This document shows, in pieces, positions 1 to 64,000 of a stretch of 64,000 bases of DNA. Positions within the stretch are counted from its first letter, which is position 1. Each line of letters begins with the position of its first letter. The stretch covers positions 1,598 to 65,597 of the forward strand of contig CAZUIH010000002.1 in NCBI GenBank assembly GCA_964620365.1, read 5' to 3'. The position numbers and the translations under genes are program-made. The DNA comes from an uncultured Desulfobacterales bacterium (lineage in GTDB: Bacteria; Desulfobacterota; Dissulfuribacteria; Dissulfuribacterales; S140-46). The notes beneath the pieces were generated by a model, which saw only the letters and a list, made by a program, of their open reading frames with translations, searched no databases and had not been told where the DNA came from.

Positions 1-138
1 TTCCAGTCCCCTATCATTGATTTCTTCCTCAAGGTAAGGGATGAGGTCCGCTGAACTGTTACTACCGCAAAAACCCTTTGGCTCTCCTTGTGTCCTCGAG
101 CTGGTACAAACAAAAATGTGATACTTGGGAATTTTCAT
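1..138 (-). CDS. thioredoxin-like [2Fe-2S] ferredoxin family protein, N-terminal part (runs off the window)
   Basis: ATG at 138 is preceded by GAGGAGG. The translation MKIPKYHIFVCTSSRTQGEPKGFCGSNSSADLIPYLEEEINDRGLE matches the HIFVC...G.C pattern of this family as I recall it. It is absent from the ORF track because it has no stop within the window. Confidence 0.55.
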   Translation of the reverse strand, partial: MKIPKYHIFVCTSSRTQGEPKGFCGSNSSADLIPYLEEEINDRGLE

Positions 139-464
139 GTTGTATTCCTCCTCTTTGCTAAAAAATTGTCTTTCAGGGTCATATCTCCCGATAAATTGGA
201 TAAAACTGGTTGTTTGCCCATGATGCAGTTAGAGCGTTGGACAGGCTAAAGACGCAAAAAAAATGCCAGAGGACGGCAGTCAATATTTTAGGTAAGCATT
301 TCAGTTAGTTATAAACTATTTTTTTAAAAAGGAGATTCCGTGAACCTGGATACTGATTTGCAATTATGTGAAGTTTCCTGCAATCTTGTGGGGCAGCAGG
401 ACGTTTTTGTAGATGGATCGAAAATCATTTCCAATCCATAAGGGTGACCGGATTCATCAAGTCC

Positions 465-1262
465 TCAAGGCCGGTTTTTATATATATTTTCGTAATGTAT
501 GCTCCCTTCCTCTGAGATAATCCTTCTTCCTGCAAGATGGGCAGCAGCCATGGAGCCCAGGCCGTTAGCAGCAGCAAGCATGAACATAACGACTATCTGG
601 TAACCCACGGCCTGAAGCGGCGGGACACCTGCCAATATCTGTCCAGTCATTATCCCTGGCAAAGACACGATGCCAACCACGCTCATGTTGTTTATGATGG
701 GTATCATGCCGGTTCTTACCGCCATCTGGACGGGCCTTATCAAGGTCTCCTTCCTGGTTGCCCCGAAGGACAAAAAGAGTTCCAGCTCTGCCCGCCGGGT
801 AACCACGAATTCCATGAAGCGGTCAAGCCCCAGCGATACCCCGTTAAGGGAATTGCCGAAAATCATTCCGAGAAGAGGAATTACATACCTCGCATTGTAC
901 CAAGGTTTGACACCTATGATTCCCTGGGTGACGACTGTACCGATAATCAAGGACGAAAAGGCCATGGTCAGCCACGCGTCAAATTGTATGCCTTTATATT
1001 TCCAGTGGGTCCTGGAGACAGCCTCCTTGCCTGAAAAAAAGACCATGATCGCAAGCCAGGTTAACACCGGGACGGGATTGCTGAAGCTGATCACCTTGTC
1101 AAGGATTATCCCAACCATCCCGAGCTGGAGCACACATCTAAGGGCTGCCCAAAACAGTCTTTTTTCCAGTTTTGCCTTGAGAAAAATGGAGATCAGGGCT
1201 GCCCCCACAACAAGTAGCGCGGCTATGGTGAGGTCAATAAGATCCAGTCTGACGTAGGTCAT
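465..1262 (-). CDS. fetB: iron export ABC transporter permease, FetB/YbbM (UPF0014) family
   Basis: 265 aa polytopic membrane protein. Long stretches resemble E. coli YbbM as recalled (VSLPGIMTGQILAG, GATRKE). It overlaps the upstream ATPase gene by 4 nt. Confidence 0.75.
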   Translation of the reverse strand: MTYVRLDLIDLTIAALLVVGAALISIFLKAKLEKRLFWAALRCVLQLGMVGIILDKVISFSNPVPVLTWLAIMVFFSGKEAVSRTHWKYKGIQFDAWLTMAFSSLIIGTVVTQGIIGVKPWYNARYVIPLLGMIFGNSLNGVSLGLDRFMEFVVTRRAELELFLSFGATRKETLIRPVQMAVRTGMIPIINNMSVVGIVSLPGIMTGQILAGVPPLQAVGYQIVVMFMLAAANGLGSMAAAHLAGRRIISEEGSIHYENIYKNRP

Positions 1263-1921
1263 CTAACTTGCATCTCGAGGTGTCCGTTTACAAGGGTCAT
1301 CCTGATAGGACCTTCAAGGCTGGTGTCATGACTTACACACAGTACGGCCTTGCCCGGTCTTTCAGAAAAAAACTTCAACAATTCATAACATAGCCGGGCA
1401 TTTTCCTGGTCCAGCCCGGAAAATGGTTCATCGGCCAAGATTACATCAGGCTCCCACAAAAGCGCCCTTACCAATGCTAGCCTGTGCCTTTCCCCTCCAG
1501 ACAGTGTTTCAACAGCCCTGTCAAAGTTAAGATGGCCCAGGCCGGTCATCTCCATTAGTTCCCTTGCCCTTTTTCCTGAATAGGTCCTCTCGCCTGTATT
1601 ACTGAAAGAAAAGGGGAACTTTAGATTTTGCTCCACGTTCCCAAGCAGCATCGGGGCCTCCTGCCCCATGAGAAGTACCCTGGAACGCCATCCGCAAAGA
1701 TCCCTGGTGTCAAATCTCCTGCCTTTTAAAATGCGTTTTATCCCTGTTCCAGCCACCAGACCTGTTACCTGGCGCAAAAGGGTAGACTTGCCGCTCCCCG
1801 ACGGACCCACTAGGGTAACAAAGGCATTTTCGCGAAGATCGAGCTCTACATCCTTAAAGAGGATATCTCCGGTATCCCTGCTTGAAGTGAGAGGTCCGCA
1901 GAAAAAAAAGGTCCTGTTCAT
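1259..1921 (-). CDS. fetA: ABC transporter ATP-binding protein, FetA/YbbL-like
   Basis: Walker A GPSGSGKST, ABC signature LSGGERHR, Walker B ILADEP. Translationally coupled to the FetB-like permease. Confidence 0.75.
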   Translation of the reverse strand: MNRTFFFCGPLTSSRDTGDILFKDVELDLRENAFVTLVGPSGSGKSTLLRQVTGLVAGTGIKRILKGRRFDTRDLCGWRSRVLLMGQEAPMLLGNVEQNLKFPFSFSNTGERTYSGKRARELMEMTGLGHLNFDRAVETLSGGERHRLALVRALLWEPDVILADEPFSGLDQENARLCYELLKFFSERPGKAVLCVSHDTSLEGPIRMTLVNGHLEMQVR

Positions 1922-1930
1922 TCACTGCCT

Positions 1931-3064
1931 CTAGCGGCACATCGATTCTTTTCCCTTCTCGGTTTGTTTACCTTTCAACAATTCTATAAAGGCGTTGTCT
2001 GGTACAATGGCCTCTTCATTTTCGTTTTTTGAGAGCCGGCTTGTCTCCCTTTTCTTTTTTGCCCTTTCCACGGCCCTTAAAAATGGATTTGTTTCCACTG
2101 CCTTGGCGCGCATCTTCTGGTCAGCGTGAGAGACCTCATTGTACACCTTCTTTCTCGTCTCGGCGATTTTTTGCAACGCCTCCTGGTCGACTGGTAATGA
2201 AGAATCAAGGAGCACCTGCCTGGTATCAAAAGATACGATTTTGCCGGTGCCATCCAGTGTCAGTTCTGCGACTCCAATGGATTTTCCCTTGGGCAGGGTC
2301 CGAAGAAGGTACACATCACCTATTTTCATGGACTTGTAATAACTGCTGCCAGGCCCCCCGCTTATTATCAAGTCAATTTCCTTTTCCTTGTAGGCCATAC
2401 GCTTGTCCAGATTTTCCCCAAGATTTGACAGGACCACAACGAGGTCGGCCTTTTTTCTCAGCTCAGGAAGGACCCTGTGCAATCCATCCATTGGTTCCGT
2501 TACTTCCAGGCCTTGGGCACGATATGGTCCTGAAGTAAGGGCCGTCAGACCAATGGTCACCCCATCAACGTCTATTGTCACATATTTTTTGAAGGCCTTT
2601 TGTGACCCTGACTTGATGTTTGCAGACAGAAAAACAAGCTTTCTCTTTGCGGCCTCTGCCTCCAAAAAGCCTGGTGACGCAAGGTCCCTCCTCCCGATAC
2701 CGGCCACTGCGTAGCCCATCTCATCGTAGAACTGGAGCATAAGCCTTGCGGTGTCGACCTCCCTGGCAGAATGAATGTTGTAAGATTTGAAGAGGAAATC
2801 CCCTGCCTCTACAAGAAGTGAGCTTCCATCTTTCTTCACGTTGTCTCGGATCCACCTGATCCGCCGGGCAATGCCTCCGATTTCCTTACCCTTTCACGTA
2901 GAACAGGGCCTGAGATAGCCCCACGTGTTACCAGTAAAATAAATCGTAATTTTTTTCTGATCTTTGGTATTGGCTAAGGCTGGAGAAACAATCAAGGCAA
3001 TGGAAAAAACGACAAAAACAAAGACCGCGTATGGCCTGAACGAAACACTTTTTGTCAAAAACAT
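1931..3064 (-). CDS. periplasmic degenerate metallophosphoesterase/5'-nucleotidase-like protein, candidate selenoprotein (UGA codon 57, C-x-x-U)
   Basis: The track ORF 1931..2839 continues upstream in the same frame for 75 codons. That reaches ATG 3064, which has an AAAGAGGT SD and encodes signal peptide MFLTKSVSFRPYAVFVFVVFSIALIVSPALA. The only interruption is TGA at 2896..2894, in the context YLRPCST-U-KGKEIGGIARR. Confidence 0.6.
2847..2863 (-). other. candidate SECIS-like hairpin for the 1931..3064 gene
   Basis: mRNA sense CGGAUC-AGGUG-GAUCCG: a perfect 6 bp stem with a 5 nt GGU-containing loop. The stem starts 30 nt after the UGA. Confidence 0.4.
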
Positions 3065-3173
3065 GCGATACCTCTTTCTGGCAAGGTTATGAATTTAAAA
3101 CAAACAATTGAAGTACAAGAAGTAGGACTACTTCATGCCTCCCGCCTCGCATCTTCGGCGAACTAACCGACTC

Positions 3174-3186
3174 TATAATCCGGTGG
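3174..3186. repeat. solo copy of the family-1 terminal 12-mer (TATAATCCGGTGG)
   Basis: Matches the ATAATCCGGGTT end of the repeat family with 2 mismatches. It lies about 110 nt upstream of ATG 3064. Confidence 0.35.
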
Positions 3187-3223
3187 CAATCTTTGACCAT
3201 CCTGGAGATTCCCTAAAGACGAT

Positions 3224-3844
3224 TTAATCATCGGCGGTTCCCCGAGTCTGATCTTCCTTTTTAATCAATTCCCTCATCCACCACGCAGCCCAGTGTTCAT
3301 CGAGAATGGCATCGGCCAAGGCCTTGGCCTCTTTTGTAACGAGCCTGGCCTTCACATGGGGAATCCACATCTTTGCGTCCGTGCTGCCGGTATCAAGATG
3401 TTCTTTTAAAGACAGCAGCATGTCCAGCTGGTCGCAGTCCCTCGCGATCCTGGCCTCAACAGACTCTCCCGACTCGAATTCCTCCAGCAGATCCACAATC
3501 TCTTCTCCACCGGGCAACCCCTTGGTCATATCAAGGGAAGCCTTTTTCTCATCTCTCGTCACGTATCGTTTGTGAACGGCATTGGCATCGCCTGTCCTCG
3601 CCTCGGGCAGATCATGCACAAGGCAGAGTTTTAGAAGGCGCTCGACATCCACTTCTTCGTCAAATTCTTTGGCTAGCGTCATGGCTATCAGCATCATCCC
3701 AAACGTATGGGCGGCAACAGACTCCCGGCCCTGACCCAAAAAGGCATATCCCGTGCGCCAGACCCTTTTGAGCATGGAACCCTCAAATAAAAAGCTGGCC
3801 ATTCTCTTAAGCTTTCTCTTACTCATTTTCCCAGGCATTCCCAA
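3224..3844 (-). CDS. HD-domain phosphohydrolase (YfbR-like 5'-deoxynucleotidase family)
   Basis: HD motif in CLVHDLPEARTGD, with the upstream H in VAAHTFGM. The length is typical of the family. Confidence 0.75.
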   Translation of the reverse strand: MGMPGKMSKRKLKRMASFLFEGSMLKRVWRTGYAFLGQGRESVAAHTFGMMLIAMTLAKEFDEEVDVERLLKLCLVHDLPEARTGDANAVHKRYVTRDEKKASLDMTKGLPGGEEIVDLLEEFESGESVEARIARDCDQLDMLLSLKEHLDTGSTDAKMWIPHVKARLVTKEAKALADAILDEHWAAWWMRELIKKEDQTRGTADD

Positions 3845-3876
3845 AACACAAAATTTGACAAGTATTATTTACCACG

Positions 3877-5025
3877 TCAATTCCTTATAAGAGCTCTCAT
3901 GATGAGTCTTTCCAAAAGAATCCTGTCAGCAGTTGGACTGCCTTTTAATCCTATATCCACTTCACATATCAAAGCGAGGGAATCGAGGAGTTCATCAATC
4001 TCAAAGGCATGGGCCTTCTGGGCGAGCTTGTAAATTCCGTAGGGCTTCATCTTTTGCAATGTGGAAGGCATGGGCGTCCCCCACGACTCCTTCATCCGAG
4101 GCAGTATCTCCCTTTGAAAGGAAGAAAATGCGCAGGAAAGCTGCCTTTCTCCTGAATAGACCTGAAAAAGGGCCGACTTTATCAGTATCAACCGCCTAAA
4201 AAAATTTGCAAGGGCCTGAAGTATTGCCAACGGATGAATCCCCTGGGATAACAGCAGATCAAGGCTTTCAAGGGACCGTGCCAGATCTCTTGCCCCCATC
4301 GCCTCGGTCAAGGAATACAACGCTTCAGACCGCTTCCTCACCACCAGACTCTGCACATCCTTAACCCTGATAAGTTTGCTCGAGGCAGAAAGGTCCACCA
4401 GCTTCTGCACCTCGGTTTTTAGCCCGTAAAGATCATCACTGCCGACCTGGTCAATGAGCATTTCAAGGGCCTTGGGCTCTATACGCATACCACCCTGCTC
4501 GACCCAGTTCTTGACCATATGCCTGACCGACAGTTCATGATCCCTGTTACCCGCGCCGTGAAAAAACGTCTCCAACACCCTACCAACCCTGGTTATTTCC
4601 TTGAAAAGCCTGCTACGCCTGTCTACGGAGGCCGTTTCTATCACAAGGACGGACCACTCAGGATCAGCCCTGTGACCCAACCAGGAAAGAAAAGGATCTG
4701 ATGATTCATCCTGATTATGAGATTTTTTTTCACCCGACTGGAATGGTTTAAAGGCAGGCCGCTGCAAATAAACTACCCTTCTACCCGGGAAAAAGCTCCT
4801 GGTTTCAAGGGATTCCAGCACCCTCATGGGGTTGACCTCATCTCCCTCCACCTGTTCCAGGTTAAAACTCCTAGCTTGTTCCGGGACAAGTGCCTCGATC
4901 AGCCTATCTATCCCGGATCTCAAATCAGGAGAATGCCCCACAAAAAGATAGACCGGGTAGACCTTACCCTTTTTGACCTCTTTCAGGCACGCTTCCAGGT
5001 CCTTATGAAATTTATCAACGGCCAT
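3877..5025 (-). CDS. holA: DNA polymerase III subunit delta
   Basis: 382 aa. The N-terminus (KVYPVYLFVGHSPDL) and overall helical architecture are typical of HolA. Called from recalled family features only. Confidence 0.7.
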   Translation of the reverse strand: MAVDKFHKDLEACLKEVKKGKVYPVYLFVGHSPDLRSGIDRLIEALVPEQARSFNLEQVEGDEVNPMRVLESLETRSFFPGRRVVYLQRPAFKPFQSGEKKSHNQDESSDPFLSWLGHRADPEWSVLVIETASVDRRSRLFKEITRVGRVLETFFHGAGNRDHELSVRHMVKNWVEQGGMRIEPKALEMLIDQVGSDDLYGLKTEVQKLVDLSASSKLIRVKDVQSLVVRKRSEALYSLTEAMGARDLARSLESLDLLLSQGIHPLAILQALANFFRRLILIKSALFQVYSGERQLSCAFSSFQREILPRMKESWGTPMPSTLQKMKPYGIYKLAQKAHAFEIDELLDSLALICEVDIGLKGSPTADRILLERLIMRALIRN

Positions 5026-5139
5026 GCTGCTTCCTAAAAAGGACAGGAACCATTACAGTCGCGCTGGTGCTGGAACCCGCATCCAAGGCACATCATCTTC
5101 TCTTGCGTGAAGTGGAATCCGGCTCAGTCATGTGGCCAT

Positions 5140-5958
5140 TCAACCTCCTAGTTCCTTTGATCGTTCTGTGGCCAGTCTTACTCCATCCATTATGGCCGCC
5201 CTTAAACCACCCTTTTCCAGGCCGTAAAGGCCTGCTATGGTTGTACCACCGGGGCTTGTGACCATTGAGGTAAGCTCTGCCGGGTGTTTTCCGCTCTCTT
5301 TCAAAAGAATGGCAGAACCAAGCACTGTCTGTACGGCCAACTCCTGGGCGACAGGTCTTGGGAGCCCCTCCCTTACTCCGGCATCTATGAGCCCCTCGAT
5401 AAAGGTGAACACGTAAGCGGGCCCGCTTCCGCTAAGCCCTGTAACCGCATCCATAAGGCCCTCCGGGACCACGACTGCCGTGCCTACAGCCTCCAGTATC
5501 CCCTTTACCAATGCTATATCGTCTTCGCTCGCACATGTGCCTCCGCAGAGGGCAGCGGCGCCTGCCTGGACCAGGGCAGGCGTGTTGGGCATCACTCTAA
5601 CCACCCTTGAGCCTTCAGGAAGACCGTTTTCCAGCACCTTAGTCCCTATCCCCGCGGCTATGGATATGATCAGGTGCTCCTTTTTTATCGCGGGCGAAAT
5701 ATCCTCCAGGACAATGCTCATCACCTGGGGTTTCACCGCAAGGAGTATATAATCGGAATTGGCTATTACCTCCTTGTTACCAGAAAAGGTCTTTATACCG
5801 AAATTCTCCTCCAGGTAATCCCTCCGCTTGCCCGAAGGATCGGAGGCCAGGATCTGGTCCCTTGAAAAGACTCCCTTTGCGATAAGCCCCTTGATCAAGG
5901 CGGCAGCCATTTGGCCGCCTCCAATGAAACCAAGATTTCCCTTTATACTTTTCCCCAT
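5140..5958 (-). CDS. proC: pyrroline-5-carboxylate reductase
   Basis: Rossmann motif GFIGGGQMAAALIKG and C-terminal VTSPGGTT motif; 272 aa. Confidence 0.9.
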   Translation of the reverse strand: MGKSIKGNLGFIGGGQMAAALIKGLIAKGVFSRDQILASDPSGKRRDYLEENFGIKTFSGNKEVIANSDYILLAVKPQVMSIVLEDISPAIKKEHLIISIAAGIGTKVLENGLPEGSRVVRVMPNTPALVQAGAAALCGGTCASEDDIALVKGILEAVGTAVVVPEGLMDAVTGLSGSGPAYVFTFIEGLIDAGVREGLPRPVAQELAVQTVLGSAILLKESGKHPAELTSMVTSPGGTTIAGLYGLEKGGLRAAIMDGVRLATERSKELGG

Positions 5959-5981
5959 ATCTGCTCTCCAGCCTTTCTCAT

Positions 5982-6734
5982 TTAGCTTTCTGGTCGTACC
6001 ATGATTTTCTGGGCTAAACCAAGTCCAACGGCCAGCCTTGAACCCTTCACACTCAAAATCATAGGACCTGATTTATTCAATACCTCCACTTCGTCTCCGA
6101 CCACAAGGCCCATGTCCTGAAGCCTTCCGCGGACACTCTTTCCACCTGAGAAACTGACTATCTTGACCTTTTCACCTACCGCAGCCATGGACAGAGGCAT
6201 TGCTGAAACCTCTTTTTTCCTGCAACTCGAACAAAGTCCCAGCACAGTCAGCTTATGAAGTACAGGTTCAAATCCATGTTGCCTGGCAGCTCGCTTGGTC
6301 AACTCTCCGATATCGGATTCATTGAATTCCACAATCTTTCCACATCCTGTACAAAGCAGGTGATCATGATCACCTCCAAGATGAAGGTGCTCATACCAGG
6401 CCCCTGATCCGTTCAGCTGAGTCCGTTGCGCGATACCGTATCGGCAAAGGACCTCAAGGACGTCCCTGACCGTATCCAGGTCCACGGAATGACCGGCCTC
6501 AGCAAGCTTTTCCTGTATGAACTCAGGGGAAATATGCCCTTCGATGCCCAAAAAACAGTCAAGCACCAAATTACCATTTTCAGGCAAGACCTCGCCCGTC
6601 TGAGCCAACAACCTGTGAAAATCGTCCTTTTCCCGCTGATGAAGAGAATCAACTTCATCTTGGGTGCATGAGATGTCAACTGACTCACTCCCCTTACAAC
6701 AATCGTTCTCTTTTTTTCTCCTTCGGAACCACAT
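5982..6734 (-). CDS. Fur-family regulator fused to a C-terminal FeoA domain
   Basis: Fur-type metal and Zn sites (HLHLGGDHDHLLCTGCGKIVEF, GLCSSCRKK). These are followed by a FeoA-like SH3 segment (VGEKVKIVSFSGGKSVRGRLQDMGLVVGDEVEVLNKSGPMILSVKGSRLAVGLGLAQKIMV). Confidence 0.75.
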   Translation of the reverse strand: MWFRRRKKENDCCKGSESVDISCTQDEVDSLHQREKDDFHRLLAQTGEVLPENGNLVLDCFLGIEGHISPEFIQEKLAEAGHSVDLDTVRDVLEVLCRYGIAQRTQLNGSGAWYEHLHLGGDHDHLLCTGCGKIVEFNESDIGELTKRAARQHGFEPVLHKLTVLGLCSSCRKKEVSAMPLSMAAVGEKVKIVSFSGGKSVRGRLQDMGLVVGDEVEVLNKSGPMILSVKGSRLAVGLGLAQKIMVRPES

Positions 6735-6956
6735 GAGTATAAATCAATCTCCTGTTCACATCTATTTTTGATGGCATTAAAATTTTACTTATTTCTTTTA
6801 CCAGGTCCGCTCCCTTTTGGTTAGGGGCATAATCCTGACACAAAGGGACGAATCTATCGGGATATACTAAACTTATTGAGACAAAATTACAACAATCACC
6901 ACACATCACCATATCTTTTCCCGAATTAATACAATTACCGGAAATCCCGAAAATTC

Positions 6957-7027
6957 AACCGGGATTACGCACTTAACATGCTGCAGAAATTATTTTTTAA
7001 TAAAACAAGCGAGTAAATGATAGAGGA
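6957..7027. repeat. family-1 repeat, copy D (left end plus internal block; right end missing)
   Basis: AACCGGGATTACGCACTTAAC, then TTATTTTTTAATAAAACAAGCGAGTAAATGATAGAG. The latter aligns with the internal block of copy C. Confidence 0.6.
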
Positions 7028-7077
7028 TCTTTAAAAATTAGATTTTTTTGTTCAACAACAAGGCGAAACGAAACGCT

Positions 7078-8097
7078 TCAGGGCAATGTTATAAGTACTT
7101 CCGTACCCCTTTCAGCCATACATTCCACGGATATGGAGCCATTATGCGCGTCTATTATCTTTTTTACTATGGGTAGCCCCAACCCCGTCCCACCCTGTTT
7201 GGATGAAAAATATGGATCGAAACAGTGCTCGTAGGTTTCCTGGTCCATGCCAGGCCCGTTGTCTTTGACGCGGATCAATGCCTTTCCTTCATCCTTGTGC
7301 AGGGACACCTCAATATCCTGATTAGGTTTCGAGGCATCTATGGCATTGGAGACAATATTGACAATAGCCCTTTCCAGAAGAAAGGAGTCAACTTCCTTAT
7401 ATACGTCGTTTATATCAGCTACCACCTTGACTGATGCTTCTTTCGCCTTCTGCCTACACGAAATAATAGCCTGGCACATTACTTCGGAAAGGTTTACCAG
7501 CCTCTTTCTGGGTCTCGCCTGCCTGGCAAAATCCAGGACATCATAGACAATTCTCTCCATTTTATAGGCATCTTTTAACATGACAGGGATATAAATCTCC
7601 GATTTGCCTTTTCCCTGGGCCAATTTTTCTAAAAGTCCTATGGTCGAGTTAAGAGGGTTTTTCAGGTCATGTACGATTCCCGAGGTAATCCTGCCTAGCG
7701 ATATTATAAACTTGTTTCTTTCCAGCTCTTCCCTCATCTTCTTTTCTTTATCAATTATGTAGCCAGAAAATACTGCAAAAATAAAGAGGAACAAAATCTC
7801 TGCGATCATGCGCAGCTCATTTAGGAAGGCTCCCCCCCAATTTTTCAAAATAAAGGGAAAATAAACAATGGTTATAATCCCACATACAATAAGGCTTCCC
7901 CTTAGCCCAAACCTCAAGGCCCCGTAAAAGACAGGGAAAAAATATAACTCCCTGTAAAAATCATGGAGTTCTCTGGGCCACGTTGTAAAATAAAGAGGCA
8001 AAGACACACTGGCGATAAGCCCAGCCAGTAACGCAACATGGACATATTTATTTTTCATATTTTTAGCCTGCCAAGGATCAACAAACAAATGTCCCAA
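7078..8097 (-). CDS. membrane sensor histidine kinase
   Basis: Multi-TM N-terminus, H-box IVHDLKNPLN, N/G boxes NAIDAS, DNGPGM, GTGLGL. No adjacent response regulator. Confidence 0.85.
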   Translation of the reverse strand: MGHLFVDPWQAKNMKNKYVHVALLAGLIASVSLPLYFTTWPRELHDFYRELYFFPVFYGALRFGLRGSLIVCGIITIVYFPFILKNWGGAFLNELRMIAEILFLFIFAVFSGYIIDKEKKMREELERNKFIISLGRITSGIVHDLKNPLNSTIGLLEKLAQGKGKSEIYIPVMLKDAYKMERIVYDVLDFARQARPRKRLVNLSEVMCQAIISCRQKAKEASVKVVADINDVYKEVDSFLLERAIVNIVSNAIDASKPNQDIEVSLHKDEGKALIRVKDNGPGMDQETYEHCFDPYFSSKQGGTGLGLPIVKKIIDAHNGSISVECMAERGTEVLITLP

Positions 8098-8198
8098 TCA
8101 AATACTCAGCCAGCCGGAAGGCCTACTTTGAAGGCATGGCAATAAAAAGGACCTGCTTCAGGAAATATCTAAGAATACAATTCTTCCAAGGGGGTTTT

Positions 8199-8353
8199 AA
8201 CCCGAATTACGCACTTCAACTATCCAAGGAATATTTTTTCTTATTAAAATCATTAAATTAACAGCAGGTTTTCTGTGAAAAATCTTCACCCAAAAGGTGC
8301 AACAAGTTATGTCCGGATTTCCTTGCAAACTTATCAACTGCATAATCCGGGTT
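8199..8353. repeat. family-1 repeat, copy A (155 bp)
   Basis: Left end AACCCGAATTACGCACTTCAAC, right end ATAATCCGGGTT. These form inverted termini. Confidence 0.65.
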
Positions 8354-8623
8354 TTCAATCCACTGCTAATCCAGCTTCGTGTGTAACCGATCCCCAAAAT
8401 TTTATTTGGGCACGATTGCTTGTTTAATTACTCGTGTTATCTCAATAGGTTATCCTATAATAAGCATTTTGTGGTTACACGTCAAAATTTCCACGCAAAT
8501 ATTTTTCTAAGGCATTGCTGAACCAACCAAAACACTAAGCAAACGTATTTTTTTTATTCTCCATTATTTTCATTATAAAGTCAAAAAGATTAAAACCGCC
8601 CGGATCACGCTGGGAGAGCTGAT

Positions 8624-9472
8624 CTATCCGAGCAGGTCCCTCAATACCGCGAGATTTCTGACGTCATCAGCAAGATCTTTTCCTTTCGGGGTCTCCAGGA
8701 TCATGGGATGCCTTTTGAAACGCGGATCGGTTAAAATAAACCTGAAACCATCAAGGCCAATTTCACCGGCTCCGATGTGTTCGTGTCTATCAATCTTTGA
8801 TCCGAGGGCCCTTTTTGAATCATTGAGATGGAAAACCTTCAACTTGTCCAATCCAATAATTTCTTCAAAAAGGCCCATGGTCTCCTGATAACTTTCTTCT
8901 GTGCGAAGGTCATAGCCCGCGGCAAAAACATGACAGGTATCAAAACAGATTCCATACCTGTCCGGAAGCTCCACATGTTCAAGAATGAACTCCAGCTCTT
9001 CAAACCTTGAGCCTACACCCGTACCCTGTCCCGCAGTAGTCTCCAGCAATATCATCACATCGCCAGCTCCATCAGCCAACTCCATGGCCATATCAAGCCC
9101 GGAAACTATCCGCGAAAGACCTTGCTCAACACCACTGCCAAGATGGGAACCCGGATGAATGATCAGATAGGGTATATCCAGTCGATGGACGCGGAGAAGC
9201 TCATCCGCCATTGCCAAAACAGATCTTTTAAAGTTTGAATCATCCCTGGAAGCCAGATTTATAAGGTAGGAACAATGCGCAGCTACAATATATCCCCATT
9301 GTCTAACAGCCCTTTTAAAGGACTCTTCCTCTTCTTTTGACATCTCAGGTGTGTGCCACTGCCTCTGGTTCTTTGTGAATATCTGCAAAGACCTTCCATC
9401 CACATGCCTGATCCTGGAAATGGCGTTGACAAGACCGCCTGCTATGGACATATGCGCGCCTAAAAACGGCAT
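8624..9472 (-). CDS. nfo: endonuclease IV (deoxyribonuclease IV)
   Basis: N-terminus LGAHMSIAGG; motifs LLETTAGQG and CFDTCH typical of AP endonuclease family 2; 282 aa. Confidence 0.9.
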   Translation of the reverse strand: MPFLGAHMSIAGGLVNAISRIRHVDGRSLQIFTKNQRQWHTPEMSKEEEESFKRAVRQWGYIVAAHCSYLINLASRDDSNFKRSVLAMADELLRVHRLDIPYLIIHPGSHLGSGVEQGLSRIVSGLDMAMELADGAGDVMILLETTAGQGTGVGSRFEELEFILEHVELPDRYGICFDTCHVFAAGYDLRTEESYQETMGLFEEIIGLDKLKVFHLNDSKRALGSKIDRHEHIGAGEIGLDGFRFILTDPRFKRHPMILETPKGKDLADDVRNLAVLRDLLG

Positions 9473-9546
9473 GACACCATCTCGTATAATCGGAGTACTC
9501 TTGCACTCAAGACATGAAAAAACAGTGCATGATCCGGGATTATCGC

Positions 9547-10287
9547 TTACCTGTCTTGATACTTATTTTCAAAGTATGGACACAGTTCCATCCTGCAACC
9601 GTGGGGATGACGCTCTATGTGTCTGCAAGACGAAATGTTGGTCGAACCACCCAGATACAACCCAAAATTGGCCGCAAAAAATTTTACAGCCTCGTCAATG
9701 GCACTCCTCACATAAGCCTTACAGCAACTAGGCCCGGTAAGTTCCTTTATCGCCAGAGCCACAGAACATGCCATGTCCATGGCAAGATACTGTTCTTCAT
9801 TACTGCCACACTTAGAAGAAAGGATAACAGCCACACAGGCCCCCATGGCCACCACTATGCCGCAAACTCCCGTAAGGCCGCAATATCCGCTTATTGCCTG
9901 CCTTTGGATGCGGTCAAAAACCTCTTCCATGTGCGAATCACGCACTCTTATTGTACCTTCATTTTTTAGGGCCGCAATTAATGAACCCGCCGCGATATAC
10001 GCATGGTGGCACCCAAGCATTGGCAGAGAAGGAATGTTAATGAGATATTCAGAGATCTCAAACGGGTCAGCAGAATCAGATGCAAGGCAATATTCCCTTA
10101 TTACTCGCAGGGACTCTTTATTGTGACAATTTTCACACAAGAAATGTCCATTGGGACAGACCACATGGCCTGATTCTACCCTGCCACACCTGGTACACCT
10201 GTACTCGTGACCATATTCCAGGTAAGTAAGCGGGCTGCCACAGACCATGCAGTTATCCACTACCGCCATCCTGCCTGGCACTTTCAA
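9547..10287 (-). CDS. Cys-rich conserved hypothetical protein with N-terminal zinc ribbon (possibly DUF5714-like)
   Basis: CMVCGSPL...CTRCG...CPNGHFLCENC ribbon, followed by a Cys-rich helical body. The family name is from memory only. Confidence 0.45.
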   Translation of the reverse strand: MKVPGRMAVVDNCMVCGSPLTYLEYGHEYRCTRCGRVESGHVVCPNGHFLCENCHNKESLRVIREYCLASDSADPFEISEYLINIPSLPMLGCHHAYIAAGSLIAALKNEGTIRVRDSHMEEVFDRIQRQAISGYCGLTGVCGIVVAMGACVAVILSSKCGSNEEQYLAMDMACSVALAIKELTGPSCCKAYVRSAIDEAVKFFAANFGLYLGGSTNISSCRHIERHPHGCRMELCPYFENKYQDR

Positions 10288-10402
10288 GTCGTCTGGCTGG
10301 CCCAGCCTCTTTTTCTCATTGTTTCAGCAACCGGTCCGCCGCCTGTCAGGTTTCAAATTTAGAGACATCCTTTTTTGCATTTTTATAACCCGCACTTTTC
10401 AT

Positions 10403-11590
10403 TCAGAAGCCCGCAGCTACCTGGAAGGTCAAGATCAGGTGATCCTGGACAGGAAAGGGGCTACTTTTCTCTTCTTCCTGGTCCACGTAGGTTAAATCAA
10501 CACTAAGCTTGTTTGCCTGGCCCTTCAGGAAATAATTGACTCCAAGGCCGTAGATGTTAGTTGAATCCTTGTTATCGACACCTATACGTTCATAGTGTAT
10601 GAAAGGCTGTACACGCCCTACCCCAACCTTTCCAGGCAAGATATATCCTGATTTTACAGAAACGATGTCTGCGTCATCCCCTTGTTTTAAATTCGTATAA
10701 TTAAGAGAATTGGGGCCACTGTTGACGTTTATGTATGCCGCTTCCATTGTTATGGCACCGCCACTTGGATCCAAGGGATAATCCCAGTGTACATCAACGG
10801 TCCAAGCGGAATAATCATGTCTCGACCCGTCATAAACAAGGTCATTCTGCATATCGAAGCCCATTCCAAGGGCCAGCACCCGCTTTTTACCTAGATAGGT
10901 GCCTTTATTGAACCAGGAGGTCTCTGGCTCGAAAAAGGACCAGCTCAGGCGCCCGGCGTATCTTGGATTGTCGTCTGGATTCATGGTATCCTTATCTATA
11001 CCCTTGGCCACCATGAAACGGTATTGCAGTCTCTTGCCCAGCACGTTCCCCCAGAGGCAAACGCCATCGTCTCTACCAACCTTGCTGGGATAGAAAATAC
11101 CGCCCCTGATACCGCCCTGGCTCCAGTCAAGGTCAGTTGCCAGAAGACTTTTTGTCGACGTGGTACCGTAATTCCTTGTGATCGGCACATACATCCGTCC
11201 CAGTTGTAGCATAGCTGACTCATCCAAAAGCCTGACGGTAACCCAGCCGTCCCTCAATATGAGATTGGCCCCAAGCCCCAGGCTTGGCCTGTCATGCAGC
11301 TCATCCTGGTCCAACCTGTCCCCCGCGACGTGGAGAAAAAAATCAAGCCATGGAGTCGCAGAGGCCTTGGCGTAAAAATAGGCCCGCCTGATCATGGTAT
11401 CATACAGGGCTGTTTCTTGTTTTCCGTCGCCGTCACGGTCCTTGGCATCTTCGACATATTGGTACCAGGCCTGCCCCCAGAACCCCATTTCCAACGAAAG
11501 ATCGCCGTTTTTATAGATCTTAGTGGCCCATGCGTGGTCCGTACAGACAACAACCATAAATAAGAGTGTGACCCAAAACCGTATTTTCAT
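10403..11590 (-). CDS. outer-membrane beta-barrel porin
   Basis: ATG 11590 follows GGAGTGGAGGGAAG. Signal peptide MKIRFWVTLLFMVVVCTDHAWA, alternating beta-strand pattern, and C-terminal ...FQVAAGF ending in Phe. The track start at 11608 is probably too long. Confidence 0.6.
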   Translation of the reverse strand: MKIRFWVTLLFMVVVCTDHAWATKIYKNGDLSLEMGFWGQAWYQYVEDAKDRDGDGKQETALYDTMIRRAYFYAKASATPWLDFFLHVAGDRLDQDELHDRPSLGLGANLILRDGWVTVRLLDESAMLQLGRMYVPITRNYGTTSTKSLLATDLDWSQGGIRGGIFYPSKVGRDDGVCLWGNVLGKRLQYRFMVAKGIDKDTMNPDDNPRYAGRLSWSFFEPETSWFNKGTYLGKKRVLALGMGFDMQNDLVYDGSRHDYSAWTVDVHWDYPLDPSGGAITMEAAYINVNSGPNSLNYTNLKQGDDADIVSVKSGYILPGKVGVGRVQPFIHYERIGVDNKDSTNIYGLGVNYFLKGQANKLSVDLTYVDQEEEKSSPFPVQDHLILTFQVAAGF

Positions 11591-11633
11591 ATCTTCCCTC
11601 CACTCCATCCCAGAGCGGTTACCTCACCGCATC

Positions 11634-11969
11634 CTAATCAGGAATGGGCTCTGCCCCGTGCCTTATGACCGCCTTTAACATCTCATCTTCTGAGGCAACA
11701 CCATTTCCCGCACCCTTGTCTACGGCTATAATTTCATCGTCCACCTTCACGGCAGGCGAAGCGGGATCCTTCGGGCCCATGAGATCCTGGGGAGTGACAA
11801 TAAGCCTGACGCCGGTTACCTGTTCCAGAACGCTTACAGCGGCCTCAAGGTTTCGGGCTCACCGTCCTCCCATTGGAGACCTCGTATACAGCTTTAGATC
11901 AACAGCCTGGGCGGAGATGGTAATTAACAGAACCATCAAAAAAACAGTGAACGCTAAAAAATTTCTCAT
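11634..11969 (-). CDS. secreted thioredoxin-fold protein (MTH895/TM0996-like), candidate selenoprotein (UGA codon 37)
   Basis: ATG 11969 sits 8 nt after AAGGAGGT. Signal peptide MRNFLAFTVFLMVLLITISAQA. TGA at 11861..11859 in SPMGGR-U-ARNLEAAV. The frame then stays open for 74 more codons, including a cis-Pro-like PASPAVKVDDEII and VASEDEMLKAV as in glutaredoxin-like MTH895 proteins. Not present in the ORF track. Confidence 0.55.
11812..11828 (-). other. candidate SECIS-like hairpin for the 11634..11969 gene
   Basis: mRNA sense CUGG-AACAGGUAA-CCGG (4 bp stem including one G.U). It starts 30 nt after the UGA, the same spacing as the 2863..2847 hairpin. Confidence 0.3.
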
Positions 11970-12017
11970 AATAGATACCTCCTTGTTATTAGATAATTTC
12001 ATTAACCAACTACCTTT

Positions 12018-12141
12018 GACCCGATTTATACACTTCAATCACCGAATCTCATGCGTATTCGGCCAGTTGAAAAACCAAGCCACACGGACATGCCCACGGA
12101 CTCAAATCCTAGGCAGTCCTGGCACAGGCATAATCCGGGTT
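12018..12141. repeat. family-1 repeat, copy B (124 bp, internally replaced)
   Basis: Left end GACCCGATTTATACACTTCAATC, right end ATAATCCGGGTT. Carries an internal CCGAAT/ATTCGG hairpin. Ends 49 nt upstream of ATG 11969. Confidence 0.6.
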
Positions 12142-12296
12142 CACATCTGTATGGTTTTAAAAACCAGGCTGTAAACATGCCGACGACCAAAAGGTGACCT
12201 CCAAAAAGCTAAATCTTAGAGGTCCCAATAAGAGACAACACCCAAAGAGCGTCATCGAAAATCCACCTGTGGTCAGGATCGAAGCAGTAGACATAT

Positions 12297-12737
12297 TCAA
12301 TTGTCTCCGCTTCTTTTGAGTAAAAAATGGACACTCTCTTCAGGCAACTTCAGCTGCCTTGCGATTTCCGTAGTCGAGGCACCTGGATTTTCCTTGATAA
12401 AATGTTCACACTCGGCTCGCACCATATCCAGCCAATCCTGGAACAAGACCACAAGTTCCTCCGAGGTTTCGGACGAAAGCTCATGGAGTATTCCCATTGC
12501 CCCGTAAAGATGATGACACATGTTTTGTGGATCGACACCTTCATCCATGCATTTGGCAATTCAGAGCTGAACCATACTGCCGATCTTGTCTTTTCCTGTT
12601 TGCCCCACCATCTCCACTACAAAGCTTCTTTTTTCTTCTTCAGAAAGAATGGAAAAGATCTCTTTGGCCAGATGGAGTAATAGATCCTTGCCCTCTTCCA
12701 AGGTCAATGACCTGATAATGTCACCCCATTTATCCAT
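12297..12737 (-). CDS. small helical protein with C-terminal HTH-like segment, candidate selenoprotein (UGA codon 59, U-x-x-x-C)
   Basis: ATG 12737 overlaps the arsR stop (TAATG). The frame is identical to track ORF 12297..12548 (189 nt = 63 codons upstream). The single TGA is at 12563..12561, in GSMVQL-U-IAKCMDEG. There is no SD in front of the internal ATG 12548. Confidence 0.5.
12528..12547 (-). other. candidate SECIS-like hairpin for the 12297..12737 gene
   Basis: mRNA sense UGGAU-GA-AGGUG-UCG-AUCCA: 5 bp outer stem plus 2 inner pairs, with an AGGUG apical loop. The stem starts 13 nt after the UGA and GGU lies about 22 nt after it. Confidence 0.4.
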
Positions 12738-13111
12738 TATTCCTCTCCTTTCGTTTGCTCTTGCTCCTGGATTATTCTCTTCACTTCAGCCACGAGAGCT
12801 GATTCGTCCAGGTCTGGATTTATTTCAGCGACCGCCCTTCCAAGAAATTTCAAAAGTCCTTTTGAGGCCAACCGGTAGTAGATAAATGGTCCTCTTCGTT
12901 CACTGACCAAGATATTCGCGTACCTGAATTCCTTTAGATGATGAGACACAAGGGGCTGAGACAATCCAAGACGATTGACTATCTCTGTCACAGAAAGAAA
13001 ACCACATTTCTCCAACGCGATACAAAGGATAATTTTTAATCGATTTTCATCGGATAGCGACTTGAAAAAATGCGCAAGCTCCTTGATAACGATTTTATTT
13101 GACCAGCCCAT
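12737..13111 (-). CDS. ArsR/SmtB-family transcriptional regulator
   Basis: wHTH segment LSVTEIVNRLGLSQPLVSHHLKEFRYANILVSERRGPFIYYRL; 124 aa. Confidence 0.85.
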   Translation of the reverse strand: MGWSNKIVIKELAHFFKSLSDENRLKIILCIALEKCGFLSVTEIVNRLGLSQPLVSHHLKEFRYANILVSERRGPFIYYRLASKGLLKFLGRAVAEINPDLDESALVAEVKRIIQEQEQTKGEE

Positions 13112-13270
13112 AAAATAAATATATCAATGTACATTTATATGTCAATGACGCAGTTGACCCTTCTATACGACAGGTCTTTGGAACAGGACAAGTTGTGCGA
13201 TTCAACTTGACTTGCCACTGACCCACCAGTAGTAACTTATAGTTACGTGAATGTATATTGCTGGAGCTTT

Positions 13271-13527
13271 GAATCCGGAGTATGCACGTAAAATGCCGAA
13301 AAATGATTTTTTATTTATAAAACAAGCGAGTTACTGTTCAATAATAGAGAAAAACATTTCCACAAATGGAGCATCAACGTCACGCTACTTTTTTGGCATT
13401 TAAAGCCGCAGCGGGCTGCCGACTTTATCGGATCTGCCGCGTTGTCAGAGACTTGAAGTAGAAGAGTATGTATGCGTGTCTGCCGTCTTGCAACTTCGAC
13501 AAACTCGGCAGCTACATAATCCGGGTT
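13271..13527. repeat. family-1 repeat, copy C (257 bp, longest)
   Basis: Left end GAATCCGGAGTATGCACG, right end ATAATCCGGGTT. The right approximately 135 nt align with copy E. The internal block GAAAAATGATTTTTTATTTATAAAACAAGCGAGT aligns with copies D and E. Confidence 0.65.
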
Positions 13528-13573
13528 AACTCCTTTTTGTTGAAACACAAAAACAAAGTCGAGGTATCAGGTC

Positions 13574-14029
13574 ATGAACAAGAAATCTGAACTCCAGGTG
13601 TTCCGGGAATACCTGCAAAAACATAAGCTTAGATATACCAGGGAACGTGAACAGATCATAAAGGAAATCTTCTCAACCCATGACCATTTCGATGTTGAGG
13701 CCATATATTTATCCATGAGGCAGAAAGGAATCCAGGTATCAAAGGCCTCTATCTACCGGCTGATTCCCTTGTTGATCGAAACTGGACTCATACAGGAAGT
13801 CTACTATGAAGATGGCCACATGCACTATGAACATGTGTATGGCCATGAACATCATTGTCATCTACGATGTACCAGGTGTAGAAAAATCGAAGAGTTCGTT
13901 GATCGCAGACTCCAAGAGATAGAAAAAGACCTGGCTGAAAAGTTTGGTTATGAAATAATAGATCGAAAGCTTGAAGTAAAAGGTCTATGTCCTGAATGCA
14001 GGGAAAAGGTTAAAAACAAAAACAGCTAG
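13574..14029 (+). CDS. Fur-family metalloregulator (Fur/Zur/PerR type not resolved)
   Basis: HEHHCHLRCTRCRKIEEF and C-terminal CPECREK zinc-site motifs; 151 aa. Confidence 0.85.
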   Translation: MNKKSELQVFREYLQKHKLRYTREREQIIKEIFSTHDHFDVEAIYLSMRQKGIQVSKASIYRLIPLLIETGLIQEVYYEDGHMHYEHVYGHEHHCHLRCTRCRKIEEFVDRRLQEIEKDLAEKFGYEIIDRKLEVKGLCPECREKVKNKNS

Positions 14030-14054
14030 CACCGGATAAGTTTTAATTGATTTT

Positions 14055-14525
14055 ATGACAAATGTTGAACGAGCTGTTATCAATGTAGTCCTGGTGGAAC
14101 CGGAAATACCTCCCAATACAGGAAACATAGCCAGACTCTGCGGTGCCACCAACTCAACGCTCCACCTCGTCCATCCACTTGGTTTCAGTACCGATGACAA
14201 GAGCCTCAAGAGGGCAGGCCTTGACTATTGGCCCCACGTAAAAATAGTTCACCATGAAAACCTGGCTTCATTCCTGCGGGAACACGGTCAGAAGGATCTT
14301 TTTTACTTCTCAAAAAGAGGAAAGCATCTCTATACCCAGGCGCGATATACCAACGGATGTTACCTGGTTTTCGGGAAAGAGACCCAAGGACTGCCCAAGG
14401 ACTTGCTGGATAGAAACCTGGAACGTACTTTATATATCCCAATCTGGGGTAACGTGCGCAGCCTCAATCTATCCACTGCTGCTGGCATAGCAGTCTACGA
14501 GGCCTACAGACAGCTTGGATTCTGA
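14055..14525 (+). CDS. trmL: tRNA (cytidine/uridine-2'-O)-methyltransferase TrmL (SpoU family)
   Basis: 156 aa. Motifs EPEIPPNTGNIARLC and SLNLSTAAGIAVYEA, typical of TrmL. Confidence 0.85.
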   Translation: MTNVERAVINVVLVEPEIPPNTGNIARLCGATNSTLHLVHPLGFSTDDKSLKRAGLDYWPHVKIVHHENLASFLREHGQKDLFYFSKRGKHLYTQARYTNGCYLVFGKETQGLPKDLLDRNLERTLYIPIWGNVRSLNLSTAAGIAVYEAYRQLGF

Positions 14526-14663
14526 CCAATCTCATCCTCTGGCCGTCGAGCAGCATAAAATATTTATGTGCCCGGTTTCATGATTTTGGTAAGATAAACC
14601 TGTTCTGTTTGAACAGCCTCGGAAAACGCATGGAGTTTTTTCCAGCAACTGGACGGTTCGCGA

Positions 14664-16484
14664 TCAGATGGCAAGGTATGTTATAATTGACCACCTCGGG
14701 TCTATAAAATAGTCACACAGGCCTTCCAGGGATTTCCTGAGGGCCATATCCGCTGTCATCAGGAAAACTATTGAATCGCCTTCTCTCAATTTGATCTCTT
14801 CGGCCCTGAGCCTGATGTATATATCCGCTCTTTGGGAACTATGTTTAGCGTCCGTAAATATTACCGAAAGGTTCCCCTTGCGATCAATCACTGCCTGATT
14901 TTCTTTGCCATCGAATACCAGTTCCACCTCTTTCCAGTCCAGGGATTTTCTTTCCCAAAGTGCGCAAAATTCGCTCCTTGTCTTGGAGAAGTCGGCCCTG
15001 TCTCTCTTCGCCCATTGTGGAGATGACTTTATGACATTATAGCCGTCCACCAACAGAATTGATTGCTTGCAAAGATCCGCATTTTTCACCACAAACCCAG
15101 ACAAATTCGCTATCTCCCTGCCTCCATCTTCCGCCCCTGGCCGTGGGGACGCGTCACTTAACATGGAAGACTGTACCAATATCTCCCGTTCCCTCAAAAG
15201 TGACAGCATTTTTTCATGCAAAAAGTCCTGTTCGCTATCGCTAAGCATCCTGGAATAAGGCTCTCTTCTCAGGTTTTCAATCATGCTGTTCAATTCCTGG
15301 AGTCCGCTCTCGGAAATCTGTGTCTCGGCCGCATATTCCAGGATCCGATAGATAAAAGGCGTACTCACCCCATCCAGGTCTGGAAGCATCACCTTGAGTC
15401 GCAGGATTTCATTTTCCAGTTCCTTCCTGATCCTGATCAGTCCGCTTGACGGTGCAAGGCTATCCATTTCGGCCTTTCTTATCTCCCCAAGTTTTGATTC
15501 GAGCTGCTCTATGGCAGATCTTATGGAAGACCTGGTTCCATACCTCACATCCAGTTGGCGTTGAGCGGAAAGAGCCTTTTCGGCCCTGTCCAGTAAGGCG
15601 GTCACGTTCCCCTCCAGGCTATCTGCCCATAAGGTCTCTTCAGGAAGGCCTTCAGGGAAAAACTGGGAGAGAATTCTTTTCACTTTAAGCTCCACTTGCC
15701 TATCGAGTCCATCCTGAAGTTCCTTGATAAGCCGGGACTTTTCCTCACCCTCCATTTTCGCCTTTACAATGGCATCCCTTAACTCATTGACCTGTTCCCT
15801 TGCCCTAGAGAGCTCCAGTTCCAGGTGTTCTGTTTCTCTTTGAAGTCTTTTACGCGCCTTTTCGCTTTTTCTGAGCTCAGCCTTTATTTGAACAACTTCC
15901 CGTTCCGTACGCCCCAGCCCACTGGAGGCAGATGTATCCCCGGCCGCGGACAACAGGGCTAACAGCTCCCTCATGGCAGTGGGCATATCGCCTGCCATAA
16001 ACATGGGATCCACGGTCCAGAGAAAATTTCCCTTTAAAAGTCTTGTCCCTCTTCCAGCGATTCGTTCCCTGTGATCCAGAGCCATGGCTATGCCAAGTGC
16101 CGGGTCCGCAGTTGCCCTTAAGACATTGCGCCAGTTTGACACAAACCACTCCTCATCGAGCACAGATATGGCTTCGGCCCACTTGAACCATCTCGCATCC
16201 GGAAAAGAGGAAAGAAAAACGAGCCCCGGTAGCCGTGAAGAACTCTTAAACAGTGGGAATATACGCTCAATTATCGCCTGACGTACTGTTTTTTTCTCCA
16301 GCGCGGCAAGGGAAATCCTGAAACCTGATAATACATGGGCTCCCTCGAGTTCCTTTATCGCGTGTGCAAGCTTTATGAGTGATTCCGATGGAAGATTCGA
16401 AAGAAGCCACCTTGCCGCGGCTTCCCCCATCTTAGGCGGCTCCCATCCTTCCAGTAAGGAAATTTCAAATCCAGTCTGTTCCAT
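14664..16484 (-). CDS. large coiled-coil protein with C-terminal NYN/YacP-like nuclease domain
   Basis: C-terminal ILLVDGYNVIKSSPQW...VELVFDG...IFTD resembles the YacP (Rae1) NYN domain. Residues around 200-450 are heptad-rich, charged coiled coil. Confidence 0.55.
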   Translation of the reverse strand: MEQTGFEISLLEGWEPPKMGEAAARWLLSNLPSESLIKLAHAIKELEGAHVLSGFRISLAALEKKTVRQAIIERIFPLFKSSSRLPGLVFLSSFPDARWFKWAEAISVLDEEWFVSNWRNVLRATADPALGIAMALDHRERIAGRGTRLLKGNFLWTVDPMFMAGDMPTAMRELLALLSAAGDTSASSGLGRTEREVVQIKAELRKSEKARKRLQRETEHLELELSRAREQVNELRDAIVKAKMEGEEKSRLIKELQDGLDRQVELKVKRILSQFFPEGLPEETLWADSLEGNVTALLDRAEKALSAQRQLDVRYGTRSSIRSAIEQLESKLGEIRKAEMDSLAPSSGLIRIRKELENEILRLKVMLPDLDGVSTPFIYRILEYAAETQISESGLQELNSMIENLRREPYSRMLSDSEQDFLHEKMLSLLREREILVQSSMLSDASPRPGAEDGGREIANLSGFVVKNADLCKQSILLVDGYNVIKSSPQWAKRDRADFSKTRSEFCALWERKSLDWKEVELVFDGKENQAVIDRKGNLSVIFTDAKHSSQRADIYIRLRAEEIKLREGDSIVFLMTADMALRKSLEGLCDYFIDPRWSIITYLAI

Positions 16485-16517
16485 TACTACCCAACAAAGT
16501 CCATGCGTCGCTCCGGA

Positions 16518-16961
16518 TCAGCTCCGACTGTCAAGGAGCAGGGTGACCGGCCCGTCATTTACCAGATTGACCTCCATATGGGCCTGGAACACCCCTGTTT
16601 GGACAGGCACCCCCTTTTCCCTCAAGCGATCTGCTACAAATTCATACAATCTCCTGGCTTCATCAGGCCTTGCGGCATTGGAAAAAGAAGGCCTTCTGCC
16701 CTTTCTGGTCTCACCACAAAGGGTGAATTGGGAAACAAGCAGGACCGAGCCTCCCACGTCCTTCAAGGAATAGTTCATACGGCCCTCCTCGTCTTCAAAG
16801 ACCCTTAACCCTTCGCATTTATCAGCAATATAGGCCCCGTCCTTTTCTGTGTCGCCGGTTTCAACCCCCAGAAGGACAAGTGCTCCTTTGCCTATTTCTC
16901 CAACTGTATTGCCATCAACTACTACACTTGCCTTGCTCACCCTTTGATAAACTGCCTTCAT
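16518..16961 (-). CDS. dtd: D-aminoacyl-tRNA deacylase
   Basis: [18 protein letters not shown]-terminus and SQFTLCG motif; 147 aa. Confidence 0.9.
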
Positions 16962-17022
16962 TCTCCCCTTCTACCTTTGTTATTACATCCAAAATGATTA
17001 TAATCTGTGTGCCTGAAGAAAC

Positions 17023-17826
17023 ATGCATGAAAATGGCAGATCTTCTTCATTCAGCTTTTTTTCATTCGATTTGTTTACACATTACAACCGACTATTGATC
17101 AAATCAAACAACGATTATTCAATAAATAGCATGAAAGGGTTATCGAGCAAAAGAGGAGATGTCACATGTGACCGGCTAGACAAGTGGCATTTGAAGGTGC
17201 TTCAGCCTAAAAATGGATACAGGTTTTCAATAGACGCGCTGTTATTAGCCGATTTCGTAAGGCTAAAAAAGAAAGACGCACTGCTCGAACTCGGCACAGG
17301 GTGCGGCGTTGTTTCGTTGATACTGGCCAGGCGATTCCCTGAAATAGATATAACTGCCATTGAAATACAGCCTGATCTTGCGGCTATTGCCCAGAGGAAT
17401 GTTTCCCTGAACTGTCTATCACAACAAATAGATATCCTGGAAGGGGACATAAACAATATCCAGGGCCTCATCAAGGCGGGTACCTTTGGGCATGTAGCAG
17501 TTAATCCGCCATACCGTTCTCCTTCGAGTGGCAGAATCTGCCTGGAATCACAGGAGGCCCTGGCACGGCATGAAATACTTGTCAACCTGGAAAAAATCCT
17601 GGACGCTGCCAGGTACGGACTCAGGCCGGGCGGTCGCATAAGTCTTATTTATCCTGCTGACAGATTGGCTCACCTCATCAGCTCGATGCGTTCGGCACGC
17701 CTGGAACCCAAACGGCTACAACTGATCCATCCCGGTCCAAATTCACAGGCCCGCTTGGCATTGGTTGAAGGATGCAAAGATGCCGGTGAGGAACTGAGCA
17801 TTCTGCCTCCCCTTTTTCTGAACTGA
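17023..17826 (+). CDS. SAM-dependent N6-adenine methyltransferase, tRNA1(Val) m6A37 TrmN6/YfiC-like
   Basis: SAM motif LELGTGCG and catalytic NPPY (VNPPYR). The true start may be ATG 17131. Confidence 0.7.
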   Translation: MHENGRSSSFSFFSFDLFTHYNRLLIKSNNDYSINSMKGLSSKRGDVTCDRLDKWHLKVLQPKNGYRFSIDALLLADFVRLKKKDALLELGTGCGVVSLILARRFPEIDITAIEIQPDLAAIAQRNVSLNCLSQQIDILEGDINNIQGLIKAGTFGHVAVNPPYRSPSSGRICLESQEALARHEILVNLEKILDAARYGLRPGGRISLIYPADRLAHLISSMRSARLEPKRLQLIHPGPNSQARLALVEGCKDAGEELSILPPLFLN

Positions 17827-17854
17827 GCAACAGGCAAGATTTCTCACTGTCCGT

Positions 17855-18361
17855 CTATTTTTTTTTCCTGGAGCAAGACTTTAAATAAAGCCTCTTGAAA
17901 GACTCTCTGAGTTCCTGGTCCTCCATGGACTTAAACAATTCATCTGCCTTGGCCAGGTCATCCTCTGAGCAGGACGCCAGATGACCTTCTTTTTTGCCTT
18001 TTTCATCCCTCTCTTTCAATATAAAAGAGGCCCTTGTCCTTTCGATGTCACCAAGCCTGAATTTTATGTCTTTTATTTGGGATTCTTCCGGAAGCAGGTC
18101 ATTGAATCTCTTGATCAGTACAGTCTTCTGCATGTACAACTGATGCATCCAGACCGAGTCGGATACCACTATAATAAGGGTATCCCCCTCCATGAACCTG
18201 AGCGGCCACGCATGTACGGACACTGAAGGTCCTGCTATCTCCTCCCATAATGACCATATTTGGACCCTGGAAAACTTTTTTGACCAACCCTTTTTACGGG
18301 CCATCCTGGCAAGGATGTCAGACAGGCTATCTATTCTCCTATAATCGTTATGCCTGGTCAT
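17855..18361 (-). CDS. DUF721 (DciA-like) protein
   Basis: WEEIAGPSVSVHAWPLRFMEGDTLIIVVSDSVWMHQL matches the DUF721 pattern as recalled. Confidence 0.6.
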   Translation of the reverse strand: MTRHNDYRRIDSLSDILARMARKKGWSKKFSRVQIWSLWEEIAGPSVSVHAWPLRFMEGDTLIIVVSDSVWMHQLYMQKTVLIKRFNDLLPEESQIKDIKFRLGDIERTRASFILKERDEKGKKEGHLASCSEDDLAKADELFKSMEDQELRESFKRLYLKSCSRKKK

Positions 18362-18454
18362 TTACCAACCCGGTAAATATAACATTGGCTGGAGCTGAAC
18401 AAACGGCATTTTCCCCTCCACAGGACATAACTTATGTGAGGATACATATAGTTA

Positions 18455-19816
18455 TCAAATCGCAATTTCCTGGGCAAGCTTATAACCGTTAGCCACGCAA
18501 TCGTTAAGACTCACACCACCAACCCAGTTACACCTCACATAAAGAGACCCGAATTTTTTTAAAGAAGCGGCAAGCTCTTTTTCCAACTTCCCGTGCCCTA
18601 TGTTGTATTGAGGTATTGCCTCTTTCCACTTGTAAATCCGGACGAATTCAGGCTCTTTTTTAAGACCGACAAGATCTCTGAGCTCTTTTTGGACTAGATG
18701 GGCAAGAGATTCATCATCCAGCTCTGCTAGCCTGGGGGCCCTAGCCCCCCCTACAAGGGACCTCAAAAGCGCGTAGCCGTTAGGGGCCCTGCCAGAAAAT
18801 ATCGAGGAATCCCAGAGTGTGCCCAGAATCTTTCTCCTTTCACATCCGGGACACAGGAAACCAAAGCCGTTCAGGCTGGACGCCACAGAATCGGTACGGA
18901 CCCCAAAACAGACCACCGATACCGGCGGATAATATATCTTGGAGGCCAGGTGCGAGATTTCAGGGACATTCCCTTCAAGGATTTTGGCCGCTGACGGGGC
19001 CGGACATGAAAGCACTACATGGGTGGCCTCAAAGATATCCCCACTTTCTGTGACTACCTGCCAAATAGATCCTTTTTTCTCTAAATGTTTCACCCGTTGC
19101 CCCAGATGGAGATCCTTTTTAAGAGCTGTGCTAAGGGCCTCTGTCAGCTCGCTCATGCCTTGTGTAAATGAAGTAAGGGTTCCCCCTGGCCCTGCTCCCG
19201 GACCTTTCCCGCCTTTTTTCCTGGCCTCTTGCTGGAGCCGCAGCATGGCCCTTATGAGACTGCCATAGTCCCTTTCAAGTTCATGTATCCGTGGAAAACA
19301 GCTTTTCAATGAAAGTTTTTCAGGATCACCTGCATAGATTCCCGTGGCCATGGGGTCTATCAGCCATTTAAACGCGTCATTTCCAAGCCTTCTTCGGGCA
19401 AAATCAGCAAGAGACTCATCCTTGTCCATGTCTCCCTTCGGAATGAAGGGCTCCATAAGTACCCTCAATCGACCAAAAGGAGACAAAAGAGAGGAGAACA
19501 AAAACGAAGGAGGAGATTCTGGTAACGGCTCCAAGACACCTTTTTTAACCACAAACCTCTTCCGTGCGGCATCGTTACTGCGCAAGGGAGCTAATCCCAG
19601 GGACTTGGCGAGATTTAGCGTGGATGGCTTGTTGTCAAGTACGCCGTTTACCCCTCTTTCGCACAGGAATCCTCCTTCCTTGTCTGTCCATGCCTTTCCT
19701 CCCGCCCTTTTTTCCGCCTCCAAAACCACAACTTCCCAGCCTGGTTTCATCTCCTTTAGAAACTTGGCAAAGGAAAGCCCGGACATACCGCCTCCAATAA
19801 CGACTACACGAGCCAT
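18455..19816 (-). CDS. hemY: FAD-dependent protoporphyrinogen/coproporphyrinogen III oxidase (HemY type)
   Basis: N-terminal VVVIGGGMSGLS dinucleotide fold; 453 aa. Overlaps hemH by 13 nt. Confidence 0.85.
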   Translation of the reverse strand: MARVVVIGGGMSGLSFAKFLKEMKPGWEVVVLEAEKRAGGKAWTDKEGGFLCERGVNGVLDNKPSTLNLAKSLGLAPLRSNDAARKRFVVKKGVLEPLPESPPSFLFSSLLSPFGRLRVLMEPFIPKGDMDKDESLADFARRRLGNDAFKWLIDPMATGIYAGDPEKLSLKSCFPRIHELERDYGSLIRAMLRLQQEARKKGGKGPGAGPGGTLTSFTQGMSELTEALSTALKKDLHLGQRVKHLEKKGSIWQVVTESGDIFEATHVVLSCPAPSAAKILEGNVPEISHLASKIYYPPVSVVCFGVRTDSVASSLNGFGFLCPGCERRKILGTLWDSSIFSGRAPNGYALLRSLVGGARAPRLAELDDESLAHLVQKELRDLVGLKKEPEFVRIYKWKEAIPQYNIGHGKLEKELAASLKKFGSLYVRCNWVGGVSLNDCVANGYKLAQEIAI

Positions 19817-20814
19817 CTTACCTCCTTGAGCTTGGAAGCTGCGAGATCATAAAGGGCGTCCAAAAAAACGGGATCATCGTTCAGGGCTGGAGCCCTGAAA
19901 AGCTGCACCCCTTCATTTCTCATCATCTCACCATAGAGCATGTCAATCTCATAGAGGGTTTCCACATGGTCAGACACAAAACTGATGGGTAAAACTACGA
20001 TTCTTTTTTTCCCTTTACGCGCAAGTTCCATCAAAAGATGATCTGTCGCTGGTTCCAGCCATTCCACCGGTCCGCTTCTGCTCTGAAAACACAAGACTCC
20101 CTTTACTCCAGTCACTGCCTCTAGTCCTTCAATTGTGCGTTCCAGATGCCTGACATAGAGATCACCCTCTTCGATCATCTTTTTGGGAAGGCTGTGGGCG
20201 CTATAAACCAGGGCAAAGTCTGGGGAATGATGACAGGTTTCAGGATCCAATCCGGCCAACTCTATTCCCTTTAACACCGTACCTGCCAGACTTTTTACAT
20301 ATCCCGAATGGTCGGGGAAACTTTCCACGACAGCCGTCTCCAACCCCAATCTCTTTGCACTCACTTGAAAATCATTGATCGACGAGCCACTGGTTGCCCG
20401 GCTGTAATGTGGATAAAGAGATACCGCCAGGACCTTCCTGATCCCTTGGTTACGCAACTCCGCCAGGACATCCGGAGTCCTGGGATGGTAATAACGCATA
20501 CCGACTTTGCAGGGGACGTGGACACCGAGATTATTTTCAAACCTTTGTCTGACCCCGTCTGCCTGGGACAGGGTTATAGGAGTAAGGGGGCTTTTTCCAC
20601 CAATCTTCTTATAACATTCCCTACTTTTTGGGGCCCTTTTTTTGGCTATAAACCACGCTATGGGACGTTGCAAAAAAGCAGGTCCCAACCTGATTATCTC
20701 CCTGTCGGAAAAAAGCTGATAAAGAAAGGGCCGCACTGCTTCGAGCGAGTCCGGCCCTCCCATATTTAAAAACAAAATTCCAAAATCAGGATGACAGTTC
20801 ATGTACCAGATCAA
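19804..20814 (-). CDS. hemH: ferrochelatase
   Basis: 336 aa. Motifs YSAHSLP and SFVSDHVETL. Confidence 0.9.
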   Translation of the reverse strand: MIWYMNCHPDFGILFLNMGGPDSLEAVRPFLYQLFSDREIIRLGPAFLQRPIAWFIAKKRAPKSRECYKKIGGKSPLTPITLSQADGVRQRFENNLGVHVPCKVGMRYYHPRTPDVLAELRNQGIRKVLAVSLYPHYSRATSGSSINDFQVSAKRLGLETAVVESFPDHSGYVKSLAGTVLKGIELAGLDPETCHHSPDFALVYSAHSLPKKMIEEGDLYVRHLERTIEGLEAVTGVKGVLCFQSRSGPVEWLEPATDHLLMELARKGKKRIVVLPISFVSDHVETLYEIDMLYGEMMRNEGVQLFRAPALNDDPVFLDALYDLAASKLKEVRWLV

Positions 20815-21811
20815 CCAAAAGCTTTGCCTTCTCCGGCGGGATTTCAGGTAATATCCCGTGACCCAGGTTAAATATGTGGCCCTTGGCCTTTTTACCCTGA
20901 TCCAGGATGCCAGCCACCTTTTGCCTAAGCTGCTCTTCCGTCATAAACAGGGCACATGGGTCAAGATTTCCCTGAAAGACAACCTGATCTCCCAGGATGG
21001 ACAAAGCAGTATCTATTTCAGTCCGCCAATCCAGGCCTATAACGTCAGGACAAAGGGCACCAACTGATTCTAGAAGGTGGCCCCCATTCAATACAAAATA
21101 TATGCGTGGTATGGACCTTTCCTTTAGACTATCCAAAATCCTGGCCACATAGGGCGCCACGAACTTTTCATAATCAGCGCGGGAAAGTATTCCAGCCCAG
21201 GTATCGAACACCTGTACAGCCTGGACCCCTGCATCTATCTGGGCCGATAGATAAGCTATAGTTACTTCAGTGACAAGGTCCATCAGATCGGAATAAAGAT
21301 CAGGGGATTCATACATCATGCGCTTTGTATTAACAAAGTTTTTTGATGATCCCCCCTCTATCATGTAGGTGGCAAGGGTAAATGGTGCACCTGAAAACCC
21401 TATCAAAGGCACCTTGTCTTTTAACTCTCTTCTCAGTATCCGCACGGTTTCCAATACGAAAGGGACATCAGATTCAGGTTCAATGGAAGACAATCTCTTG
21501 AGTAAAGAACGAGATCTGATGGGCGGGTCCAAGATAGGTCCCTTTCCCTCTGAAAAAGAAAGACGTAACCCCATTGGCTCCAACGGGATCAAAATATCCG
21601 AAAACAATATCGCTGCATCAACACCGAGAACATCGACCGGCTGAATGGTAACCTCAGCCGCCAGCTCTGGCGTTTTACAAAGGGTCAAAAAATCTGTTCT
21701 CCCCCTGACAGCTTGATATGCAGGAAGATATCGTCCCGCCTGGCGCATAAGCCAGACCGGCACCGGATGAACTTTTTCTCCTCTGCAGGCCCTCAAAAAC
21801 GCGTCATTCAT
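20786..21811 (-). CDS. hemE: uroporphyrinogen decarboxylase
   Basis: PVWLMRQAGRYLPAY signature; 341 aa. Confidence 0.9.
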   Translation of the reverse strand: MNDAFLRACRGEKVHPVPVWLMRQAGRYLPAYQAVRGRTDFLTLCKTPELAAEVTIQPVDVLGVDAAILFSDILIPLEPMGLRLSFSEGKGPILDPPIRSRSLLKRLSSIEPESDVPFVLETVRILRRELKDKVPLIGFSGAPFTLATYMIEGGSSKNFVNTKRMMYESPDLYSDLMDLVTEVTIAYLSAQIDAGVQAVQVFDTWAGILSRADYEKFVAPYVARILDSLKERSIPRIYFVLNGGHLLESVGALCPDVIGLDWRTEIDTALSILGDQVVFQGNLDPCALFMTEEQLRQKVAGILDQGKKAKGHIFNLGHGILPEIPPEKAKLLVDLVHELSS

Positions 21812-21833
21812 CCCTAGTGAACCTCCTCCTTCC

Positions 21834-22907
21834 TCAAGAGGAACTCTTTTCCTCTAACCGCCGGGGGATATAGCTGCAAAACGGCTCTTCTGCAAGATAA
21901 TCTCCCCGTACCGCATAAGCTCTAGCCCTACACCCGCCGCAAACTCTTATATATTCACAAGCTCCACACTTTCCCTTGTATCCTGCAAAGTCCCTCAGCT
22001 CCTTGAAAAGAGAACTGTTTTCCCAGATGTACTTCAGGGACTGTTCTTTGATATTACCTGCTGATACAGGGAAATAACTGCATGGAAGAACGTTGCCATC
22101 AACGTCTATCAATACAATCAACTGACCTGCAAGACACCCTTTGGCACCACCTGTTGAAAATTTAAGGGTGCGGTGGGCCACCTTGCCACCTTCCTCCTTG
22201 GCCTTTTGAAGCCTGATGCGATAATAGTGAGGCGCACAGGTGGGCCTTACAAGCAGATCTTCCTCGCCTTTTTCCATCTCATAATGCCAACCCAGGAGCG
22301 ACTCATAATCCTCTGGACTGATCAGCTCCTCAAGGATGTCTTCTCCCCTGCCTGTGGGAACTATCATGAACATGTACCAGGCCGTTGCTCCCAATTCCTT
22401 GGCCAGCCTGTAAACCCTTGGAATCTCCTCCTGATTCCTCTTGGTAAAAGAGGAATTTATCAGGAAATCTATCCCGTGTTCCTTGAACAGCCTGGCTGCC
22501 CGCACGGTTCCTTCGAAGGCCCCTGGCTGCTGCCTGAAATCGTCGTGGACCTTGGAGGTGGATCCGTCGAGACTCAAGGATACCATCTTTATTCCGGCTT
22601 CCTTGATGTTTTTACATACCTCCGGCGTTACAAGGGTACCATTGGTGGCAAGGCACATCCTGAACCCCTTACTGGTACCGTAATTGGCGATATCAAACAC
22701 GTCCTTTCTCAGTAGGGGCTCGCCTCCCGAAAGCACGATCACGGGGCTCGCAAAAGTGCCAATGTCGTCCAGAATCCGGTAGGCTTCTTCTGTAGGAAAA
22801 TCCGGATGGCCCTTAGCTTCCATTTCAGAAGAGGACCTGCAGTGAACACAATGCAGGTTACATCTTCTCGTAATCTCCCATGCTATCCATTTGAGTTCAA
22901 AATCCAT
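21834..22907 (-). CDS. radical SAM/SPASM protein of the AhbD/NirJ type (candidate haem b synthase)
   Basis: CNLHCVHC (CX3CX2C), FMIVPTGRG, and a C-terminal [18 protein letters not shown]...PFCSY auxiliary-cluster region. First gene of the hemE-hemH-hemY operon. Confidence 0.65.
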
Positions 22908-22961
22908 AGAGGCAAACTACCATTTAGTACTATTTGTGGCAATCCCAAAGTAACACAAGGG

Positions 22962-23117
22962 AACCTCTTAAGACCGCCCTTTTGCCCGATGATCGCGTTG
23001 CTCGCAGGCGAAAAATGCTCACTTACCCAAGAGTATGCCGCGCTTTCGGGTTTGTTAACTTGACTCAGCGCACTCCCACTCCCTTGGAGTGCATTCATTA
23101 CAGCGCCTCCTCGCGCC
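22962..23117. repeat. family-2 repeat, copy 1
   Basis: Roughly two-thirds identical by eye to 52966..53076. Shared blocks are CTTA.GA..GCCCTTTT, GCGTTGCTCG, AAAAT.CT.AC, CGCGCTT, AGTGCATT and CCTCGCGC. This copy carries an extra insertion of about 45 nt. Confidence 0.5.
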
Positions 23118-23205
23118 TTACTTCTAGAAAAAAATCTAATTTTTAGAGGGTCTTACCAGTACAACTTGTGATTAAAAATATCCTCCTCCCTGTGACCATT
23201 TTAAG

Positions 23206-24111
23206 TCAGAGGTCGGATGGCAGATCCTTTATAAAAGTCACAAATTCCTGGGCCAGGGGAGAAAGGGTTCTTCTCCTGTTTGTGACCAGATAAAATTTTC
23301 GTGAAAGGTCAACGCCCTCAAGCAAGGAGAAGGATAACAGTCCATGGCTGACATCATCTGCCACGGCCCTCCTGGATATTATGGCCAACCCCACACCCGC
23401 CTTTACGGCCTGCCGGACCGATTCAGTGCTTCCCATTTCCGCTACTACGTGCAAATAGTCAACACCAGGAAATCCGGCCTCTTTAAACGCGTGTTCAGTA
23501 GCCATCCTTGTACCGGAGCCCTTTTCCCTCACTATGAAAGGCTCTGAGGCGATTTCCGAAAGTCTTACCGATGATGAGCCAAAAAACCTGTGTCCTCTAG
23601 GCACCACCAGGACCAGTTCATCATCAAAACAGGGCTCAAAAAACAGTCCAGTTTTTTTAATCACGGCCCCTACCATTCCAAGCTCAACATCCCCATTCTG
23701 GACCTGGTCGGTAATAGATGATGTGTCTCCTATGCGAAGGGTCACGTGGGCATCAGGCCTCCCTTTTTTGAAATCACCAATCAGCCTGGGGAGTAAGTAC
23801 TGACCGGGGATATTGCTCCCCCCGACATCGAGTTCCCCTTTGCCGCCCTCTAAAAAGGCGGCCATCTCCCTTTCCGCCCTGTCTGATATTTTCAGTATTT
23901 CCCTGGCAAAGGGATACAGTCGCTCTCCCGCCTTGGTAGGCACAACTTCCTTGCCGGACCTGTCGAAAAGCTTGGTACCAAGCCCTTCCTCCAGTCCCTT
24001 TATATGTCCACTGACAGTAGGTTGAGTAAGAAAAACCTTTTTTGCCGCTTTGCTGAAACTTCGCGTCTTCCATACTGCCACAAAAACCTGAAGCTGGCGT
24101 ATATCTAACAA
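23206..24111 (-). CDS. LysR-family transcriptional regulator
   Basis: N-terminal HTH FSKAAKKVFLTQPTVSGHIKGLE plus a LysR substrate-binding domain; 301 aa. Confidence 0.9.
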   Translation of the reverse strand: MLDIRQLQVFVAVWKTRSFSKAAKKVFLTQPTVSGHIKGLEEGLGTKLFDRSGKEVVPTKAGERLYPFAREILKISDRAEREMAAFLEGGKGELDVGGSNIPGQYLLPRLIGDFKKGRPDAHVTLRIGDTSSITDQVQNGDVELGMVGAVIKKTGLFFEPCFDDELVLVVPRGHRFFGSSSVRLSEIASEPFIVREKGSGTRMATEHAFKEAGFPGVDYLHVVAEMGSTESVRQAVKAGVGLAIISRRAVADDVSHGLLSFSLLEGVDLSRKFYLVTNRRRTLSPLAQEFVTFIKDLPSDL

Positions 24112-24316
24112 TGGAGCCCCCTAAAAAATAGAGTAGCCATATTTTATCCTACATATAAGCATAAACTTCAATTCAAATTTTTTTATATAGCATATCCAAG
24201 GCCCGAAACTGTGCTATAATACGCTGTTAAAAAAATTATAACACTTATAGCAACCGGGCACTTAACATGATTTTTTTCACAAAAAAGTTTTGCTAAAAAA
24301 TCAATATAGGCTAAAA

Positions 24317-24336
24317 TTTTGCGGCCTTGCGCAAAA
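24317..24336. promoter_or_regulatory. inverted repeat TTTTGCG-N6-CGCAAAA upstream of the cytochrome/MCP genes (possible operator)
   Basis: Perfect 7 bp arms, 31 nt upstream of ATG 24367, in the LysR-divergent intergenic region. Confidence 0.25.
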
Positions 24337-24366
24337 TCACGAAATAACAGGGAGGGGAGATCGTCC

Positions 24367-24879
24367 ATGCCGGATTTTATCAGATCAGAATCGAGAGTAA
24401 CTGCTCCACTTTCGCTGTACTTTGCCATGACAATAGCTATCATTATTGGGCTTGGAACGGGTTGCCGGGACTCGGCGTGGGGAAAGGAACCTAGGTATGT
24501 GGGCACAAAGGTATGCGCAGAATGTCATGAAGGTCCTTATAACAATTTCACACAATTTGCGAAAAAGGCAAATTCCTTCAAGGCAGTTGAGAAGATGAAG
24601 GACGGACTCACTAATGACGAACTTAGGCAATGTTACACATGTCATACCACTGGCTACAATAAGCCAGGGGGGTTTGTCAGCGAAGAAAAAACTCCAGATA
24701 TGAAAAACACGGGATGTGAGGTATGCCACGGTCCCGGATCGATACATGCAGAAAGCGGAGATCCAAATGATATCAAGGGAAAAGGCAAAATGGATCTAAC
24801 TATCTGTAAACAGTGCCATACCGATGAAAAAGTAGCCGCCTTCAACTTCAAGCCTCTTCTTCACGGCGGAGCCCACTAG
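24367..24879 (+). CDS. periplasmic tetrahaem cytochrome c
   Basis: ATG 24367 follows GGGAGGGGAG. There is a signal/anchor segment and four CxxCH motifs (CAECH, CYTCH, CEVCH, CKQCH). Confidence 0.8.
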   Translation: MPDFIRSESRVTAPLSLYFAMTIAIIIGLGTGCRDSAWGKEPRYVGTKVCAECHEGPYNNFTQFAKKANSFKAVEKMKDGLTNDELRQCYTCHTTGYNKPGGFVSEEKTPDMKNTGCEVCHGPGSIHAESGDPNDIKGKGKMDLTICKQCHTDEKVAAFNFKPLLHGGAH

Positions 24880-24888
24880 GAGGTAAAT

Positions 24889-26655
24889 ATGTCTTTTGAT
24901 TGGTTACCAAAACCTAAAGGAATTGGAATCAGGATACTGCTTCCCACCGTCTTCTTCTTTATTGCCGGCACCGTATCTATGCTGGCTTTGCATTACTGGG
25001 CAATGAAAAATTTAGCCGATGCCAACAATGTTGAGCAGGCGGATATGCTTCTTGACTCCGTTCGCGCAGCTATCAACAAGCCCATGACAGAAGGAGATGA
25101 CAAGGCTATCCGCCACATTGTCGAAGATCTCAGGAAGTACGCGGACGTCTTCCTGATTGACAATAAGGGTGTAGTCACCTATGCGCCCTCACCTGAAATG
25201 TCGGGGAAAAACATTTGGTCCCTTGTGGATACCACGCTTAAAGAACAGGGGAACCTGGCCCTCCAGGGCAAAGGTTCCTTTGAAGAACCTATAATAAAGG
25301 TCTTAAAGAATGGGGATGAAGGCCATATTTTAGGTTTTGAGGCAATAAAAAATGAAGCATCATGTCAACACTGCCACGGGAAGAAAAGAAAGATATTGGG
25401 CGCAATCATAGTAAGGCATGACATATCGGACATAGTTCAAATCGAGAAAAAGAGTAACTATCTGTTCATGGGAATCGCAGTGGGGGCATTGGCCATAGTA
25501 ATTCCGACATTAATATTGATCCTCAATATCGTCGCCATCCGCCCAATAAGAGAACTTGCCCTCAGAATGAAAAATCTCTCTACAGGAGAAGCCGATTTAA
25601 CCCAGAAGCTGGATGTCAAAGCCATTGACTGTGCAGGAATAATGAAATGCAATGCACCAGAATGCCCGAGCTATGGCAAAGAGTCACATTGCTGGCAGGA
25701 AGTGGGAAGTTTCTCCCAAGAGACACGCTGCGTTAAGCTCCAAAGCGGCGAACACAAAAGTTGTGAAGATTGTATAGTCTTTGAGGAGGCAATCAAGACA
25801 GAGGTGGACGAGGTATCCACATTTTTCAATGCATTTATCTGCCGAGTTAGAGACCTGATCGCAAAGGTCATGAAAAATGCGGAACAATTAAGTGTTGAAG
25901 CAATTCAGGTAAAAAAAGAGGCAGAACACATGGAAAACCTGGCGGAAGAAGCACGATCTGAATCCAGGGAGGTGACACAGTCGGCTGAAAATACCAATCA
26001 TATGGTTGCTGGTGTCGCTGCCGCCATGGAGGAGATGACTGCCACCATTTCTGAAATCGCGCAAAACACCGACGAGGCGCGACGAGTAGCCCTGGAGGCA
26101 AATCAAGAGGCACAAAACGCACGTGATGTCATAGAAAGTCTGTTAAAATCCGCATCAAAAATAGGGGAAGTAAGCAAACTAATAGGTTCAATCGCAGAAC
26201 AGACCAATCTACTCGCCCTGAACGCCACCATAGAAGCTGCCCGTGCGGGTGAAGCGGGCAAGGGTTTTGCCGTCGTAGCCAACGAAGTGAAAGAATTGGC
26301 ATCACAAACAGGCGAATCAGTCACTGAAATTGATGAAATAGTATCCACACTTCAAAACGAAGCAAAACGCGCCACAGAAGCGGTGCAACACATAGTAGAG
26401 GTTATCCAAAGGGAGGCTGAACTTTCCGATAGCGTGGCGGTAGCCGTGGAGGAGCAGACTGCCACTACAAACGAAATCAGCAGTAATGCCCAAAACGCGA
26501 GCCAGGAAGTATCTCAAATGGCAGAAAAGAGTCAGACCATTTACCAAGCAAGCTCCAATAACCTGGAGGGGGCGCAAAAGGCCAGAGAGGCGGCAGATCG
26601 CCTGGAAAAGCTCTTTCAGGAACTGAAATGCCTTTTACAGGAATTCAAAATATAA
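24889..26655 (+). CDS. methyl-accepting chemotaxis protein with a periplasmic haem c motif and a cytoplasmic Cys-rich module
   Basis: Two TM segments. CQHCH lies in the periplasmic domain. Signalling hairpin [35 protein letters not shown]. Cys-rich insert [23 protein letters not shown]...C...C..C. Confidence 0.9.
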
Positions 26656-26659
26656 CGAC

Positions 26660-26695
26660 AAAAAGGGCGTGCGGATTTCACACGCCCTTTTTTAT
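26660..26695. terminator. bidirectional rho-independent terminator (MCP / rubrerythrin)
   Basis: AAAAAGGGCGTG-CGGATTTCA-CACGCCCTTTTTT, with A/T runs on both sides. Confidence 0.8.
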
Positions 26696-26696
26696 A

Positions 26697-27212
26697 TCAC
26701 TCTATCTCTACAAATTTAGAACCGGGAGTTGAGCATACCCTGCATTTTTCCGGTGCATTCCCTTCAACCGTGTAACCACATACCGGACATACCAAAATAT
26801 CCCCGGCCGGGGCATCCATTCCTTCCTTAACGTACATCAAGGCACGCTCGAAAAGGGCCGCATGCACCTTCTCGGCTTCATTGGCATAAAAGAAAGATGT
26901 GTGGGCATCTTTGTCTCCCTCTTTTCTGGCTACTTCCAACATGTCAGGATACATGGTCTTAAACTCATAGCTCTCACCATGTATGGCTGCCAGGACGTTC
27001 TCCTCCGTAGTTTTAATCCCACCCATGGCCTTTAATTGATTAAGGGCGTGTACTGTTTCCGCCTTGGCGGCCGCCCTAAACATCTTACCGATCTGGCAAA
27101 ATCCATCGTCATCGGCCTTTTCTGCAAAAGCAAGGTATCTCCTGTTGGCCTGAGATTCTCCAGCAAAGGCATCTTCCAACATTTCCTTTGATTTGCTCAT
27201 AGAGCCCTCCAT
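26697..27212 (-). CDS. rubrerythrin
   Basis: Ferritin-like di-iron region (ESQANRRYLAFA, EKVHAALF) plus a C-terminal rubredoxin-like CPVCG...CRVC. Confidence 0.9.
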   Translation of the reverse strand: MEGSMSKSKEMLEDAFAGESQANRRYLAFAEKADDDGFCQIGKMFRAAAKAETVHALNQLKAMGGIKTTEENVLAAIHGESYEFKTMYPDMLEVARKEGDKDAHTSFFYANEAEKVHAALFERALMYVKEGMDAPAGDILVCPVCGYTVEGNAPEKCRVCSTPGSKFVEIE

Positions 27213-27519
27213 GTTTTTTAAAAAAGACTGTTTTTAAAGAACCAATCATTAAAATTGGACACCCTCTTGTATTATATAAAAAAATTAAATTTTTCTTAAG
27301 GAAAAAATAAGTTTCACAATATAATGGCTGAAAATATTCCTTATTTTTTAAAAACCTGGATTAATCTTACCAAAAAGTGGATATTCGAGCATATAGGTGG
27401 GTATGGCCCTTACAATACGAGTTGGCCGAAACAGATGGCATCACGACCAATTTGGTACCAGGCGTGAACCTGACCCATCTTTTCCCGTAACAAATAGGAT
27501 TTTGAAACAAGGGTGTGGT

Positions 27520-28446
27520 TTACATACTCTTCCAGATGGCCTTCAACTCATTAACCATCTTCAAATCATCCCGGACGGATCTCCCCCTTACTGTCAAATA
27601 ACCGCCTATTAGCATGGCGTCCGCCCCTGCCATGAAGGCCAATGTCTGAAAGTCTGCCAAAGCTGTTTCACGGCCACCGGCAATCCTGATCGGTTTGTCC
27701 TGGAGTATTATCCTGAATAGAGATATTGTCCTCAATATCTCCGGGATGGACAGGGGATTTTCTTTTTCAAGGGGTGTCCCTGGAATCGGCACCAATATAT
27801 TGATAGGAACAGAATCCACGTCAAAATATGCCAGGGTCTCTGCCATCAGTACGCGCTCTTCTTCAGACTCGCCTATACCTATGATCCCCCCGGAACAAAC
27901 CTCCAGCCCTGCCCTCTTGGCCGATTCCAGAGTTGCCAGACGTTCTTCATAGGTATGCGTGGTGACTACCTTGGGGAAGAAATCCCTGGAAGTTTCGAGA
28001 TTATGGTGATACCTTGAAAGTCCGGCATCCTTCAATATCTTAAGGGCATCTTCACCTGCAATCCCGAAAGAAGCACATACCTTTATTTGTACTCTGTCTC
28101 TTATTGCCTCTATATATGGGGCAAGCCTTTCCGCGTCTTTCGCCTCTATTCCACGACCGCTTGCCACCATGCTGAACCTGCTTGCCCCGCAGGCCTTCGC
28201 CTCCCTGGCCTTTTCCACCACTTCATCCAACGGTCTCAATGGATAAACCGGGGTGTCGGTCTTGTAACGGACAGATTGCGCACAGAAGCTGCAATCTTCT
28301 GAACATCCTCCTGACCTCACATTCATTATTGAGCAAAGGGAAAAGGCGTCCTTCCTGAATTGCAACTTTATGGACAGGGCCTCGGCCATCAGCTCACCAA
28401 GGCCCAACTTCATATATTTCTTTATTCTATCAGATAACCTTTCCAT
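27520..28446 (-). CDS. bioB: biotin synthase
   Basis: Radical SAM CSEDCSFC motif; 308 aa; last gene of the bio operon. Confidence 0.9.
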   Translation of the reverse strand: MERLSDRIKKYMKLGLGELMAEALSIKLQFRKDAFSLCSIMNVRSGGCSEDCSFCAQSVRYKTDTPVYPLRPLDEVVEKAREAKACGASRFSMVASGRGIEAKDAERLAPYIEAIRDRVQIKVCASFGIAGEDALKILKDAGLSRYHHNLETSRDFFPKVVTTHTYEERLATLESAKRAGLEVCSGGIIGIGESEEERVLMAETLAYFDVDSVPINILVPIPGTPLEKENPLSIPEILRTISLFRIILQDKPIRIAGGRETALADFQTLAFMAGADAMLIGGYLTVRGRSVRDDLKMVNELKAIWKSM

Positions 28447-28454
28447 GCCACCTT

Positions 28455-29819
28455 TTACACTTGCGAATCAAGGAGCGCACTTGAAATGGAGCTGCGGGTA
28501 CGATCGATTATATCTTCAATCTGGTCGACCGTGGTACACAAAGGCAGAAAAAGATATGTGACATTTCCCAAGGGCCTCAAGATCACTCCATTTTTAAGAC
28601 CTTCCAGATAAACCCTCCAGCCAGCACGATACTCAAAGGAATATGGTTCCCTGGTGGATCTATCCCTTACCAGTTCGAATCCAGCTACCATTCCGATGCA
28701 TCTTACATCACCTACACAGGAAAGTTCGCCGATATCCCTGGCACCTTTTTCAAGGGCGGCAACCTTTTCACCAAGTCCTTCCATAACCCTTTCCTTCTCA
28801 AAGACCTCCATTGATCCCAAAGCGGCCGCGCATGCCAGCGGATTTCCCGTGAAGGTGTGCCCATGGAAAAAGGTCCTGCCTTCCGAATAATCTCCATAGA
28901 AGGCATTGAAGATCTCATCTGTGGTGACCGTTGCCGCCATGGGGAGATATCCGCCAGTAAGGCCCTTTGAAAGACAGATAAAATCGGGCACTACTCCGGT
29001 CTGTTCCAGGGCAAACATGGTTCCCGTTCTTCCAAAGCCTGTGGCCACCTCGTCAAAGATCAGGTGTATAGAGTAAGGCCTGATGAGGGCCGCCAGCCTC
29101 TCAAGATATTTCGCGGGGTAGACGATCATACCCCCTGCCCCCTGAAGAAGTGGCTCCACTATTACCGCGGCAATCTTATCGTGCCCGTCTTTCAACAATG
29201 CTTCCAAGGGATCCAGACACTCGACTGAACAACCATCACTCTTTTGATCCATAGGACAGCGGTAACAGTATGGCGAGGGTATCCTGTAAGATTCAAAGGT
29301 CAGGGAATCAAAAGGCCCCTTGAAGTCAGGCACGCCTCCAAGGCTCATGGCCCCTATGGTATCTCCATGATATCCGCGCTCAAGGGAAACTATCTTTTCT
29401 CTCTTCTTCTCTCCAACCAGCTTCCAGTACTGAACAGACATCTTCACTGCCACTTCGCAGGCAGTGGAGCCATTGTCTGAATAAAATACCCGTGACAGCT
29501 TGGTTGGCAAAAGCTTTACAAGTTTTTCCGCCAGGAAGACACCTGGTTCGTGAAGCGTGTTTGCAAAGTGTACCTGTTCAAGATGGTCCAGTTGTTTTTT
29601 TATGGCATTCTTTATTACGGGATGATTGTGTCCATGGAGGATACACCACCAAGAAGAGATGGTATCGTAATAGCGGGTTCCATCCATATCAAACAAGAAA
29701 ACCCCTTCACCACGCTCAACACATAGAGGGTCGCTTTCCTCATAGTCCTTCATCTGCGTGTATGGATGCCACAATATCTGTCTGTCCAGCTGGAGAATTC
29801 TTTCTTTTCTTTCGTTCAT
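28455..29819 (-). CDS. bioA: adenosylmethionine-8-amino-7-oxononanoate aminotransferase
   Basis: Class III aminotransferase with DEVATGFGRTG and the SKGLTGGYLP lysine region; 454 aa. Confidence 0.9.
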   Translation of the reverse strand: MNERKERILQLDRQILWHPYTQMKDYEESDPLCVERGEGVFLFDMDGTRYYDTISSWWCILHGHNHPVIKNAIKKQLDHLEQVHFANTLHEPGVFLAEKLVKLLPTKLSRVFYSDNGSTACEVAVKMSVQYWKLVGEKKREKIVSLERGYHGDTIGAMSLGGVPDFKGPFDSLTFESYRIPSPYCYRCPMDQKSDGCSVECLDPLEALLKDGHDKIAAVIVEPLLQGAGGMIVYPAKYLERLAALIRPYSIHLIFDEVATGFGRTGTMFALEQTGVVPDFICLSKGLTGGYLPMAATVTTDEIFNAFYGDYSEGRTFFHGHTFTGNPLACAAALGSMEVFEKERVMEGLGEKVAALEKGARDIGELSCVGDVRCIGMVAGFELVRDRSTREPYSFEYRAGWRVYLEGLKNGVILRPLGNVTYLFLPLCTTVDQIEDIIDRTRSSISSALLDSQV

Positions 29820-29923
29820 ATCTAATACCTAATAAGTAATAAAGAGACAGCCGTAATAACCGTGCATATATTTCAGCCCATAAAGATACTCGGCTTTACC
29901 TGTTTCTTCCACTTAAGGAAACC

Positions 29924-30619
29924 TTAAGACCGGGAGAACTTTATATGGGAAAGAAGCTCGGATGCGAATGGCTCTACCACGGGACATGCCTCGTGGACTT
30001 CTTTTCTATGCGGGATAATCCCAAAAACCCTTATTCCGGAGACCTCTTCGATGGTTCTCTTGTTGTCGTTAATGATATCCGGATCATCCTGTTGCGTAGT
30101 GTTGAGAATAACCCCCAGGACATCTATATCCCTTCGCAAAAGGGCCTCTATGGTGAGCAGGGTATGATTCAGGGTTCCAAGGCCGCTTCTTGCCACGATC
30201 AGAGTTGGGATATCCAGTTCAGATACAAGGTCTGCCAACAGAACTTCCCTGGAAATTGGAACCAACACCCCGCCTACTCCTTCAACTATAAGGAGTTCGT
30301 GTCTTTTGCGCATGGACAGGAACACCGCCCTTAATCTCTCCATGTCGACTCTTTTGCCCTCTAACTCGGCGGCCAGATGCGGAGAAGCTGGAAATTCAAA
30401 ACAATAGGGACTTTCCATGGAGCCCGGAATGGCTATCCCCTCAATCCCGGCCTTTTCATAGATGAACTGACAATCTTCAGATAATGTGCTGTTACCTGTG
30501 CTCACCCACTTCTGCACCCCGACATCTATCCCCTTGGCCTTCCAAATCCTCGCCAGGCATGCGGTTACAAAAGTCTTTCCTACTCCTGTGTCAGTACCTG
30601 CAATAAAAATAACCATCAC
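29924..30619 (-). CDS. bioD: dethiobiotin synthase
   Basis: P-loop GTDTGVGKT; 231 aa. Confidence 0.85.
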   Translation of the reverse strand: MMVIFIAGTDTGVGKTFVTACLARIWKAKGIDVGVQKWVSTGNSTLSEDCQFIYEKAGIEGIAIPGSMESPYCFEFPASPHLAAELEGKRVDMERLRAVFLSMRKRHELLIVEGVGGVLVPISREVLLADLVSELDIPTLIVARSGLGTLNHTLLTIEALLRRDIDVLGVILNTTQQDDPDIINDNKRTIEEVSGIRVFGIIPHRKEVHEACPVVEPFASELLSHIKFSRS

Positions 30620-31398
30620 TGTTTCCTGCCTAAAATGAAAAACACCTCATAGGTTGCAACAATACCACCATAGGCATTCGTGTATCTTTGTTCAATTTTC
30701 CTGAGGCCTGCCCTGCTTCTAAAAAGAACCCTTTTTTTACCCTTCGGGGCCACCCCTGTCTTTTTAAGGCTTGTTAAAAAACCCTTAAGATCTGGATAAG
30801 TTCTCTTCACAACTCGTTTCTCCAGCCCGATGTCTGGAAAGGAGGCAGAGAATGTCTCAACCAGAGCCTGTTCATCTGGAAACGTATGGGGAGGAAGCAA
30901 TGCGTCCTGTCCTGCCACTTCTTCCAAAACATTTTCCAATTCAAAAAGAGAGTTGGAACCAAAAAGTGCGCATGCTATCACTCCTCCCGGTCTCAGCATC
31001 TGTCTGCACCTGTGCACCATGCCATTCAAGTCCGAAAACCAGTGAAACACCCCGCTACTGGCTATAAGATCTAGGCAAGGCACATCTTCGCAAGTCAGTT
31101 CCTCCGCGTCCGCTTCAAGACATGTCAAGTTGTGGTATCCGGCCATAAGGCTTTTTGTCCTTGATATCATCTCGTGAACCATGTCCACCGCTATTATGCG
31201 GGATGGTTTGAAGATGTCGGCAAGCATCCTTGTAAAGGTTCCTGTGCCACAGCCTATGTCCATGATGATGTCATATCTTTGCCTTGGAATAGACGCCAGA
31301 AGGTGCCTGGCCACTTCAGACTGGACATCGGAATATGAATCGTAAGTATCGGCAGCCCTGGAAAATGACCTTTTTATATTGGCCTTGTTAATCATCAA
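30616..31398 (-). CDS. bioC: malonyl-ACP O-methyltransferase
   Basis: SAM motif DIGCGTG. Position between the bioH-like gene and bioD, with 4 nt and 11 nt overlaps. Confidence 0.8.
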   Translation of the reverse strand: MMINKANIKRSFSRAADTYDSYSDVQSEVARHLLASIPRQRYDIIMDIGCGTGTFTRMLADIFKPSRIIAVDMVHEMISRTKSLMAGYHNLTCLEADAEELTCEDVPCLDLIASSGVFHWFSDLNGMVHRCRQMLRPGGVIACALFGSNSLFELENVLEEVAGQDALLPPHTFPDEQALVETFSASFPDIGLEKRVVKRTYPDLKGFLTSLKKTGVAPKGKKRVLFRSRAGLRKIEQRYTNAYGGIVATYEVFFILGRKQ

Positions 31399-32056
31399 AC
31401 TTCCTTTTGAACTCCGGAGACAGAAAGGGCAGATGCCCTGCGCCTGGGATTATTTCAGGCCTGAGTCCTGGTACCAGCCTGGGCAGATCTTCTTTTGGCG
31501 CAATCATGTCCTTTTCCCCATGAAATATCCTTACTGGAATTTGCTGGCATACAGATAGATCCAATTCCCTTTTTTCCAGGAGTCCCAGGCCTTGTTCGAG
31601 CAACCTTTGACTCCACTTGGAGATAAACGCTGTCTGAAAGCGCATCCGGAAATATTCTAGCCCCTTCCTATTTCCCCAGAAACAGAGCCTGTAAAAATAG
31701 GTAAGGGCTGCTGTCTTGTCCCTTTCAAGCCTTTTCCTTAACTCATCCATTTCACTACCTTGATATCGGGATCGCACAGAAACAAGAAAAAGGCTCCTCG
31801 TCCTGTCAGGATACATCTTAAGGAAATCGAGCACGTAGAAGGCGCCGAGAGACCAGCCCAACAAGAAAACAGACGGCACTCCAAGCGAATCCAGGAAAGA
31901 TGCAAGATCTTTGCATGTGTAACATAAAATGGGGTCTTCAGGGATAATGAAATCATAAGGGATATCCATGTCCAGAAAAATATCCCCGAGAAAACCCCAG
32001 CCAGGAGCCAAAAAAATGGGATTTTTCTTACCCCGATCTATCAGTCTAAAGGACAC
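31388..32056 (-). CDS. alpha/beta hydrolase, candidate pimeloyl-ACP methyl ester esterase (BioH-like role)
   Basis: Nucleophile elbow GWSLG, a late Asp (KDMIAP) and His (GAGHLPF). Embedded between bioF and bioC. Confidence 0.65.
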   Translation of the reverse strand: MSFRLIDRGKKNPIFLAPGWGFLGDIFLDMDIPYDFIIPEDPILCYTCKDLASFLDSLGVPSVFLLGWSLGAFYVLDFLKMYPDRTRSLFLVSVRSRYQGSEMDELRKRLERDKTAALTYFYRLCFWGNRKGLEYFRMRFQTAFISKWSQRLLEQGLGLLEKRELDLSVCQQIPVRIFHGEKDMIAPKEDLPRLVPGLRPEIIPGAGHLPFLSPEFKRKFDD

Positions 32057-33191
32057 TGCAAAATGCCTCTACAAGACGAGATATATCCTCAGCACTATGA
32101 TGAGAAGTCACGGACAACCTGATTCTTGCAGTACCACGGGGAACCGTCGGCGGTCTTATCGCACGGACGTAGAACCCTTTTTCAGACAGCACCTTTGCCA
32201 CTTTTAAAGCCAGGCTGCTATCACCTAAATATACCGGGACAATATAGGAACGTGATGTCATGTCAATATCCAGCCGCTCCATCAACGCCTTTCTCAGGGA
32301 TGAAGCCCTTTGAAAGAGTATCTTCCTGCGATAAGAATCCCGCTGCACCACCTTGATACTCTCTATATTGCCTCCCACAACTGAGGGGGGAAGGGCGGTG
32401 GAAAATATGAACGAGCGGGCCCGGTTGATCAAATAATCCCTGATCTTGCTGGACACTGCGGCAAAGGCTCCGTACCCCCCCAGCGCCTTACCAAAGGTGC
32501 CAACCATGACATCAACACTACGGGCGAGGCTGCGGGTAACAAGCCCTTCTCCCCTTCTCCCGTAACATCCGACTGCATGGGCCTCATCAATCATCAGGAC
32601 AGTTCCGTAACGCTCTTTCAATTGTATAAGGCCCTTTATTGGAGCGATATCTCCATCCATGCTGTAAAGACTTTCTGCCACTATCAACTTTTTTCCCTTT
32701 TTCGCCCTATATTTTTTCAGTAGATCCTCAAGATGATTTAAATCGTTATGGGCAAACCTGAAAAAACGTGCGCCGGAAAGGCGAATCCCGTCAATTATGC
32801 TGGCATGGACATATCGATCCGCAAAAATATAATCTCCTCGTCCACAAATGGCTGATATAATGCCCACATTTGCCAGGTAACCGCTGCCAAAAAGCAACGC
32901 GTTCTTAGTACCCTTGAAGTCAGCAATGTACCTTTCCAGCTCCTGATGTAAGACAAGATCTCCGCTCATGAGCCGGGCTGCTCTGCTACCCACACCCCAA
33001 GCCCTTGCAGCCTCAATTGACGCGGAGATCACGGATTCATGGTCGGAAAGGCCAAGATAATCATTAGATGAAAAATCGACAAGGTTACGGCCTTTAATGA
33101 CAACAGCCATTTTGTCTCTTTTTTCTACCGTGGACAGGGTACGGACAAGGGCATCCCTTTCAATTGTGTATAACTCTTTAGAGGTATCCAT
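32046..33191 (-). CDS. bioF: 8-amino-7-oxononanoate synthase
   Basis: PLP-dependent acyltransferase with the GTFGKALG lysine motif; 381 aa. Confidence 0.9.
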   Translation of the reverse strand: MDTSKELYTIERDALVRTLSTVEKRDKMAVVIKGRNLVDFSSNDYLGLSDHESVISASIEAARAWGVGSRAARLMSGDLVLHQELERYIADFKGTKNALLFGSGYLANVGIISAICGRGDYIFADRYVHASIIDGIRLSGARFFRFAHNDLNHLEDLLKKYRAKKGKKLIVAESLYSMDGDIAPIKGLIQLKERYGTVLMIDEAHAVGCYGRRGEGLVTRSLARSVDVMVGTFGKALGGYGAFAAVSSKIRDYLINRARSFIFSTALPPSVVGGNIESIKVVQRDSYRRKILFQRASSLRKALMERLDIDMTSRSYIVPVYLGDSSLALKVAKVLSEKGFYVRAIRPPTVPRGTARIRLSVTSHHSAEDISRLVEAFCSVL

Positions 33192-33365
33192 AAACTCCTT
33201 CCCTGGAGATAATGTATGTATACTTAATTTATAATAAGATCATAAAAAGCAAAGATAGAATAGAGGGTGGTCCTGATTGTCCACAAATCCGGTTGATCTG
33301 AATAGCAATACCTGGTTCTTGTCACCTTGATCCTTTAGATATGGCCGGACCGTATTAACCACAGG

Positions 33366-33400
33366 CAAAAAAACCCCCTTGCTTTTGGTGCAAGAGGGAA
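33366..33400 (-). terminator. rho-independent terminator after the 33440..33715 gene
   Basis: Minus sense CCCTCTTGC-ACCAAAA-GCAAGGGGG followed by TTTTTTT. Confidence 0.7.
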
Positions 33401-33439
33401 TGGCACAACATTTTTTTAGAGGTGACCCCTTATTTATTT

Positions 33440-33715
33440 TTAAATACCTTTAGTTTGTCTCGTTTCCGGCCTGTCATCTATGTTGTGCACCAACTCTGAC
33501 ACCTGAATACCCAGAGAAACACACTGTTTGCCAAGCATACAGGCATCAGCCTCTTGAGGCTCTAAATAGGTATCAAGTTTTTTGCCATTCCTTTCCAGGT
33601 GTACAATCCACGCCTTTTGGGCCTTGTCATACTCAACATCCACGTCGATTTGACATTCCCCAATGTCTGGATAAATCTCATGAATCTTTTCGCACAGAGC
33701 CTTTTTGTCAATCAT
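33440..33715 (-). CDS. small hypothetical protein (91 aa)
   Basis: AGGAGG-type SD (GGAAGGAGGTCG) before the ATG, and its own terminator. I recognise no family. Confidence 0.5.
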   Translation of the reverse strand: MIDKKALCEKIHEIYPDIGECQIDVDVEYDKAQKAWIVHLERNGKKLDTYLEPQEADACMLGKQCVSLGIQVSELVHNIDDRPETRQTKGI

Positions 33716-33840
33716 GAAACGACCTCCTTCCTTCTGTTAGAAAAATTATAAGAAAGCTGATACTCTAATAAAAGTGACCTTATAAAAGGATATGCTTGTT
33801 CCAAGGAATGGGCAAGAAGATCTTATTGAATGAAATAACA

Positions 33841-33888
33841 AAACTCTACTCGCCATTCCGTGTTCCGGGTAGTAGGCGAGTAGAGTTT
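33841..33888 (-). terminator. long-stem terminator downstream of lpxC
   Basis: Perfect 14 bp inverted repeat AAACTCTACTCGCC / GGCGAGTAGAGTTT, followed on the minus strand by a T-rich run. Confidence 0.65.
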
Positions 33889-33921
33889 AATTCGGTAATT
33901 AAGGGGGGGGTACTATTTCAA

Positions 33922-34968
33922 CTAGGCTGGACAGGCGGGTGCTATTGCCGTCTCGGAAACAGGTGAAAGCCTTGGCACCTCCCATGAGGGACAGGTAGTA
34001 GTATACTTCCAGGCATAAGGACGGCTTATAATCTCCTGGTTAAGGAGATGGTGCAATGTGTGACCGCTTCTAACAGAAGCAACCTTTGCCATCAGCGGAG
34101 CCCCGAGAAGATATAGGTCACCTATCAGATCAAGTACTTTGTGACGCACAAATTCGTCTTCAAATCTGAGCCCCTCTTTGTTTAGTATCTCCTCATCCCC
34201 AATCACAATGGCGTTCTCCAAGGAACCTCCGAGGGCGAAACCATTCTGACGAAGCATCTCAACTTCTTTCAGGAATCCGAAGGTCCTGGCCTTTGCTATG
34301 TGACGCTTAAACAGACTCGAGGATATCTTTGTGCTAAATTGTTGCTCTGCAATCAGGGGATGGGCAAAATCGATCATAAAAGAGATCTCTAGACAATTAC
34401 TGGGCTCAAGACAGATACTGCTCCCGCCAGACGTCACGGTTATAGGCTCCAGGAGCTTTATAAAACGCTTAGACTTTTTCTGGATTTTAAGCCCCGCCCG
34501 CTGGATACCGTAAACAAATGGAGCTGCACTGCCATCCATTGCAGGAACCTCGGGTCCATCTATTAATACCCTGGCATTATCCACTCCCAACCCTGCAAAG
34601 GCTGCCATTAAATGTTCTATAGTCCCAACAGTTACGCCATCCTTGCCTACGGTGGTAGCCAAGCTAGTGTCTGTTACGAATTCGCTCCTACAGGGTATCT
34701 CCACGCTACGACCTACATCCGTTCGTACAAAGCAAATCCCTGAATCAGCTGGAGCTGGCTCAATAACTATGGTCACCTTCTTTCCTGAGTGAAGGCCTAT
34801 GCCAGAAAACCTGGCCGGTTTTTTTAAGGTATATTGAAAGCTTTTCACTTTATATTGTCTCCATGTCTGCCGTCTTTTCGCACGCGCTTGTATAGCAAGC
34901 AAAAAAAATGCCAAACTCCCACCAACTTTTTTTTGATGTAATTTTAGTATATTACCGAGCAGAGACAA
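33922..34968 (-). CDS. lpxC: UDP-3-O-acyl-N-acetylglucosamine deacetylase
   Basis: FSGIGLHSGKKV N-terminal motif and the overall LpxC pattern. The first 40 codons look non-native; GTG 34848 (after GGAGA) is a likelier start. Confidence 0.85.
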   Translation of the reverse strand: MSLLGNILKLHQKKVGGSLAFFLLAIQARAKRRQTWRQYKVKSFQYTLKKPARFSGIGLHSGKKVTIVIEPAPADSGICFVRTDVGRSVEIPCRSEFVTDTSLATTVGKDGVTVGTIEHLMAAFAGLGVDNARVLIDGPEVPAMDGSAAPFVYGIQRAGLKIQKKSKRFIKLLEPITVTSGGSSICLEPSNCLEISFMIDFAHPLIAEQQFSTKISSSLFKRHIAKARTFGFLKEVEMLRQNGFALGGSLENAIVIGDEEILNKEGLRFEDEFVRHKVLDLIGDLYLLGAPLMAKVASVRSGHTLHHLLNQEIISRPYAWKYTTTCPSWEVPRLSPVSETAIAPACPA

Positions 34969-35464
34969 AATCAGTCACAATCATAAAGACTTAAACGTCC
35001 CTTTGATTAAAGGCAGGAAAGACAAAAAAGTCGCTATCAATGCCCCCGAAGGGTGCATGCCTGTCCGCGGCGGAGTAACAAATCCCTTGGGGCATTAATA
35101 CTGCTCATGTATTTCACTCATCACACACCGTATCGCCTGACCTTTAAATACAAACAGTCTATTTCCGTAGATCTCACGCATATTGCTGGCCAAAGGCCCC
35201 CAAACATGAAGATCTGTTGCAGTGGCGGGTATATTAGCGGCTACTTATCCTTGAAACTCGCGGACTAGCAAAAGGCAGGACAAAAATGACAATGATTTTT
35301 TGGCAACAAGGGGGAATCTTCAAAAAACTCACGATCCGGAATTGTCCGTAGAACAGAAAGGGACGAGACAAAAGCCATTTCAAGTAAACCGTGCCCTCCA
35401 GACAGATACTCTGGAAAGGACCAGCCTGGTTCCAGGCTACAGATCCAACGATAGGGCTCTTAAA

Positions 35465-36400
35465 CTATGTACTCAACCCCAGCCTTCTAAGGGCCTTTTC
35501 ATCCTTGGACCAATCCTTGAGCACCTTCACCCACAGTTCCAGATATACCTTCTTGTCCCAAAGATGCTCCAGCTCTTCTCGGGCCATTCGCCCAATTTTC
35601 TTTAAAAAGCTACCACCTTTGCCTATCAATATCCCCTTTTGGGAAGACCTTTCCACAAATATGGTGGCCCGAATCTTTATAAGATCCTTGTCAGGGACTT
35701 CTTTTATTTCTTCCACATCAACAGCAGTAGAATAAGGTATTTCCTGTTTTGCCAACAAAAAAACCTTTTCTCTTATAAGCTCAGCGGCTATTTCCTCCCT
35801 GGACTGATCCGTTATGGTGGTACCATCGTAGTATTGAGGGCCATCGGACAAAAGACGCAGTATCTCATCTAGGACCCTGTCAGCTCCATCTCCATACTTG
35901 GCTGATACAGGGATAATTGCTTCAAAGGGAAAGGCATGTCTAAACTCTTCTATAATGGGCAAAAGGTTCTCTTTAGCGACCTTGTCCACTTTGTTCAGTA
36001 CCAATATTACCGGCCGACCTACCTCTCTCAACAGGTCGATTATGCCCAACTCTTGGCTTCTTTCGCGTCTGGTTACGTCCACTAGCAAAAGGACCACGTC
36101 TACCCCGTAAAGGGCCTGTGTAGCCCATTTGACCAACATCTTGTTAAGGAGACGCTTTGATTCATGAATACCCGGGGTATCCACAAACACTATCTGATAA
36201 TTGTCTCCTGTCAGTATGCCTCTTATCTGACGCCTGGTGGTCTGAGGCTTTGGCGTGGTGATAGCTACTTTTTCTCCCAGTAGCTGATTAAGAAGAGTCG
36301 ATTTGCCTACGTTGGGCGCACCTACGATCGCTACAAAACCAGATTTAAAAGGATAATTTTGTGAAGGGGGATGCGGGTCTGTGTCCATCTCCATGCTCAT
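35465..36400 (-). CDS. era: GTPase Era
   Basis: G1 GAPNVGKST, G3 DTPG, G4 NKVD, C-terminal KH domain. Overlaps rnc by 4 nt. Confidence 0.9.
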   Translation of the reverse strand: MSMEMDTDPHPPSQNYPFKSGFVAIVGAPNVGKSTLLNQLLGEKVAITTPKPQTTRRQIRGILTGDNYQIVFVDTPGIHESKRLLNKMLVKWATQALYGVDVVLLLVDVTRRERSQELGIIDLLREVGRPVILVLNKVDKVAKENLLPIIEEFRHAFPFEAIIPVSAKYGDGADRVLDEILRLLSDGPQYYDGTTITDQSREEIAAELIREKVFLLAKQEIPYSTAVDVEEIKEVPDKDLIKIRATIFVERSSQKGILIGKGGSFLKKIGRMAREELEHLWDKKVYLELWVKVLKDWSKDEKALRRLGLST

Positions 36401-37098
36401 TCTATAAAAGTTTGCAAGGCCTTGCTAGCCGCTTCTCTCTCAGCTTCCTTTTTACTTTTTCCCTCTCCTTTGGCCATCAACTTGCCCCGGAGATACAGGG
36501 CCACCTTAAATTTTCTTTGATGATCAGGGCCCGACACCTGTTCAAGAACATACTCAGGCACTGTATGAAATCTTGCCTGGGTTATCTCTTGCAAGATTGT
36601 CTTGTAATCCTGAACCTGTCCAGTCCCGTAAGCCTCATCTATAATATCTTTAAAATATCTTGTAATCAAAGTAAAGATGGGTTCAATGCCTCCGTCAAGA
36701 TACATCGCCCCCAAAAGCGCTTCAAAGGAATCGGACAAAATGGAAGGTTTTTTCGCTCCTCCACTCCTTCTCTCCCCCCTGCCAAGTCGTATACAATTCC
36801 CTAGACCTATCCTAGAGGCCTGCTTTGCAAGCTGGCTCTCATTTACCAAATAGGCCCTCATCCTGGTCAACTCTCCCTCACTGCACTTTGAAGCAAACCT
36901 TTCATAGAGAAGATGGCTGACTACAAGTTCCAGGACCGCGTCGCCCAAGAACTCAAGCCGTTCGTTGTCCTTGACATTCCCCGAACATTCCACGGCATAG
37001 GATTTGTGGGTCAGGGCCTGCTCGAGCAATTCCTGATTTTTAAAATGGTACCCTATTGTAGACTGGAGGAGATCTAAGTTACTTTTATCTTGTTCCAT
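36397..37098 (-). CDS. rnc: ribonuclease III
   Basis: RNase III signature ERLEFLGDAVL and a C-terminal dsRBD. Confidence 0.9.
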   Translation of the reverse strand: MEQDKSNLDLLQSTIGYHFKNQELLEQALTHKSYAVECSGNVKDNERLEFLGDAVLELVVSHLLYERFASKCSEGELTRMRAYLVNESQLAKQASRIGLGNCIRLGRGERRSGGAKKPSILSDSFEALLGAMYLDGGIEPIFTLITRYFKDIIDEAYGTGQVQDYKTILQEITQARFHTVPEYVLEQVSGPDHQRKFKVALYLRGKLMAKGEGKSKKEAEREAASKALQTFIE

Positions 37099-37804
37099 TT
37101 ATGTCTTTGCAACAACCGGTTAAATAAACTCGTAGTTTACAGCGTCACAGAAAGTCAATCACTTCAATAAATATAGCGGTGCAAGGCTTATTAAATCATC
37201 AAAGAAGGCTGCACCGCAACAGATCGCACCTTTTGTTACCCCGGCAACTGATCAAACTTCTGTTTTTCCTCTTGCCCTAATATGTTAGCTGTAATGCTTT
37301 TTGTACCAAAAATAGAGAGACACAACAAGTCGACCACTCCTTGTTATTGAACAGCATGTGCTTGAACCGCCGTTCAAAAACGTCGTACGCTTCCATGTAT
37401 TGGTCCGATTGCCCAGTTGGCTCTTTTTTTCAATCCCTAATTTAGACAGCCATCGCGTTTGCTGAAGTTGTAAGGCATAAAGACAGGCAGGGACACTCCC
37501 AGTCTTCAACTACTTGACAACACAGGAAAATGGGGAAAACCGGCAGTCCCATGTGACTTCATCCTAAAAAAGCCGGTTGAGTAAAGAATTCTCTTCCATT
37601 ATCACTAAGTAACTCTCTTGTTTCGCAAATAAAAAAATTTCGGCAATTCAAGCGCGTGACACGGGATAATGACAGCAAAACCAGCCCAGTGGTCAAGAAC
37701 CTGATTTTCCAGGGTTGCATGGTGGATTTGGCATATCGTTCTTGATTTAGTGGTCAGGTTTTGGCTATGTTATATGGAATCGTATCAAGAAAGGAAAAGG
37801 AAAA

Positions 37805-39472
37805 ATGCGCAGCGACCAGATGAAAAAAGGTTTAGAAAGGGCTCCCCATAGGTCTCTCTTCAAGGCCATGGGGTATAGCGATGAGGAAATAAAGAGACCG
37901 CTTATAGGTATCGCCAATTCGTTTAACGAGATAATACCTGGACATATCCATTTAAGACAGATAGTAGATGCCGTGAAAGCGGGAATACGCATGGCAGGCG
38001 GTACGCCGGTAGAGTTCGGAGGGATTGGCGTTTGTGACGGAATCGCCATGAACCATCTCGGCATGCGCTACTCGCTTGCCAGCCGTGAACTTATTGCCGA
38101 CTCAGTTGAACTTATGGCGCAGGCACATCCCTTTGATGGTCTTGTCTTGGTACCGAGCTGCGACAAAATAACCCCAGGCATGCTCATGGCCATGCTGAGA
38201 TTGAACATACCCGCTATTGCCATTAGTGGGGGTCCCATGCTGACAGGAAACTGGCATGGCAAAAAAGTGAATCTCATCAGTGTATTTGAAGGAATCGGAC
38301 AGGTAAAGGCAGGCTCTATGAGCGAAGCTGACCTGGGGAGCCTGGAGGATGAAGCCTGTCCCACCTGCGGCTCTTGCGCCGGGATGTTCACGGCCAACTC
38401 CATGAACTGCCTGACAGAGGCCCTTGGATTGGCACTTCCTGGAAACGGGACCATACCGGCTGTCACCGCAGCAAGGATTAGGCTGGCGAAACAAACTGGC
38501 ATGCAGATAATGCAGCTTGTCAACTCAGGAATCAGGCCAAGAGACATAGCCACACCCCAGGCCTTCCGCAACGCCCTTGCCGTGGATATGGCCCTTGGCT
38601 GTTCTACCAACACAGTACTCCACGTACCTGCCATTGCACATGAAGCCCAGGTAGAACTTCCTCTGGACATCTTTAACGAAGTAAGCGTCAAGACTCCTCA
38701 TCTGTGCAATCTCATACCAGCTGGGCCACACAGCCTTGAAGACCTCCACCTGGCCGGAGGAATCCAAGCCATCCTTAAAGAACTTACCAGCCTTGGGGTG
38801 ATAGACACATCATGTATCACCGTTACAAGTGAAAGTGTCGACGCAAACATAAAAGATGCCGGCATCAAAAACCATGATGTCATCCGGCCCGTATCAGATC
38901 CCTATCATAAAGAAGGGGGAATAGCTATTCTCTATGGCAACCTCGCCCCAGAAGGCGCCGTTGTCAAACAGTCTGCCGTGGCTCAAGAAATGCTGATCCA
39001 TAGAGGACCAGCCAGGGTCTTCGAATCGGAGGATGAGGCATATAATGCTATTCTCGACGGAAAGATAAAGCCTAAGGATGTCGTGGTGATACGCTATGAA
39101 GGACCCAGGGGAGGACCAGGCATGCCGGAGATGCTCTCTCCTACTGCCGCAATAGTAGGCATGGGGCTTGGCAAGGAAGTCGCGCTTATAACTGATGGCC
39201 GCTTCAGTGGTGGTACCCAAGGTGCTGCCATTGGACACGTTTCTCCCGAAGCGGCAGACGGAGGGCCAATAGGCCTGGTGGAAGAAGGAGACATGATTGA
39301 AATAGACATCCCTTCTCGCAAACTGAATATCCTTGTTGATGATGAAACTCTGAAACAACGAAAAAGAAACTGGACGCCCAAAGAGCCTAAAATTACCTCT
39401 GGATATCTAGGCAGGTATGCTACCATGGTAAGTAGCGGGGCTACAGGAGCCATTTTGAAGAAAAAATTGTAA
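37805..39472 (+). CDS. ilvD: dihydroxy-acid dehydratase
   Basis: [11 protein letters not shown] and [15 protein letters not shown] motifs; 555 aa. Confidence 0.9.
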
Positions 39473-39511
39473 TCCTAAAGATTGTAACCTTATCGACAAG
39501 GAGGTTTTCCA

Positions 39512-39862
39512 ATGGGCAATACCTGTAAACTTTTAATTCACGTTGCACAAAAGGAACGCTGGGGCGTGGCCATCACCAACGCCATCAATTTTCTCAAGAC
39601 CGCCAAGGAAGGCGAAGACCTTAAGGTCAGAATCGTGGCAAATGCTGATTCAGTGACCATTATTCAAGAATGCAATAGAGAGCTCTTCGATCGTATGAAA
39701 CAGCTTGCTATTGACGGCAATGACATCTTTTTCTGTGAGAATTCCCTTAACGCCTTTGAGATAGAGCGTAACCGGCTGCCAGATTTTTTAAAAACCGTTC
39801 CGGCCGCGATAAGGGCGCTTGCAGACCTCCAGGCGGATGGATGGATATACGTTCGGCCGTAG
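39512..39862 (+). CDS. DsrE/DsrF-like (COG1416-type) small protein
   Basis: 116 aa with the alternating beta-alpha pattern KLLIHV...VRIVANADSV...IFFCENSL. Family assignment is from memory. Confidence 0.5.
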   Translation: MGNTCKLLIHVAQKERWGVAITNAINFLKTAKEGEDLKVRIVANADSVTIIQECNRELFDRMKQLAIDGNDIFFCENSLNAFEIERNRLPDFLKTVPAAIRALADLQADGWIYVRP

Positions 39863-39866
39863 CTGA

Positions 39867-40211
39867 TTAGCAAGTGTTGCCTGGGCCCTGTCTACAGTCT
39901 TTATATGAGCATCCGGTAGGAAACCATGTCAGATGCCAAAACTTGTAACACTCGGAGGCACTGATATTTTCCGGAGGGATACCCATTTTTTCACAGAAAC
40001 GTTCAAGATTCTCTCTTCGGCCCGATATTACGTGATAGGACTGTTTCCTCCTGGAGTTGTAGTTTTCGTGGATGGCAATATTTCCTCGCTCGGCCCAGGC
40101 CACTGCCTGTGGTATTTCCCGTAGCGGGAAAAAACGTACCTGGAAATGTTCCTCCAAGGGTCCAATCAAATGGCTGATGTCAGGCAATGTTTTCTTTTTG
40201 CGAGGTGACAC
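39867..40211 (-). CDS. hypothetical protein (114 aa)
   Basis: Open frame convergent with the DsrE-like gene. I recognise no family. Confidence 0.4.
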   Translation of the reverse strand: MSPRKKKTLPDISHLIGPLEEHFQVRFFPLREIPQAVAWAERGNIAIHENYNSRRKQSYHVISGRRENLERFCEKMGIPPENISASECYKFWHLTWFPTGCSYKDCRQGPGNTC

Positions 40212-40315
40212 GGTCTTTACGAGCCTCTTACAACGTAGTATTTAGGTTCCTAGTCTCTGATCGGACACAAGGAAAATTGTCTTAAAACATTCTCAAAACA
40301 AAAGAAAGGGTCAAG

Positions 40316-40903
40316 ATGACAAGAAGTGCCATCATAAAAAGGGCTACCAAGGAGACCAACATAGAGCTTAGACTGGTTTTGGACGGTTCCGGCAATTCAG
40401 ACATCAATACGGGTATTCCTTTTTTCGACCATATGCTGACGCTGTGGAGCGTGCACGGATTTTTCGATCTTTGTATCAAGGCCACGGGAGACCTGGAGGT
40501 GGATGGGCATCACACAGTAGAAGATGTGGGAATATGTTTAGGACTGGCACTCAAGGAGGCCTTGGAAGATTTTTCAGGCATCAGACGTTATGGCAGCGCC
40601 TCTGTCCCCATGGAAGAAACCCTCGCAAGGGTGGACCTGGACCTTTGCAAAAGACCCTACTTGGTATTCAATGCCCTTTTTCCCTCTTCTAAAGTAGGAA
40701 ACTTTGATACAGAACTTGTAGAAGAATTCCTGAGGGCGGTAGTAATCAATTGTGGAATGACTCTCCATGTCAACGTACCCTATGGCAAAAACTGTCATCA
40801 CATTTCAGAGGCAATCTTCAAGGCCTTTGGGAAGGCGACAGACAGGGCGACACAACATGATCCCAGAATTCATGGCCCCCTGTCAAGCAAAGGGACATTA
40901 TAA
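40316..40903 (+). CDS. hisB: imidazoleglycerol-phosphate dehydratase
   Basis: [11 protein letters not shown] and [12 protein letters not shown] motifs; 195 aa. Confidence 0.9.
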
Positions 40904-40925
40904 ATAATAAAGAAAGTTCAAAATC

Positions 40926-41612
40926 ATGAAAACAACTCGATTCGCCACGATTTTAACCGTTTTGTTTATCTGTGTTTCGATTGCCGGCTGTCTGCCATTT
41001 CATCGAAATAGAGATAAAAAGGTTACCCCTCTTCCACACCTTGCCAACATAGCGGTTCTTCCAATGGACAGGGCCTCCATCCGGCCTGGACAGGAAAGAG
41101 CCACTTGTGCCCTGAGCGACAAGGTTTTCGATGCCCAGGAGATTTCTCCTGACACGGCGGATGCGGTCACCAGGATATTATTCAAAAGCGTGGAAGGAGA
41201 CAGCCGCTTTACTCCTATCCCAGAGGGGAAATGCATGGGGTTTTTGAACTCCCTGCTGGAAACGGATGTCAAGACTTCCCAAATAAGATTGATCCAGGCC
41301 TTTGGCCAGGAACTCCATGCCGACGCGGTATTATACGGCAAACTTTTCAGGTATGAGGATCGCGTAGGCAGTAAATACGCCATTAAAAAACCGGCTTCTG
41401 TTGCCTTTACGCTGCATCTTATCAGGGTCAAGGACGGAGCGGTCCTTTGGCGGTACACGTTCGATGAAACCCAGCAGCCTTTGTCTGAGAATCTTTTCAA
41501 GGCAAAATTATATAAGGACTCAGGTATGCGCTGGCTCACAGCACAGGAACTCGCCGCTTACGGCCTTGAAAACGCGATCAGCGACCTGAAAAAAAGATTG
41601 CCAAAGGACTGA
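40926..41612 (+). CDS. lipoprotein of unknown function
   Basis: Lipobox LFICVSIAGC. The fold family (LpoB/DUF799-like) is only a guess. Confidence 0.55.
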   Translation: MKTTRFATILTVLFICVSIAGCLPFHRNRDKKVTPLPHLANIAVLPMDRASIRPGQERATCALSDKVFDAQEISPDTADAVTRILFKSVEGDSRFTPIPEGKCMGFLNSLLETDVKTSQIRLIQAFGQELHADAVLYGKLFRYEDRVGSKYAIKKPASVAFTLHLIRVKDGAVLWRYTFDETQQPLSENLFKAKLYKDSGMRWLTAQELAAYGLENAISDLKKRLPKD

Positions 41613-41620
41613 TTGTCCCA

Positions 41621-43636
41621 ATGGAAGTAGCGACAGGCCAAGTTGTTGAGTTTATAGAGGGTCAACGCTTTATCTGTGCATTGTGCCTTGGAAGAAAAGG
41701 CAGCCGGTATCATGTGCTGACCCACCTAGGCAGAGAGGCCAACCTCGCCAAAGGACGTTTTTTGCACATATCTCCCCAAAGAGTCAAGTCATCCACCAGG
41801 AGTGATCATCTGTATGAACTTCAGGCAATAAATGCCAGAAGAGATCAACTGAAAAACGAGGTAGACGTAAAGGATCTATGGGAACTATTGAAGGACGAGT
41901 CCGGGAAGTGGCCCATCAGGGAGCTTACAGACCTGGCTTTCGGCAAGGAAGCAGGACCGGATCATGAAGCCGGATTAATCAGGGCGGTCATAGAAGATCA
42001 TACATATTTCAAATTCAGAGACAACATGATAGTTGTACAGGCCCCTGCCGCTGTTGAACAGCTCTTGAACAAAAGGGCGCAGGAAGAAGAAAAGCTGAGG
42101 CGTCTTGCCAAGGGGAGCTCCTGGCTAGAAAGGCTTTGGAGCAGTGATGCAAGATCGTGCGACCAGGAAAGGGATTACACCAGTGATCCAGATATCAAAT
42201 TCTGGATAAACGCGATCAAGGAATATTGCGTCAAATCAGATGACGCTCAATATGGCACCGAGGTAAAAAACCTATTTCGAAATGCTGGTCTAAACAATCC
42301 GTCAGCACCTTTCGAGACCCTCGTAAAGGCTGGCATATGGGATGAAGACGAAAACCTTGAAATTCTAAAATTTGAAATCAGCCCGGAATTTCCCATAGAG
42401 GTTGAAGAGGAAGCCAAGAAACTGTGCTCCTTACCAGTTGAGAGAGAACACAGGGAAGACCTCACGAATCTACCTACCTTTACCATAGACGCCGCGGAAA
42501 GCCTTGACCTGGACGATGCCTTGAGTTTTCGTGAAATCAATTCTGTTTTGGAAGTCGGCATTCACATTACAGACATAGGACTACAGGTAGCGCCATCCAC
42601 GCTCCTTTTTGAAGAGGCCATAAAGAGGGCTACCACTATCTACATGCCTGATCAGAAGATTCCCATGCTGCCAGAAATTCTATCCCAGGGGGCATGGAGT
42701 CTAAAAGCCGGATCTGTTAGAAGGGCTTTATCCTTCTTCGCAAAATTCTCCCCTGATGGTGAACTTCTCGAGACACAGATCAAGAGGACCCTGATAAAAG
42801 TCCATGACAGACTGACCTATGATGAGGTAGACTCAAAGATAAAAGAGGAGGGGAAATTTTCTCGATTTTACCAATTATGCCAGCAACTCGAAAAGAAGAG
42901 AATAAAAAGTGGCGCCCTCCCATTACCCATACCAGAACTCATTATTGAAATCACGCCTGAAAAACGTGTGCGCGTCTATTTGAACCAACCAGGTCCTGCC
43001 CGTTTTCTGGTGGCAGAGTCTATGATACTCGCAAACTTCATAGCTGCCTCTTTTTTAAGGGACCATAACCTTCCAGCCCTGTACAGAAGCCAGCCGGAAC
43101 CGCGAGAACGTATAATTACCGGTGAAGAAAAGGATATACTGGCCAATATCAGGCAAAGACGTCGTATAAGCAGGGGGACTCTCGATTCGGAACCAGGCTT
43201 TCATCACGGTCTTGGACTCGATGCGTACACCACGGTGACCTCTCCCTTGAGAAGGGGACTCGATCTCCTGATGCAGCAGCAACTCACCTCTTTTCTTTTA
43301 AAAGGTGAACCTCTTCATTCAAAGGAAGCGCTAAGCCATTTGGCCATTCATTTGAAAGAAGGGCTTTCTGCTGCCGCTGCAGTGAGACAGGCACGGACCA
43401 GGTACTGGCTGCTAAAGCATTTTGAGCAGAACAAAGGTAGTGAGCTGGAGGGATGGATACTTGAGATAGGTCCGTTCAAGGTGCTTGTCATATTAAAGGA
43501 TTACCTGATCCCAGTTGAACTGCCTAGGGAAAGGGGAGTTGATTACATGCCTGACCAAATAGTAAAGGTTAAAATAAAAAAGGTAAATGCACGGGAAAAC
43601 ATCCTTAAATTCGATTGGGCATCCGTGCAACCTTGA
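41621..43636 (+). CDS. RNase II/RNase R-family exoribonuclease (RNB domain)
   Basis: RNB motifs IDAAESLDLDDALS and TSPLRRGLDLLMQQQL, with a C-terminal S1-like segment. Confidence 0.85.
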   Translation: MEVATGQVVEFIEGQRFICALCLGRKGSRYHVLTHLGREANLAKGRFLHISPQRVKSSTRSDHLYELQAINARRDQLKNEVDVKDLWELLKDESGKWPIRELTDLAFGKEAGPDHEAGLIRAVIEDHTYFKFRDNMIVVQAPAAVEQLLNKRAQEEEKLRRLAKGSSWLERLWSSDARSCDQERDYTSDPDIKFWINAIKEYCVKSDDAQYGTEVKNLFRNAGLNNPSAPFETLVKAGIWDEDENLEILKFEISPEFPIEVEEEAKKLCSLPVEREHREDLTNLPTFTIDAAESLDLDDALSFREINSVLEVGIHITDIGLQVAPSTLLFEEAIKRATTIYMPDQKIPMLPEILSQGAWSLKAGSVRRALSFFAKFSPDGELLETQIKRTLIKVHDRLTYDEVDSKIKEEGKFSRFYQLCQQLEKKRIKSGALPLPIPELIIEITPEKRVRVYLNQPGPARFLVAESMILANFIAASFLRDHNLPALYRSQPEPRERIITGEEKDILANIRQRRRISRGTLDSEPGFHHGLGLDAYTTVTSPLRRGLDLLMQQQLTSFLLKGEPLHSKEALSHLAIHLKEGLSAAAAVRQARTRYWLLKHFEQNKGSELEGWILEIGPFKVLVILKDYLIPVELPRERGVDYMPDQIVKVKIKKVNARENILKFDWASVQP

Positions 43637-43697
43637 CTTCCTAATCCTTTCATTTACCTTATCTGCGAGTCAAAAAATCCTGGGGTGATTAACGGCC

Positions 43698-44438
43698 ATG
43701 AAAAAAAATGAATTCTTAACAAAGCTGACTGTCTCTACATTGCTAGGCTTCGGAACAGTGACGTCTTTATCAGCCCTGGTGATCAGCCAACACCCTGCCC
43801 TTCTAGATGAATGGACAGGACCGGCATTACTGGGGGCACCACCTGTTTTAGGCCTATTGTTCTTCTTTTACCTGAAATCAGTCCTTGGCAAGAGCTGGCC
43901 AGAGTTCCAGCCCTCTAAGGAAGAAATCAGAGAGGAAAAAAGGACCGAAGCACAAGGCGCTTCTCTGGAACCCAGTGAGGCTTTCGAGGCAAAAACGGAT
44001 TTTGATACATCGCCACAACCTGTAGACGCAGAATCCCAGAAAGAGGTTACTGGGACAAACGGTGATGTGGGGGCGATAAAACTATTGAGCATATTACAAC
44101 AGGAAGGGCGTCTAATAGATTTTCTGCAGGAAGAAATAGACAAATATGATGACGCACAAATCGGAGCCGCTGTGAGAGAAGTGCATAAGGGATGCAGGGC
44201 GGCCCTAACGGAAGTATTGGGATTATCCCCTGTCCTTTCGGCCGAGGAAGGTACCCCTATTGAAATCGAGGAAGATTTCGATGCCGAACGGATCAAACTG
44301 ATTGGAAACGTGCAAGGCAAACCTCCGTTCAGAGGCATTCTTAGACATGGCGGATGGCGGTACACGAAGATTAACTTGCCTGAGGCTCCAACGAAAAAAT
44401 CTGATGTGCTTGCTCCTGCTGAGGTAGAAATAACATAA
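43698..44438 (+). CDS. DUF2760-domain membrane protein
   Basis: Two N-terminal TM segments. The C-terminal LLSILQQEGRLIDFLQEEI...AQIGAAVREVHKGCR...GILRHGGWRY matches DUF2760 as recalled. Confidence 0.6.
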   Translation: MKKNEFLTKLTVSTLLGFGTVTSLSALVISQHPALLDEWTGPALLGAPPVLGLLFFFYLKSVLGKSWPEFQPSKEEIREEKRTEAQGASLEPSEAFEAKTDFDTSPQPVDAESQKEVTGTNGDVGAIKLLSILQQEGRLIDFLQEEIDKYDDAQIGAAVREVHKGCRAALTEVLGLSPVLSAEEGTPIEIEEDFDAERIKLIGNVQGKPPFRGILRHGGWRYTKINLPEAPTKKSDVLAPAEVEIT

Positions 44439-44476
44439 CATCTTACCCGGGTATTACGACCTAATGTGTATAAGGC

Positions 44477-45340
44477 ATGAACATTGTTCCCTTTGATCCA
44501 TGTGAGCGAATTCTAAATCAGGCCAAGAAATATATCGCTGATCCAAGAAGCTTCATCACCCAGAAAGAGCATGCCATCCCAATTTTGATAAAGGCACTAA
44601 AATACGGAGATGGATCGCTTAGAAGGGAAATACTGCTTCTGCTCGGCACCTTTGCGAAAGAGGAAGTTTGCACTCCCCTGTATGAAATAATGACTGATCC
44701 AGAAGAGCCTGACGACCTAAAAGATCAGGCAGCAGTTCAGATAAGCGTGCTAGGTCCTTTCCTAGACGATCCCTTGCCGCTAGTAAGGAAACTTGTTTCA
44801 AACCTACAATCAGACGATGAAAACCTGAGAGTCAGGTCAATTATCGCCCTGGGATGGGAAGGTAATACAGGGGCTGCTCTTCCGCTTATTGAGTGTCTCT
44901 ATGACGCTGACGAAGAAATTCAGGAAGTAGCTGTAAGCGCCCTCTGCAATCTCAATGACAGTCGAGTCATTCGTCTTCTGGCAGACCGCCTAAGGATCTG
45001 CTCCTTGGATCAAAAAAGGGCTATCTTGTTTAATCTGTGGCGCTTCAACGATCGCCAGGAAGAAGTGGCTGCCATATACCACAGAGAGCTCCAGTGTGAT
45101 GACTCCTTGTTGAGACAGGACATAGTTACCCTTTTAGGAAATCTGACCTATCACCCTCATCATGAAACCATCTATCGTTCTCTCATGCAAGATCCCGATC
45201 CCAAGATAAGGGCGCTTGTGCTTGAACGACTCGGCAAGGTACGGGCGATAACAATAGAGGATGCTCTCCACTTCCTGGATGACCCTGACATGGAGGTAAA
45301 GCGAGCAGCCATGAAGATACTTCATACGCTAAAAGCATGA
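44477..45340 (+). CDS. HEAT-repeat protein
   Basis: Repeated approximately 30-aa D/E-x-x-VR-x-x-A-x-x-AL-G units (ENLRVRSIIALG, EIQEVAVSALC, PKIRALVLERLG, MEVKRAAMKIL). Confidence 0.7.
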   Translation: MNIVPFDPCERILNQAKKYIADPRSFITQKEHAIPILIKALKYGDGSLRREILLLLGTFAKEEVCTPLYEIMTDPEEPDDLKDQAAVQISVLGPFLDDPLPLVRKLVSNLQSDDENLRVRSIIALGWEGNTGAALPLIECLYDADEEIQEVAVSALCNLNDSRVIRLLADRLRICSLDQKRAILFNLWRFNDRQEEVAAIYHRELQCDDSLLRQDIVTLLGNLTYHPHHETIYRSLMQDPDPKIRALVLERLGKVRAITIEDALHFLDDPDMEVKRAAMKILHTLKA

Positions 45341-45465
45341 CATACTTTCCTTGCTCGTTGGCCGATCAGACGGGACACCAATAAATAGGTACCTGGATGA
45401 AGGGAACCACAGGGGCCAAAAATAACGTGAAAATCTCCAATTTTTTGAAAAAATAGACTGGGAAG

Positions 45466-46950
45466 TTATTTAGCTGTTTCCAGAGGGATGTCAGGCATGT
45501 ATTCTTCGGTTACGGGGAAAAACTTTAGATCCTTTGAAAGCGCGGCATTCAGAAAGGTATTCACCCACCAGAAGATATCCCTTTTTCTTACCACGTCCCT
45601 TAATCGTCTCATACGGGCCCGCCTTTCATCTTTTCCCATGTGAAAGGCCTTGTGTATCGCGTCTGAAACCCCTTCAACGTCATAAGGATTCACCAGTAAA
45701 GCGCCTCTCTGTAACTGGGCTGCCGCGCCAGCAAACTCGCTCAAGATCAGGACCCCGTTTTCTTCGATATTACAGGCACAATATTCCTTGGCGACCAGAT
45801 TCATACCATCCTTCAATGGGGTCACAAGGGCAATTTCCGCCAGTCGATAATAGGCCAACAGCTCCATTCTATTAAGACTCTTGTACAAATAGTGTATGGG
45901 AATCCATCCTGACATAGTAAATTCACCATTTATTTCCCCCACCAACCGTTCTATTTCTGCTTTAAGGGACTTATACTCGTCAACCTCCTCACGGCTTGGT
46001 ACAACCACCTGTACGAGAGAAATCTTTTCGCGAAGTTCAGGAAAACGACTCAAGGCAGCCCTGAAGGCCTCGAGACGCTCCGGGATTCCCTTGGTATAAT
46101 CAAGCCGGTCCACACCAATAATTATCTGACGCTCAGGGAATTTCTCATGCAGGAACCAGGCACAATCAGCCACCTCTCTCGATTCAGTGTCTCTCACAAA
46201 GGCATTATAATCTATGCTGATTGGGAACGTACCTACCCTGACCTTTTTGTCACCTACCTGCACTGTTACCACTGCCCCCCTTCCCGAGATACGAATTTTT
46301 GGCCAAAGTCGCTGAATACACATCAAAAAATGTCTTCTATCCCTAAGTGTCTGAAACCCAATCAATTCGTACTCCAACAAGGCCCTGATAATTTGCGCTC
46401 GCCATGGAAGTTTCATAAAAATATCCATTGGCGGAAAGGGGATATGGAGAAAAAAACCTGTTTTCCTTGCATATCCCATCTCTTTGAGGAAATAGGCTAC
46501 ATGCATCAAGTGATAGTCATGGACCCAAATATAGTCCGATTCCAGGGTATTTTTCCCTATAACCTCGACGAATTTTCTGTTTACATTTAGATATTGGTAC
46601 CAATACTGCGGCCGAAAATTACATCTGGTCTGAAGGTCATGAAAAAGGGGCCATATTATCTCATTGGAAAAACCCTGATAATAATCTTTTATCTCTTCTG
46701 GAGTCAGAACAACTGGAAAAAGATGGTATCCTATCTCGCGCGAGGCATATTCCATCAGGCCGGAAAGGTCAGCATCGGCAGGACAACCCGACCAGCCAAT
46801 CCACACCCCTCCCCTATTTCTCAAGACAGGAGCCAGGGCAGTGACCAGCCCACCGGCTCCTGGTTTTATCTTCCATCCATCACTTGTTTCTACCAATGTA
46901 ACCGGAAGCCTGTTTGATACGGCAACGAGCCTGGAGCCTTCTCTTTTCAT
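45466..46950 (-). CDS. otsA: alpha,alpha-trehalose-phosphate synthase (GT20)
   Basis: [11 protein letters not shown]-terminus and WVHDYHLM motif; 494 aa. Confidence 0.85.
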
Positions 46951-46978
46951 ACCTTACCTCCATCCCTATCGGACCCAA

Positions 46979-47770
46979 TCATGTTCTGGTCATTGTGATC
47001 CATTTTTGTAAAAATTCGAAAAGCTCCTGGGGAGGTCTCAGCCAAATGTCTGCTAACGTGTCTCTCAACTGTTCTCTGACAAGACAGCCGATCCCCCTGC
47101 CTTTTATCGCCCGGAATGCATCTTCATCAGTAAGATCATCACCCAGATAGGCTGTAACAGCCCCTTCACCCGCCTCTTTTAAAATTGTATCAACGGCCAA
47201 CCCCTTGTGGCAAGAAGCTTCCCTGAATTCTATACCCCCGTCAAAGGCGTGAATATCCAATTCACTTGGAGCCACTCTTTCCCCCCAACTATCATTTATC
47301 TCCCTTTTAATCTTCTCGGCCTCATTTTCTTCCAAGCCCCTAAAATGAACAGCAAGGCAACCAGGTTTGTTCTCCACAAGGTCTGAAAGATGGTGATCAT
47401 TCATCCAACCGCTTATATCCTTCAACAGATCCTCGGCATCCCTGGACACAGGAATCCGTTGAAACCTCCCATCGGAAAGGATCCTTTCTCTTCCATGGGC
47501 TCCCCACATCTCAGGCGTTTTCGTTAAATTAAGCAGGGGCAGCAGGTCGTCTATCTGTCTTCCACTAATGATGACCAGCCTAGATTTTGACGAGGAAATA
47601 ATCTCTTCCAGAAGGTCTTTAACCCCGGGATATGGCACAGCTTCATCCCTTTCCACACGAAAAGGGGCCAACGTCCCGTCATAATCCAAAAGCAGAACAC
47701 GATTTTTACTTTTTTTAAGGTTTTCCCAAAAAAGTGAAACATCAAGGTCGCTGTTTAAAACTTTCATCAA
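46979..47770 (-). CDS. otsB: trehalose-phosphatase (HAD)
   Basis: HAD motif LLLDYDGTL and late GDDLTDEDAF. Confidence 0.85.
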   Translation of the reverse strand: MMKVLNSDLDVSLFWENLKKSKNRVLLLDYDGTLAPFRVERDEAVPYPGVKDLLEEIISSSKSRLVIISGRQIDDLLPLLNLTKTPEMWGAHGRERILSDGRFQRIPVSRDAEDLLKDISGWMNDHHLSDLVENKPGCLAVHFRGLEENEAEKIKREINDSWGERVAPSELDIHAFDGGIEFREASCHKGLAVDTILKEAGEGAVTAYLGDDLTDEDAFRAIKGRGIGCLVREQLRDTLADIWLRPPQELFEFLQKWITMTRT

Positions 47771-49008
47771 AGAGTGACATCTATCCTGTCTTCAAGACCA
47801 TGAAGTAAGCCGATCATAAGGGCAAGGTATTCCCTAAGATGGCGGGTAACTAAAAAATTTTCCCTTACCAGTCTCTTTGCTCTTCTTCCCATCTCTTCCA
47901 ATTTATCCCTGTGATGAAGGAGATATCTTATGCGCAGGGCAGCCCCCTCCGGAGTCCTAACCCTGAATCCGGTATAGTGATCCACCACTTGAAGTTTGAT
48001 TCCCCCGGTATCACCACCAATTACTGGCTTACCCTTCCACATTGCCTCGGAAACCGTAAGGCCAAATCCTTCCCTTATGGATTTCTGTAGCACTATGTCA
48101 GCAGCCCGCTGCAACGCGTTGATTATCCTATGGGCATCAGGAGGCAGGAGAAGAATATGGATATCAGGATCCCCGGACGCCGCCATCTCCACTTCCGCAA
48201 GAACCGCCTCACCCTCGGGATCATCACTAGCCCCTCCCCCGGCCAGCACAAGTTGAAGAGGAATCATCTTTCTGACTTCCCGAAAGGCCTCTATTACTCC
48301 AAGAGGATCCTTGAATCTGTCAAACCTCGAGACCTGAAGAATCATGGGCAGTTCACGGTCCAAACCGAAACGATCAAATACGCTCTCTACCTCATCAAAA
48401 GGTAGTTCCATATTCTTTTCACTAAGTGGATCTATGCTTGGAGCGATGATGTATTGAGGATGGGGAAGGGACTGGGCGAACTCAGCCAAAGAGAAGATAC
48501 TTGCATCATACTCCTTTATCAGCGTGCGAAGATATTTCCACACGGGCCGATAAGGTTTACTACAATCGATATGACACCGCCATATCCACTTTCCCTTTCT
48601 GTTGGGACAAAGGTTCAAAAGAGCAGCAGGCTGAGGATCATGTATGAATACAAAATCTGCCTCCTCAAGCACCGACTTCAGCTCTTCGGCATTTTCCTCA
48701 TTAACTTTCTCATAGGCTGAGATCAGATGAGGACCTATACTGACCTGATGGCCCTGGATAGCGTTGTGAAACCCCTTGGTACACTGGAAAAAATCGGGAT
48801 TACCTCGCATCACCTCCCAACTCACATTAAGCCCTAATGATTCCATGAGAGGCACGAGTTTTCTCAAAATCTCTGCAACGCCCCCTCCTTCCCTGGTGGA
48901 ATTCACATGGACAACACGGGCCCCCTTCAATGATTCTGCGAGCTGTCTCAGGTGGTGAATGACGTCATTTCCTGCAACTGCGGCATAACTTTCCAGAAGG
49001 TCGCTCAT
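47767..49008 (-). CDS. GT4 glycosyltransferase, TreT-like trehalose synthase
   Basis: Long collinear similarity to archaeal TreT as I recall it (HVNSTREGGGVAEIL, HDPQPAAL, WRCHID, PSIDPLSEKN, QVSRFD, SIREGFGLTVSEAMWKGKPVIG). Confidence 0.75.
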   Translation of the reverse strand: MSDLLESYAAVAGNDVIHHLRQLAESLKGARVVHVNSTREGGGVAEILRKLVPLMESLGLNVSWEVMRGNPDFFQCTKGFHNAIQGHQVSIGPHLISAYEKVNEENAEELKSVLEEADFVFIHDPQPAALLNLCPNRKGKWIWRCHIDCSKPYRPVWKYLRTLIKEYDASIFSLAEFAQSLPHPQYIIAPSIDPLSEKNMELPFDEVESVFDRFGLDRELPMILQVSRFDRFKDPLGVIEAFREVRKMIPLQLVLAGGGASDDPEGEAVLAEVEMAASGDPDIHILLLPPDAHRIINALQRAADIVLQKSIREGFGLTVSEAMWKGKPVIGGDTGGIKLQVVDHYTGFRVRTPEGAALRIRYLLHHRDKLEEMGRRAKRLVRENFLVTRHLREYLALMIGLLHGLEDRIDVTL

Positions 49009-49709
49009 TTATTGCCTCCTGAAAAATAATTTTCAAGTCTCTCGGTCAACATCCAACGTAGTTCCTTCAATGATGAAAAGTATGGGTCTAGGGCCATTAT
49101 TTCCTGCCTAAGGTCATTATATTTATCGCCCCAGCCGACCAGCCAGGCACTGAAGTCATCACTGCGATCCTCTGTCCTTTTCCTGGCATCTATAAAGTGG
49201 TAAAAGATGCTTCCCAAAGACATTTCCGGCACAATGTTGGGAAGGTCACTGGGATCCTCGAGAAAGATGCCTGTGTCGAAAACCACTATCTGGGAACGTA
49301 CAAAGTGGAACTGTTCATCGGCCCTCGCCCAGGAAATAAACTCATTTTGATCAAGTCTATCCTCTATCCTTTCCACAACTTCCTGCCTAAGGGATTCAAT
49401 ATCATCAAATTCAGTGGGATCAATCACACTCAATCTTTCTGCAAGGTCCTTTTCATGTAAGCCATGATACACCCACGCAGCAAAATCGTTGTTGTATTCC
49501 GGCTCATCAAAATGGGATTCCAGAAAACGTCCCCAGAAATGATGATAGACACTGCCCTCATGAACCCTAAGAAGACAATCCCTGAATTCCCTTAGGTTCT
49601 GGGCCTTGCAACCGGTTGACATCATTACTAGGGCACAATCTCTTACGTGAAAAGGCTGGGTAAGATTGCTCTTTTCTCCGCCTTGTTCAGACATAGACCT
49701 CTCCTCCAA
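49005..49709 (-). CDS. conserved hypothetical protein, first gene of the trehalose operon (possibly DUF5752-like)
   Basis: 234 aa with a 4 nt overlap onto the TreT-like gene. The family name is from memory only. Confidence 0.45.
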   Translation of the reverse strand: MEERSMSEQGGEKSNLTQPFHVRDCALVMMSTGCKAQNLREFRDCLLRVHEGSVYHHFWGRFLESHFDEPEYNNDFAAWVYHGLHEKDLAERLSVIDPTEFDDIESLRQEVVERIEDRLDQNEFISWARADEQFHFVRSQIVVFDTGIFLEDPSDLPNIVPEMSLGSIFYHFIDARKRTEDRSDDFSAWLVGWGDKYNDLRQEIMALDPYFSSLKELRWMLTERLENYFSGGNK

Positions 49710-49916
49710 GCTCGAAAAGACTCGCTAGGATTACTTTAACGAACGCTACTACATATTCTCAAAACATATTACAATAATGAAATATAAACAACACATATCC
49801 AGACCGTATTCAGAGGAAAATCAGTTATGAGATTTTTTTGACCGATATTACTATTGCCTTTTTAAAAAAACTGGTCTATTTAACTCGACTCCCGAAGAAA
49901 TGGAAACCAAAACCTA

Positions 49917-50573
49917 GTGTCATCTGAAGAGCTACATAAATCAGTACTTATTATTTCCTTTTCCCTGAGCGGCCAGACCCGAAAACTGATCAAGGCGGTT
50001 CAAAAGGGGTTGGAAAACGAATCCATAAAGGTGGTTCATGAGCCCTTAACCCCTAGGGAAACCATTCCGTTCCCATTTCCATCCATATCTTACACTGCGG
50101 CAATGATGATAAAGACCCTCTTTAGGAGCCGCATCGAGATACATCCTCTCAGTCCGAACGCCTTCAAAAAATATGACTTGGTAATTATTGCTGGCCCCAC
50201 CTGGTCCTATAATCCAAGTGGGCCTATACTCACCTTTTTCGACCGGTTCGCAGACGCCATCCTGAAGGATACATACGTGCTTCCGCTGATATCATGCCGT
50301 GGATATTGGAGGCTGCACTGGCTGGGGCTGAAAAGACTCATCAGGCATTGTCATGGTATTGCCTTGAAACCATGGGCCTTCAACCATGCTGTTGCCGAAC
50401 CCTGGCGTACCATAGGGGTCTTCCTGACACTGGCTGGTAAACGCCCCAAAAGGATTCCGGTTCTCAGACGATTTTATACCCGTTATGGACATAGCAAAAG
50501 ACAGCTGCAAAAAGCCGAGGAGATGGCCAAAAACCTGGGGAAAAATCTGAGACAAAACACGTTCCCTCACTAA
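49917..50573 (+). CDS. flavodoxin-fold protein of unknown function
   Basis: GTG start. VLIISFSLSGQTRKL...DLVIIAGPTW resembles flavodoxin-like folds. Confidence 0.4.
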   Translation: MSSEELHKSVLIISFSLSGQTRKLIKAVQKGLENESIKVVHEPLTPRETIPFPFPSISYTAAMMIKTLFRSRIEIHPLSPNAFKKYDLVIIAGPTWSYNPSGPILTFFDRFADAILKDTYVLPLISCRGYWRLHWLGLKRLIRHCHGIALKPWAFNHAVAEPWRTIGVFLTLAGKRPKRIPVLRRFYTRYGHSKRQLQKAEEMAKNLGKNLRQNTFPH

Positions 50574-50659
50574 TCTAACCCTCCCCCCTTGACTCCATGA
50601 TAACTGAACTTATTTTTTCTATGGATTCAATGGAAAATCCTTAAAAAAGGAGGTGTTGT

Positions 50660-51106
50660 ATGATGTTTGAGATTGCTCCATGGAGACCATTTCGAGAATT
50701 GGGCAACCTCAGAAGGGAGATGGACAGGCTTTGGGAAGACTTCTTTGGCGGCAAAGACATGTTTCCAGCTGAAACTGCGTGGATGCCGGCTGTAGACATA
50801 TCAGAAGACAAGGAAGCCATCACTGTTAAGGCTGAGATCCCAGGCATGGATCCTAAAGATATAGATATCTCTCTTTCTGGAGACATGCTTGTAATCAAGG
50901 GCGAAAAAAAGCAGGAACGCGATAAAAAAGATGAAAATTATCATCGCATAGAAACGCGGTATGGGGCTTTTTCAAGGGCCCTGAGATTACCAGTGCCTGT
51001 AAACGCAGACAAGATTGAAGCGACCTATGAAAAAGGAATCTTGAAAGTGGTTCTTCCCAAGAAGGAAGAGGTGAAACCAAAACAGATCGAGATTAAAACA
51101 AACTAA
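50660..51106 (+). CDS. Hsp20/alpha-crystallin small heat-shock protein
   Basis: AAGGAGG SD. Alpha-crystallin core including the ATYEKGILKVVLPKK motif. Confidence 0.9.
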   Translation: MMFEIAPWRPFRELGNLRREMDRLWEDFFGGKDMFPAETAWMPAVDISEDKEAITVKAEIPGMDPKDIDISLSGDMLVIKGEKKQERDKKDENYHRIETRYGAFSRALRLPVPVNADKIEATYEKGILKVVLPKKEEVKPKQIEIKTN

Positions 51107-51129
51107 CGTTGATCAACATCATACCAGAA

Positions 51130-51172
51130 AAAAAGGCGGAAATTCGCTTGAAATTTCCGCCTTTTTTATTTT
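51130..51172 (+). terminator. rho-independent terminator after hsp20
   Basis: GGCGGAAATT-CGCTTG-AAATTTCCGCC followed by TTTTTTATTTT. Confidence 0.85.
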
Positions 51173-51351
51173 CCGGTTATTGAAGATACAAAGACGGGAT
51201 CATCCTCAAGCCTAAGTTGCAAGATGGCAGAAAAGTACAGTGGCAAAACGACACGATCGTATGGAGTTGATTGAATGAAACCGAGAACAATAGTATAAAT
51301 CATTTTGCAGAAATACAGTCGATCCTCTAGAATGAGATCTGAAGTAGGTAT

Positions 51352-51912
51352 ATGTTGAAAAATACTCTTGTGCTTGGCGGATCAAGAAGTGGCAAAAGCA
51401 GCTTTGCCTTGAGATCAGGCGAGCGTTTTTTAAAAAACTTTTCAATGAAAGACGCAAAGGGACTCTATATTGCCACGGCCCAGCCTCTTGATCCCGAAAT
51501 GAAAGACAGAATCATAAAACACAAAAGGGAAAGGGGCCCTTTGTGGGAAACTGTAGAGGAGCCTCTGGATGTCCCGGGTATCATAAACCGGAGAGCGGAT
51601 TCCGTCGGTGTCATACTGGTAGATTGCATGACCCTTTGGCTGACAAACATCCTGGGCAGCGCCAAGGAGCAGATGGATAACATGACAAACTCCCTATGTA
51701 GGGTAGTATCGGAATCAAAGACCCCTGTCATACTAGTATCCAATGAATTAGGTCTAGGTTTGGTCCCGCCTACACCTCTGGGAAGGGAATTTCGGGACTA
51801 TGCCGGTCTTTTGAACCAAAGACTGGCCCAGACATGTGACAGGGTGATCATGGTCATAGCTGGGATTCCTATGGCAATTAAAGGAGAGATCGAGTCATGG
51901 GAGATGAATTGA
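51352..51912 (+). CDS. cobU: adenosylcobinamide kinase / adenosylcobinamide-phosphate guanylyltransferase
   Basis: P-loop [11 protein letters not shown]; 186 aa. Overlaps cobT by 16 nt. Confidence 0.85.
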
Positions 51913-52964
51913 ACAGGGTAATTGAACAGATAAAGCCTGTAACATACGAAAAAGAAAAGGATATCCAGGCCCACTTGGATAACCTTACCAAACCCAGGGG
52001 AAGTCTGGGAAGATTGGAAGAGCTTGCCAAAAAGTATGCGCTTATCCATGATACCATCCAGCCCGAACTTCCTGAAAAAAGTGTGTATGTCTTTGCCGGG
52101 GACCACGGGGTAACCGAGGAGGGAATAAGTGCCTTTCCCAAGGAAGTGACCTTCCAGATGGTCCACAATTTCCTCCAGGGAGGCGCTGGCATAAATGTGT
52201 TGGCAAGGCATGTAGGCGCCCAAGTCCATGTCGTGGACATTGGAGTGGATTATGACTTTCCGGATATTCCGAACCTCATAAGCAAAAAGGTGGCCCATGG
52301 GACCAAAAACATGGCAAAAGGTCCAGCTATGACGAGGGAGGAGACCCTTAGGGCCATACTTACAGGGATTGAACTTGCTACAACAGGTATAAGGCAGGGG
52401 AAAACACTTATTGCCACAGGTGAAATGGGAATAGGCAATACCACACCGGCAAGTGCCATTACGGCTGTACTTTGCGGCAAAAGTGTCCAGGAGGTAACCG
52501 GGAGAGGTACAGGAATCGGCGATGATGCCCTCAACCACAAAATAAGGGTGATTGAAAAGGCAATTGATGTGAATCGCCCAGACCCAAATGATCCTCTGGA
52601 CACCCTGTCCAAGGTTGGCGGATTGGAGATAGCGGGCATATGCGGTCTAGTGTTGGGTTGTGCAGCAAACAGGACACCAGTAGTAACTGACGGCTTCATT
52701 TCTACGGCAGGCGCACTCGTGGCATACCAGTTAAATCCCGCAGTGAAAGATTATCTCTTCGCCTCACATCAATCAATGGAACAGGGGCATCGTATACAGC
52801 TGGAACACATGAGATTAAAGCCCGTGCTAGACCTGGATCTCAGGCTTGGTGAGGGAACGGGTGCTGCCTTAGCCATGAATCTAATAGAAGCCGGAATAAA
52901 AATTTATTCTGAAATGGCCACCTTTGAGGCTGCAAGTGTAGCTGAAGGCAATGAAGTACTTTAG
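51897..52964 (+). CDS. cobT: nicotinate-nucleotide--dimethylbenzimidazole phosphoribosyltransferase
   Basis: GEMGIGNTT and LRLGEGTGA motifs; 355 aa. Confidence 0.9.
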
Positions 52965-52965
52965 A

Positions 52966-53076
52966 GGACCCTTAGAATTGCCCTTTTCTCCGGTGCCTGC
53001 GTTGCTCGTCGGCCCAAAATACTAACATGCTAAGTGTGTCGCGCTTCTTTGCCTCCTAGTGCATTGTCCTCGCGCA
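52966..53076. repeat. family-2 repeat, copy 2
   Basis: Aligns with 22962..23117 (see copy 1). Begins 2 nt after the cobT stop. Confidence 0.5.
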
Positions 53077-53330
53077 AATGACCACATGAGCTGATCACCC
53101 CGTTCAAGTCACCGCCCAAAGATTGCACAAAAACACCATCTTAAAAAATTGGTGATAGTCAGTATCGCCCCTCTACCATGCTACGATAATTATACAAGTA
53201 TGACTTGGACGCAGGGACAAATATTTTCCCTTCGACCAGCATTCGCCCAAAAAAATGACGAAACACCGGTTTTCCCTATCTGTCACCCCTGACTACCCAA
53301 TTTAACTTAAACATTCTTACTGATGTCGCG

Positions 53331-53389
53331 AAAAGCCCCCTGGTAAAATTGACGCAAGTCTCAATAAAAATTGCCAGCGGCTTTTTTTT
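53331..53389 (+). terminator. compound hairpin plus T8 (terminator-like) inside a 616 nt ORF-free spacer
   Basis: Outer pairs AAGCC..CTGG / CCAG..GGCTT enclose ATTGAC-GCAA-G(TC)TCAAT (GNRA loop), followed by TTTTTTTT. Confidence 0.45.
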
Positions 53390-53580
53390 AGACACTCCTA
53401 AGAAATAATAGTAATTTTTTTTGGGGATTGACGAATTTTTTAAAATAATTTAATCATAATATAATTTTTTTACAAAACTTTAAAAAAAATAATAAACTTT
53501 GACACTTAATTAGTTTGTTTCGATTAACATCCATTAAACGAAGAACCATTTAAAATCCGAGGAGGAGGAGGAAAAAATCC

Positions 53581-55677
53581 ATGAGAACAAGATCGGTTAC
53601 TCTATTTTGCAATATTGTGATCTTTCTCACAATCCATTTATTCCTTTTCACAGTAAATGCCAACGCGAACACTGCAACAACTAGTGTCTCTCTTGACGCC
53701 TACACAGCCACATACCTTGAACTAATAGTTGAGCCAGATGAAGTTGCAATGACTGTTCAGATTACGCAAGGATCAGGAGATATTGATCTGTATCTAAAAA
53801 AAGGGTCTCCTGCCATGGGCAGCAGCACAAGTGAAATATCGGCGAATGCCGATTTTGCATCCGAGGGAATATCCTGGAATGAAACTATAAATGTCGATCA
53901 GTCGACAAGCCCTGCCTTATCATCTGGTAGCTGGTACGTCACTCTGGTCAATCTCAACGATTATGCTGTCTCTGTAACCGTCCAGGTAACCAGTGAAACC
54001 CAGAGTCCGGATGGACAAACGGGAGGTTCCTCAACCGCCAGCAACCTTCATTTCAAGCCACAAACCGGCCTTTGGTATAACAAGTCACAACCCGGACACG
54101 GAATCGACTTTGAGATGTCAGGGAACAATCTTACTGCCGTATGGTACACATATAATACAGACAGCACCCCCACTTGGTATCTCGCTACGGCACCTCTTAC
54201 CGGCGGTACTTGGACCGCTACCCTGAACAAATATCATTGGGACGGATCCTCAGCAACCCCCACCCCAGTCGGTACAGTAACAGTAAACTTCTCCACCCGT
54301 ACCCAGGCAACCTTCAGCTGGACCCTAAATGGACAAAGCGGCAGCGAACCCATTGAGCGTTTTGTACTAAATGATCAGATCCCCCCATCCAATTACACCG
54401 GCCTTTGGTATAACAGCGCAGAGCCTGGTTACGGATATTCAATAGATACCCAAGGGAATGCAGAGGCGATAGTAGCCTATTTTTATGACAATCAAGGTCA
54501 ACCCAGGTGGGCATTAACCTCTTCAACCAACTCAGACATGACTTCGCCTCAGACCCTACCGGTCAGTGTCTTTTTCGGACCGTGTCCCAATTGTGCCGGT
54601 TCCAATTTCTACTCAACCTCCGGAGGGACCATTTACAGAGAATATTTAGATGCCACTCACGCCACTATAGCGGCCAATATAGTCCTGCCGGATCCAATGA
54701 ACGCTTCGTGGAACAAGCCCTCGGCTCAGAACTCCTTGCTAAGTTCACAGGTCGACAACAAAAGGCTTGAGCTGGAAATGGCGATAGACTCGGTCATAGG
54801 ATACCTGTCGGAAGGAGATGACACACTTGAAGGATTCAGCGATATCTTCAGCTCACTGGACATCGAGTCTTCAACATCCACATGCCCAGTCATAACAACC
54901 AGCAACAGCGGCACCTCCTTGTCTGATCCAATGAGGGTAGACCTGACAGCCGATTTTGGGTCAGGCTGCACGGACCAAAAGGGCAACACCTGGAGCGGAA
55001 AAATTATAGCGACCGTAGATTTAAATCTGGGAAGCGCTATACACGCTGATTTCACTATTAATATAGATAATCTCCATAAAAATGGTGAATTGGTCGCTCA
55101 GGGCTCCGCCTCTGGCAATTTGGACCTCTCACTGTCAGAATCTTCATCACTTGCAAATGGTAGCGGAACGCTGACGCTGAATCTTACCGGTCCGGAAAAC
55201 AAGCCTGTTTCTGGCACCATTACAATTGCCATCAATAACATAGACATAGGTTCGCTTACAGACGAATCCGGCTCCTTTTCCCTGGCTTCGTTGCTCAACG
55301 CTATCGGCACAAACGGAGCCATTACCATCACCTTTAATAACGTAATTTATGGAGAAACAAACATTTCCGGAACCATTACCGGACAGGCAACAGCGATAGG
55401 AAATGGACAAGTTGATTTAAACCTTCAGACGACAGCAGGTCCTATAACCGGCAGTATCACCGTACGACAGGGCAGTACGAATACGGACTATCTCCTCAAT
55501 ACCGTGGGTACGGCTAATATACTGGGCTACAATGTCACTTTTAATAACATTGAATTCAATTCGGACATATGTACCAAATCCCCTGTTGGAGGAGAGCTTA
55601 TCCTTACCAAGGGTTCCAATAGTGGAAAATTCACATTTGACAGTTCATGTTTGGGATATAGCTACGAACCGCTCTAA
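53581..55677 (+). CDS. large secreted protein: PPC-like N-domain, duplicated GLWYN domain, Ser/Thr/Gly/Asn-rich C-terminal half
   Basis: GAGGAGGAGGAGG SD and a signal peptide. GSGDIDLYLKKGSP is typical of pre-peptidase C-terminal domains. There are two copies of a TGLWYN..PG.G domain. Confidence 0.6.
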   Translation: MRTRSVTLFCNIVIFLTIHLFLFTVNANANTATTSVSLDAYTATYLELIVEPDEVAMTVQITQGSGDIDLYLKKGSPAMGSSTSEISANADFASEGISWNETINVDQSTSPALSSGSWYVTLVNLNDYAVSVTVQVTSETQSPDGQTGGSSTASNLHFKPQTGLWYNKSQPGHGIDFEMSGNNLTAVWYTYNTDSTPTWYLATAPLTGGTWTATLNKYHWDGSSATPTPVGTVTVNFSTRTQATFSWTLNGQSGSEPIERFVLNDQIPPSNYTGLWYNSAEPGYGYSIDTQGNAEAIVAYFYDNQGQPRWALTSSTNSDMTSPQTLPVSVFFGPCPNCAGSNFYSTSGGTIYREYLDATHATIAANIVLPDPMNASWNKPSAQNSLLSSQVDNKRLELEMAIDSVIGYLSEGDDTLEGFSDIFSSLDIESSTSTCPVITTSNSGTSLSDPMRVDLTADFGSGCTDQKGNTWSGKIIATVDLNLGSAIHADFTINIDNLHKNGELVAQGSASGNLDLSLSESSSLANGSGTLTLNLTGPENKPVSGTITIAINNIDIGSLTDESGSFSLASLLNAIGTNGAITITFNNVIYGETNISGTITGQATAIGNGQVDLNLQTTAGPITGSITVRQGSTNTDYLLNTVGTANILGYNVTFNNIEFNSDICTKSPVGGELILTKGSNSGKFTFDSSCLGYSYEPL

Positions 55678-55810
55678 TACCGTCTAAGCTAGCCCCTTGC
55701 CTCTCACGGCAATAAACCTGGAGGCAAGGGGGCTAGTGAAAGTATTGTGCATATCATGACAACCATGAACGTAGGTAAAAGAAATTGATCCACTATATCC
55801 ATGGGCGTAT

Positions 55811-57133
55811 GTGAAAAAATACGCTCATACTCTCAAGGATGAACTGGTGACAGGCAATTTTTCCAGTTTTTTTGCGGTAAACTTGGCTCGTTGGTGGATC
55901 ATGATATTGGAACTCACTTCGAAAAACCTTACTAAAAAGCCTATCTCCAGAGCCAAACGGCAACGGATAATTCGTCTAGGAATCATCTTAGCCCTATTGA
56001 TTTGGCCGGAAACCGCCTTTGCAAAAGACGTGGCCTTCTCCTTCAATTCTGCCGACAAGGTGAAGGTTATGACCCTCAATCTCTATTTAGGAACGGACCT
56101 ATTCAAACTTCAAAATATGAACCCGTCAAAGCCATGGGAGATTATGACAGAGATTGGAGACAGGGTCATCGAGATGGTTGCCACCGATTTCCCATCGCGG
56201 GCAAAGAGGCTGGCAGAGGAAATTGGACGCTACGAACCCGACCTGATTGGTCTTCAGGAGGTTAATCTGATCCGCTTACAGTTCCCAGGCGACTTCCTTC
56301 TGGGGAATCCCGAACCGGCCGATTGGGTACTATACGACTACCTGGCTATACTTTTGAAGGCCTTGAAAGAACAGGGAATGGTATACAATGTGGCCGTCTC
56401 ACAAGAAAACATAGACATTGAAGTCCCGGCTGTTGTCTCCAGGGAAGGGATAGGGAACTTTTCCTTCGACGTGCGGCTCACAGACCGGGACGTCATCTTG
56501 GCCCGGTCCGGAGTTACGATTTCAAACACTACGATGCGTCATTACACCAACAACCTTCTGATACGATTCGGCGGTTTTTCTTTGAAGGTGCCCAAGGGAT
56601 TCGAGGCAGTGGACGCTGTCATAGATGGCAGGACCTACCGATTTGTCAACACACATCTAGAGGTCAAAGAAATGGATGAGGGCGTCACCCAGACGCTCCA
56701 GGCCCAGGAACTGGTGGATGAACTGGAACAACAGACCCTACCTGTAATTCTGGTGGGCGATTTCAACAGTGGACCCACAGACCAAGGTATGTCCCCATAT
56801 TTCATACTCAGCGAAGCGGGCTTTATAGATACATGGAAGCTGCGCGGCTGTGGGGCTGCCGATCCTGGCTATACCTGTTGTCAGGCGGCTGATCTTTCCA
56901 ACACAGATTCGGAGCTGTCTGAACGCATCGATATCGTATGGCTCCGTAACAACTTGGGATTCCTCCCATATTCAGTTATTGGTAGGACAGAGGCACAGGT
57001 CGTGGGAAACTTGCCAGAGGATCGTACGCCATCGGGTCTATGGCCCTCGGACCATGCCGGCGTGGTGACCGAGTTGGAGATCCCCATGGTGTCGCCACTG
57101 TCCCATGGCCTGCTTGAATACCAACTGCGGTAA
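55811..57133 (+). CDS. endonuclease/exonuclease/phosphatase (EEP) family protein, membrane-anchored or secreted
   Basis: VMTLNLYLGTD, GLQEV and WPSDHAGV motifs, with the hydrophobic segment LGIILALLIWPETAFA. The start is uncertain (GTG 55811 or ATG 55901). Confidence 0.75.
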   Translation: MKKYAHTLKDELVTGNFSSFFAVNLARWWIMILELTSKNLTKKPISRAKRQRIIRLGIILALLIWPETAFAKDVAFSFNSADKVKVMTLNLYLGTDLFKLQNMNPSKPWEIMTEIGDRVIEMVATDFPSRAKRLAEEIGRYEPDLIGLQEVNLIRLQFPGDFLLGNPEPADWVLYDYLAILLKALKEQGMVYNVAVSQENIDIEVPAVVSREGIGNFSFDVRLTDRDVILARSGVTISNTTMRHYTNNLLIRFGGFSLKVPKGFEAVDAVIDGRTYRFVNTHLEVKEMDEGVTQTLQAQELVDELEQQTLPVILVGDFNSGPTDQGMSPYFILSEAGFIDTWKLRGCGAADPGYTCCQAADLSNTDSELSERIDIVWLRNNLGFLPYSVIGRTEAQVVGNLPEDRTPSGLWPSDHAGVVTELEIPMVSPLSHGLLEYQLR

Positions 57134-57225
57134 CGCAGCACAAAACGACTTCGCATCCAAACCACCCTATGATAAGGCTCCACATCCCTATCCTATACCA
57201 GGATATATTCAAAAAAATTTCGGAT

Positions 57226-58044
57226 CTATATCTTGTTTATCCTGGCGCTTTTCGGAAGCTCTCCCCATGTGGTGCATGCATATGCCGAGTGGTTGTGGAT
57301 AGACTCAAAATTCTCGGCCTCCACGGTGAACCAGGTCACCTGTTCCAATCTCCTGAGTCCCTGGCACACACTTCTTACCAGGTCTTCCACAAACATCGGA
57401 CTGTCATATGCCTTCTCTGTCACGAATTTTTCGTCGGGCCTTTTTAGTACTGAATAGACTTCTGAAGATGCCGCCTGTTCTACCTGGCTTATAACGTCTT
57501 CCAGCCAAAGAAAACCATCGAACCTCACCCAAACCCTGACTTCGCCACGTTGATTGTGTGCACCGTAATCGGATATCTCCTTTGAACAAGGACACACAGT
57601 AGTCACTGGCACGCGTGCCACCAAGACCATGTCCAGCCGGTCAGTCATGGTGCCATAAAGGCCGCATCCATACTCCATAAGCCCTGGCGTGTTGGTAATA
57701 GGGGCCTTTTTCTCAATAAAATAGGAGAAGTCGACCTCCAGATGGGCCTCCTCTGCATCAAGACGATTCTTCATCTCGTTGAGAATTGAGGCAAAGGTCC
57801 TTACGTTTATCTCACGCCGGTATTGGTTGAGTATCTCAACAAACCGGCTCATGTGAGTCCCCTTGAAATGCTGGGGAAGATTTACATACATGTTGATGCT
57901 GGCAACTGTCTGCTGTGTCGTGTTCTCCTTGTCAAGCACCGTAATTGGATAGCGGATATTTTTTATCCCCACCCGGTCAAGGGGTATACGTCTGTTGTCA
58001 GGAAGACTCTGGACATCAGCAAGAAGAGAAAATCTCTCGTTCAT
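57226..58044 (-). CDS. folE2: GTP cyclohydrolase IB (FolE2/MptA family)
   Basis: 272 aa. The N-terminal DVQSLPDNRRIPLDRVGIKNIRYPI and the CPCS region match FolE2 as recalled. Confidence 0.8.
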   Translation of the reverse strand: MNERFSLLADVQSLPDNRRIPLDRVGIKNIRYPITVLDKENTTQQTVASINMYVNLPQHFKGTHMSRFVEILNQYRREINVRTFASILNEMKNRLDAEEAHLEVDFSYFIEKKAPITNTPGLMEYGCGLYGTMTDRLDMVLVARVPVTTVCPCSKEISDYGAHNQRGEVRVWVRFDGFLWLEDVISQVEQAASSEVYSVLKRPDEKFVTEKAYDSPMFVEDLVRSVCQGLRRLEQVTWFTVEAENFESIHNHSAYACTTWGELPKSARINKI

Positions 58045-58793
58045 CCTAACTGCTCCAAGCGATCTAGTAATTTGCGCGCAGCTTCCTTCATAGTGGAATC
58101 AGACTCCTCTATAGAAACAGAATTACGTTCAGCCCTCTTTACACCTGGAGAAAGGGGAAACCATCCCAGGACCTTCTCATCCATAATCTTCTCTATGTAT
58201 TTCAAGTCCTCTTCGTCAGACACATGGTTTGCCACAATTGACAAATTTTTAAGCCCAAGATCCTGTGACAATTTTTTTATTTGCTGGGCTGTCTCCAGGC
58301 TGCCCCTGTAGGGCTGAACCACGACCAGCAGGTGGTCTACACTTGCTATGGTGCCTCTGCCCAAGTGTTCCACCCCGGCCTCCATATCGAGCACTATATC
58401 TTCGTTGGGAGAGAGAATAAGGGTATTGATTAGATTTCTGAGCACCGTATTTTCCGCACAGGCGCATCCTCCGCCACCCTTTTGAATGGCACCTACCACC
58501 ATTAATTTGATATCGCCCTTCCTACGCATGAATCTATTGGGAAGATCATCCACCCTGGGATTCATGTTGTAAAAGGCCCCTTCCCTCTGGGACCTCTCCT
58601 GGATAAGCTCCGTCATATCAGCTATTGGTATTATTTCATTTGCATCAGGGAAACCAAGTACCCTGGCGAGATGCGGACTTGGATCCGAATCTATGGCCAG
58701 TACCTTTCTTCCCCTTTCGACCAGGGCCTGGATCAAAAAAGCGCTTACTGTGGTTTTGCCGACGCCACCTTTACCGCTTATTGCTATCTTCAC
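58041..58793 (-). CDS. CooC-type (MinD/Mrp-class) metal-insertion P-loop ATPase
   Basis: GTG start after GGAGA. Deviant Walker A GKGGVGKTT and a CxC motif (GGGGCACAEN). Has a 4 nt ATGA overlap with folE2. Confidence 0.7.
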   Translation of the reverse strand: MKIAISGKGGVGKTTVSAFLIQALVERGRKVLAIDSDPSPHLARVLGFPDANEIIPIADMTELIQERSQREGAFYNMNPRVDDLPNRFMRRKGDIKLMVVGAIQKGGGGCACAENTVLRNLINTLILSPNEDIVLDMEAGVEHLGRGTIASVDHLLVVVQPYRGSLETAQQIKKLSQDLGLKNLSIVANHVSDEEDLKYIEKIMDEKVLGWFPLSPGVKRAERNSVSIEESDSTMKEAARKLLDRLEQLG

Positions 58794-58817
58794 GCCTTAT
58801 CTCCATTTCTATCTTTT

Positions 58818-59018
58818 AACCCGGATTATCCACTTCAACTGTCGAAAAATGATCTTTTATGCATCAACATCATGCCATGTTTTGGGCATTTTAGCCGCCA
58901 AGGACTGCCTATTTCCCGAATCTGTCTTGTTATCAGGCAGTTGAAGAATAATAATACGTCCACGTCTCTCTGACGCCCTTGCGGCTTCGACAAACGCAGC
59001 AACTTTATAATCCGGGTT
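58818..59018. repeat. family-1 repeat, copy E (201 bp, full length)
   Basis: Left end AACCCGGATTATCCACTTCAAC, right end ATAATCCGGGTT: a perfect 12 bp inverted terminal pair. Starts 25 nt upstream of the cooC-like GTG. Confidence 0.7.
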
Positions 59019-59245
59019 TAAACATTATCCTGAGTTTACTTATTATTAAACTAACAATCCAGGACAATATCTACGGATAAGACAAAAATAATACCAAAAG
59101 GTCATGGTCGTGCAAAATACTTTTCCAGGAAAACCACACGCAAACACCGTGACACGATGCCAGGACCAATGGATCATTTGAAATGACGCGTGGTTTTATG
59201 TTATTAAAAATGACAAATTACCAAAATGGCTGGAGGATTAATCTA

Positions 59246-59782
59246 ATGAAACGTACCATTGACACCATGCTGGTTCTAGGAGTGTTATTTTTTTTGACAT
59301 CTTTTATTTTCCCTGCTAAAGGTCTGGCCTCGACCTATGACACCTTCAATCCCTGTTTCAAAGACATATCCGGATGGCAGGCCGAAAAACCCGAAGGGAT
59401 GAATGTTGAAATGCCAGGCATGAAAATGCTTTCTGCGACAAGAACGTATTCGAAAGGCGACAAAAACTTTACAGTAGCTGTCAGCACCGGCCCAATGGCC
59501 AACATCACTCTTGCCGGTAACTTTCAGGTAGGGACCAAGATAGAGACTCCGGATGGTCTGATGAAGGTGGAAAAGATTAAGGGTTTCATTGCACAGACCG
59601 TTTACGACAAATCTGGAAACAGCGGAAGCGTCACTGTCGTACTCAAGAAAGATGAGGCCCAGGATCAATCAGGGGCCATGCTCATGTTTACAGGAGAAAA
59701 CATGAATCTGGATGAAGTCCTCGAGCTGGCCAAGACCTTCGACTGGCAGTGTTTCCACAAAAAGGCTCAAAGTGCCCGATAG
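59246..59782 (+). CDS. secreted hypothetical protein (178 aa)
   Basis: ATG 59246 follows GGAGGA. Signal peptide MKRTIDTMLVLGVLFFLTSFIFPAKGLA. The track start at 59183 is probably too long. Confidence 0.55.
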   Translation: MKRTIDTMLVLGVLFFLTSFIFPAKGLASTYDTFNPCFKDISGWQAEKPEGMNVEMPGMKMLSATRTYSKGDKNFTVAVSTGPMANITLAGNFQVGTKIETPDGLMKVEKIKGFIAQTVYDKSGNSGSVTVVLKKDEAQDQSGAMLMFTGENMNLDEVLELAKTFDWQCFHKKAQSAR

Positions 59783-61913
59783 GACAGTCAAAAAATCAAC
59801 AAAACAGGAATTGCCAAAGGGGAAGAAATCCTTTTTCAGGGATATTTCAGCCCTTTTCCTCTTTGCCGCTGCCCTATTTTTTGCTGCATCGCTTTTGAGC
59901 TATTCTCCTGAGGACCCATCCCTGACCCATTACACCCTAAATGGTTCGGGCAATTGGATGGGACCCGTAGGTGCCAACCTGGCAGCATTTCTGACGGATG
60001 TCCTAGGACATGCTTCTTGGTGGCTAGTGATATTCCTGGTGTTCGCTGCCTTCTATTCCCTTGGTGCGTTTCATCTCTCAGCCATACCACCATATTTGAT
60101 CTTGTATGGCCTTTGCGCCATGCTCTTCTCCTCCTGTGGGTTGTTATCACTGGTCAACAGGGAATACGGAGGCATTGCAGGCACAGTCAGCATTGCGTTT
60201 TTATCTCACTGGATCGGGACACCCGGCACAATACTGGTCCTGTTTTTGGTCTTGTTTTCAGGCCTGCTGGCAGCAACACCTCTTTCTCTTCACGACATAA
60301 TTTCGGGAATTGCTCGCATGATGTCACACAAGGCAAGACCGAAACAAAATAAAGACAAGGATATTGTCCCTGTCAAAAAGCCAAGCAAGGAACTTCCATC
60401 CTCCAAGGAAGAGGCAACTGTTCCCAAGATTACCGAGGCCAGAAGGGAAGGAGCCAGGGAGGAAAAATCGAAGTTCTCGGAGGATTTCCAGATAACCCCT
60501 GTAGCGGGCAAATTTGTAACTCCTCCTCTTAATTTTCTCGCGGATCCCCCGGAGGAATTCGAGGAAACAGACAAGGATATATATATATCCAACGCAAAGG
60601 CCCTGGAGCGAAAGCTGTTGGACTTCGGTGTTGCAGGTCACGTGGTGGAGATATGCGCAGGCCCAGTGGTGACCATGTATGAGTTTGAACCTGCGCCCGG
60701 GGTAAAAATCAACAAAGTGGCATCCCTGGCAGATGACCTGGCCATGGCATTGAAGACCCACTCCATCAGGATCGTGGCCCCCATACCAGGAAAATCCGTC
60801 ATAGGCATCGAGATGGCAAATACGAAGCGCCAGATTGTTTACCTAAAGGAAATACTTGCGGACGACACTTTCAAGGCACATAAGGGGATTCTTCCCTTGG
60901 CGCTCGGACAGGACATAATGGGGAAACCGGTAGTGACGGACCTTGCCCGCATGCCGCACCTTTTGATAGCAGGCGCGACAGGAACAGGAAAGAGTGTCGG
61001 GCTGAACACCATGATATGCTCACTTCTTTACCGGCATGGTCCTGACAAGCTCAGGCTCCTCATGATAGATCCCAAGAGGATCGAGCTTTCTCTCTATGAC
61101 GGCATACCCCATCTGCTGCATCCTGTCGTCAGCGAACCCAAGGAAGCCACAAGGGCTCTTCGGTGGGCCGTCATGGAGATGGAACGGCGTTACCAACTCC
61201 TGGAAGAGGCCAAGGCCAGAAACATGGAAGGGTACAACAAAAATGCTGAAGAACCTTTGCCTTTCCTGGTAGTTATCATAGATGAACTAGCAGATCTCAT
61301 GATGGTTTCCTCTAAGGAGGTGGAATCCTCAATAGCCCGTCTCGCCCAAATGGCTAGAGCCGCGGGAATTCATCTTCTCGTTGCGACCCAGCGGCCTTCT
61401 GTTGACGTTCTGACCGGACTAATAAAGGCCAACTTTCCCGCGCGCATCTCATTCAAGGTTTCATCTAAGGTGGACTCAAGGACCATCCTGGACATCATGG
61501 GGGCAGAGAGGCTACTGGGCATGGGAGACATGCTCTTTTTGCCGCCCGGTAGCGCAACTGTCCAGAGGATACATGGCGCCTATGTATCCGAGCCTGAGAT
61601 AACCAAGGTAGTTGATTTCCTGAAGGAACAGGGAGAGCCACAATATGATCTTACAGTAACAGAGGCAGTGCCTGGCGATGAAGAGTCAGGAGACGGCATA
61701 GGATCCGCTTCCGAATCCGTGGATGAAAAATATGATGAGGCCATAGAGATAGTTACCCAGTCGGGCCAGGCCTCCATATCAATGCTTCAGAGAAAAATGA
61801 GGATCGGATATAACAGGGCCGCCCGCATGATTGAGCAGATGGAAAAAGATGGTATAGTCAGTCCCACTGATTCTATGGGAAGACGAAAGGTCCTCGTTCG
61901 GGGATATGACTAG
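59712..61913 (+). CDS. ftsK: DNA translocase FtsK
   Basis: N-terminal TM segments, Walker A GATGTGKSV, Walker B VVIIDELADL, and gamma-domain wHTH ASISMLQRKMRIGYNRAARMIEQME. The start is uncertain because it overlaps the previous ORF by 71 nt. Confidence 0.85.
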   Translation: MKSSSWPRPSTGSVSTKRLKVPDRTVKKSTKQELPKGKKSFFRDISALFLFAAALFFAASLLSYSPEDPSLTHYTLNGSGNWMGPVGANLAAFLTDVLGHASWWLVIFLVFAAFYSLGAFHLSAIPPYLILYGLCAMLFSSCGLLSLVNREYGGIAGTVSIAFLSHWIGTPGTILVLFLVLFSGLLAATPLSLHDIISGIARMMSHKARPKQNKDKDIVPVKKPSKELPSSKEEATVPKITEARREGAREEKSKFSEDFQITPVAGKFVTPPLNFLADPPEEFEETDKDIYISNAKALERKLLDFGVAGHVVEICAGPVVTMYEFEPAPGVKINKVASLADDLAMALKTHSIRIVAPIPGKSVIGIEMANTKRQIVYLKEILADDTFKAHKGILPLALGQDIMGKPVVTDLARMPHLLIAGATGTGKSVGLNTMICSLLYRHGPDKLRLLMIDPKRIELSLYDGIPHLLHPVVSEPKEATRALRWAVMEMERRYQLLEEAKARNMEGYNKNAEEPLPFLVVIIDELADLMMVSSKEVESSIARLAQMARAAGIHLLVATQRPSVDVLTGLIKANFPARISFKVSSKVDSRTILDIMGAERLLGMGDMLFLPPGSATVQRIHGAYVSEPEITKVVDFLKEQGEPQYDLTVTEAVPGDEESGDGIGSASESVDEKYDEAIEIVTQSGQASISMLQRKMRIGYNRAARMIEQMEKDGIVSPTDSMGRRKVLVRGYD

Positions 61914-61958
61914 TTTTTTAACTTGAAGCCTCTAACCTTACAGCCTATTCTAACAACT

Positions 61959-63518
61959 ATGTCATCTGAACTCATAATAAATGTTGCTCCATGGGAAACG
62001 AGGGTCGCCCTTCTTGAAAATGGAACCGTCGTGGAATTCCACGTGGAGCGTAAGGCCGAACGTGGTTATGTAGGGAATATTTACAAGGGAAGAGTGGTTA
62101 GGGTGCTTCCTGGAATGCAGGCGGCCTTCGTGGATATCGGCCTTGAGAGGACAGCCTTTCTATATGTGACTGATGTTTACGATCATCTGTCAGAATTCGA
62201 AATGATGTTGGGAAGGGCGGAGTGCGAGGAAAACCATCTTCACCACTGCGGACAGGAATATGAACACCCCATCCACTATACTCCCCCCCCGTTCAGGATA
62301 GAAGACCTCCTCCATGAAGGCCAGGAAATACTCGTTCAGGTTGGCAAGGAACCCCTTGGGAGCAAGGGAGCACGGGTCACCTCCCATATCTCTCTTCCTG
62401 GCCGCCACCTGGTACTCATGCCCACCATGAACCATGTTGGCATCTCCCGCAGGATAACCGACGAGGCAGAAAGGCAGAGGCTCAAAGACCTCATAGAAGA
62501 GATAAGGCCAACCGGACTCGGCTTTATAGCACGTACTGCCAGCGAAGGCCTTTCATCCGACGATCTCAAAGGCGAGATGGAATTTCTCATACATCTCTGG
62601 GAAGACATCCAAAGAAGGGCCTCTACCCTGCCCATTCCAAGCCTTGTATATGAAGATCTGGATATCACCCTTAGGGCGGTAAGAGACCTTTTCTCCGGGG
62701 AAGTTACAAGACTGGTCGTGGATTCGAAGCCGGCCTATGAACGTATAATCGATTTTATAGAGACCTTTGCCCAACACCTTAAACCAAAGGTCGAACTTTA
62801 TAACGAGCCTACCCCCATATTTGATGCTTTCGGTATTGAACTCGAGATGTCCAAGGCCTTGGGCAGGAAGGTCTGGCTCAAGTCCGGGGGATACATCATT
62901 ATCGAGAGCACGGAAGCCCTTACGGCCATCGACGTAAACACAGGAAAATTCGTTGGTAAAAGACATCTGGAGGATACGATACTAAAGACGAACATTGAAG
63001 CGGCCAAGGAAATTGCATACCAGCTGAGGCTTCGAAACATCGGTGGACTAATCATCATAGATTTCATCGACATGGACAATAGCGCTAGCCGCGAAGAGGT
63101 CTTCAATACCTTGAAAGAGAGCATCAAAAGGGACAAGAGCAAGATAAATATCCTCCGTATGTCTGAACTTGGTCTGATTCAGATGACCAGAAAAAGAAAC
63201 AGGGAAAGCCTGAGGAGCATATTGACCGAACCATGTTTTTACTGTGATGGGGCAGGCGAACTGAAATCCACCCGGACTCTTTGTTATGAAATCTTTCGCC
63301 GAATACGACGGGAAGCTGGTAAAAATGATGATACGGCCATCCAGCTCCTTGTTCATCCCAGAATAGGAGAGATGCTGCTTAATGAAGAAGCGCATCATGT
63401 GGAATTTTTAGAAGAGGAAATCGGAAGGGAGATCACAATAGTTTCCCGTCCTAACCTTCACCTGGAACAGTTTGAGATACATTATAATACGCTTCCCAAA
63501 GCTAATGATCATATGTGA
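61959..63518 (+). CDS. rng: Rne/Rng-family ribonuclease (RNase G-like)
   Basis: S1 domain GNIYKGRVVRVLPGMQAAFVDIG and a catalytic-core DVNTGKF region. ATG 61959 is preferred over the TTG at 61923. Confidence 0.85.
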   Translation: MSSELIINVAPWETRVALLENGTVVEFHVERKAERGYVGNIYKGRVVRVLPGMQAAFVDIGLERTAFLYVTDVYDHLSEFEMMLGRAECEENHLHHCGQEYEHPIHYTPPPFRIEDLLHEGQEILVQVGKEPLGSKGARVTSHISLPGRHLVLMPTMNHVGISRRITDEAERQRLKDLIEEIRPTGLGFIARTASEGLSSDDLKGEMEFLIHLWEDIQRRASTLPIPSLVYEDLDITLRAVRDLFSGEVTRLVVDSKPAYERIIDFIETFAQHLKPKVELYNEPTPIFDAFGIELEMSKALGRKVWLKSGGYIIIESTEALTAIDVNTGKFVGKRHLEDTILKTNIEAAKEIAYQLRLRNIGGLIIIDFIDMDNSASREEVFNTLKESIKRDKSKINILRMSELGLIQMTRKRNRESLRSILTEPCFYCDGAGELKSTRTLCYEIFRRIRREAGKNDDTAIQLLVHPRIGEMLLNEEAHHVEFLEEEIGREITIVSRPNLHLEQFEIHYNTLPKANDHM

Positions 63519-63530
63519 GGTAACATTGTT

Positions 63531-64000
63531 ATGTCTTTTGAGCCAAACTCTCTGCCAACATTGATAGGAAGCCTTCCGCTCAAAGAACACACCGAAGCGA
63601 CACGCATGGTCCTTGAATACATGCCTGAGATACCTTTATGGGTCCAACTTCCATGTTATCCCGAGGAGAGGCTTCTGTCCCAGTTTGCGGAAAATCTGCC
63701 TGGAATAAGAGGAGAGGGAGATTCACTATATTTTGACTCCCAGGACCCATCTTTTGAATCCGAGTTATTGTCATTTTTTGAACAGTTTATCAGTGTGACA
63801 GAAGAGGGAAGTGGGCTTAGCGACTCCATCTTTGCCTTTTCCGAAAGGACCGGGAGGGGATTTAACACATTCCTGTCTGAAGTTTCAAAAATGGACAAGA
63901 AACCCGTAGGACTCAAGGGGCAAATCACAGGGCCTTTTACTATGCTTACGGGCCTGAAAGACAAGGCCGGACGCGCTGCCTACTTTGATTCCCAGCTAAG
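63531..64000 (+). CDS. hypothetical protein, N-terminal part (runs off the window); possibly MetE/URO-D-like TIM-barrel family
   Basis: ATG 63531 lies 13 nt after the rng stop, and the frame is open to the window end (MSFEPNSLPTLIGSLPLKEHTEATRMVLEYMPEIPLWVQLP...). The family guess is weak. Confidence 0.4.
   Translation, partial: MSFEPNSLPTLIGSLPLKEHTEATRMVLEYMPEIPLWVQLPCYPEERLLSQFAENLPGIRGEGDSLYFDSQDPSFESELLSFFEQFISVTEEGSGLSDSIFAFSERTGRGFNTFLSEVSKMDKKPVGLKGQITGPFTMLTGLKDKAGRAAYFDSQL

Follow-up and report, generated by a model that had tools for sequence, protein, structure and literature searches.

The region at 1931..3064, on the minus strand of the 64-kb stretch of DNA analysed here (the window), is almost certainly one mis-called gene for a selenoprotein with predicted export. 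Its product is very probably a secreted protein in which an in-frame UGA is decoded through a downstream hairpin, with a degenerate nucleotidase fold, the selenocysteine at position 57 (U57) as its reactive centre and a putative periplasmic redox role. The family is already known: the protein and its closest relatives are divergent UshA-like selenoproteins and not a new kind of protein.

The complete coding sequence (1931..3064, minus strand) comprises 377 codons in a single frame. It begins with an ATG at 3064..3062, encodes a signal peptide and continues through one TGA into a 302-aa ORF. The TGA (2896..2894, codon 57) is the sole interruption of the frame and lies between the sequences GYLRPCST and KGKEIGGIARR; it is followed by 320 sense codons, up to the TAG stop at 1933..1931. 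A Shine-Dalgarno sequence, AAAGAGGT (3070..3077, minus strand), was read directly from the DNA 6 nt 5' of the ATG. Codons 1-31 (2972..3064), MFLTKSVSFRPYAVFVFVVFSIALIVSPALA, were judged by inspection to form a signal peptide of the Sec type that contains an AxA site and ends in SPALA; cleavage is predicted to precede N32. On inspection this signal peptide showed no lipobox Cys and no Tat RR motif, and equivalent AxA signal peptides were also present in the homologues. The mechanical ORF list divides the gene into two halves in the same frame, namely 2894..3064 (56 aa, from the ATG) and 1931..2839 (302 aa, from a GTG located exactly 75 codons below the ATG at 3064), and the existing gene calls for the window locus contain only the latter. 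The first-pass annotation had joined the two halves across the TGA, and its start codon, Shine-Dalgarno sequence, signal peptide, TGA and 302-aa ORF all proved correct in every detail on re-reading. It had also found the GTG start unconvincing, and indeed no Shine-Dalgarno sequence was found before GTG 2839. All public copies seen were mis-annotated, either as the 302-aa ORF or with a start at 'MGGIARR'. The independent Logan assembly of run SRR5189949 was identical over 321 nt, including the TGA. A scan for promoters and terminators near the gene gave nothing above background.

The conservation of the UGA was evaluated in a clade of 13 loci (the window, L001, L002 and L004-L013) sharing 36-46% amino-acid identity. 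TGA was present at the aligned codon in 13/13 clade loci, TAA or TAG never, and three loci beyond the clade (L014-L016) carried TGA there as well. An upstream signal peptide was found in each of the 13 clade loci, which share a common architecture, and both halves of the gene were under purifying selection among them. The syntenic orthologue (P0023/L019) contains CPYC, with Cys (TGT) at the UGA-aligned codon. Homologues spanning the junction with Sec or Cys at codon 57, as the joined reading had led one to expect, are at hand. The proposed C-x-x-U pair was upheld in part: the partner residue Cys54 (TGT, 2903..2905) is Cys in 11 of the 13 clade loci, and in L006 and L007 it is replaced by Tyr (TAT), so the pair is not invariant. 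When a representative library was searched with the post-TGA parts of the protein as the query, 34 more distant full-length forms among the top 154 family representatives were found to contain CxC or CxxC followed by GGLARR, a pattern already named in the first-pass annotation. The N-terminus was missing from 113 gene calls among the same 154, as would be expected if they were cut at the UGA. One database relative (P0079) is recorded with Trp at the UGA position (PCPTW). Homology to solved 5'-nucleotidases and to the NCBIfam model NF041198 continues straight across the TGA. Since TGA ends 26 of the 60 ORFs in the window, the codon has not been reassigned. These sequence comparisons make it almost certain that the in-frame TGA does encode selenocysteine, the only good reading of the comparative data.

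A SECIS-type hairpin (CGGAUC-AGGUG-GAUCCG, 2863..2847, minus strand) is located 30 nt downstream of the TGA, and its loop is separated from the UGA by 36 nt. It consists of a perfect 6-bp stem and the 5-nt loop AGGUG, as reported in the first-pass annotation, and it is conserved. The calculated dG was -7.3 kcal/mol for the hairpin alone; including a single flanking base on both sides lowered it to -8.6, and the clade consensus gave -8.9. The 81-nt region did not fold more stably than shuffled sequence (z = -0.57); the hairpin of a single sequence is unremarkable by itself, and its significance derives from the comparative data. Across the 13 loci, 98.7% of the cells in the six core pairs were paired, although many of these loci are close relatives and the pairing counts are not independent. 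The exchanges within the core pairs were of the types G.U/A-U/G-C and U-A/U.G, and no compensatory double change was found inside the six core pairs of the 13 loci. A seventh pair, formed by two third-codon positions, covaries (GU 7, GC 2, UG 1, CG 1). Among eight representatives, the third base was invariant in none of the 21 fully conserved four- or sixfold codons outside the hairpin, whereas within the stem the Arg codon was CGG and both Ile/Val codons ended in C in 8/8. The pair of Arg codons next to the stem each occurred with all four third bases. The synonymous sites of the stem are frozen and those just outside it are free, which constitutes an RNA-level constraint on the hairpin. In the Cys orthologue (L019) the peptide ARRVRWI is retained, and the corresponding hairpin has a dG of -2.4 kcal/mol and the loop AGAUG. 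The published limits for bSECIS elements are a loop of 3-9 nt, a stem of 4-16 bp, a spacing of 16-37 nt and an MFE of <= -7.5 kcal/mol, with a G in the first two loop positions (PMC13188914). The 5-nt loop AGGUG with its early G, the 6 bp and the 36-nt spacing fall within this model, with spacing and energy both borderline: the spacing nearly reaches the permitted maximum, and the hairpin alone is just short of the energy limit. An alternative hairpin 8 nt from the UGA (GGGUAA...UUGCCC, 14-nt loop) was rejected, as it was weaker (-5.3) and outside the model. No Rfam SECIS family was detected at the gathering threshold over the window or at E <= 10 over 2780..2960. Rfam hardly covers bacterial SECIS elements and does not model this type, so this result is uninformative.

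The sequence and a structural model of the orthologue both indicate an N-terminal metallophosphatase fold. A degenerate calcineurin-like metallophosphatase domain of the 5'-nucleotidase N-terminal-domain type was assigned to approximately residues 38-300 (2165..2953, minus strand). The PDB profile match to 2z1a (E = 1.4e-18) spans the Sec junction; the segment upstream of the TGA aligns to residues 29-45 of 2z1a, corresponding to the beta1 strand with the counterpart of motif I, and FTGNTWGY aligns to HTNDTHAH. The latter alignment agrees with the first-pass description of a catalytically degenerate metallophosphoesterase/5'-nucleotidase homologue. The AF2 model, which was of the orthologue P0023 and not of the window protein, had a pLDDT of 90.7 and contained a strand at E28-35; the top Foldseek matches of this model were 3ivd, 2z1a and CD73 (TM about 0.62). 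Pfam gave no domain match on the U-to-C protein, PF00149 and PF02872 included. The motifs of the window protein are FTGNTWG, AGD, GRRD, LSNLG and SGGPG, compared with NDVHGH, AGD, GNHD, LSHLG and GGHSH in the canonical P0004. Only AGD is kept, and its motif II Asp (D89) is the only canonical metal ligand retained; most of the clade has Asn there. The C-terminal substrate-binding domain of 5'-nucleotidases is absent and is replaced by a Lys/Glu-rich tail (1934..2164, minus strand; approximately residues 301-377) in which an NPF[LY] motif is conserved, and the NF041198 match stops at position 357 of the 519 in the model. N326, P327 and F328 of the tail were invariant in the alignments, the same tail recurred in further comparisons, and it was predicted to be helical, with lower confidence, in the model of P0023. 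Because the DxH, GNH, H and GHxH ligands and the whole substrate-binding domain have been lost, the protein is not expected to be a phosphoesterase or to hydrolyse nucleotides.

We propose that UGA codon 57 is translated as selenocysteine by the action of SelB on the hairpin at 2863..2847, the loop of which carries a conserved GGU. The 377-residue precursor would leave the cytoplasm through the Sec pathway and be cleaved C-terminal to Ala31. Once mature, the periplasmic protein would retain the N-terminal 5'-nucleotidase (calcineurin-like) fold and would have no phosphoesterase activity. Its reactive centre would be the U57 selenol, usually paired with C54, with both positions predicted in the loop connecting strand beta1 to helix alpha1. 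In true nucleotidases the DxH metal ligands stand at the start of this loop. The protein would most likely perform periplasmic selenol/thiol redox chemistry or sulfur transfer, linked to electron-transfer proteins. This suggestion is based on the analogy of the motif and on the domain fusions of distant relatives. Among the Cys-form relatives, P0070, P0281, P0283, P0128 and P0015 carry fused multihaem cytochrome c domains, and P0015 and P0103 carry fused thioredoxin/DsbA-like domains; these fusions suggest periplasmic selenol/thiol redox chemistry.

The gene neighbourhood provided no functional clue when the window and the orthologues were compared. The orthologue P0023 lies in the same synteny (proC-holA-HD-X-Fer4/CCG-FtsJ-purC), and the conserved upstream proC-holA-HD segment represents housekeeping synteny. 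In the window only, FetA/FetB-like ABC genes follow directly downstream after a 7-nt gap; the orthologues have genes for a Fer4/CCG protein, FtsJ and PurC in their place. A functional link to FetAB was therefore considered unsupported. The window also carries an MbdU-like gene and a gene for a TsoR ArsR/SmtB regulator. For the MbdU-like gene, a TGA lying upstream at 10326 was rejected as a further Sec codon, since the extended protein gave no longer family match.

The rival explanation that survives best accepts the selenoprotein but has its Cys/Sec site bind a metal or metalloid, as a new ligand set in place of the dimetal centre, with no selenenylsulfide cycling. We regard it as rather unlikely. 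It draws on the position of the site in the loop at whose start the metal ligands formerly lay, on the dispensability of the partner Cys in two loci and on the metal-related selenoprotein neighbours in the window (the MbdU-like gene, the TsoR regulator and the FetAB-like exporter directly downstream). The FetAB-like genes, however, are not conserved beside the orthologues, and the cytochrome and thioredoxin-like fusions of the relatives indicate electron transfer.

It is very unlikely that the UGA is recoded or read through without selenocysteine, by near-cognate insertion of Trp, Cys or Gly, or that it is a site of regulated termination. The Trp of the single relative P0079 would fit such a reading, as would the failure to find selA, selB, selD or tRNA-Sec within the 64-kb window in a search made partly by eye. 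The residue in the full-length homologues, however, is Cys and not Trp, and a hairpin with a GGU loop is conserved at SECIS distance and decays where Cys replaces the UGA. TGA is an ordinary stop in the window, and NCBI curates the family as a selenoprotein. Moreover, the same contig bears other known selenoprotein families with in-frame TGA codons: in a TsoA-like gene the TGA lies within a LULAXC motif and precedes a hairpin whose pentaloop is likewise AGGUG, and in a TsoC-like gene it lies within PxGxxU. These genes are an indirect sign that the organism uses Sec.

We consider it highly improbable that the locus contains two genes, one for a secreted peptide of 56 aa that stops at the TGA and one for a cytoplasmic 302-aa protein starting at GTG 2839 or nearby. 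Public gene callers do annotate it in this manner (P0001-P0003, with neighbouring calls of 50-52 aa), but the upstream piece supplies the beta1 strand and the motif I counterpart of a domain shared with the 302-aa part, the GTG lacks a Shine-Dalgarno sequence, the apparent downstream starts vary among loci (TTG, GTG or ATG, at different codons) and the Cys orthologue is one continuous protein. A pseudogene or a sequencing or assembly error, in which a nonsense mutation or a miscalled base has split a Cys-containing gene, would account for the two ORFs in the mechanical and public gene calls and for the existence of a Cys orthologue, but the presence of the same TGA in 13/13 clade loci from different samples refutes it in practice, and its probability is negligible. 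The purifying selection on both halves, the identical independent assembly and the RNA-level constraint immediately downstream of the TGA also speak against it.

The selenoprotein reading leaves the known selenoprotein families unchanged in kind, and the clade represents an enzyme fold that shed its metal site and kept Sec in the adjacent loop. To our knowledge, no UshA-like selenoprotein has an assigned function, and the cytochrome and thioredoxin-like fusions of the Cys-form relatives offer a concrete, testable functional lead. A subfamily model would mend many gene calls, the truncation affecting about three quarters of the closest 154 representatives. The locus is also a clean teaching case for SECIS recognition, with synonymous sites that are frozen where Sec is used and relaxed in the Cys orthologue.

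Among the known systems, SoxB (TIGR04486; PDB 2wdc) is a distant relative with the same fold, and the match to it was weak (42.5 bits versus a cut-off of 550; PDB E = 7.9e-10). SoxB is periplasmic, acts on sulfur compounds and depends on a dinuclear Mn site, which is absent from the window protein; no sox genes were found near the locus. The 5'-nucleotidases (UshA 1ush, T. thermophilus 2z1a, E. coli c4898 3ivd and CD73) share the N-terminal calcineurin-like fold and are periplasmic or extracellular, as is the window protein by predicted export. In comparison with them, DxH is changed to N-T-W, GNH to GRR, H to N and GHxH to GGPG. In snake-venom ecto-5'-nucleotidase, a Cys is aligned at the Sec position (KCTGEDCYGGVARR). 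The first-pass annotation knew of no selenoprotein in this family, but a 'COG0737 UshA-like, CxU' selenoprotein has been on record since 2008 (PMC2398784; also PMC9312934), and NCBIfam holds two UshA-like selenoprotein models, NF041198 (CxU, PCGU type) and NF049981 (UshA-like (seleno)protein family 2; CxxU motif listed in PMC13188914). NF049981 belongs to the same superfamily and shares with the window protein the CxxU motif (C54-S-T-U57), the short length and the lack of a 5'-nucleotidase C-terminal domain. This model aligns to residues 39-267 with 90.5 bits (75-102 bits in the clade), below its cut-off of 140, which makes the protein a non-member by the NCBI criterion. The best-scoring family was NF041198 (model positions 1-357), with 153.9 bits for the window protein and 165-178 bits for other clade members versus a cut-off of 275. 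The signal peptide and a Sec in the same loop before GG[ILV]ARR are shared with this family, whereas the last ~160 model positions are absent from the window protein. Instead of PCGU, it has P-C-S-T-U, with a loop one residue longer between Sec and GG, and its SECIS hairpin lies 12 nt further downstream than in the PCGU type. L015 and L016, two loci recovered here, contain PCG-U and, by inspection, a hairpin (GUAGCC-CGGCG-GGCUAC) at 24 nt. The PCGU relatives retain more metal-ligand residues than the window protein (HTND, SHLG and partly GGH). The two missed cut-offs, the loss of nearly all metal ligands and the absence of the nucleotidase C-terminal domain suggest an uncatalogued subfamily. 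Tentatively, the clade may be a third subfamily of UshA-like selenoproteins, in Dissulfuribacter-like Desulfobacterota, in which the dimetal site has been lost entirely, a lone Sec is the new nucleophile, the partner Cys is optional and a cytochrome-wired periplasmic redox reaction of sulfur, selenium or metalloids, undescribed for this fold, is carried out.

The UshA-like gene reads from an ATG at 3064 on the minus strand, preceded by the Shine-Dalgarno sequence AAAGAGGT (3077..3070). From this start, 56 sense codons lead to a single interruption, the in-frame TGA at 2896..2894 (GYLRPCST-*-KGKEIGGIARR), and a further 320 codons follow before the TAG stop (1933..1931). The mechanical ORF list gave the gene as two pieces, 2894..3064 and 1931..2839, in one common frame. 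Residues 1-31 of the protein (MFLTKSVSFRPYAVFVFVVFSIALIVSPALA) resemble a Sec-type signal peptide, as judged by inspection. The region was identical, TGA included, in the independent Logan assembly of run SRR5189949. The first-pass annotation had read the TGA as the selenocysteine (Sec) codon of a candidate periplasmic C-x-x-U selenoprotein. All its coordinates were correct when re-read on the minus strand, and its detection and interpretation of a Sec gene were borne out by the conservation of the TGA, the Cys/Sec exchange and the constrained hairpin. It is thus very probable that the gene decodes UGA as Sec.

The gene calls of the two closest database proteins, P0002 and P0003 (36-39% identity), begin at 'MGGIARR'; upstream on their contigs lies an in-frame signal-peptide ORF of 50-52 aa, terminated by TGA at the same aligned codon. 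The metagenome scan yielded 14 further loci (L004-L017). TGA was present at this codon in all ten close loci (L004-L013), as well as in the more distant L014 (CPT-U), L015 and L016 (both PCG-U), while L017 carried the Cys form, PCGC. In total, TGA occupied the aligned codon in 13 of the 13 loci of the clade (the window, L001, L002 and L004-L013). The Cys three residues ahead of the TGA was found in 11 of the 13; in L006 (2159-2161) and L007 (415-417), TAT, encoding Tyr, replaces TGT, with the TGA and hairpin intact. Because of these two loci, the partner Cys of the C-x-x-U motif seems dispensable, which suggests that Sec itself may be the essential residue. P0023, from the representative library, has CPYC at the TGA-equivalent position and shares the gene order of the Sec loci (proC, holA, HD-domain protein, this gene, Fer4/CCG protein, FtsJ, PurC); this is an orthologous Cys/Sec exchange. 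Homologues spanning the junction with Sec or Cys aligned, which the first-pass annotation had regarded as support for its reading, were therefore found. Of the top 154 family representatives, 34 were full-length and carried CxC (28) or CxxC (6) just ahead of GG[ILV]ARR, in agreement with the paired Cys followed by GGLARR that the same annotation had described for homologues in Geobacter-type genomes. The 113 gene calls lacking an N-terminus look like UGA-truncated calls, with contig ends accounting for some. The relative P0079 (...DPCPTWGNRVIGGLARR) has Trp exactly at the Sec position of the clade, which may reflect a TGA translated by the gene caller with another code or a genuine TGA-to-TGG change.

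A profile built from three clade members matched solved 5'-nucleotidases in the PDB. The alignment with the top match, T. thermophilus 2z1a (E = 1.4e-18), crossed the TGA uninterrupted ('kvtiyytgntyGylkpC' versus 'TLTLVHTNDTHAHLEPV'). In the AlphaFold model of the Cys orthologue P0023 (pLDDT 90.7, pTM 0.84), strand beta1 is formed by the residues ahead of the two Cys, which lie in the loop before helix alpha1; the top Foldseek matches of this model were 3ivd, 2z1a, CD73 and UshA (TM about 0.62). The alignment across the TGA, together with the fold of the orthologue, therefore means that the two ORFs cannot be separate proteins. Compared with the canonical P0004, motif I reads GNTWGY in place of NDVHGH, motif III GRRD in place of GNHD, motif IV LSNLG in place of LSHLG and motif V SGGPG in place of GGHSH; AGD of motif II is kept in the window protein, with Asn in L005-L013. 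In place of the C-terminal substrate-binding domain there is a tail rich in Lys and Glu, in which NPF[LY] is conserved. Because the metal-ligand motifs are replaced and this domain is gone, phosphoesterase activity of the clade protein would be very unlikely.

The hairpin (CGGAUC-AGGUG-GAUCCG, 2863..2847, minus strand) has a perfect 6-bp stem and begins 30 nt past the TGA. Its folding energy was -7.3 kcal/mol alone and -8.6 kcal/mol with one flanking base per side; as a single sequence it was statistically unremarkable, the 81-nt region giving z = -0.57 against shuffled sequence. Across the alignment of the 13 clade loci, the six pairs were formed in 98.7% of cells, in comparison to 37-67% when the partner was shifted by one column, and the stem showed G.U/A-U/G-C and U-A/U.G exchanges. 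Two further pairs came from RNAalifold: a C-G pair closing the loop (11 of 13 sequences) and, between two third-codon positions, a covarying flanking pair (GU 7, GC 2, UG 1, CG 1) that neither the window nor L001 forms. The clearest evidence for a SECIS element is the synonymous-site constraint, compared among eight representatives. Of the 21 codons outside the hairpin that were fully conserved and four- or six-fold degenerate, none kept an invariant third base, the mean being 3.05 different bases; within the stem, all eight representatives had CGG for Arg and a codon ending in C at both Ile/Val positions. All four third bases were seen at each of the Arg codons directly flanking the stem. The Cys orthologue P0023 (L019:3300-4442) retained the peptide ARRVRWI with drifted codons (GCG AGA CGG GTC AGA TGG ATC ACA), and its hairpin, a single case, fell to -2.4 kcal/mol with an AGAUG loop and the GGU lost; this locus appears to have switched from Sec to Cys fairly recently. 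The bacterial SECIS model specifies a loop of 3-9 nt with G within its first two positions, a stem of 4-16 bp, a distance of 16-37 nt from the UGA and an MFE of <= -7.5 kcal/mol (PMC13188914). The window hairpin fits (5-nt AGGUG loop, 6-bp stem, 36-nt spacing), with energy and spacing both borderline. No Rfam family matched it. The PCGU-type loci L015 and L016 have, by inspection, a different hairpin 24 nt past the UGA (GUAGCC-CGGCG-GGCUAC in one, GUGGCC-CGGCG-GGCCAC in the other), with a compensatory A-U to G-C change between the two stems.

TGA terminates 26 of the 60 window ORFs and is therefore not reassigned. No tRNA gene was found within the 64-kb window, nor were selA, selB or selD when its translations were read by eye. 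IlvD, 81-82% identical to its counterparts in a Desulfobacteraceae MAG and in Dissulfuribacter thermophilus, places the organism in Desulfobacterota. Other TGA-containing genes on the same contig offer good, if indirect, support for its probable use of Sec. A TsoR-TsoA pair (12297..13111, minus strand) was recognised from NCBIfam matches and motif: the ArsR/SmtB regulator TsoR (12737..13111) scored 88 bits against NF045707 (cut-off 115), and the TsoA-like gene, with its TGA at 12563..12561 inside L-U-I-A-K-C (GSMVQL-U-IAKC), scored 124 bits against NF045695, 'LULAXC motif selenoprotein TsoA' (cut-off 170). The hairpin about 20 nt past this TGA has the same AGGUG pentaloop as that of the UshA-like gene and a similar GGAU/AUCC stem. 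A small TsoC-like signal-peptide gene (11634..11966, minus strand; TGA at 11861..11859, YTRSPMGGR-U-ARN) is likely a third selenoprotein gene in the window; its P-M-G-G-R-U (P-x-G-x-x-U) resembles NEPxGxxU of TsoC, the model match is weak (16-17 bits, cut-off 45), and a GUA-loop hairpin lies 21 nt past the TGA. A Cys-rich MbdU-like protein and an adjoining ExtI-like porin are also encoded on the minus strand (9547..10287 and 10403..11608). The match of the former to 'metal-binding double selenoprotein MbdU' (335 bits, cut-off 600) was confined to positions 38-269 of a model 468 positions long. No Sec codon is supported for this gene, and nothing was gained by extending its frame past the TGA at 10326 upstream; the porin resembles ExtI of the selenite/tellurite-reduction operon (135 bits, cut-off 150).

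The genes upstream of the UshA-like gene represent housekeeping synteny, and the neighbourhood gives no clue to function. A YfbR-like HD-domain gene (5'-deoxynucleotidase family; 3224..3844, minus strand) adjoins it upstream in the window, and its counterpart does so in every locus with enough flank (window, L004, L006-L011, L013 and L019). This neighbour is 64-72% identical across loci, in contrast to 35-41% for the selenoprotein, which thus evolves much faster than its neighbours. Downstream on the minus strand, after a 7-nt gap, lie FetA-like (1259..1921) and FetB-like (465..1262, overlapping by 4 nt) iron-export ABC genes, followed by a terminator-like site (278..264). They are absent beside the orthologues, and what looks like an operon of the UshA-like gene with this pair (465..1921) appears confined to the organism of the window. 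Domain fusions are more telling. The Cys-form relatives P0070, P0281, P0283, P0128 and P0015 have multihaem cytochrome c domains (Cytochrome_C554, C7) at the C-terminus, and thioredoxin/DsbA-like domains are fused in P0015 and P0103, degenerate CxC/CxxC UshA-like relatives. P0015 has two UshA-like domains. Together with the CxxU/CxxC/CxC motif, these fusions favour a periplasmic role in selenol/thiol redox or sulfur transfer, connected to electron-transfer proteins; a serious alternative is that the Cys/Sec site binds a metal or metalloid. We place moderate confidence in a redox function for the clade protein.

The Pfam search of the window protein gave no matches. Its top NCBIfam matches were two selenoprotein models, NF041198 ('UshA-like (seleno)protein', PCGU type; 153.9 bits, cut-off 275) and NF049981 ('UshA-like (seleno)protein family 2'; 90.5 bits, cut-off 140), with SoxB and UshA next, weakly. 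All clade members tested were likewise below both cut-offs (165-178 and 75-102 bits, respectively). The first-pass annotation knew of no selenoprotein in this family, a statement now outdated: 'COG0737 UshA-like, CxU' is recorded from GOS metagenomes (PMC2398784) and 'UshA-like selenoprotein family 2, CxxU' as GenBank-annotated (PMC13188914; see also PMC9312934), so the kind of selenoprotein is known. None of these three papers states a function. As far as sequence can tell, the clade shares ancestry with the UshA-like selenoproteins already known and works like them, and a divergent subfamily, as yet uncatalogued, is the description that suits it best. It has the CxxU motif of family 2 but misses the cut-off of that model, differs from the PCGU family in motif as well as score, and is set apart from true 5'-nucleotidases, whose defining metal motifs it lacks.

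What the first reader, a model, noticed from the sequence alone, without database searches (positions are those of the whole stretch)
2847..12563. Three UGA-interrupted genes within about 10 kb share GGU-containing apical loops downstream of the UGA
All three candidate recoding sites are followed by a hairpin whose loop contains (A)GGU:
- UGA-N30-CGGAUC[AGGUG]GAUCCG
- UGA-N30-CUGG[AACAGGUAA]CCGG
- UGA-N13-UGGAU(GA)[AGGUG](UCG)AUCCA

Two have the identical 30 nt spacing, and two have the identical AGGUG loop flanked by GGAU/AUCC.

In the E. coli fdhF SECIS as I recall it, the apical loop is GGUC, starting about 19 nt after the UGA. The three sites therefore resemble bacterial SECIS elements. 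The +37 position of two of them is at the long end of the expected range.

TGA is still a normal stop elsewhere in the window (for example proC and rubrerythrin). This is therefore local recoding rather than a reassigned genetic code.
Basis: seen in the sequence. Interest (0 to 1): 0.65.

Follow-up and report, generated by a model that had tools for sequence, protein, structure and literature searches.

The report
Three selenoprotein genes with SECIS hairpins
Three genes in this stretch use an in-frame UGA to insert selenocysteine, as known selenoprotein families in sulfate-reducing bacteria do; two of the three proposed RNA hairpin signals hold up, and the third is probably a different hairpin closer to the UGA.

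Summary
All three UGA-interrupted genes are real, and all lie on the minus strand. Each is best read as a selenoprotein gene.

- **Gene 1** (1931-3064) is an UshA-like periplasmic protein with a CxxU motif.
- **Gene 3** (12297-12737) is TsoA-like, with LUIAKC.
- **Gene 2** (11634-11969) is a small secreted protein with PxGxxU, distantly TsoC-like.

In genes 1 and 2 the UGA aligns with Cys in homologues. In all three, diverged orthologues (12, 3 and 1) keep an in-frame TGA at the same position. TGA ends about half of the ordinary genes, so the code is not reassigned.

- **Site 1 hairpin:** CGGAUC[AGGUG]GAUCCG, loop 36 nt after the UGA, pairs in 98.7% of cells across 13 sequences. Its stem codons are fixed at synonymous sites.
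- **Site 3 hairpin:** it carries the same GGAU..AGGUG..AUCC motif. That motif occurs only at these two places in the window, and one orthologue keeps it.
- **Site 2 hairpin:** CGC[UGUAA]GCG at +20 is the better candidate.

Folding energy alone does not separate these sites from ordinary TGAs. No Rfam family matches. This is a new member of known kinds and of modest interest.

The parts
1931..3064 (-). Gene 1: UshA-like (5'-nucleotidase-fold) secreted selenoprotein, 377 aa, motif RPCST-U-KGKEIGGIARRIRWIR
   Evidence: Read-through translation. NCBIfam NF041198 UshA_like_PCGU scores 5.6e-45 (154 bits, cutoff 275) and NF049981 scores 90.5 bits (cutoff 140). Twelve orthologues carry TGA at the same column.
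2894..2896 (-). Sec codon (UGA) of gene 1
   Evidence: It aligns with the second Cys of CxxC/CxC in P0007, P0008 and P0009.
2847..2863 (-). Site 1 SECIS hairpin CGGAUC[AGGUG]GAUCCG; the loop starts 36 nt after the UGA
   Evidence: It is the minimum-energy element, at -8.6 kcal/mol locally. Across 13 sequences 98.7% of cells are paired, against 14-67% in slid controls. Stem codons CGG and AUC are fixed while flanking Arg codons use four codons. Only 25 of 600 synonymous recodings fold as well.
11634..11969 (-). Gene 2: small secreted selenoprotein, 111 aa, signal peptide then LYTRSPMGGR-U-ARNLEAAV; distantly TsoC-like (PxGxxU)
   Evidence: Read-through translation. The exhaustive search found truncated orthologue calls and a Cys homologue, P0017. 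The P0017 N-domain weakly hits NF045708 TsoC (5.6e-4); gene 2 itself hits it at 0.011, away from the Sec site.
11859..11861 (-). Sec codon (UGA) of gene 2
   Evidence: It aligns with Cys38 of P0017 (NEPQSDRC), 41% identity over 110 aa. TGA sits at the same column in L006/L007, L008 and L012.
11827..11845 (-). Preferred site 2 SECIS candidate AGG-C-CGCU[GUA]AGCG-U-UCU (core CGC[UGUAA]GCG at 11831-11841); the loop starts 20-21 nt after the UGA
   Evidence: It is the best rule-fitting hairpin in the window (-6.9), L006 (-6.7) and L008 (-8.0), at the same spacing in all three. It is the RNAalifold consensus of the four orthologues, with 91.7% of cells paired. The Ser codon AGC that forms two of its pairs is kept in 4 of 4. 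L012 has no such hairpin.
11812..11828 (-).
   Evidence: It is -3.8 kcal/mol and the loop starts AA. It is not in the minimum-energy fold. In orthologues 56% of cells are paired, the same as controls, and the two G-C pairs exist only in the window.
12297..12737 (-). Gene 3: TsoA-like selenoprotein, 146 aa, motif L-U-IAKC, with a helix-turn-helix-like C-terminus
   Evidence: NCBIfam NF045695 'LULAXC motif selenoprotein TsoA' scores 5.8e-36 (124 bits, cutoff 170). The N-terminal 68 aa alone align to profile positions 4-65, straight through the Sec position. Orthologue L004 is 65% identical.
12561..12563 (-). Sec codon (UGA) of gene 3
   Evidence: It lies at the U of the family motif LULAxC. L004 has an in-frame TGA at the same position.
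12528..12547 (-). Site 3 SECIS hairpin UGGAUGA[AGGUG]UC(G)AUCCA; the loop starts 20 nt after the UGA
   Evidence: It is the minimum-energy fold of the first 40-45 nt but not of 50-67 nt. It is -4.3 kcal/mol in the window and -5.7 in L004, where a U-to-C change turns a U.G pair into C-G. It shares GGAU..AGGUG..AUCC with site 1, and those are the only two matches in the window.
12737..13111 (-). ArsR/SmtB regulator, TsoR-like, immediately upstream of gene 3
   Evidence: NF045707 TsoR scores 3.2e-25 (88 bits, cutoff 115). L004 has the same pair, an ArsR-type gene followed by the TsoA-like gene.
10403..11608 (-). ExtI-like outer-membrane porin, immediately downstream of gene 2
   Evidence: NF040900 'selenite/tellurite reduction operon porin ExtI' scores 2.4e-39 (135 bits, cutoff 150).
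9547..10287 (-). MbdU-like metal-binding protein, Cys form; it covers only the first half of the family profile
   Evidence: NF045648 scores 3e-100 (336 bits, cutoff 600), over profile positions 37-269 of 468.

Best explanation
The three UGAs are selenocysteine codons in three unrelated selenoprotein genes of a bacterium that has the Sec-decoding trait. It is probably a sulfate-reducing Desulfobacterota.

**Proposed mechanism (inferred, not shown).** While the ribosome approaches each UGA, a hairpin in the coding sequence just downstream is bound at its apical loop by the elongation factor SelB carrying Sec-tRNASec. SelB then delivers Sec to the A site instead of release factor 2.

**The signals**
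- **Site 1:** CGGAUC[AGGUG]GAUCCG, loop at +36.
- **Site 3:** UGGAUGA[AGGUG]UC(G)AUCCA, loop at +20.
- **Site 2:** most likely CGC[UGUAA]GCG, also readable as CGCU[GUA]AGCG, loop at +20/21.

**Shown here**
- The reading frames and the family relationships.
- Sec/Cys alignment in genes 1 and 2.
- Conservation of TGA in orthologues.
- Conservation of the site 1 hairpin at nucleotide level.

**Inferred**
- SelB binding, actual Sec insertion, and which hairpin is used at site 2.

**The proteins**
- Gene 1 is an UshA-like secreted protein. Its usual metal-binding His motifs are replaced by a CxxU site.
- Genes 3 and 2 sit in a row: TsoR-like regulator, TsoA-like, TsoC-like, ExtI-like porin, MbdU-like.
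- That row resembles the published 'three selenoprotein operon' neighbourhoods, and I infer a role in handling sulfur, selenium, tellurium or metals in the cell envelope.
For: **Frames and families**
- Read-through gives single proteins of 377, 111 and 146 aa.
- NCBIfam selenoprotein models hit gene 1 (NF041198 at 5.6e-45, NF049981) and gene 3 (TsoA at 5.8e-36).
- The TsoA alignment runs through the UGA.

**Sec/Cys pairs**
- Gene 1 CSTU aligns with CGKC, CGC and CHC in P0007, P0008 and P0009.
- Gene 2 GGRU aligns with SDRC in P0017.

**TGA conserved in orthologues**
- Gene 1: L002, L003 and L014-L023, at 55-75% nucleotide identity between lineages.
- Gene 2: L006/7, L008 and L012.
- Gene 3: L004.

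**Code not reassigned**
- 11 of the 25 ORFs of 300 aa or more end in TGA.

**Hairpin 1**
- 98.7% of cells are paired in 13 sequences.
- In-stem codons CGG (10% of Arg codons in this genome) and AUC are invariant. Of 12 other invariant-residue codons, 11 vary.
- The base pair at columns 33/51 shows U-A and C-G alternatives.
- Cys-form homologues lack the RWIR hairpin.

**Hairpin 3**
- It carries the same motif as hairpin 1, unique to these two sites in the window.
- It is kept in L004 with a compatible change.

**Hairpin 2 (alternative)**
- It has the same position and is the top score in 3 of 4 orthologues.
- The Cys-form L024 has no rule-fitting hairpin there.

**Published consensus**
- Loop of 3-9 nt, G in the first two loop positions, spacing 16-37 nt (PMC13188914).
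Against: - No Sec machinery (selA, selB, selC, selD) lies in the window, so the trait is inferred from the genes themselves.
- No Rfam hit, even at E of 10 or less.
- Fold z-scores are not significant.
- Hairpins 2 and 3 are no more stable than synonymous recodings of the same peptide: 238 of 600 and 408 of 600 recodings fold as well.
- They are also no more stable than hairpins after ordinary TGAs.
- In my local folds they are weaker than the consensus -7.5 kcal/mol threshold (-6.9 and -4.3).
- There is no true compensatory covariation in the core of any stem.
- Gene 3 has only one orthologue and no Cys-form homologue was found.
- L012 keeps the TGA of gene 2 but has no good hairpin.
- All family scores are below NCBI's curated cutoffs.
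- The 36-nt spacing at site 1 is about twice that in E. coli fdhF (from my own knowledge).
Confidence: 0.8

Rival explanations
1. All three are Sec sites, and at site 2 the first reader's hairpin CUGG[AACAGGUAA]CCGG (loop at +34) is the working SECIS in this organism. On this view all three share a GGU loop.
For: The hairpin exists. CAGGU is also present in L006, which has a -5.5 kcal/mol hairpin with loop GACAGG at +34. Sites 1 and 3 do have GGU in their loops.
Against: - The loop starts AA, against the consensus rule.
- It is -3.8 kcal/mol and absent from the minimum-energy fold.
- Its G-C pairs are unique to the window. 56% of cells are paired, the same as controls.
- GGU is absent at that place in L008 and L012.
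Confidence: 0.12
2. The hairpins at sites 2 and 3 are by-products of the encoded peptides and of base composition. On this view Sec insertion there uses other or looser signals, and the real determinant is not identified.
For: - Synonymous recodings fold as well in 40% and 68% of trials.
- 16% and 36% of all TGAs have equal hairpins, and 9 of 26 true TGA stops have one at -4.3 or better.
- A Cys-form homologue of gene 1 has a -10.8 kcal/mol rule-fitting hairpin made by its GGLA codons.
- L012 has no hairpin.
Against: - The site 3 motif GGAU..AGGUG..AUCC is found only at sites 1 and 3, and site 1 is well supported.
- The +20 hairpin of gene 2 is at the same position in three orthologues, and the AGC Ser codon is kept in 4 of 4.
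- The Cys-form L024 lacks it.
Confidence: 0.2
3. The UGAs are true stops: pseudogenes, split genes or sequencing errors, with no recoding.
For: Public gene callers annotated only the pieces: P0001, P0003 and P0011, and the 58-aa and 83-aa ORFs in L004. L006/L007 carry frameshifts and L009-L011 are truncated copies.
Against: - TGA sits at the same column in 12, 3 and 1 diverged orthologues, with intact and conserved frames on both sides.
- The column holds Cys in homologues.
- A search allowing TGC or TGT returned only TGA.
- The downstream pieces lack their own start codons near the UGA.
Confidence: 0.03
4. UGA is reassigned genome-wide to a standard amino acid such as Trp or Gly.
For: None beyond the in-frame TGAs themselves.
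Against: - 11 of the 25 ORFs of 300 aa or more, and about half of all mapped genes, end in TGA at family-consistent lengths. These include proC, rubrerythrin, holA and D-aminoacyl-tRNA deacylase.
- Only three in-frame TGAs look coding in the 64 kb.
- The aligned residue in homologues is Cys.
Confidence: 0.01

Closest known systems
Bacterial SECIS element (consensus model of Zhang & Gladyshev 2005, as summarised in PMC13188914; prototype E. coli fdhF)
   Same: It is a hairpin inside the coding region just after an in-frame UGA. It has a small apical loop with G, followed by G or U, in the first two positions, and the loop lies 16-37 nt from the UGA. Sites 1 and 3 have GGU in the loop, as does the fdhF loop GGUC (the fdhF loop is from my own knowledge).
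   Different: - At site 1 the loop is 36 nt from the UGA, near the upper limit and about twice the fdhF distance.
- The site 1 hairpin is almost invariant in sequence across lineages that are 55-75% identical. The review says bacterial SECIS elements usually do not resemble each other.
- Hairpins 2 and 3 are weaker than the model's -7.5 kcal/mol in my local folds.
- No Rfam model matches.
UshA-like selenoproteins (COG0737 CxU family, GOS study PMC2398784; NCBIfam NF041198 'UshA_like_PCGU' and NF049981 'family 2', CxxU)
   Same: It is a secreted 5'-nucleotidase-fold protein. Sec lies in a Cys-x(1-2)-Sec motif near the N-terminus, where the classic enzymes have the NDxHG metal site. Cys-form homologues exist.
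   Different: - Scores are below both curated cutoffs (154 against 275; 90.5 against 140).
- The motif is CSTU (CxxU), although the better-scoring model is the CxU family.
- This subfamily has the motif GGIARRxRWIR, which encodes the hairpin.
- Some members lack the partner Cys.
Tso 'three selenoprotein operon' (TsoR, TsoA, TsoB, TsoC; Haft & Tolstoy 2025, cited through PMC13188914; NCBIfam NF045707, NF045695, NF045694, NF045708)
   Same: An ArsR-type regulator is followed by a LULAxC-type selenoprotein (here LUIAKC). Next comes a small PxGxxU selenoprotein. Other selenoprotein-family genes lie alongside.
   Different: - No TsoB (rhodanese/DsbD double selenoprotein) is in the window.
- All scores are below cutoff.
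- Gene 2 matches TsoC only through the motif and through an intermediate, P0017.
- The neighbours here are an ExtI-like porin and a Cys-form MbdU-like protein.
- The original paper was not available to me.

Membership tests
Bacterial SECIS (consensus model, PMC13188914) | In-frame UGA inside a coding region, with the element immediately downstream | tested here: met
   All three sites meet this. Coding continuity is supported by orthologues and family models.
Bacterial SECIS (consensus model, PMC13188914) | Apical loop of 3-9 nt on an upper stem of 4-16 bp | tested here: met
   - Site 1: 6 bp, 5-nt loop.
- Site 3: 7 bp with one bulge, 5-nt loop.
- Site 2 alternative: 3-4 bp core (7 bp with a 1x1 internal loop), 3-5-nt loop.

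Bacterial SECIS (consensus model, PMC13188914) | G in one of the first two loop positions, usually followed by G or U | tested here: inconclusive
Met at site 1 (AGGUG), site 3 (AGGUG) and the site 2 alternative (GUA or UGUAA).
Bacterial SECIS (consensus model, PMC13188914) | 16-37 nt between the UGA and the apical loop | tested here: met
Bacterial SECIS (consensus model, PMC13188914) | Minimum free energy of -7.5 kcal/mol or lower | tested here: inconclusive
The published threshold may apply to a longer structure than I folded.
Bacterial SECIS (consensus model, PMC13188914) | Conservation or covariation of the hairpin in orthologues | tested here: inconclusive
   - Site 1: strongly conserved, with fixed synonymous sites but no compensatory change in the core.
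- Site 3: one orthologue, with one compatible change.
- Site 2 alternative: kept in 3 of 4.
Bacterial SECIS (consensus model, PMC13188914) | Bound by SelB and required for Sec insertion | not testable with these tools
   This needs binding or reporter assays. selB is not in the window.
Rfam SECIS families | Covariance-model score at or above the gathering threshold | tested here: not met
   There were no hits at gathering threshold. No SECIS-family hit appeared at E of 10 or less in the three 121-nt regions.
UshA-like selenoprotein (NF041198 / NF049981) | HMM score at or above the curated cutoff | tested here: not met
   The scores are 153.9 against 275 and 90.5 against 140. These are still the two best-scoring families.
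UshA-like selenoprotein (NF041198 / NF049981) | Sec in a C-x(1-2)-U motif that aligns with Cys in homologues | tested here: met
   CSTU aligns with CGKC, CGC and CHC.
TsoA (NF045695) | LULAxC motif with Sec at the second position | tested here: met
   The motif here is L-U-I-A-K-C, with one conservative difference (I for L). The profile alignment spans it.
TsoA (NF045695) | HMM score at or above the curated cutoff | tested here: not met
   The score is 124 bits against 170.
Tso operon | TsoR, TsoA, TsoB and TsoC encoded together | tested here: not met
   TsoR-like, TsoA-like and a distant TsoC-like gene are present. No TsoB-like gene (rhodanese/DsbD, two UGAs) is anywhere in the window.
TsoC (NF045708) | NEPxGxxU motif and HMM score at or above the cutoff | tested here: not met
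   The motif is RSPMGGRU: PxGxxU is met, NE is not. The HMM gives 15.7 bits against 45, and the match lies away from the motif. The Cys homologue P0017 has NEPQSDRC and scores 19.8 bits over profile positions 3-77.

The most novel reading that the evidence does not exclude
Gene 2 and its relatives (L006, L008, L012 and the N-domain of P0017) could be a periplasmic selenoprotein family that no current model describes, only remotely tied to TsoC. It would work with rhodanese domains and an ExtI-type porin in a Tso variant without TsoB, moving sulfur, selenium or tellurium across the envelope. Separately, the UshA-like subfamily would carry an unusually distant (+36) SECIS that is nearly invariant across lineages. 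That RNA requirement would have fixed the peptide motif RxRWIR.
Probability: 0.3. Interest if true: 0.5.

Novelty: new member of a known kind. Interest (0 to 1): 0.3.

Why it matters
- **Annotation.** Public gene callers split all three genes into fragments. Reading them as selenoproteins restores three full-length proteins.
- **Biology.** The result adds diverged members to recently named families (UshA-like, TsoA, TsoC-like). It places two of them next to a porin type that has been linked to selenite and tellurite reduction.
- **Method.** The case shows that hairpin criteria alone cannot tell Sec codons from stops. True stops and a Cys-form gene pass the same filter. Orthologue comparison could tell them apart, and it changed which hairpin is favoured at one site.
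- **Testable lead.** The site 1 hairpin is fixed in sequence across distant lineages and is strictly linked to TGA. That makes it a clean natural test case for how far from the UGA a bacterial SECIS can act.

Tried and rejected
- **Rfam.** The whole window at gathering threshold and the three sites at E of 10 or less gave nothing relevant.
- **Covariance model R1.** I built it from the site 1 hairpin family. It finds site 1 at 39 bits. The next hits are 13.6 bits or less and unrelated, and sites 2 and 3 are not found. A single shared model is therefore rejected.
- **Proximal hairpin in gene 1.** This is GGNG[GNAU]NGCC with its loop at +19. Its third pair is broken in 9 of 13 sequences, and a Cys-form homologue has the same kind of hairpin. 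I rejected it as a coding by-product.
- **Lower helix at site 1.** GGG after the UGA could pair with the CCC before the hairpin. 82.7% of cells are paired, with no covariation. It is left open.
- **Genome-collection scans.** The TsoA-like scan found nothing. The gene-1 alignment scan only refound L002. My C-for-U substitution entered one of the two search patterns, which may have limited that scan.
- **Other scans.** The metagenome scan with the gene-2 alignment found nothing, and a viral-contig pattern scan found nothing.
- **Word-index homologue searches.** Genes 2 and 3 gave 0 and 2 hits.
- **Fourth Sec codon.** I tested extending the MbdU-like gene upstream through a TGC-TGA. The family profile does not support it.
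- **Papers not held.** The two Haft papers that describe these families are not in the library.

Full report
**1. What is in the sequence**

All three sites are on the minus strand.

| Site | TGA | Gene | Length |
|---|---|---|---|
| 1 | 2894-2896 | 1931-3064 | 377 aa |
| 2 | 11859-11861 | 11634-11969 | 111 aa |
| 3 | 12561-12563 | 12297-12737 | 146 aa |

Reading through each TGA joins two open segments of the same frame. The spacings of 30, 30 and 13 nt before the stems are correct.

A scan of all six frames looked for other TGA-joined ORF pairs outside the mapped genes. It found no further convincing case.

**2. These are not ordinary stops and the code is not reassigned**

TGA ends 11 of the 25 ORFs of 300 aa or more, and about half of all mapped genes. 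Those proteins end where their families end.

*Gene 1*
- The UGA column holds the second Cys of a CxxC or CxC motif in full-length homologues: PCGKC in P0007, DCGC in P0008, CHC in P0009. A canonical 5'-nucleotidase (P0006) has its NDVHGH metal site there.
- Two orthologues reached through protein search, L002 (a Desulfobacteraceae MAG) and L003, have an in-frame TGA at the same codon.
- I then scanned metagenome contigs with a codon-degenerate pattern, TGH-N15-GGIARRxRWIR, which allowed TGA, TGC or TGT. All 10 loci returned have TGA.
- Eight lineages in this set are only 55-75% identical at nucleotide level.

*Gene 2*
- An exhaustive HMMER search with the part after the UGA found truncated gene calls (P0012, P0014, P0016). 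It also found one full-length Cys homologue, P0017.
- P0017 aligns over 110 residues at 41% identity. Its Cys38 (NEPQSDRC) lies opposite the UGA (SPMGGRU).
- The DNA of L006/L007, L008 and L012 has TGA at that same column.

*Gene 3*
- The one orthologue found, L004 (65% identical), has the same TGA.
- NCBIfam's model for the 'LULAXC motif selenoprotein TsoA' aligns continuously across the UGA, here LUIAKC.

Pseudogenes, sequencing errors and a reassigned code are therefore excluded with high confidence.

**3. What the genes are**

*Gene 1* has what looks by eye like a signal peptide. Its two best-scoring NCBIfam families are the two UshA-like selenoprotein models. Both scores are below the curated cutoffs: 154 against 275 and 90.5 against 140. 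UshA-like (COG0737) selenoproteins have been known since metagenome surveys (PMC2398784).

*Gene 3* hits TsoA (124 bits, cutoff 170). It follows an ArsR-type regulator whose best hit is TsoR. L004 has the same gene pair.

*Gene 2* has a signal peptide by eye and the motif PxGxxU.
- TsoC is defined by NEPxGxxU (PMC13188914).
- Gene 2 itself matches the TsoC model only weakly (E = 0.011), and away from the motif.
- Its Cys homologue P0017 carries NEPQSDRC and matches TsoC over profile positions 3-77 (E = 5.6e-4). P0017 continues into two rhodanese domains that hit TsoB.
- I therefore call gene 2 distantly TsoC-like.

*Neighbours*
- Downstream of gene 2 come an ExtI-like porin (135 bits, cutoff 150) and an MbdU-like protein in Cys form.
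- No TsoB is present in the window, and no Sec-machinery gene or tRNA-Sec.
- The L012 orthologue of gene 2 sits next to a rhodanese, c-type cytochromes and a molybdopterin oxidoreductase.
- L006 lies near an APS reductase.
- From these neighbours I infer, but have not shown, an envelope role in sulfur, selenium, tellurium or metal handling.
- Genes 1, 2 and 3 do not travel together in other loci.

**4. The hairpins: thermodynamics**

Only the site 1 hairpin is part of the minimum-energy fold of the 67 nt after the UGA. Z-scores against dinucleotide shuffles are -1.1, +0.3 and -0.4.

I re-implemented the published consensus rules: loop of 3-9 nt, G in the first two loop positions, 16-37 nt spacing (PMC13188914). 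I scored the best local hairpin after each of the 2358 TGA triplets in the window.

| Site | Best rule-fitting hairpin | kcal/mol | Share of all TGAs that match or beat it |
|---|---|---|---|
| 1 | AGGUG loop at +36 | -8.6 | 8% |
| 3 | AGGUG loop at +20 | -4.3 | 36% |

- Among 26 genuine TGA stops, 9 have a hairpin of -4.3 or better. The rubrerythrin terminator scores -17.8.
- Recoding each peptide with this genome's codon usage gives an equal or better hairpin in 25 of 600 trials (site 1), 238 of 600 (site 2) and 408 of 600 (site 3).
- On energy alone, only site 1 stands out.

**5. The hairpins: comparison with orthologues**

*Site 1*
- In 13 sequences the six pairs of CGG[A/G]UC...GAUCCG are formed in 98.7% of cells, against 14-67% when the partner is slid by 1-3 columns.
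- The only variation in the core is A-U to G.U. The loop is [A/C]G[G/U]UG.
- Among the 14 codons in this region whose residue is invariant and that have synonymous alternatives, only three use a single codon in all 13 sequences:
  - the two that lie wholly in the stem, CGG and AUC;
  - the GCC just upstream.
- The Arg codon just before the stem uses four codons in the same sequences. So does the Arg codon whose third base lies just past the stem, among the eight lineages.
- CGG is only 10% of Arg codons in this genome.
- The outermost possible pair (columns 33/51) shows G.U, G-C, U-A and C-G, but is broken in three sequences.
- Cys-form homologues lack the RWIR peptide and this hairpin.
- This is good evidence for selection on the RNA. 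It rests on conservation, not on compensatory change.

*Site 3*
- The hairpin is better drawn as seven pairs with one bulged base. It is the minimum-energy fold of the first 40-45 nt.
- It is kept in L004, where a synonymous U-to-C change turns a U.G pair into C-G and lowers the energy to -5.7.
- Its GGAU..AGGUG..AUCC core is shared with site 1. A pattern covering both matches nowhere else in the window (2 found, 0.03 expected).
- The pattern was written after the fact. Even so, the chance of a second copy falling in the permitted window after another in-frame UGA is very small.

*Site 2*
Its two G-C pairs exist only in the window.
- RNAalifold instead returns CGC[NGUNA]GCG at columns 21-31, with 91.7% of cells paired.
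- That hairpin is the top-scoring rule-fitting hairpin, at the same spacing, in the window, L006 and L008.
- The AGC Ser codon that supplies two of its pairs is kept in all four.
- The Cys-form L024 has no rule-fitting hairpin at all.
- L012 keeps the TGA but has no good hairpin, which remains unexplained.
- With four sequences this is a preference, not a proof.

**6. Models**

Rfam has no match. A covariance model built from the site 1 family finds only site 1 in the window. There is therefore no single sequence-plus-structure model shared by the three sites. What they share is the generic SECIS geometry, plus, for sites 1 and 3, the AGGUG core.

**7. Mechanism**

The best-supported account is ordinary bacterial Sec insertion. 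SelB with Sec-tRNASec binds the apical loop of a hairpin inside the coding sequence and decodes the upstream UGA (mechanism as reviewed in PMC13188914).

- Shown here: the frames, Sec/Cys pairing in genes 1 and 2, TGA conservation, and conservation of hairpin 1.
- Inferred: SelB binding, actual insertion, and the choice of hairpin at site 2.
- The 36-nt spacing at site 1 is within the published 16-37 range but near its limit.

**8. Comparison and novelty**

These are new, diverged members of known kinds: bacterial SECIS elements, UshA-like selenoproteins, and TsoA/TsoC-type neighbourhoods. All are below NCBI's naming cutoffs. TsoB is missing, so I do not file the cluster as a canonical Tso operon.

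A specialist would find the selenoprotein calls expected for this kind of organism. Three points are mildly interesting:
- the near-invariant, distant SECIS of the UshA-like subfamily;
- the weakly modelled gene-2 family;
- the porin and MbdU context.

Noticed in passing
window 10295-10326, minus strand: An in-frame TGA (10324-10326) directly follows a TGC ('..RRRTG-C-U-NNEKK..'), 39 nt upstream of the ATG of the MbdU-like gene. After 16 nt comes GGCUG[GGC]CAGCC (10295-10307). MbdU is a 'CU'-motif double selenoprotein family. The family profile does not extend over this upstream piece, so a fourth Sec codon is unsupported but not excluded.
   Followed up: partly
window 9547-10287, minus strand: The MbdU-like protein matches only profile positions 37-269 of 468. 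It contains a CC pair (PSCCKAY), which I guess, without an alignment, corresponds to the family's CU motif. It looks like a half-length Cys-form relative of a double selenoprotein.
   Followed up: partly
window 9547-13111, minus strand: A row of genes on one strand: TsoR-like regulator, TsoA-like, a 327-nt gap, TsoC-like, ExtI-like porin, MbdU-like. TsoB is absent from the whole window.
   Followed up: partly
L009 1551-1784, L010, L011: These relatives of gene 2 have lost the signal peptide, the Sec codon and the first third of the protein through a deletion. The remnant ORF starts in unrelated sequence.
   Followed up: no
L006 2870-2985 and L007 340-445: The gene-2 orthologue has two apparent 1-nt frameshifts in homopolymer runs upstream of the TGA. 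One is a T run in the signal peptide; the other is GG where the window has GGG. They may be sequencing errors or a decaying gene.
   Followed up: no
L015, L017, L018, L021 (UshA-like orthologues): The Cys of the CxxU motif is replaced by Tyr (DPYxxU) or Val (AVHSU), while the TGA and the hairpin are kept. The partner Cys is therefore not essential in this subfamily.
   Followed up: no
window about 26640-26699, minus strand: The true TGA stop of rubrerythrin is followed by a -17.8 kcal/mol hairpin whose loop starts with G, 17 nt downstream. It passes the simple SECIS rules but I take it to be a transcription terminator, from its position after the gene's stop.
   Followed up: no
L026 about 670-740 (Cys-form UshA-like homologue): The codons for GGLA form a -10.8 kcal/mol hairpin 19 nt after the TGC codon. 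The similar proximal hairpin in the Sec forms is therefore a by-product of coding, not a signal.
   Followed up: yes

What the first reader, a model, noticed from the sequence alone, without database searches (positions are those of the whole stretch)
10403..13111. ArsR - Sec protein - secreted Sec thioredoxin-fold protein - porin: a possible redox or oxyanion handling module
On the minus strand the order is as follows:
- arsR
- a translationally coupled 146-aa U-x-x-x-C protein with an HTH-like tail
- a family-1 repeat copy
- a 111-aa secreted MTH895-like thioredoxin-fold protein with Sec
- 44 nt later, an outer-membrane porin

ArsR next to MTH895/TM0996-type redox-active proteins is a recurring arrangement in anaerobes, by my recollection. 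Here both small proteins appear to use Sec, and one is exported next to a porin.

That combination would fit a periplasmic reductive handling system for a metalloid or other electrophile. The substrate is pure speculation.
Basis: inference. Interest (0 to 1): 0.6.

Follow-up and report, generated by a model that had tools for sequence, protein, structure and literature searches.

The report
Selenoprotein and porin chalcogen-handling gene cluster
This is a small gene cluster in a sulfate-reducer-type bacterium that pairs an ArsR-type regulator and two selenocysteine proteins (one exported) with an outer-membrane porin of the selenite-uptake ExtI family; it is a divergent, rearranged version of the recently catalogued "Tso" selenoprotein neighbourhood, not a new kind of system.

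Summary
On the minus strand lie an ArsR-family gene, an overlapping (TAATG) 146-aa gene with an in-frame TGA (L-U-I-A-K-C), a 260-nt spacer, a 111-aa gene with a signal peptide and an in-frame TGA (S-P-M-G-G-R-U), and a porin 43 nt later. A DUF5714 gene follows and belongs to the cluster.

- **Sec calls.** Both are supported by comparison. The TGA is kept in every relative found, both sides are conserved, and the exported protein has a Cys-containing homologue.
- **Family assignments (NCBIfam).** The genes sit beside known families but below every curated cut-off: TsoR, TsoA, distantly TsoC, and porin ExtI (selenite/tellurite).
- **Exported protein.** It is predicted to have a thioredoxin fold. 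It is not an MTH895/Thioredoxin_3 member by sequence. Its Cys-form is fused to TsoB-like rhodaneses, and its Nitrospirota relatives sit next to periplasmic rhodanese and a molybdoenzyme.
- **Porin relatives.** They lie within 8 kb of YedE in 24 of 80 species and of SelD in 13 of 80.
- **Synteny.** It is only partial. ArsR–TsoA–(DsrE-like selenoprotein)–porin recurs; the exported protein next to the porin is unique to this organism.

Most likely function: uptake and periplasmic handling of selenium or sulfur. Verdict: new variant of a known kind, moderate interest.

The parts
13118..13145 (-). sigma-70-like promoter TTGACA-16-TATATT. It ends 6 nt before the arsR ATG, which suggests a leaderless-type transcript.
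   Evidence: 11 of 12 matches plus a TG extension.
13122..13139 (.). 18-bp palindrome TATAAATGTACATTGATA in the promoter spacer. Candidate operator of the TsoR-like repressor.
   Evidence: the only good match in the window; the same 7-4-7 palindrome TATAAAT-N4-ATTTATA lies upstream of the ArsR gene in L007, L092, L094 and L095.
12737..13111 (-). ArsR/SmtB-family regulator, TsoR-like, 124 aa.
   Evidence: HTH_5. NF033788 71 bits, above the cut-off of 55; TsoR NF045707 88 bits, below the cut-off of 115.
12297..12737 (-). 146-aa cytoplasmic selenoprotein, TsoA-like. Sec codon at 12563..12561, motif LUIAKC. The start overlaps the arsR stop (TAATG).
   Evidence: seleno_TsoA 124 bits, below the cut-off of 170; the TGA is kept in L007, L016, L019, L092, L094 and L095, with conservation on both sides.
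12529..12546 (-). Short conserved hairpin GGAU..AUCC with an AGGUG-type loop, beginning 14 nt after the UGA. Candidate bacterial SECIS.
   Evidence: 4 invariant pairs and no covariation, so compatible but not decisive.
12196..12224 (-). Terminator-like hairpin after the TsoA-like stop.
12101..12141 (.). Weak copy of an intergenic repeat family (core AACCCGGATTATG on the minus strand).
11634..11969 (-). 111-aa exported selenoprotein, distantly TsoC-like. Signal peptide at 11969..11904, Sec codon at 11861..11859, motif SPMGGR-U-xx-N. Predicted thioredoxin fold.
   Evidence: in-frame TGA plus signal peptide in L087, L088, L089 and L091; the Cys form P0127; fold. TsoC is the only recurring family.
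11831..11841 (-). Small hairpin CGC-UGUAA-GCG, 20 nt after the UGA. Weak SECIS candidate.
   Evidence: 3 pairs and no covariation.
10403..11590 (-). Outer-membrane porin of the ExtI branch of the OprO/P-like family, 395 aa from ATG 11590. It has a signal peptide and a C-terminal Phe.
   Evidence: porin_ExtI 135 bits, below the cut-off of 150; 601 homologues, several named ExtI; relatives P0011 and P0020 pass Pfam Porin_O_P.
9547..10287 (-). Cys-rich DUF5714 protein, homologous to the N-terminal half of the double selenoprotein MbdU. Fifth gene of the cluster.
   Evidence: DUF5714 146 bits. MbdU 336 bits over profile positions 37-269 of 468. DUF5714 also lies between TsoA and the porin in L019 and L016.

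Best explanation
This is a chalcogen uptake and trafficking locus. Selenium is the most likely substrate, and sulfane sulfur is possible.

**Regulatory pair (cytoplasm).**
- A TsoR-like ArsR/SmtB repressor sits on an 18-bp palindrome inside its own promoter.
- It is co-translated with a TsoA-like selenoprotein whose U-x-x-x-C pair and weak HTH-like tail suggest a redox or chalcogen-sensing partner.

**Envelope unit (downstream).**
- An ExtI-family outer-membrane porin admits selenite or polysulfide-type anions to the periplasm.
- There an exported 9.5-kDa thioredoxin-fold protein with a single selenocysteine attacks them. Arg-Sec-x-x-Asn is invariant and there is no resolving Cys.
- The protein would carry the Se or S atom as a Se-Se or Se-S adduct. 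It would hand it to a rhodanese-type or inner-membrane partner encoded elsewhere.
- The Cys-rich DUF5714 protein is a cytoplasmic accessory of unknown role.

**Shown:** gene order, in-frame TGAs, family relationships, conservation, neighbourhood statistics.
**Inferred:** substrate, direction of flow, the carrier chemistry, and regulation of the envelope genes by the ArsR protein.
For: **Sec calls.**
- The TsoA-like TGA and both flanks are conserved in six other loci at 29-58% identity.
- For the exported protein, in-frame TGA plus signal peptide is present in L087, L088, L089/L090 and L091.
- A Cys aligns with the U in P0127: 41% identity over 107 aa spanning the site.
- All 29 database relatives are post-TGA fragments of 48-81 aa, as expected when gene callers stop at Sec.

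**Family links.** NCBIfam best hits are TsoR, TsoA, TsoC and ExtI. TsoC is the only family hit by several members of the exported-protein family, 3 of 6, best E 5.7e-5.

**Link to sulfur/selenium transfer.**
- The Cys form is fused to two rhodanese domains whose best NCBIfam hit is TsoB.
- In L088, L089 and L091 the exported Sec protein is followed by a secreted 113-116-aa protein. After that come a periplasmic double rhodanese and a type II DMSO-reductase-family alpha/beta pair.

**Porin.**
- ExtI is needed for selenite/tellurite reduction in G. sulfurreducens (PMC5877670).
- Among 80 species-level loci of porin relatives, YedE lies within 8 kb in 24. YedE is the putative selenium transporter (TIGR04112, 494 bits).
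- SelD (TIGR00476, 359 bits) lies within 8 kb in 13 of the 80, including immediately downstream.

**Linkage of regulator and porin.**
- L007 has ArsR–TsoA–DsrE-like selenoprotein–porin with gaps of at most 25 nt between TsoA, the DsrE-like gene and the porin.
- L016 and L019 have TsoA, DUF5714 and TsoX upstream of the porin.
- L029 has TsoX just downstream of the porin.

**Fold.** The topology is beta-alpha-beta-beta-beta-alpha, with the Cys/Sec in the first turn of helix 1. Foldseek top hits are almost all thioredoxins, TM 0.55-0.64.

**Operator.** It is conserved in five loci.
Against: - All four NCBIfam hits are below the curated cut-offs.
- The exported protein is found next to an ExtI-like porin only in this organism.
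- A terminator-like hairpin and a 260-nt spacer separate the two halves. The operator is absent from the spacer.
- No SelD, YedE, rhodanese or TsoB gene lies in the 64-kb window. No tRNA-Sec does either, so Sec competence of the host is not shown directly.
- SECIS-like hairpins are short, show no covariation, and could follow from the conserved amino acids.
- The structural models are of modest confidence: pLDDT 54 and 65.
- The rhodanese, DsrE and ExtKL/MccSep associations fit sulfur as well as selenium.
Confidence: 0.5

Rival explanations
1. The locus handles sulfur, not selenium. The porin would import polysulfide or thiosulfate. The exported selenoprotein would be a periplasmic sulfane-sulfur carrier, like Sud, feeding a sulfur reductase or a detoxification route.
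For: - Partners of the exported-protein family are rhodaneses and a DMSO-reductase-family enzyme.
- DsrE/TusC-like proteins sit upstream of related porins.
- The ext cluster that contains ExtI also encodes MccSep, a polysulfide reductase. The outer-membrane route for polysulfide is stated to be unknown (PMC13510729).
Against: - YedE and SelD are strongly enriched next to the porin family.
- ExtI has experimental links to selenite/tellurite.
- The window contains no sulfur-respiration genes.
Confidence: 0.2
2. These are two unrelated units that happen to be adjacent. One is an autoregulated arsR–tsoA pair. The other is a separately transcribed unit of exported protein, porin and DUF5714, with no shared regulation or function.
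For: - A terminator-like hairpin and a repeat insertion lie in the 260-nt spacer.
- The operator occurs only at the arsR promoter.
- In other genomes the exported protein is never beside the porin or beside TsoA.
Against: - ArsR–TsoA is directly followed by a small selenoprotein and an ExtI-like porin in L007.
- TsoA, DUF5714, TsoX and the porin co-occur in L016 and L019.
- All the components belong to selenium- or sulfur-linked families.
Confidence: 0.15
3. This is a metalloid detoxification module for arsenite or tellurite, under a classical ArsR. The selenoproteins would act as reductases.
For: - The regulator is of the ArsR/SmtB family, with Cys30 and Cys36 in the alpha-3 region.
- Loss of ExtI raises sensitivity to selenite and tellurite.
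Against: - No arsB/acr3, arsC, arsM or tellurite-resistance genes lie in the locus.
- The two regulator cysteines are not conserved in the L007 and L016 orthologues.
- The exported protein lacks a resolving Cys.
Confidence: 0.07
4. The TGAs are real stop codons. The locus would then encode four short peptides or decayed genes, not selenoproteins.
For: - SECIS evidence is weak.
- One relative, L084/L085, carries a frameshift.
- Sec machinery is not seen in the window.
Against: - The TGA position is invariant and both flanks are conserved in frame across distant relatives.
- A continuous Cys-containing homologue exists.
- NCBI's curated selenoprotein model TsoA matches along the whole length.
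Confidence: 0.03

Closest known systems
Tso selenoprotein neighbourhood (TsoR NF045707, TsoA NF045695, TsoB NF045694, TsoC NF045708, TsoX NF045809). It is listed in review PMC13188914, which cites Haft & Tolstoy 2025, mSystems 10:e0141724.
   Same: - An ArsR-type regulator is followed by a selenoprotein with an L-U-[LI]-A-x-C motif.
- A small selenoprotein carries a P-x-G-x-x-U motif.
- TsoA, TsoX and DUF5714 relatives co-occur with the same porin family in L016 and L019.
   Different: - Every hit is below the curated cut-off: 88 vs 115, 124 vs 170, 15.7 vs 45.
- There is no TsoB (rhodanese/DsbD fusion) in the window.
- The TsoC-like protein has a signal peptide, and RS replaces NE in the motif.
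- An outer-membrane porin and a DUF5714 gene are attached.
- The primary paper could not be read, so the canonical operon layout is known to me only from family names.
ExtH–ExtI of Geobacter sulfurreducens: a rhodanese-like lipoprotein plus an outer-membrane porin in the extHIJKLMNOPQS cluster.
   Same: The porin is in the same family. NCBIfam porin_ExtI is its only hit, and relatives at 55-61% identity are named ExtI. A periplasmic sulfur/selenium-transfer type protein is encoded directly upstream of the porin.
   Different: - The score is 135 against a cut-off of 150.
- There are no cytochromes, no ExtH rhodanese and no ExtKL/MccSep.
- The upstream partner is a thioredoxin-fold selenoprotein instead of a rhodanese.
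Sud, the periplasmic polysulfide-sulfur transferase that serves polysulfide reductase in Wolinella succinogenes (from my own knowledge).
   Same: The proposed role is the same: a small periplasmic carrier that binds a chalcogen atom on one nucleophilic residue and passes it to a partner. Relatives of the exported protein sit beside rhodanese and a molybdoenzyme.
   Different: The fold differs (thioredoxin-like, not rhodanese), the nucleophile is Sec rather than Cys, and there is no experimental evidence.
MTH895/TM0996-type small thioredoxin-like proteins (Pfam Thioredoxin_3).
   Same: Similar size, and the same predicted beta-alpha-beta-beta-beta-alpha core with the redox residue at the start of helix 1.
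   Different: - There is no Pfam or PDB sequence match.
- The protein has a lone Sec instead of CxxC.
- It is exported.
- Profile comparison with the thioredoxin-like TsoX shows nothing (probability 0.1).
YedE–SelD selenium-assimilation neighbourhoods.
   Same: Relatives of the porin lie within 8 kb of YedE in 24 of 80 species and of SelD in 13 of 80.
   Different: Neither gene is in this window. The link is by family association only.

Membership tests
TsoA (NCBIfam NF045695, LULAxC motif selenoprotein) | Score at or above the curated equivalog cut-off of 170 bits. | tested here: not met
   124 bits, E 5.8e-36. The alignment covers residues 7-142 against profile positions 4-139 of 144.
TsoA (NCBIfam NF045695, LULAxC motif selenoprotein) | An L-U-L-A-x-C motif with Sec encoded by an in-frame TGA. 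| tested here: met
   The window has L-U-I-A-K-C, with Ile in place of the second Leu. The TGA is at 12563..12561 and is kept in L007, L092, L094 and L095. L016 and L019 have Y-U-I-x-E-C.
TsoR (NCBIfam NF045707) | Score at or above 115 bits, and an ArsR/SmtB fold next to TsoA. | tested here: not met
   88 bits, below the cut-off. The general ArsR/SmtB model is passed (71 bits against 55). Adjacency to the TsoA-like gene is met.
TsoC (NCBIfam NF045708, NEPxGxxU motif selenoprotein) | Score at or above 45 bits. | tested here: not met
   The window protein scores 15.7 bits (E 0.011). The best family member is the P0127 N-domain at E 5.7e-5. Three of 6 members hit, and no other family recurs.
TsoC (NCBIfam NF045708, NEPxGxxU motif selenoprotein) | The N-E-P-x-G-x-x-U motif. 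| tested here: inconclusive
   The window has R-S-P-M-G-G-R-U, so P-x-G-x-x-U is kept and N-E is not. The Cys form has N-E-P-Q-S-D-R-C. The Nitrospirota clade has R-E-P-P-K-[MV]-R-U.
Tso operon as a system | Presence of TsoB, the rhodanese/DsbD fusion-like double selenoprotein. | tested here: not met
   tblastn with rhodanese domains finds nothing in the window at E 1e-3. The rest of the genome is not available.
ExtI porin (NCBIfam NF040900) | Score at or above 150 bits. | tested here: not met
   135.3 bits over residues 129-382. Relatives at 55-61% identity are named ExtI by NCBI.
ExtI porin (NCBIfam NF040900) | Location in a selenite/tellurite-reduction (ext) cluster with the ExtH rhodanese and multihaem cytochromes. 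| tested here: not met
   No rhodanese or cytochrome genes flank the porin.
OprO/P-like porins (Pfam PF07396) | A Pfam gathering-score match. | tested here: inconclusive
   The window protein has no hit at E 0.01 or at E 1. Its relatives P0011 and P0020, at 57-61% identity, pass with 38.7 and 42.7 bits against a threshold of 20.9.
MTH895/Thioredoxin_3-type thioredoxin-fold proteins | A sequence-profile match and a CxxC-type active site. | tested here: not met
   There is no Pfam hit and no PDB sequence hit. The protein has a single Sec followed by x-x-Asn.
Thioredoxin fold (structural class) | A beta-alpha-beta / beta-beta-alpha core with the redox residue at the N-terminus of helix 1. | tested here: met
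   The AlphaFold models of the Cys homologue have pLDDT 54-65, so confidence is modest. Foldseek top hits are thioredoxins, TM 0.55-0.64, E 3e-3 to 2e-2.
Bacterial selenoprotein gene | An in-frame UGA with conservation on both sides in relatives. | tested here: met
   This holds for both genes.
Bacterial selenoprotein gene | A Cys-containing homologue aligning at the UGA position. | tested here: met
   Met for the exported protein, through P0127. No Cys homologue was found for the TsoA-like protein; only two database relatives were retrieved, and both are post-TGA fragments, one of them the window's own protein.
Bacterial selenoprotein gene | A SECIS stem-loop 16-37 nt downstream of the UGA with G in the apical loop. 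| tested here: inconclusive
   Short conserved hairpins lie at the expected distance, with loop AGGUG (TsoA-like) and UGUAA (exported protein). The single-sequence folds are no more stable than shuffled sequence, and the aligned hairpins show no covariation.
Bacterial selenoprotein gene | Sec machinery (selA, selB, selC, selD) in the genome. | not testable with these tools
   The window has no tRNA and no SelD. The rest of the genome is not available.

The most novel reading that the evidence does not exclude
The exported thioredoxin-fold selenoprotein would define an undescribed class of periplasmic, Sec-based chalcogen carriers. Such a carrier would work between an outer-membrane channel (ExtI-like here, DUF1302-like in L091) and rhodanese-type acceptors. 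Together with the ExtI–YedE–SelD linkage seen in Desulfobacterota, this would be the missing outer-membrane and periplasmic leg of bacterial selenium acquisition.
Probability: 0.3. Interest if true: 0.7.

Novelty: new variant of a known kind. Interest (0 to 1): 0.5.

Why it matters
How selenium crosses the outer membrane and periplasm on its way to SelD is poorly understood. The same is true for polysulfide on its way to periplasmic reductases, and the MccSep paper says so explicitly.

This locus links three things:
- a porin family with experimental ties to selenite;
- a rare exported selenoprotein whose relatives are fused to, or adjacent to, rhodaneses;
- the catalogued but functionally uncharacterised Tso proteins.

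That gives a concrete, testable candidate for a periplasmic chalcogen carrier. It also suggests that the Tso families act on selenium or sulfur species that arrive through a dedicated channel. The conserved operator gives a handle for finding the inducer.

Tried and rejected
**Family and sequence searches**
- Pfam gave nothing for the exported protein or the porin.
- Rfam and ARAGORN found no RNA family and no tRNA in the window.
- Profile searches of PDB sequences gave only chance hits for the exported protein (hedgehog) and weak HTH hits for the TsoA-like protein.
- hhalign of the exported-protein family against TsoX showed no relation.
- A regex search for P-x-G-x-x-TGA in all 80 porin loci found no further copy.
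- A screen for other TGA-bridged ORFs in the window found no further credible selenoprotein.

- The exact-protein look-up of the 401-aa porin failed because the real start is M7.
I therefore used the 74-aa post-Sec fragment and the natural Cys homologue.
- Haft & Tolstoy 2025 is not in the library.

**Scans with little or no return**
- The first metagenome scan with the exported protein found nothing; an earlier attempt failed for lack of conserved columns.
- The word-indexed search with the TsoA-like protein found only two fragments.

**Structure and regulation**
- Single-sequence SECIS folding was no better than shuffles.
- The operator search found no second site upstream of the exported-protein gene.

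**Rejected idea**
- I considered that the 260-nt spacer holds a decayed DsrE-like gene. tblastn and inspection of the frames showed no trace.

Full report
**1. What is in the sequence**

On the minus strand of 9547..13145 there are five genes.

- **arsR (13111..12737, 124 aa).** It passes Pfam HTH_5 and the NCBIfam ArsR/SmtB model.
- **146-aa gene.** Its ATG overlaps the arsR stop codon (TAATG). It reads through an in-frame TGA at 12563..12561, giving ...SMVQL-U-IAKC-MDEG....
- **260-nt spacer.**
- **111-aa gene (11969..11634).** It has a good Shine-Dalgarno sequence. Its N-terminus, MRNFLAFTVFLMVLLITISAQA, is a typical signal peptide. It has an in-frame TGA at 11861..11859, giving ...YTRSPMGGR-U-ARNLEAAV....
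- **Porin.** 43 nt after the stop, ATG 11590 (GGAGG upstream) opens a 395-aa outer-membrane protein that ends in Phe. This is the form found in the protein database (P0001, 100% identity).
- **DUF5714 gene (10287..9547).** It encodes a Cys-rich protein.

The flanking genes are housekeeping: endonuclease IV, a Fur-family regulator on the other strand, a SpoU methylase.

**2. Are the TGAs selenocysteine codons?**

*The 146-aa protein.*
- NCBI's curated model for the LULAxC-motif selenoprotein TsoA matches end to end: 124 bits, E 5.8e-36.
- Six other loci carry a homologue at 29-58% identity. They are L007, L016, L019, L092, L094 and L095.
- All six keep the TGA at the same column, with conserved sequence on both sides. 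U59, I60, C63, D65, G67 and P70 are invariant in the four-sequence alignment.

*The 111-aa protein.*
- An exhaustive HMMER search of 1.84 billion representatives, using the 74 residues after the TGA, found only eight proteins.
- A profile search found 29. Every one is a 48-81-aa fragment that starts just after the TGA, which is what gene callers produce from a selenoprotein gene.
- I read the DNA of L087, L088, L089/L090 and L091. Each shows a signal peptide, a beta-strand, then P-x-x-x-R-TGA in frame with the fragment.
- One relative, P0127 on L083, has Cys at that column (NEPQSDR-C) in a continuous ORF. It is 41% identical over 107 residues spanning the site.
- One copy, L084/L085, has lost a G in a GGG run and is out of frame.

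*SECIS evidence.* Short hairpins lie 14-20 nt after each UGA and are conserved. They are small, show no covariation, and could follow from the conserved codons. The Sec machinery is not in the window.

I regard both Sec calls as well supported by comparison. The RNA signal and the host's Sec competence remain untested.

**3. What families are these?**

All the NCBIfam best hits belong to recently catalogued selenium-linked families, and every one is below its curated cut-off.

| Gene | Best NCBIfam hit | Score (bits) | Cut-off (bits) |
|---|---|---|---|
| arsR | TsoR | 88 | 115 |
| 146-aa gene | TsoA | 124 | 170 |
| 111-aa gene | TsoC | 15.7 | 45 |
| porin | 'selenite/tellurite reduction operon porin ExtI' | 135 | 150 |

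- The Tso families are listed in a 2026 review, which cites Haft & Tolstoy 2025. I could not read the primary paper. The families are TsoA (LULAxC), TsoB (rhodanese/DsbD fusion), TsoC (NEPxGxxU), TsoX and TsoY.
- The relation of the exported protein to TsoC is distant but probably real. TsoC is the only family hit by several members, 3 of 6, best E 5.7e-5. The motif is also related: RSPMGGRU here, NEPQSDRC in the Cys form, against NEPxGxxU.
- The DUF5714 protein matches the N-terminal half of the 'metal-binding double selenoprotein MbdU' with 336 bits.
- The porin has 601 homologues. Several are named ExtI, and most carry a precomputed Porin_O_P hit. Two relatives pass Pfam Porin_O_P when scanned directly, while the window protein itself does not.

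**4. The exported protein**

- Across six full-length sequences, P32, R36, U/C37 and N40 are invariant. The active site is therefore a lone Sec preceded by Arg, with Asn where a thioredoxin would have its second Cys.
- AlphaFold models of the natural Cys homologue have modest confidence: N-domain pLDDT about 60-86 in the full model, and 64.8 for the domain alone.
- The models give beta1-alpha1-beta2-beta3-beta4-alpha2, with the Cys in the first turn of alpha1.
- Foldseek against the PDB returns almost only thioredoxins, TM 0.55-0.64, E 3e-3 to 2e-2.
- The thioredoxin-fold idea is therefore supported at fold level. Membership of the MTH895/Thioredoxin_3 family is not: there are no Pfam or PDB sequence hits, and no profile relation to the thioredoxin-like TsoX.

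*Context of the family.*
- In P0127 the domain is fused to two rhodanese domains whose best NCBIfam match is TsoB (98 bits).
- L088, L089 (a Nitrospirota MAG) and L091 share one gene order.
- That order is: the Sec protein, a secreted 113-116-aa protein, a periplasmic double rhodanese, and then a type II DMSO-reductase-family alpha subunit (TIGR03479, 954 bits) with its Fe-S beta subunit.
- L091 also has a DUF1302-type outer-membrane protein just upstream.
- The family is thus periplasmic and tied to sulfur/selenium transferases.

**5. The porin family and synteny**

I fetched 80 species-level loci of porin relatives at 46-60% identity. They are mostly Desulfobacterota/Thermodesulfobacteriota-type MAGs, plus a cultured Thermodesulfatator strain.

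- YedE lies within the 8-kb flanks in 24 loci. This is the 'YedE family putative selenium transporter' (494 bits against a cut-off of 200).
- SelD lies within the flanks in 13 loci (359 bits against 125). In eight cases one of the two is the immediate downstream gene.
- For single-copy genes in genomes of several megabases this is far above chance (my inference).
- It agrees with the experimental link of ExtI to selenite/tellurite (PMC5877670).
- The same ext cluster encodes MccSep, a polysulfide reductase that also reduces selenite. Its authors note that the outer-membrane route for polysulfide is unknown (PMC13510729).

The four-gene arrangement itself is not conserved.

- **L007** has ArsR, TsoA (LUIAKC), a DsrE-like selenoprotein and the porin, tightly packed. 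The DsrE label rests on Pfam DsrE at 19.9 bits, just under threshold.
- **L003, L004 and L037**, the other closest porins, also have the DsrE-like selenoprotein directly upstream.
- **L092 and L095** have ArsR–TsoA–DsrE-like before the contig ends.
- **L016 and L019** have TsoA, DUF5714 and a bona fide TsoX (129 bits against 52) upstream of the porin. L029 has TsoX just downstream.
- **L011, L013, L021 and L038** have ArsR or ArsR-rhodanese fusions, rhodanese and DsrE near the porin.

The exported TsoC-like protein lies next to an ExtI-like porin only in this organism, that is, in the window and its metagenome twins L001 and L086. The theme 'ArsR + TsoA + small S/Se-transfer selenoprotein + ExtI-like porin' therefore recurs. 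The third gene is interchangeable, and here it is a periplasmic one.

**6. Regulation**

- A near-consensus promoter, TTGACA-16-TATATT, ends 6 nt before the arsR ATG.
- Its spacer is filled by the palindrome TATAAATGTACATTGATA.
- The same 7-4-7 palindrome, TATAAAT-N4-ATTTATA, lies upstream of the ArsR gene in L007, L092, L094 and L095. It occurs only once in the window. This is a good candidate operator for autoregulation.
- After the TsoA-like stop there is a terminator-like hairpin and a weak copy of an intergenic repeat.
- No operator precedes the exported-protein gene. Whether the envelope genes are controlled by this ArsR protein is open.

**7. Most likely mechanism**

*Shown:* the parts and their family ties.

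*Inferred:*
- The porin lets selenite, or polysulfide-type anions, into the periplasm.
- The exported protein's selenolate attacks them and carries the chalcogen as a Se-Se or Se-S adduct.
- It passes the atom to a rhodanese-type acceptor or an inner-membrane transporter encoded elsewhere.
- The ArsR/TsoA pair senses the cytoplasmic state and sets expression.

Selenium is favoured by the YedE/SelD enrichment and the ExtI experiments. Sulfur is favoured by the rhodanese, DsrE and MccSep links. I put about 0.5 on the chalcogen uptake and carrier reading with selenium as first choice, 0.2 on a sulfur-specific role, 0.15 on two functionally separate units, and less on metalloid detoxification or on the TGAs being stops.

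**8. Novelty and verdict**

- The component families are already catalogued (the Tso families, ExtI), so this is not a new kind of system.
- It is a divergent variant. All members fall below the equivalog cut-offs, TsoB is absent, the TsoC-like protein is exported, and an ExtI-like porin and DUF5714 are attached.
- I could not find two things described in the papers available to me: the rare exported clade with its rhodanese fusion and molybdoenzyme context, and the strong ExtI–YedE–SelD linkage. I cannot exclude that Haft & Tolstoy 2025 covers part of this.
- Interest is moderate (0.5). The locus gives a testable candidate for the periplasmic step of selenium or sulfur acquisition.

Noticed in passing
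window 13371-13527, 58861-59018, 12101-12141, 8326-8353, 6954-7014, 3146-3186: An intergenic repeat family with the invariant core AACCCGGATTATG (minus strand). The two long copies are 72% identical over 160 nt. It has no Rfam match, folds only slightly better than shuffles (z -1.7), and the flanking genes are unrelated (ParA-like, FolE2, FtsK, HD, Fur-family).
   Followed up: partly
window 13111-13145: The arsR promoter's -10 hexamer ends 6 nt before the ATG and no Shine-Dalgarno is present. The regulator is probably translated from a leaderless or near-leaderless mRNA.
   Followed up: no
L003-L082 (80 loci of ExtI-like porins): YedE, the putative selenium transporter, lies within 8 kb of the porin in 24 of 80 species and SelD in 13 of 80. 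A YjeF-C-like gene is the immediate upstream neighbour in 15 of 67 loci. This suggests that the porin family as a whole serves selenium acquisition in Desulfobacterota.
   Followed up: partly
L089 8552-11318: In the Nitrospirota MAG the type II DMSO-reductase alpha subunit is called as two genes (508 + 400 aa). L088 and L091 have one gene of 918-921 aa. This may be a frameshift, an assembly error or a recoding event.
   Followed up: no
L084 7870-8200 and L085: A close relative of the exported selenoprotein keeps the TGA but has a 1-nt deletion in the GGG run just upstream. The signal peptide is therefore out of frame. The same change appears in two metagenome samples, so it is a pseudogene or a shared error. 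This copy lies beside aprAB/qmo genes and not beside a porin.
   Followed up: partly
L003, L004, L007, L037 (directly upstream of the porin); L092, L095: A 105-aa DsrE-like protein with an in-frame TGA (…LFA-U-GKCLDLHG…) is the usual gene between TsoA and the porin, or directly upstream of the porin. It matches no NCBIfam model and sits just under the Pfam DsrE threshold.
   Followed up: partly
window 9547-10287: The DUF5714 protein after the porin is homologous to the N-terminal half of the double selenoprotein MbdU (336 bits) but lacks the Sec-bearing C-terminal half. DUF5714 also lies between TsoA and TsoX in L019, with a fragment in L016.
   Followed up: partly
window 5982-6734 and 13574-14029: Two Fur-family genes lie within 8 kb. 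One is a Fur–FeoA fusion. The other is divergently placed from arsR, with a long repeat copy in between.
   Followed up: no
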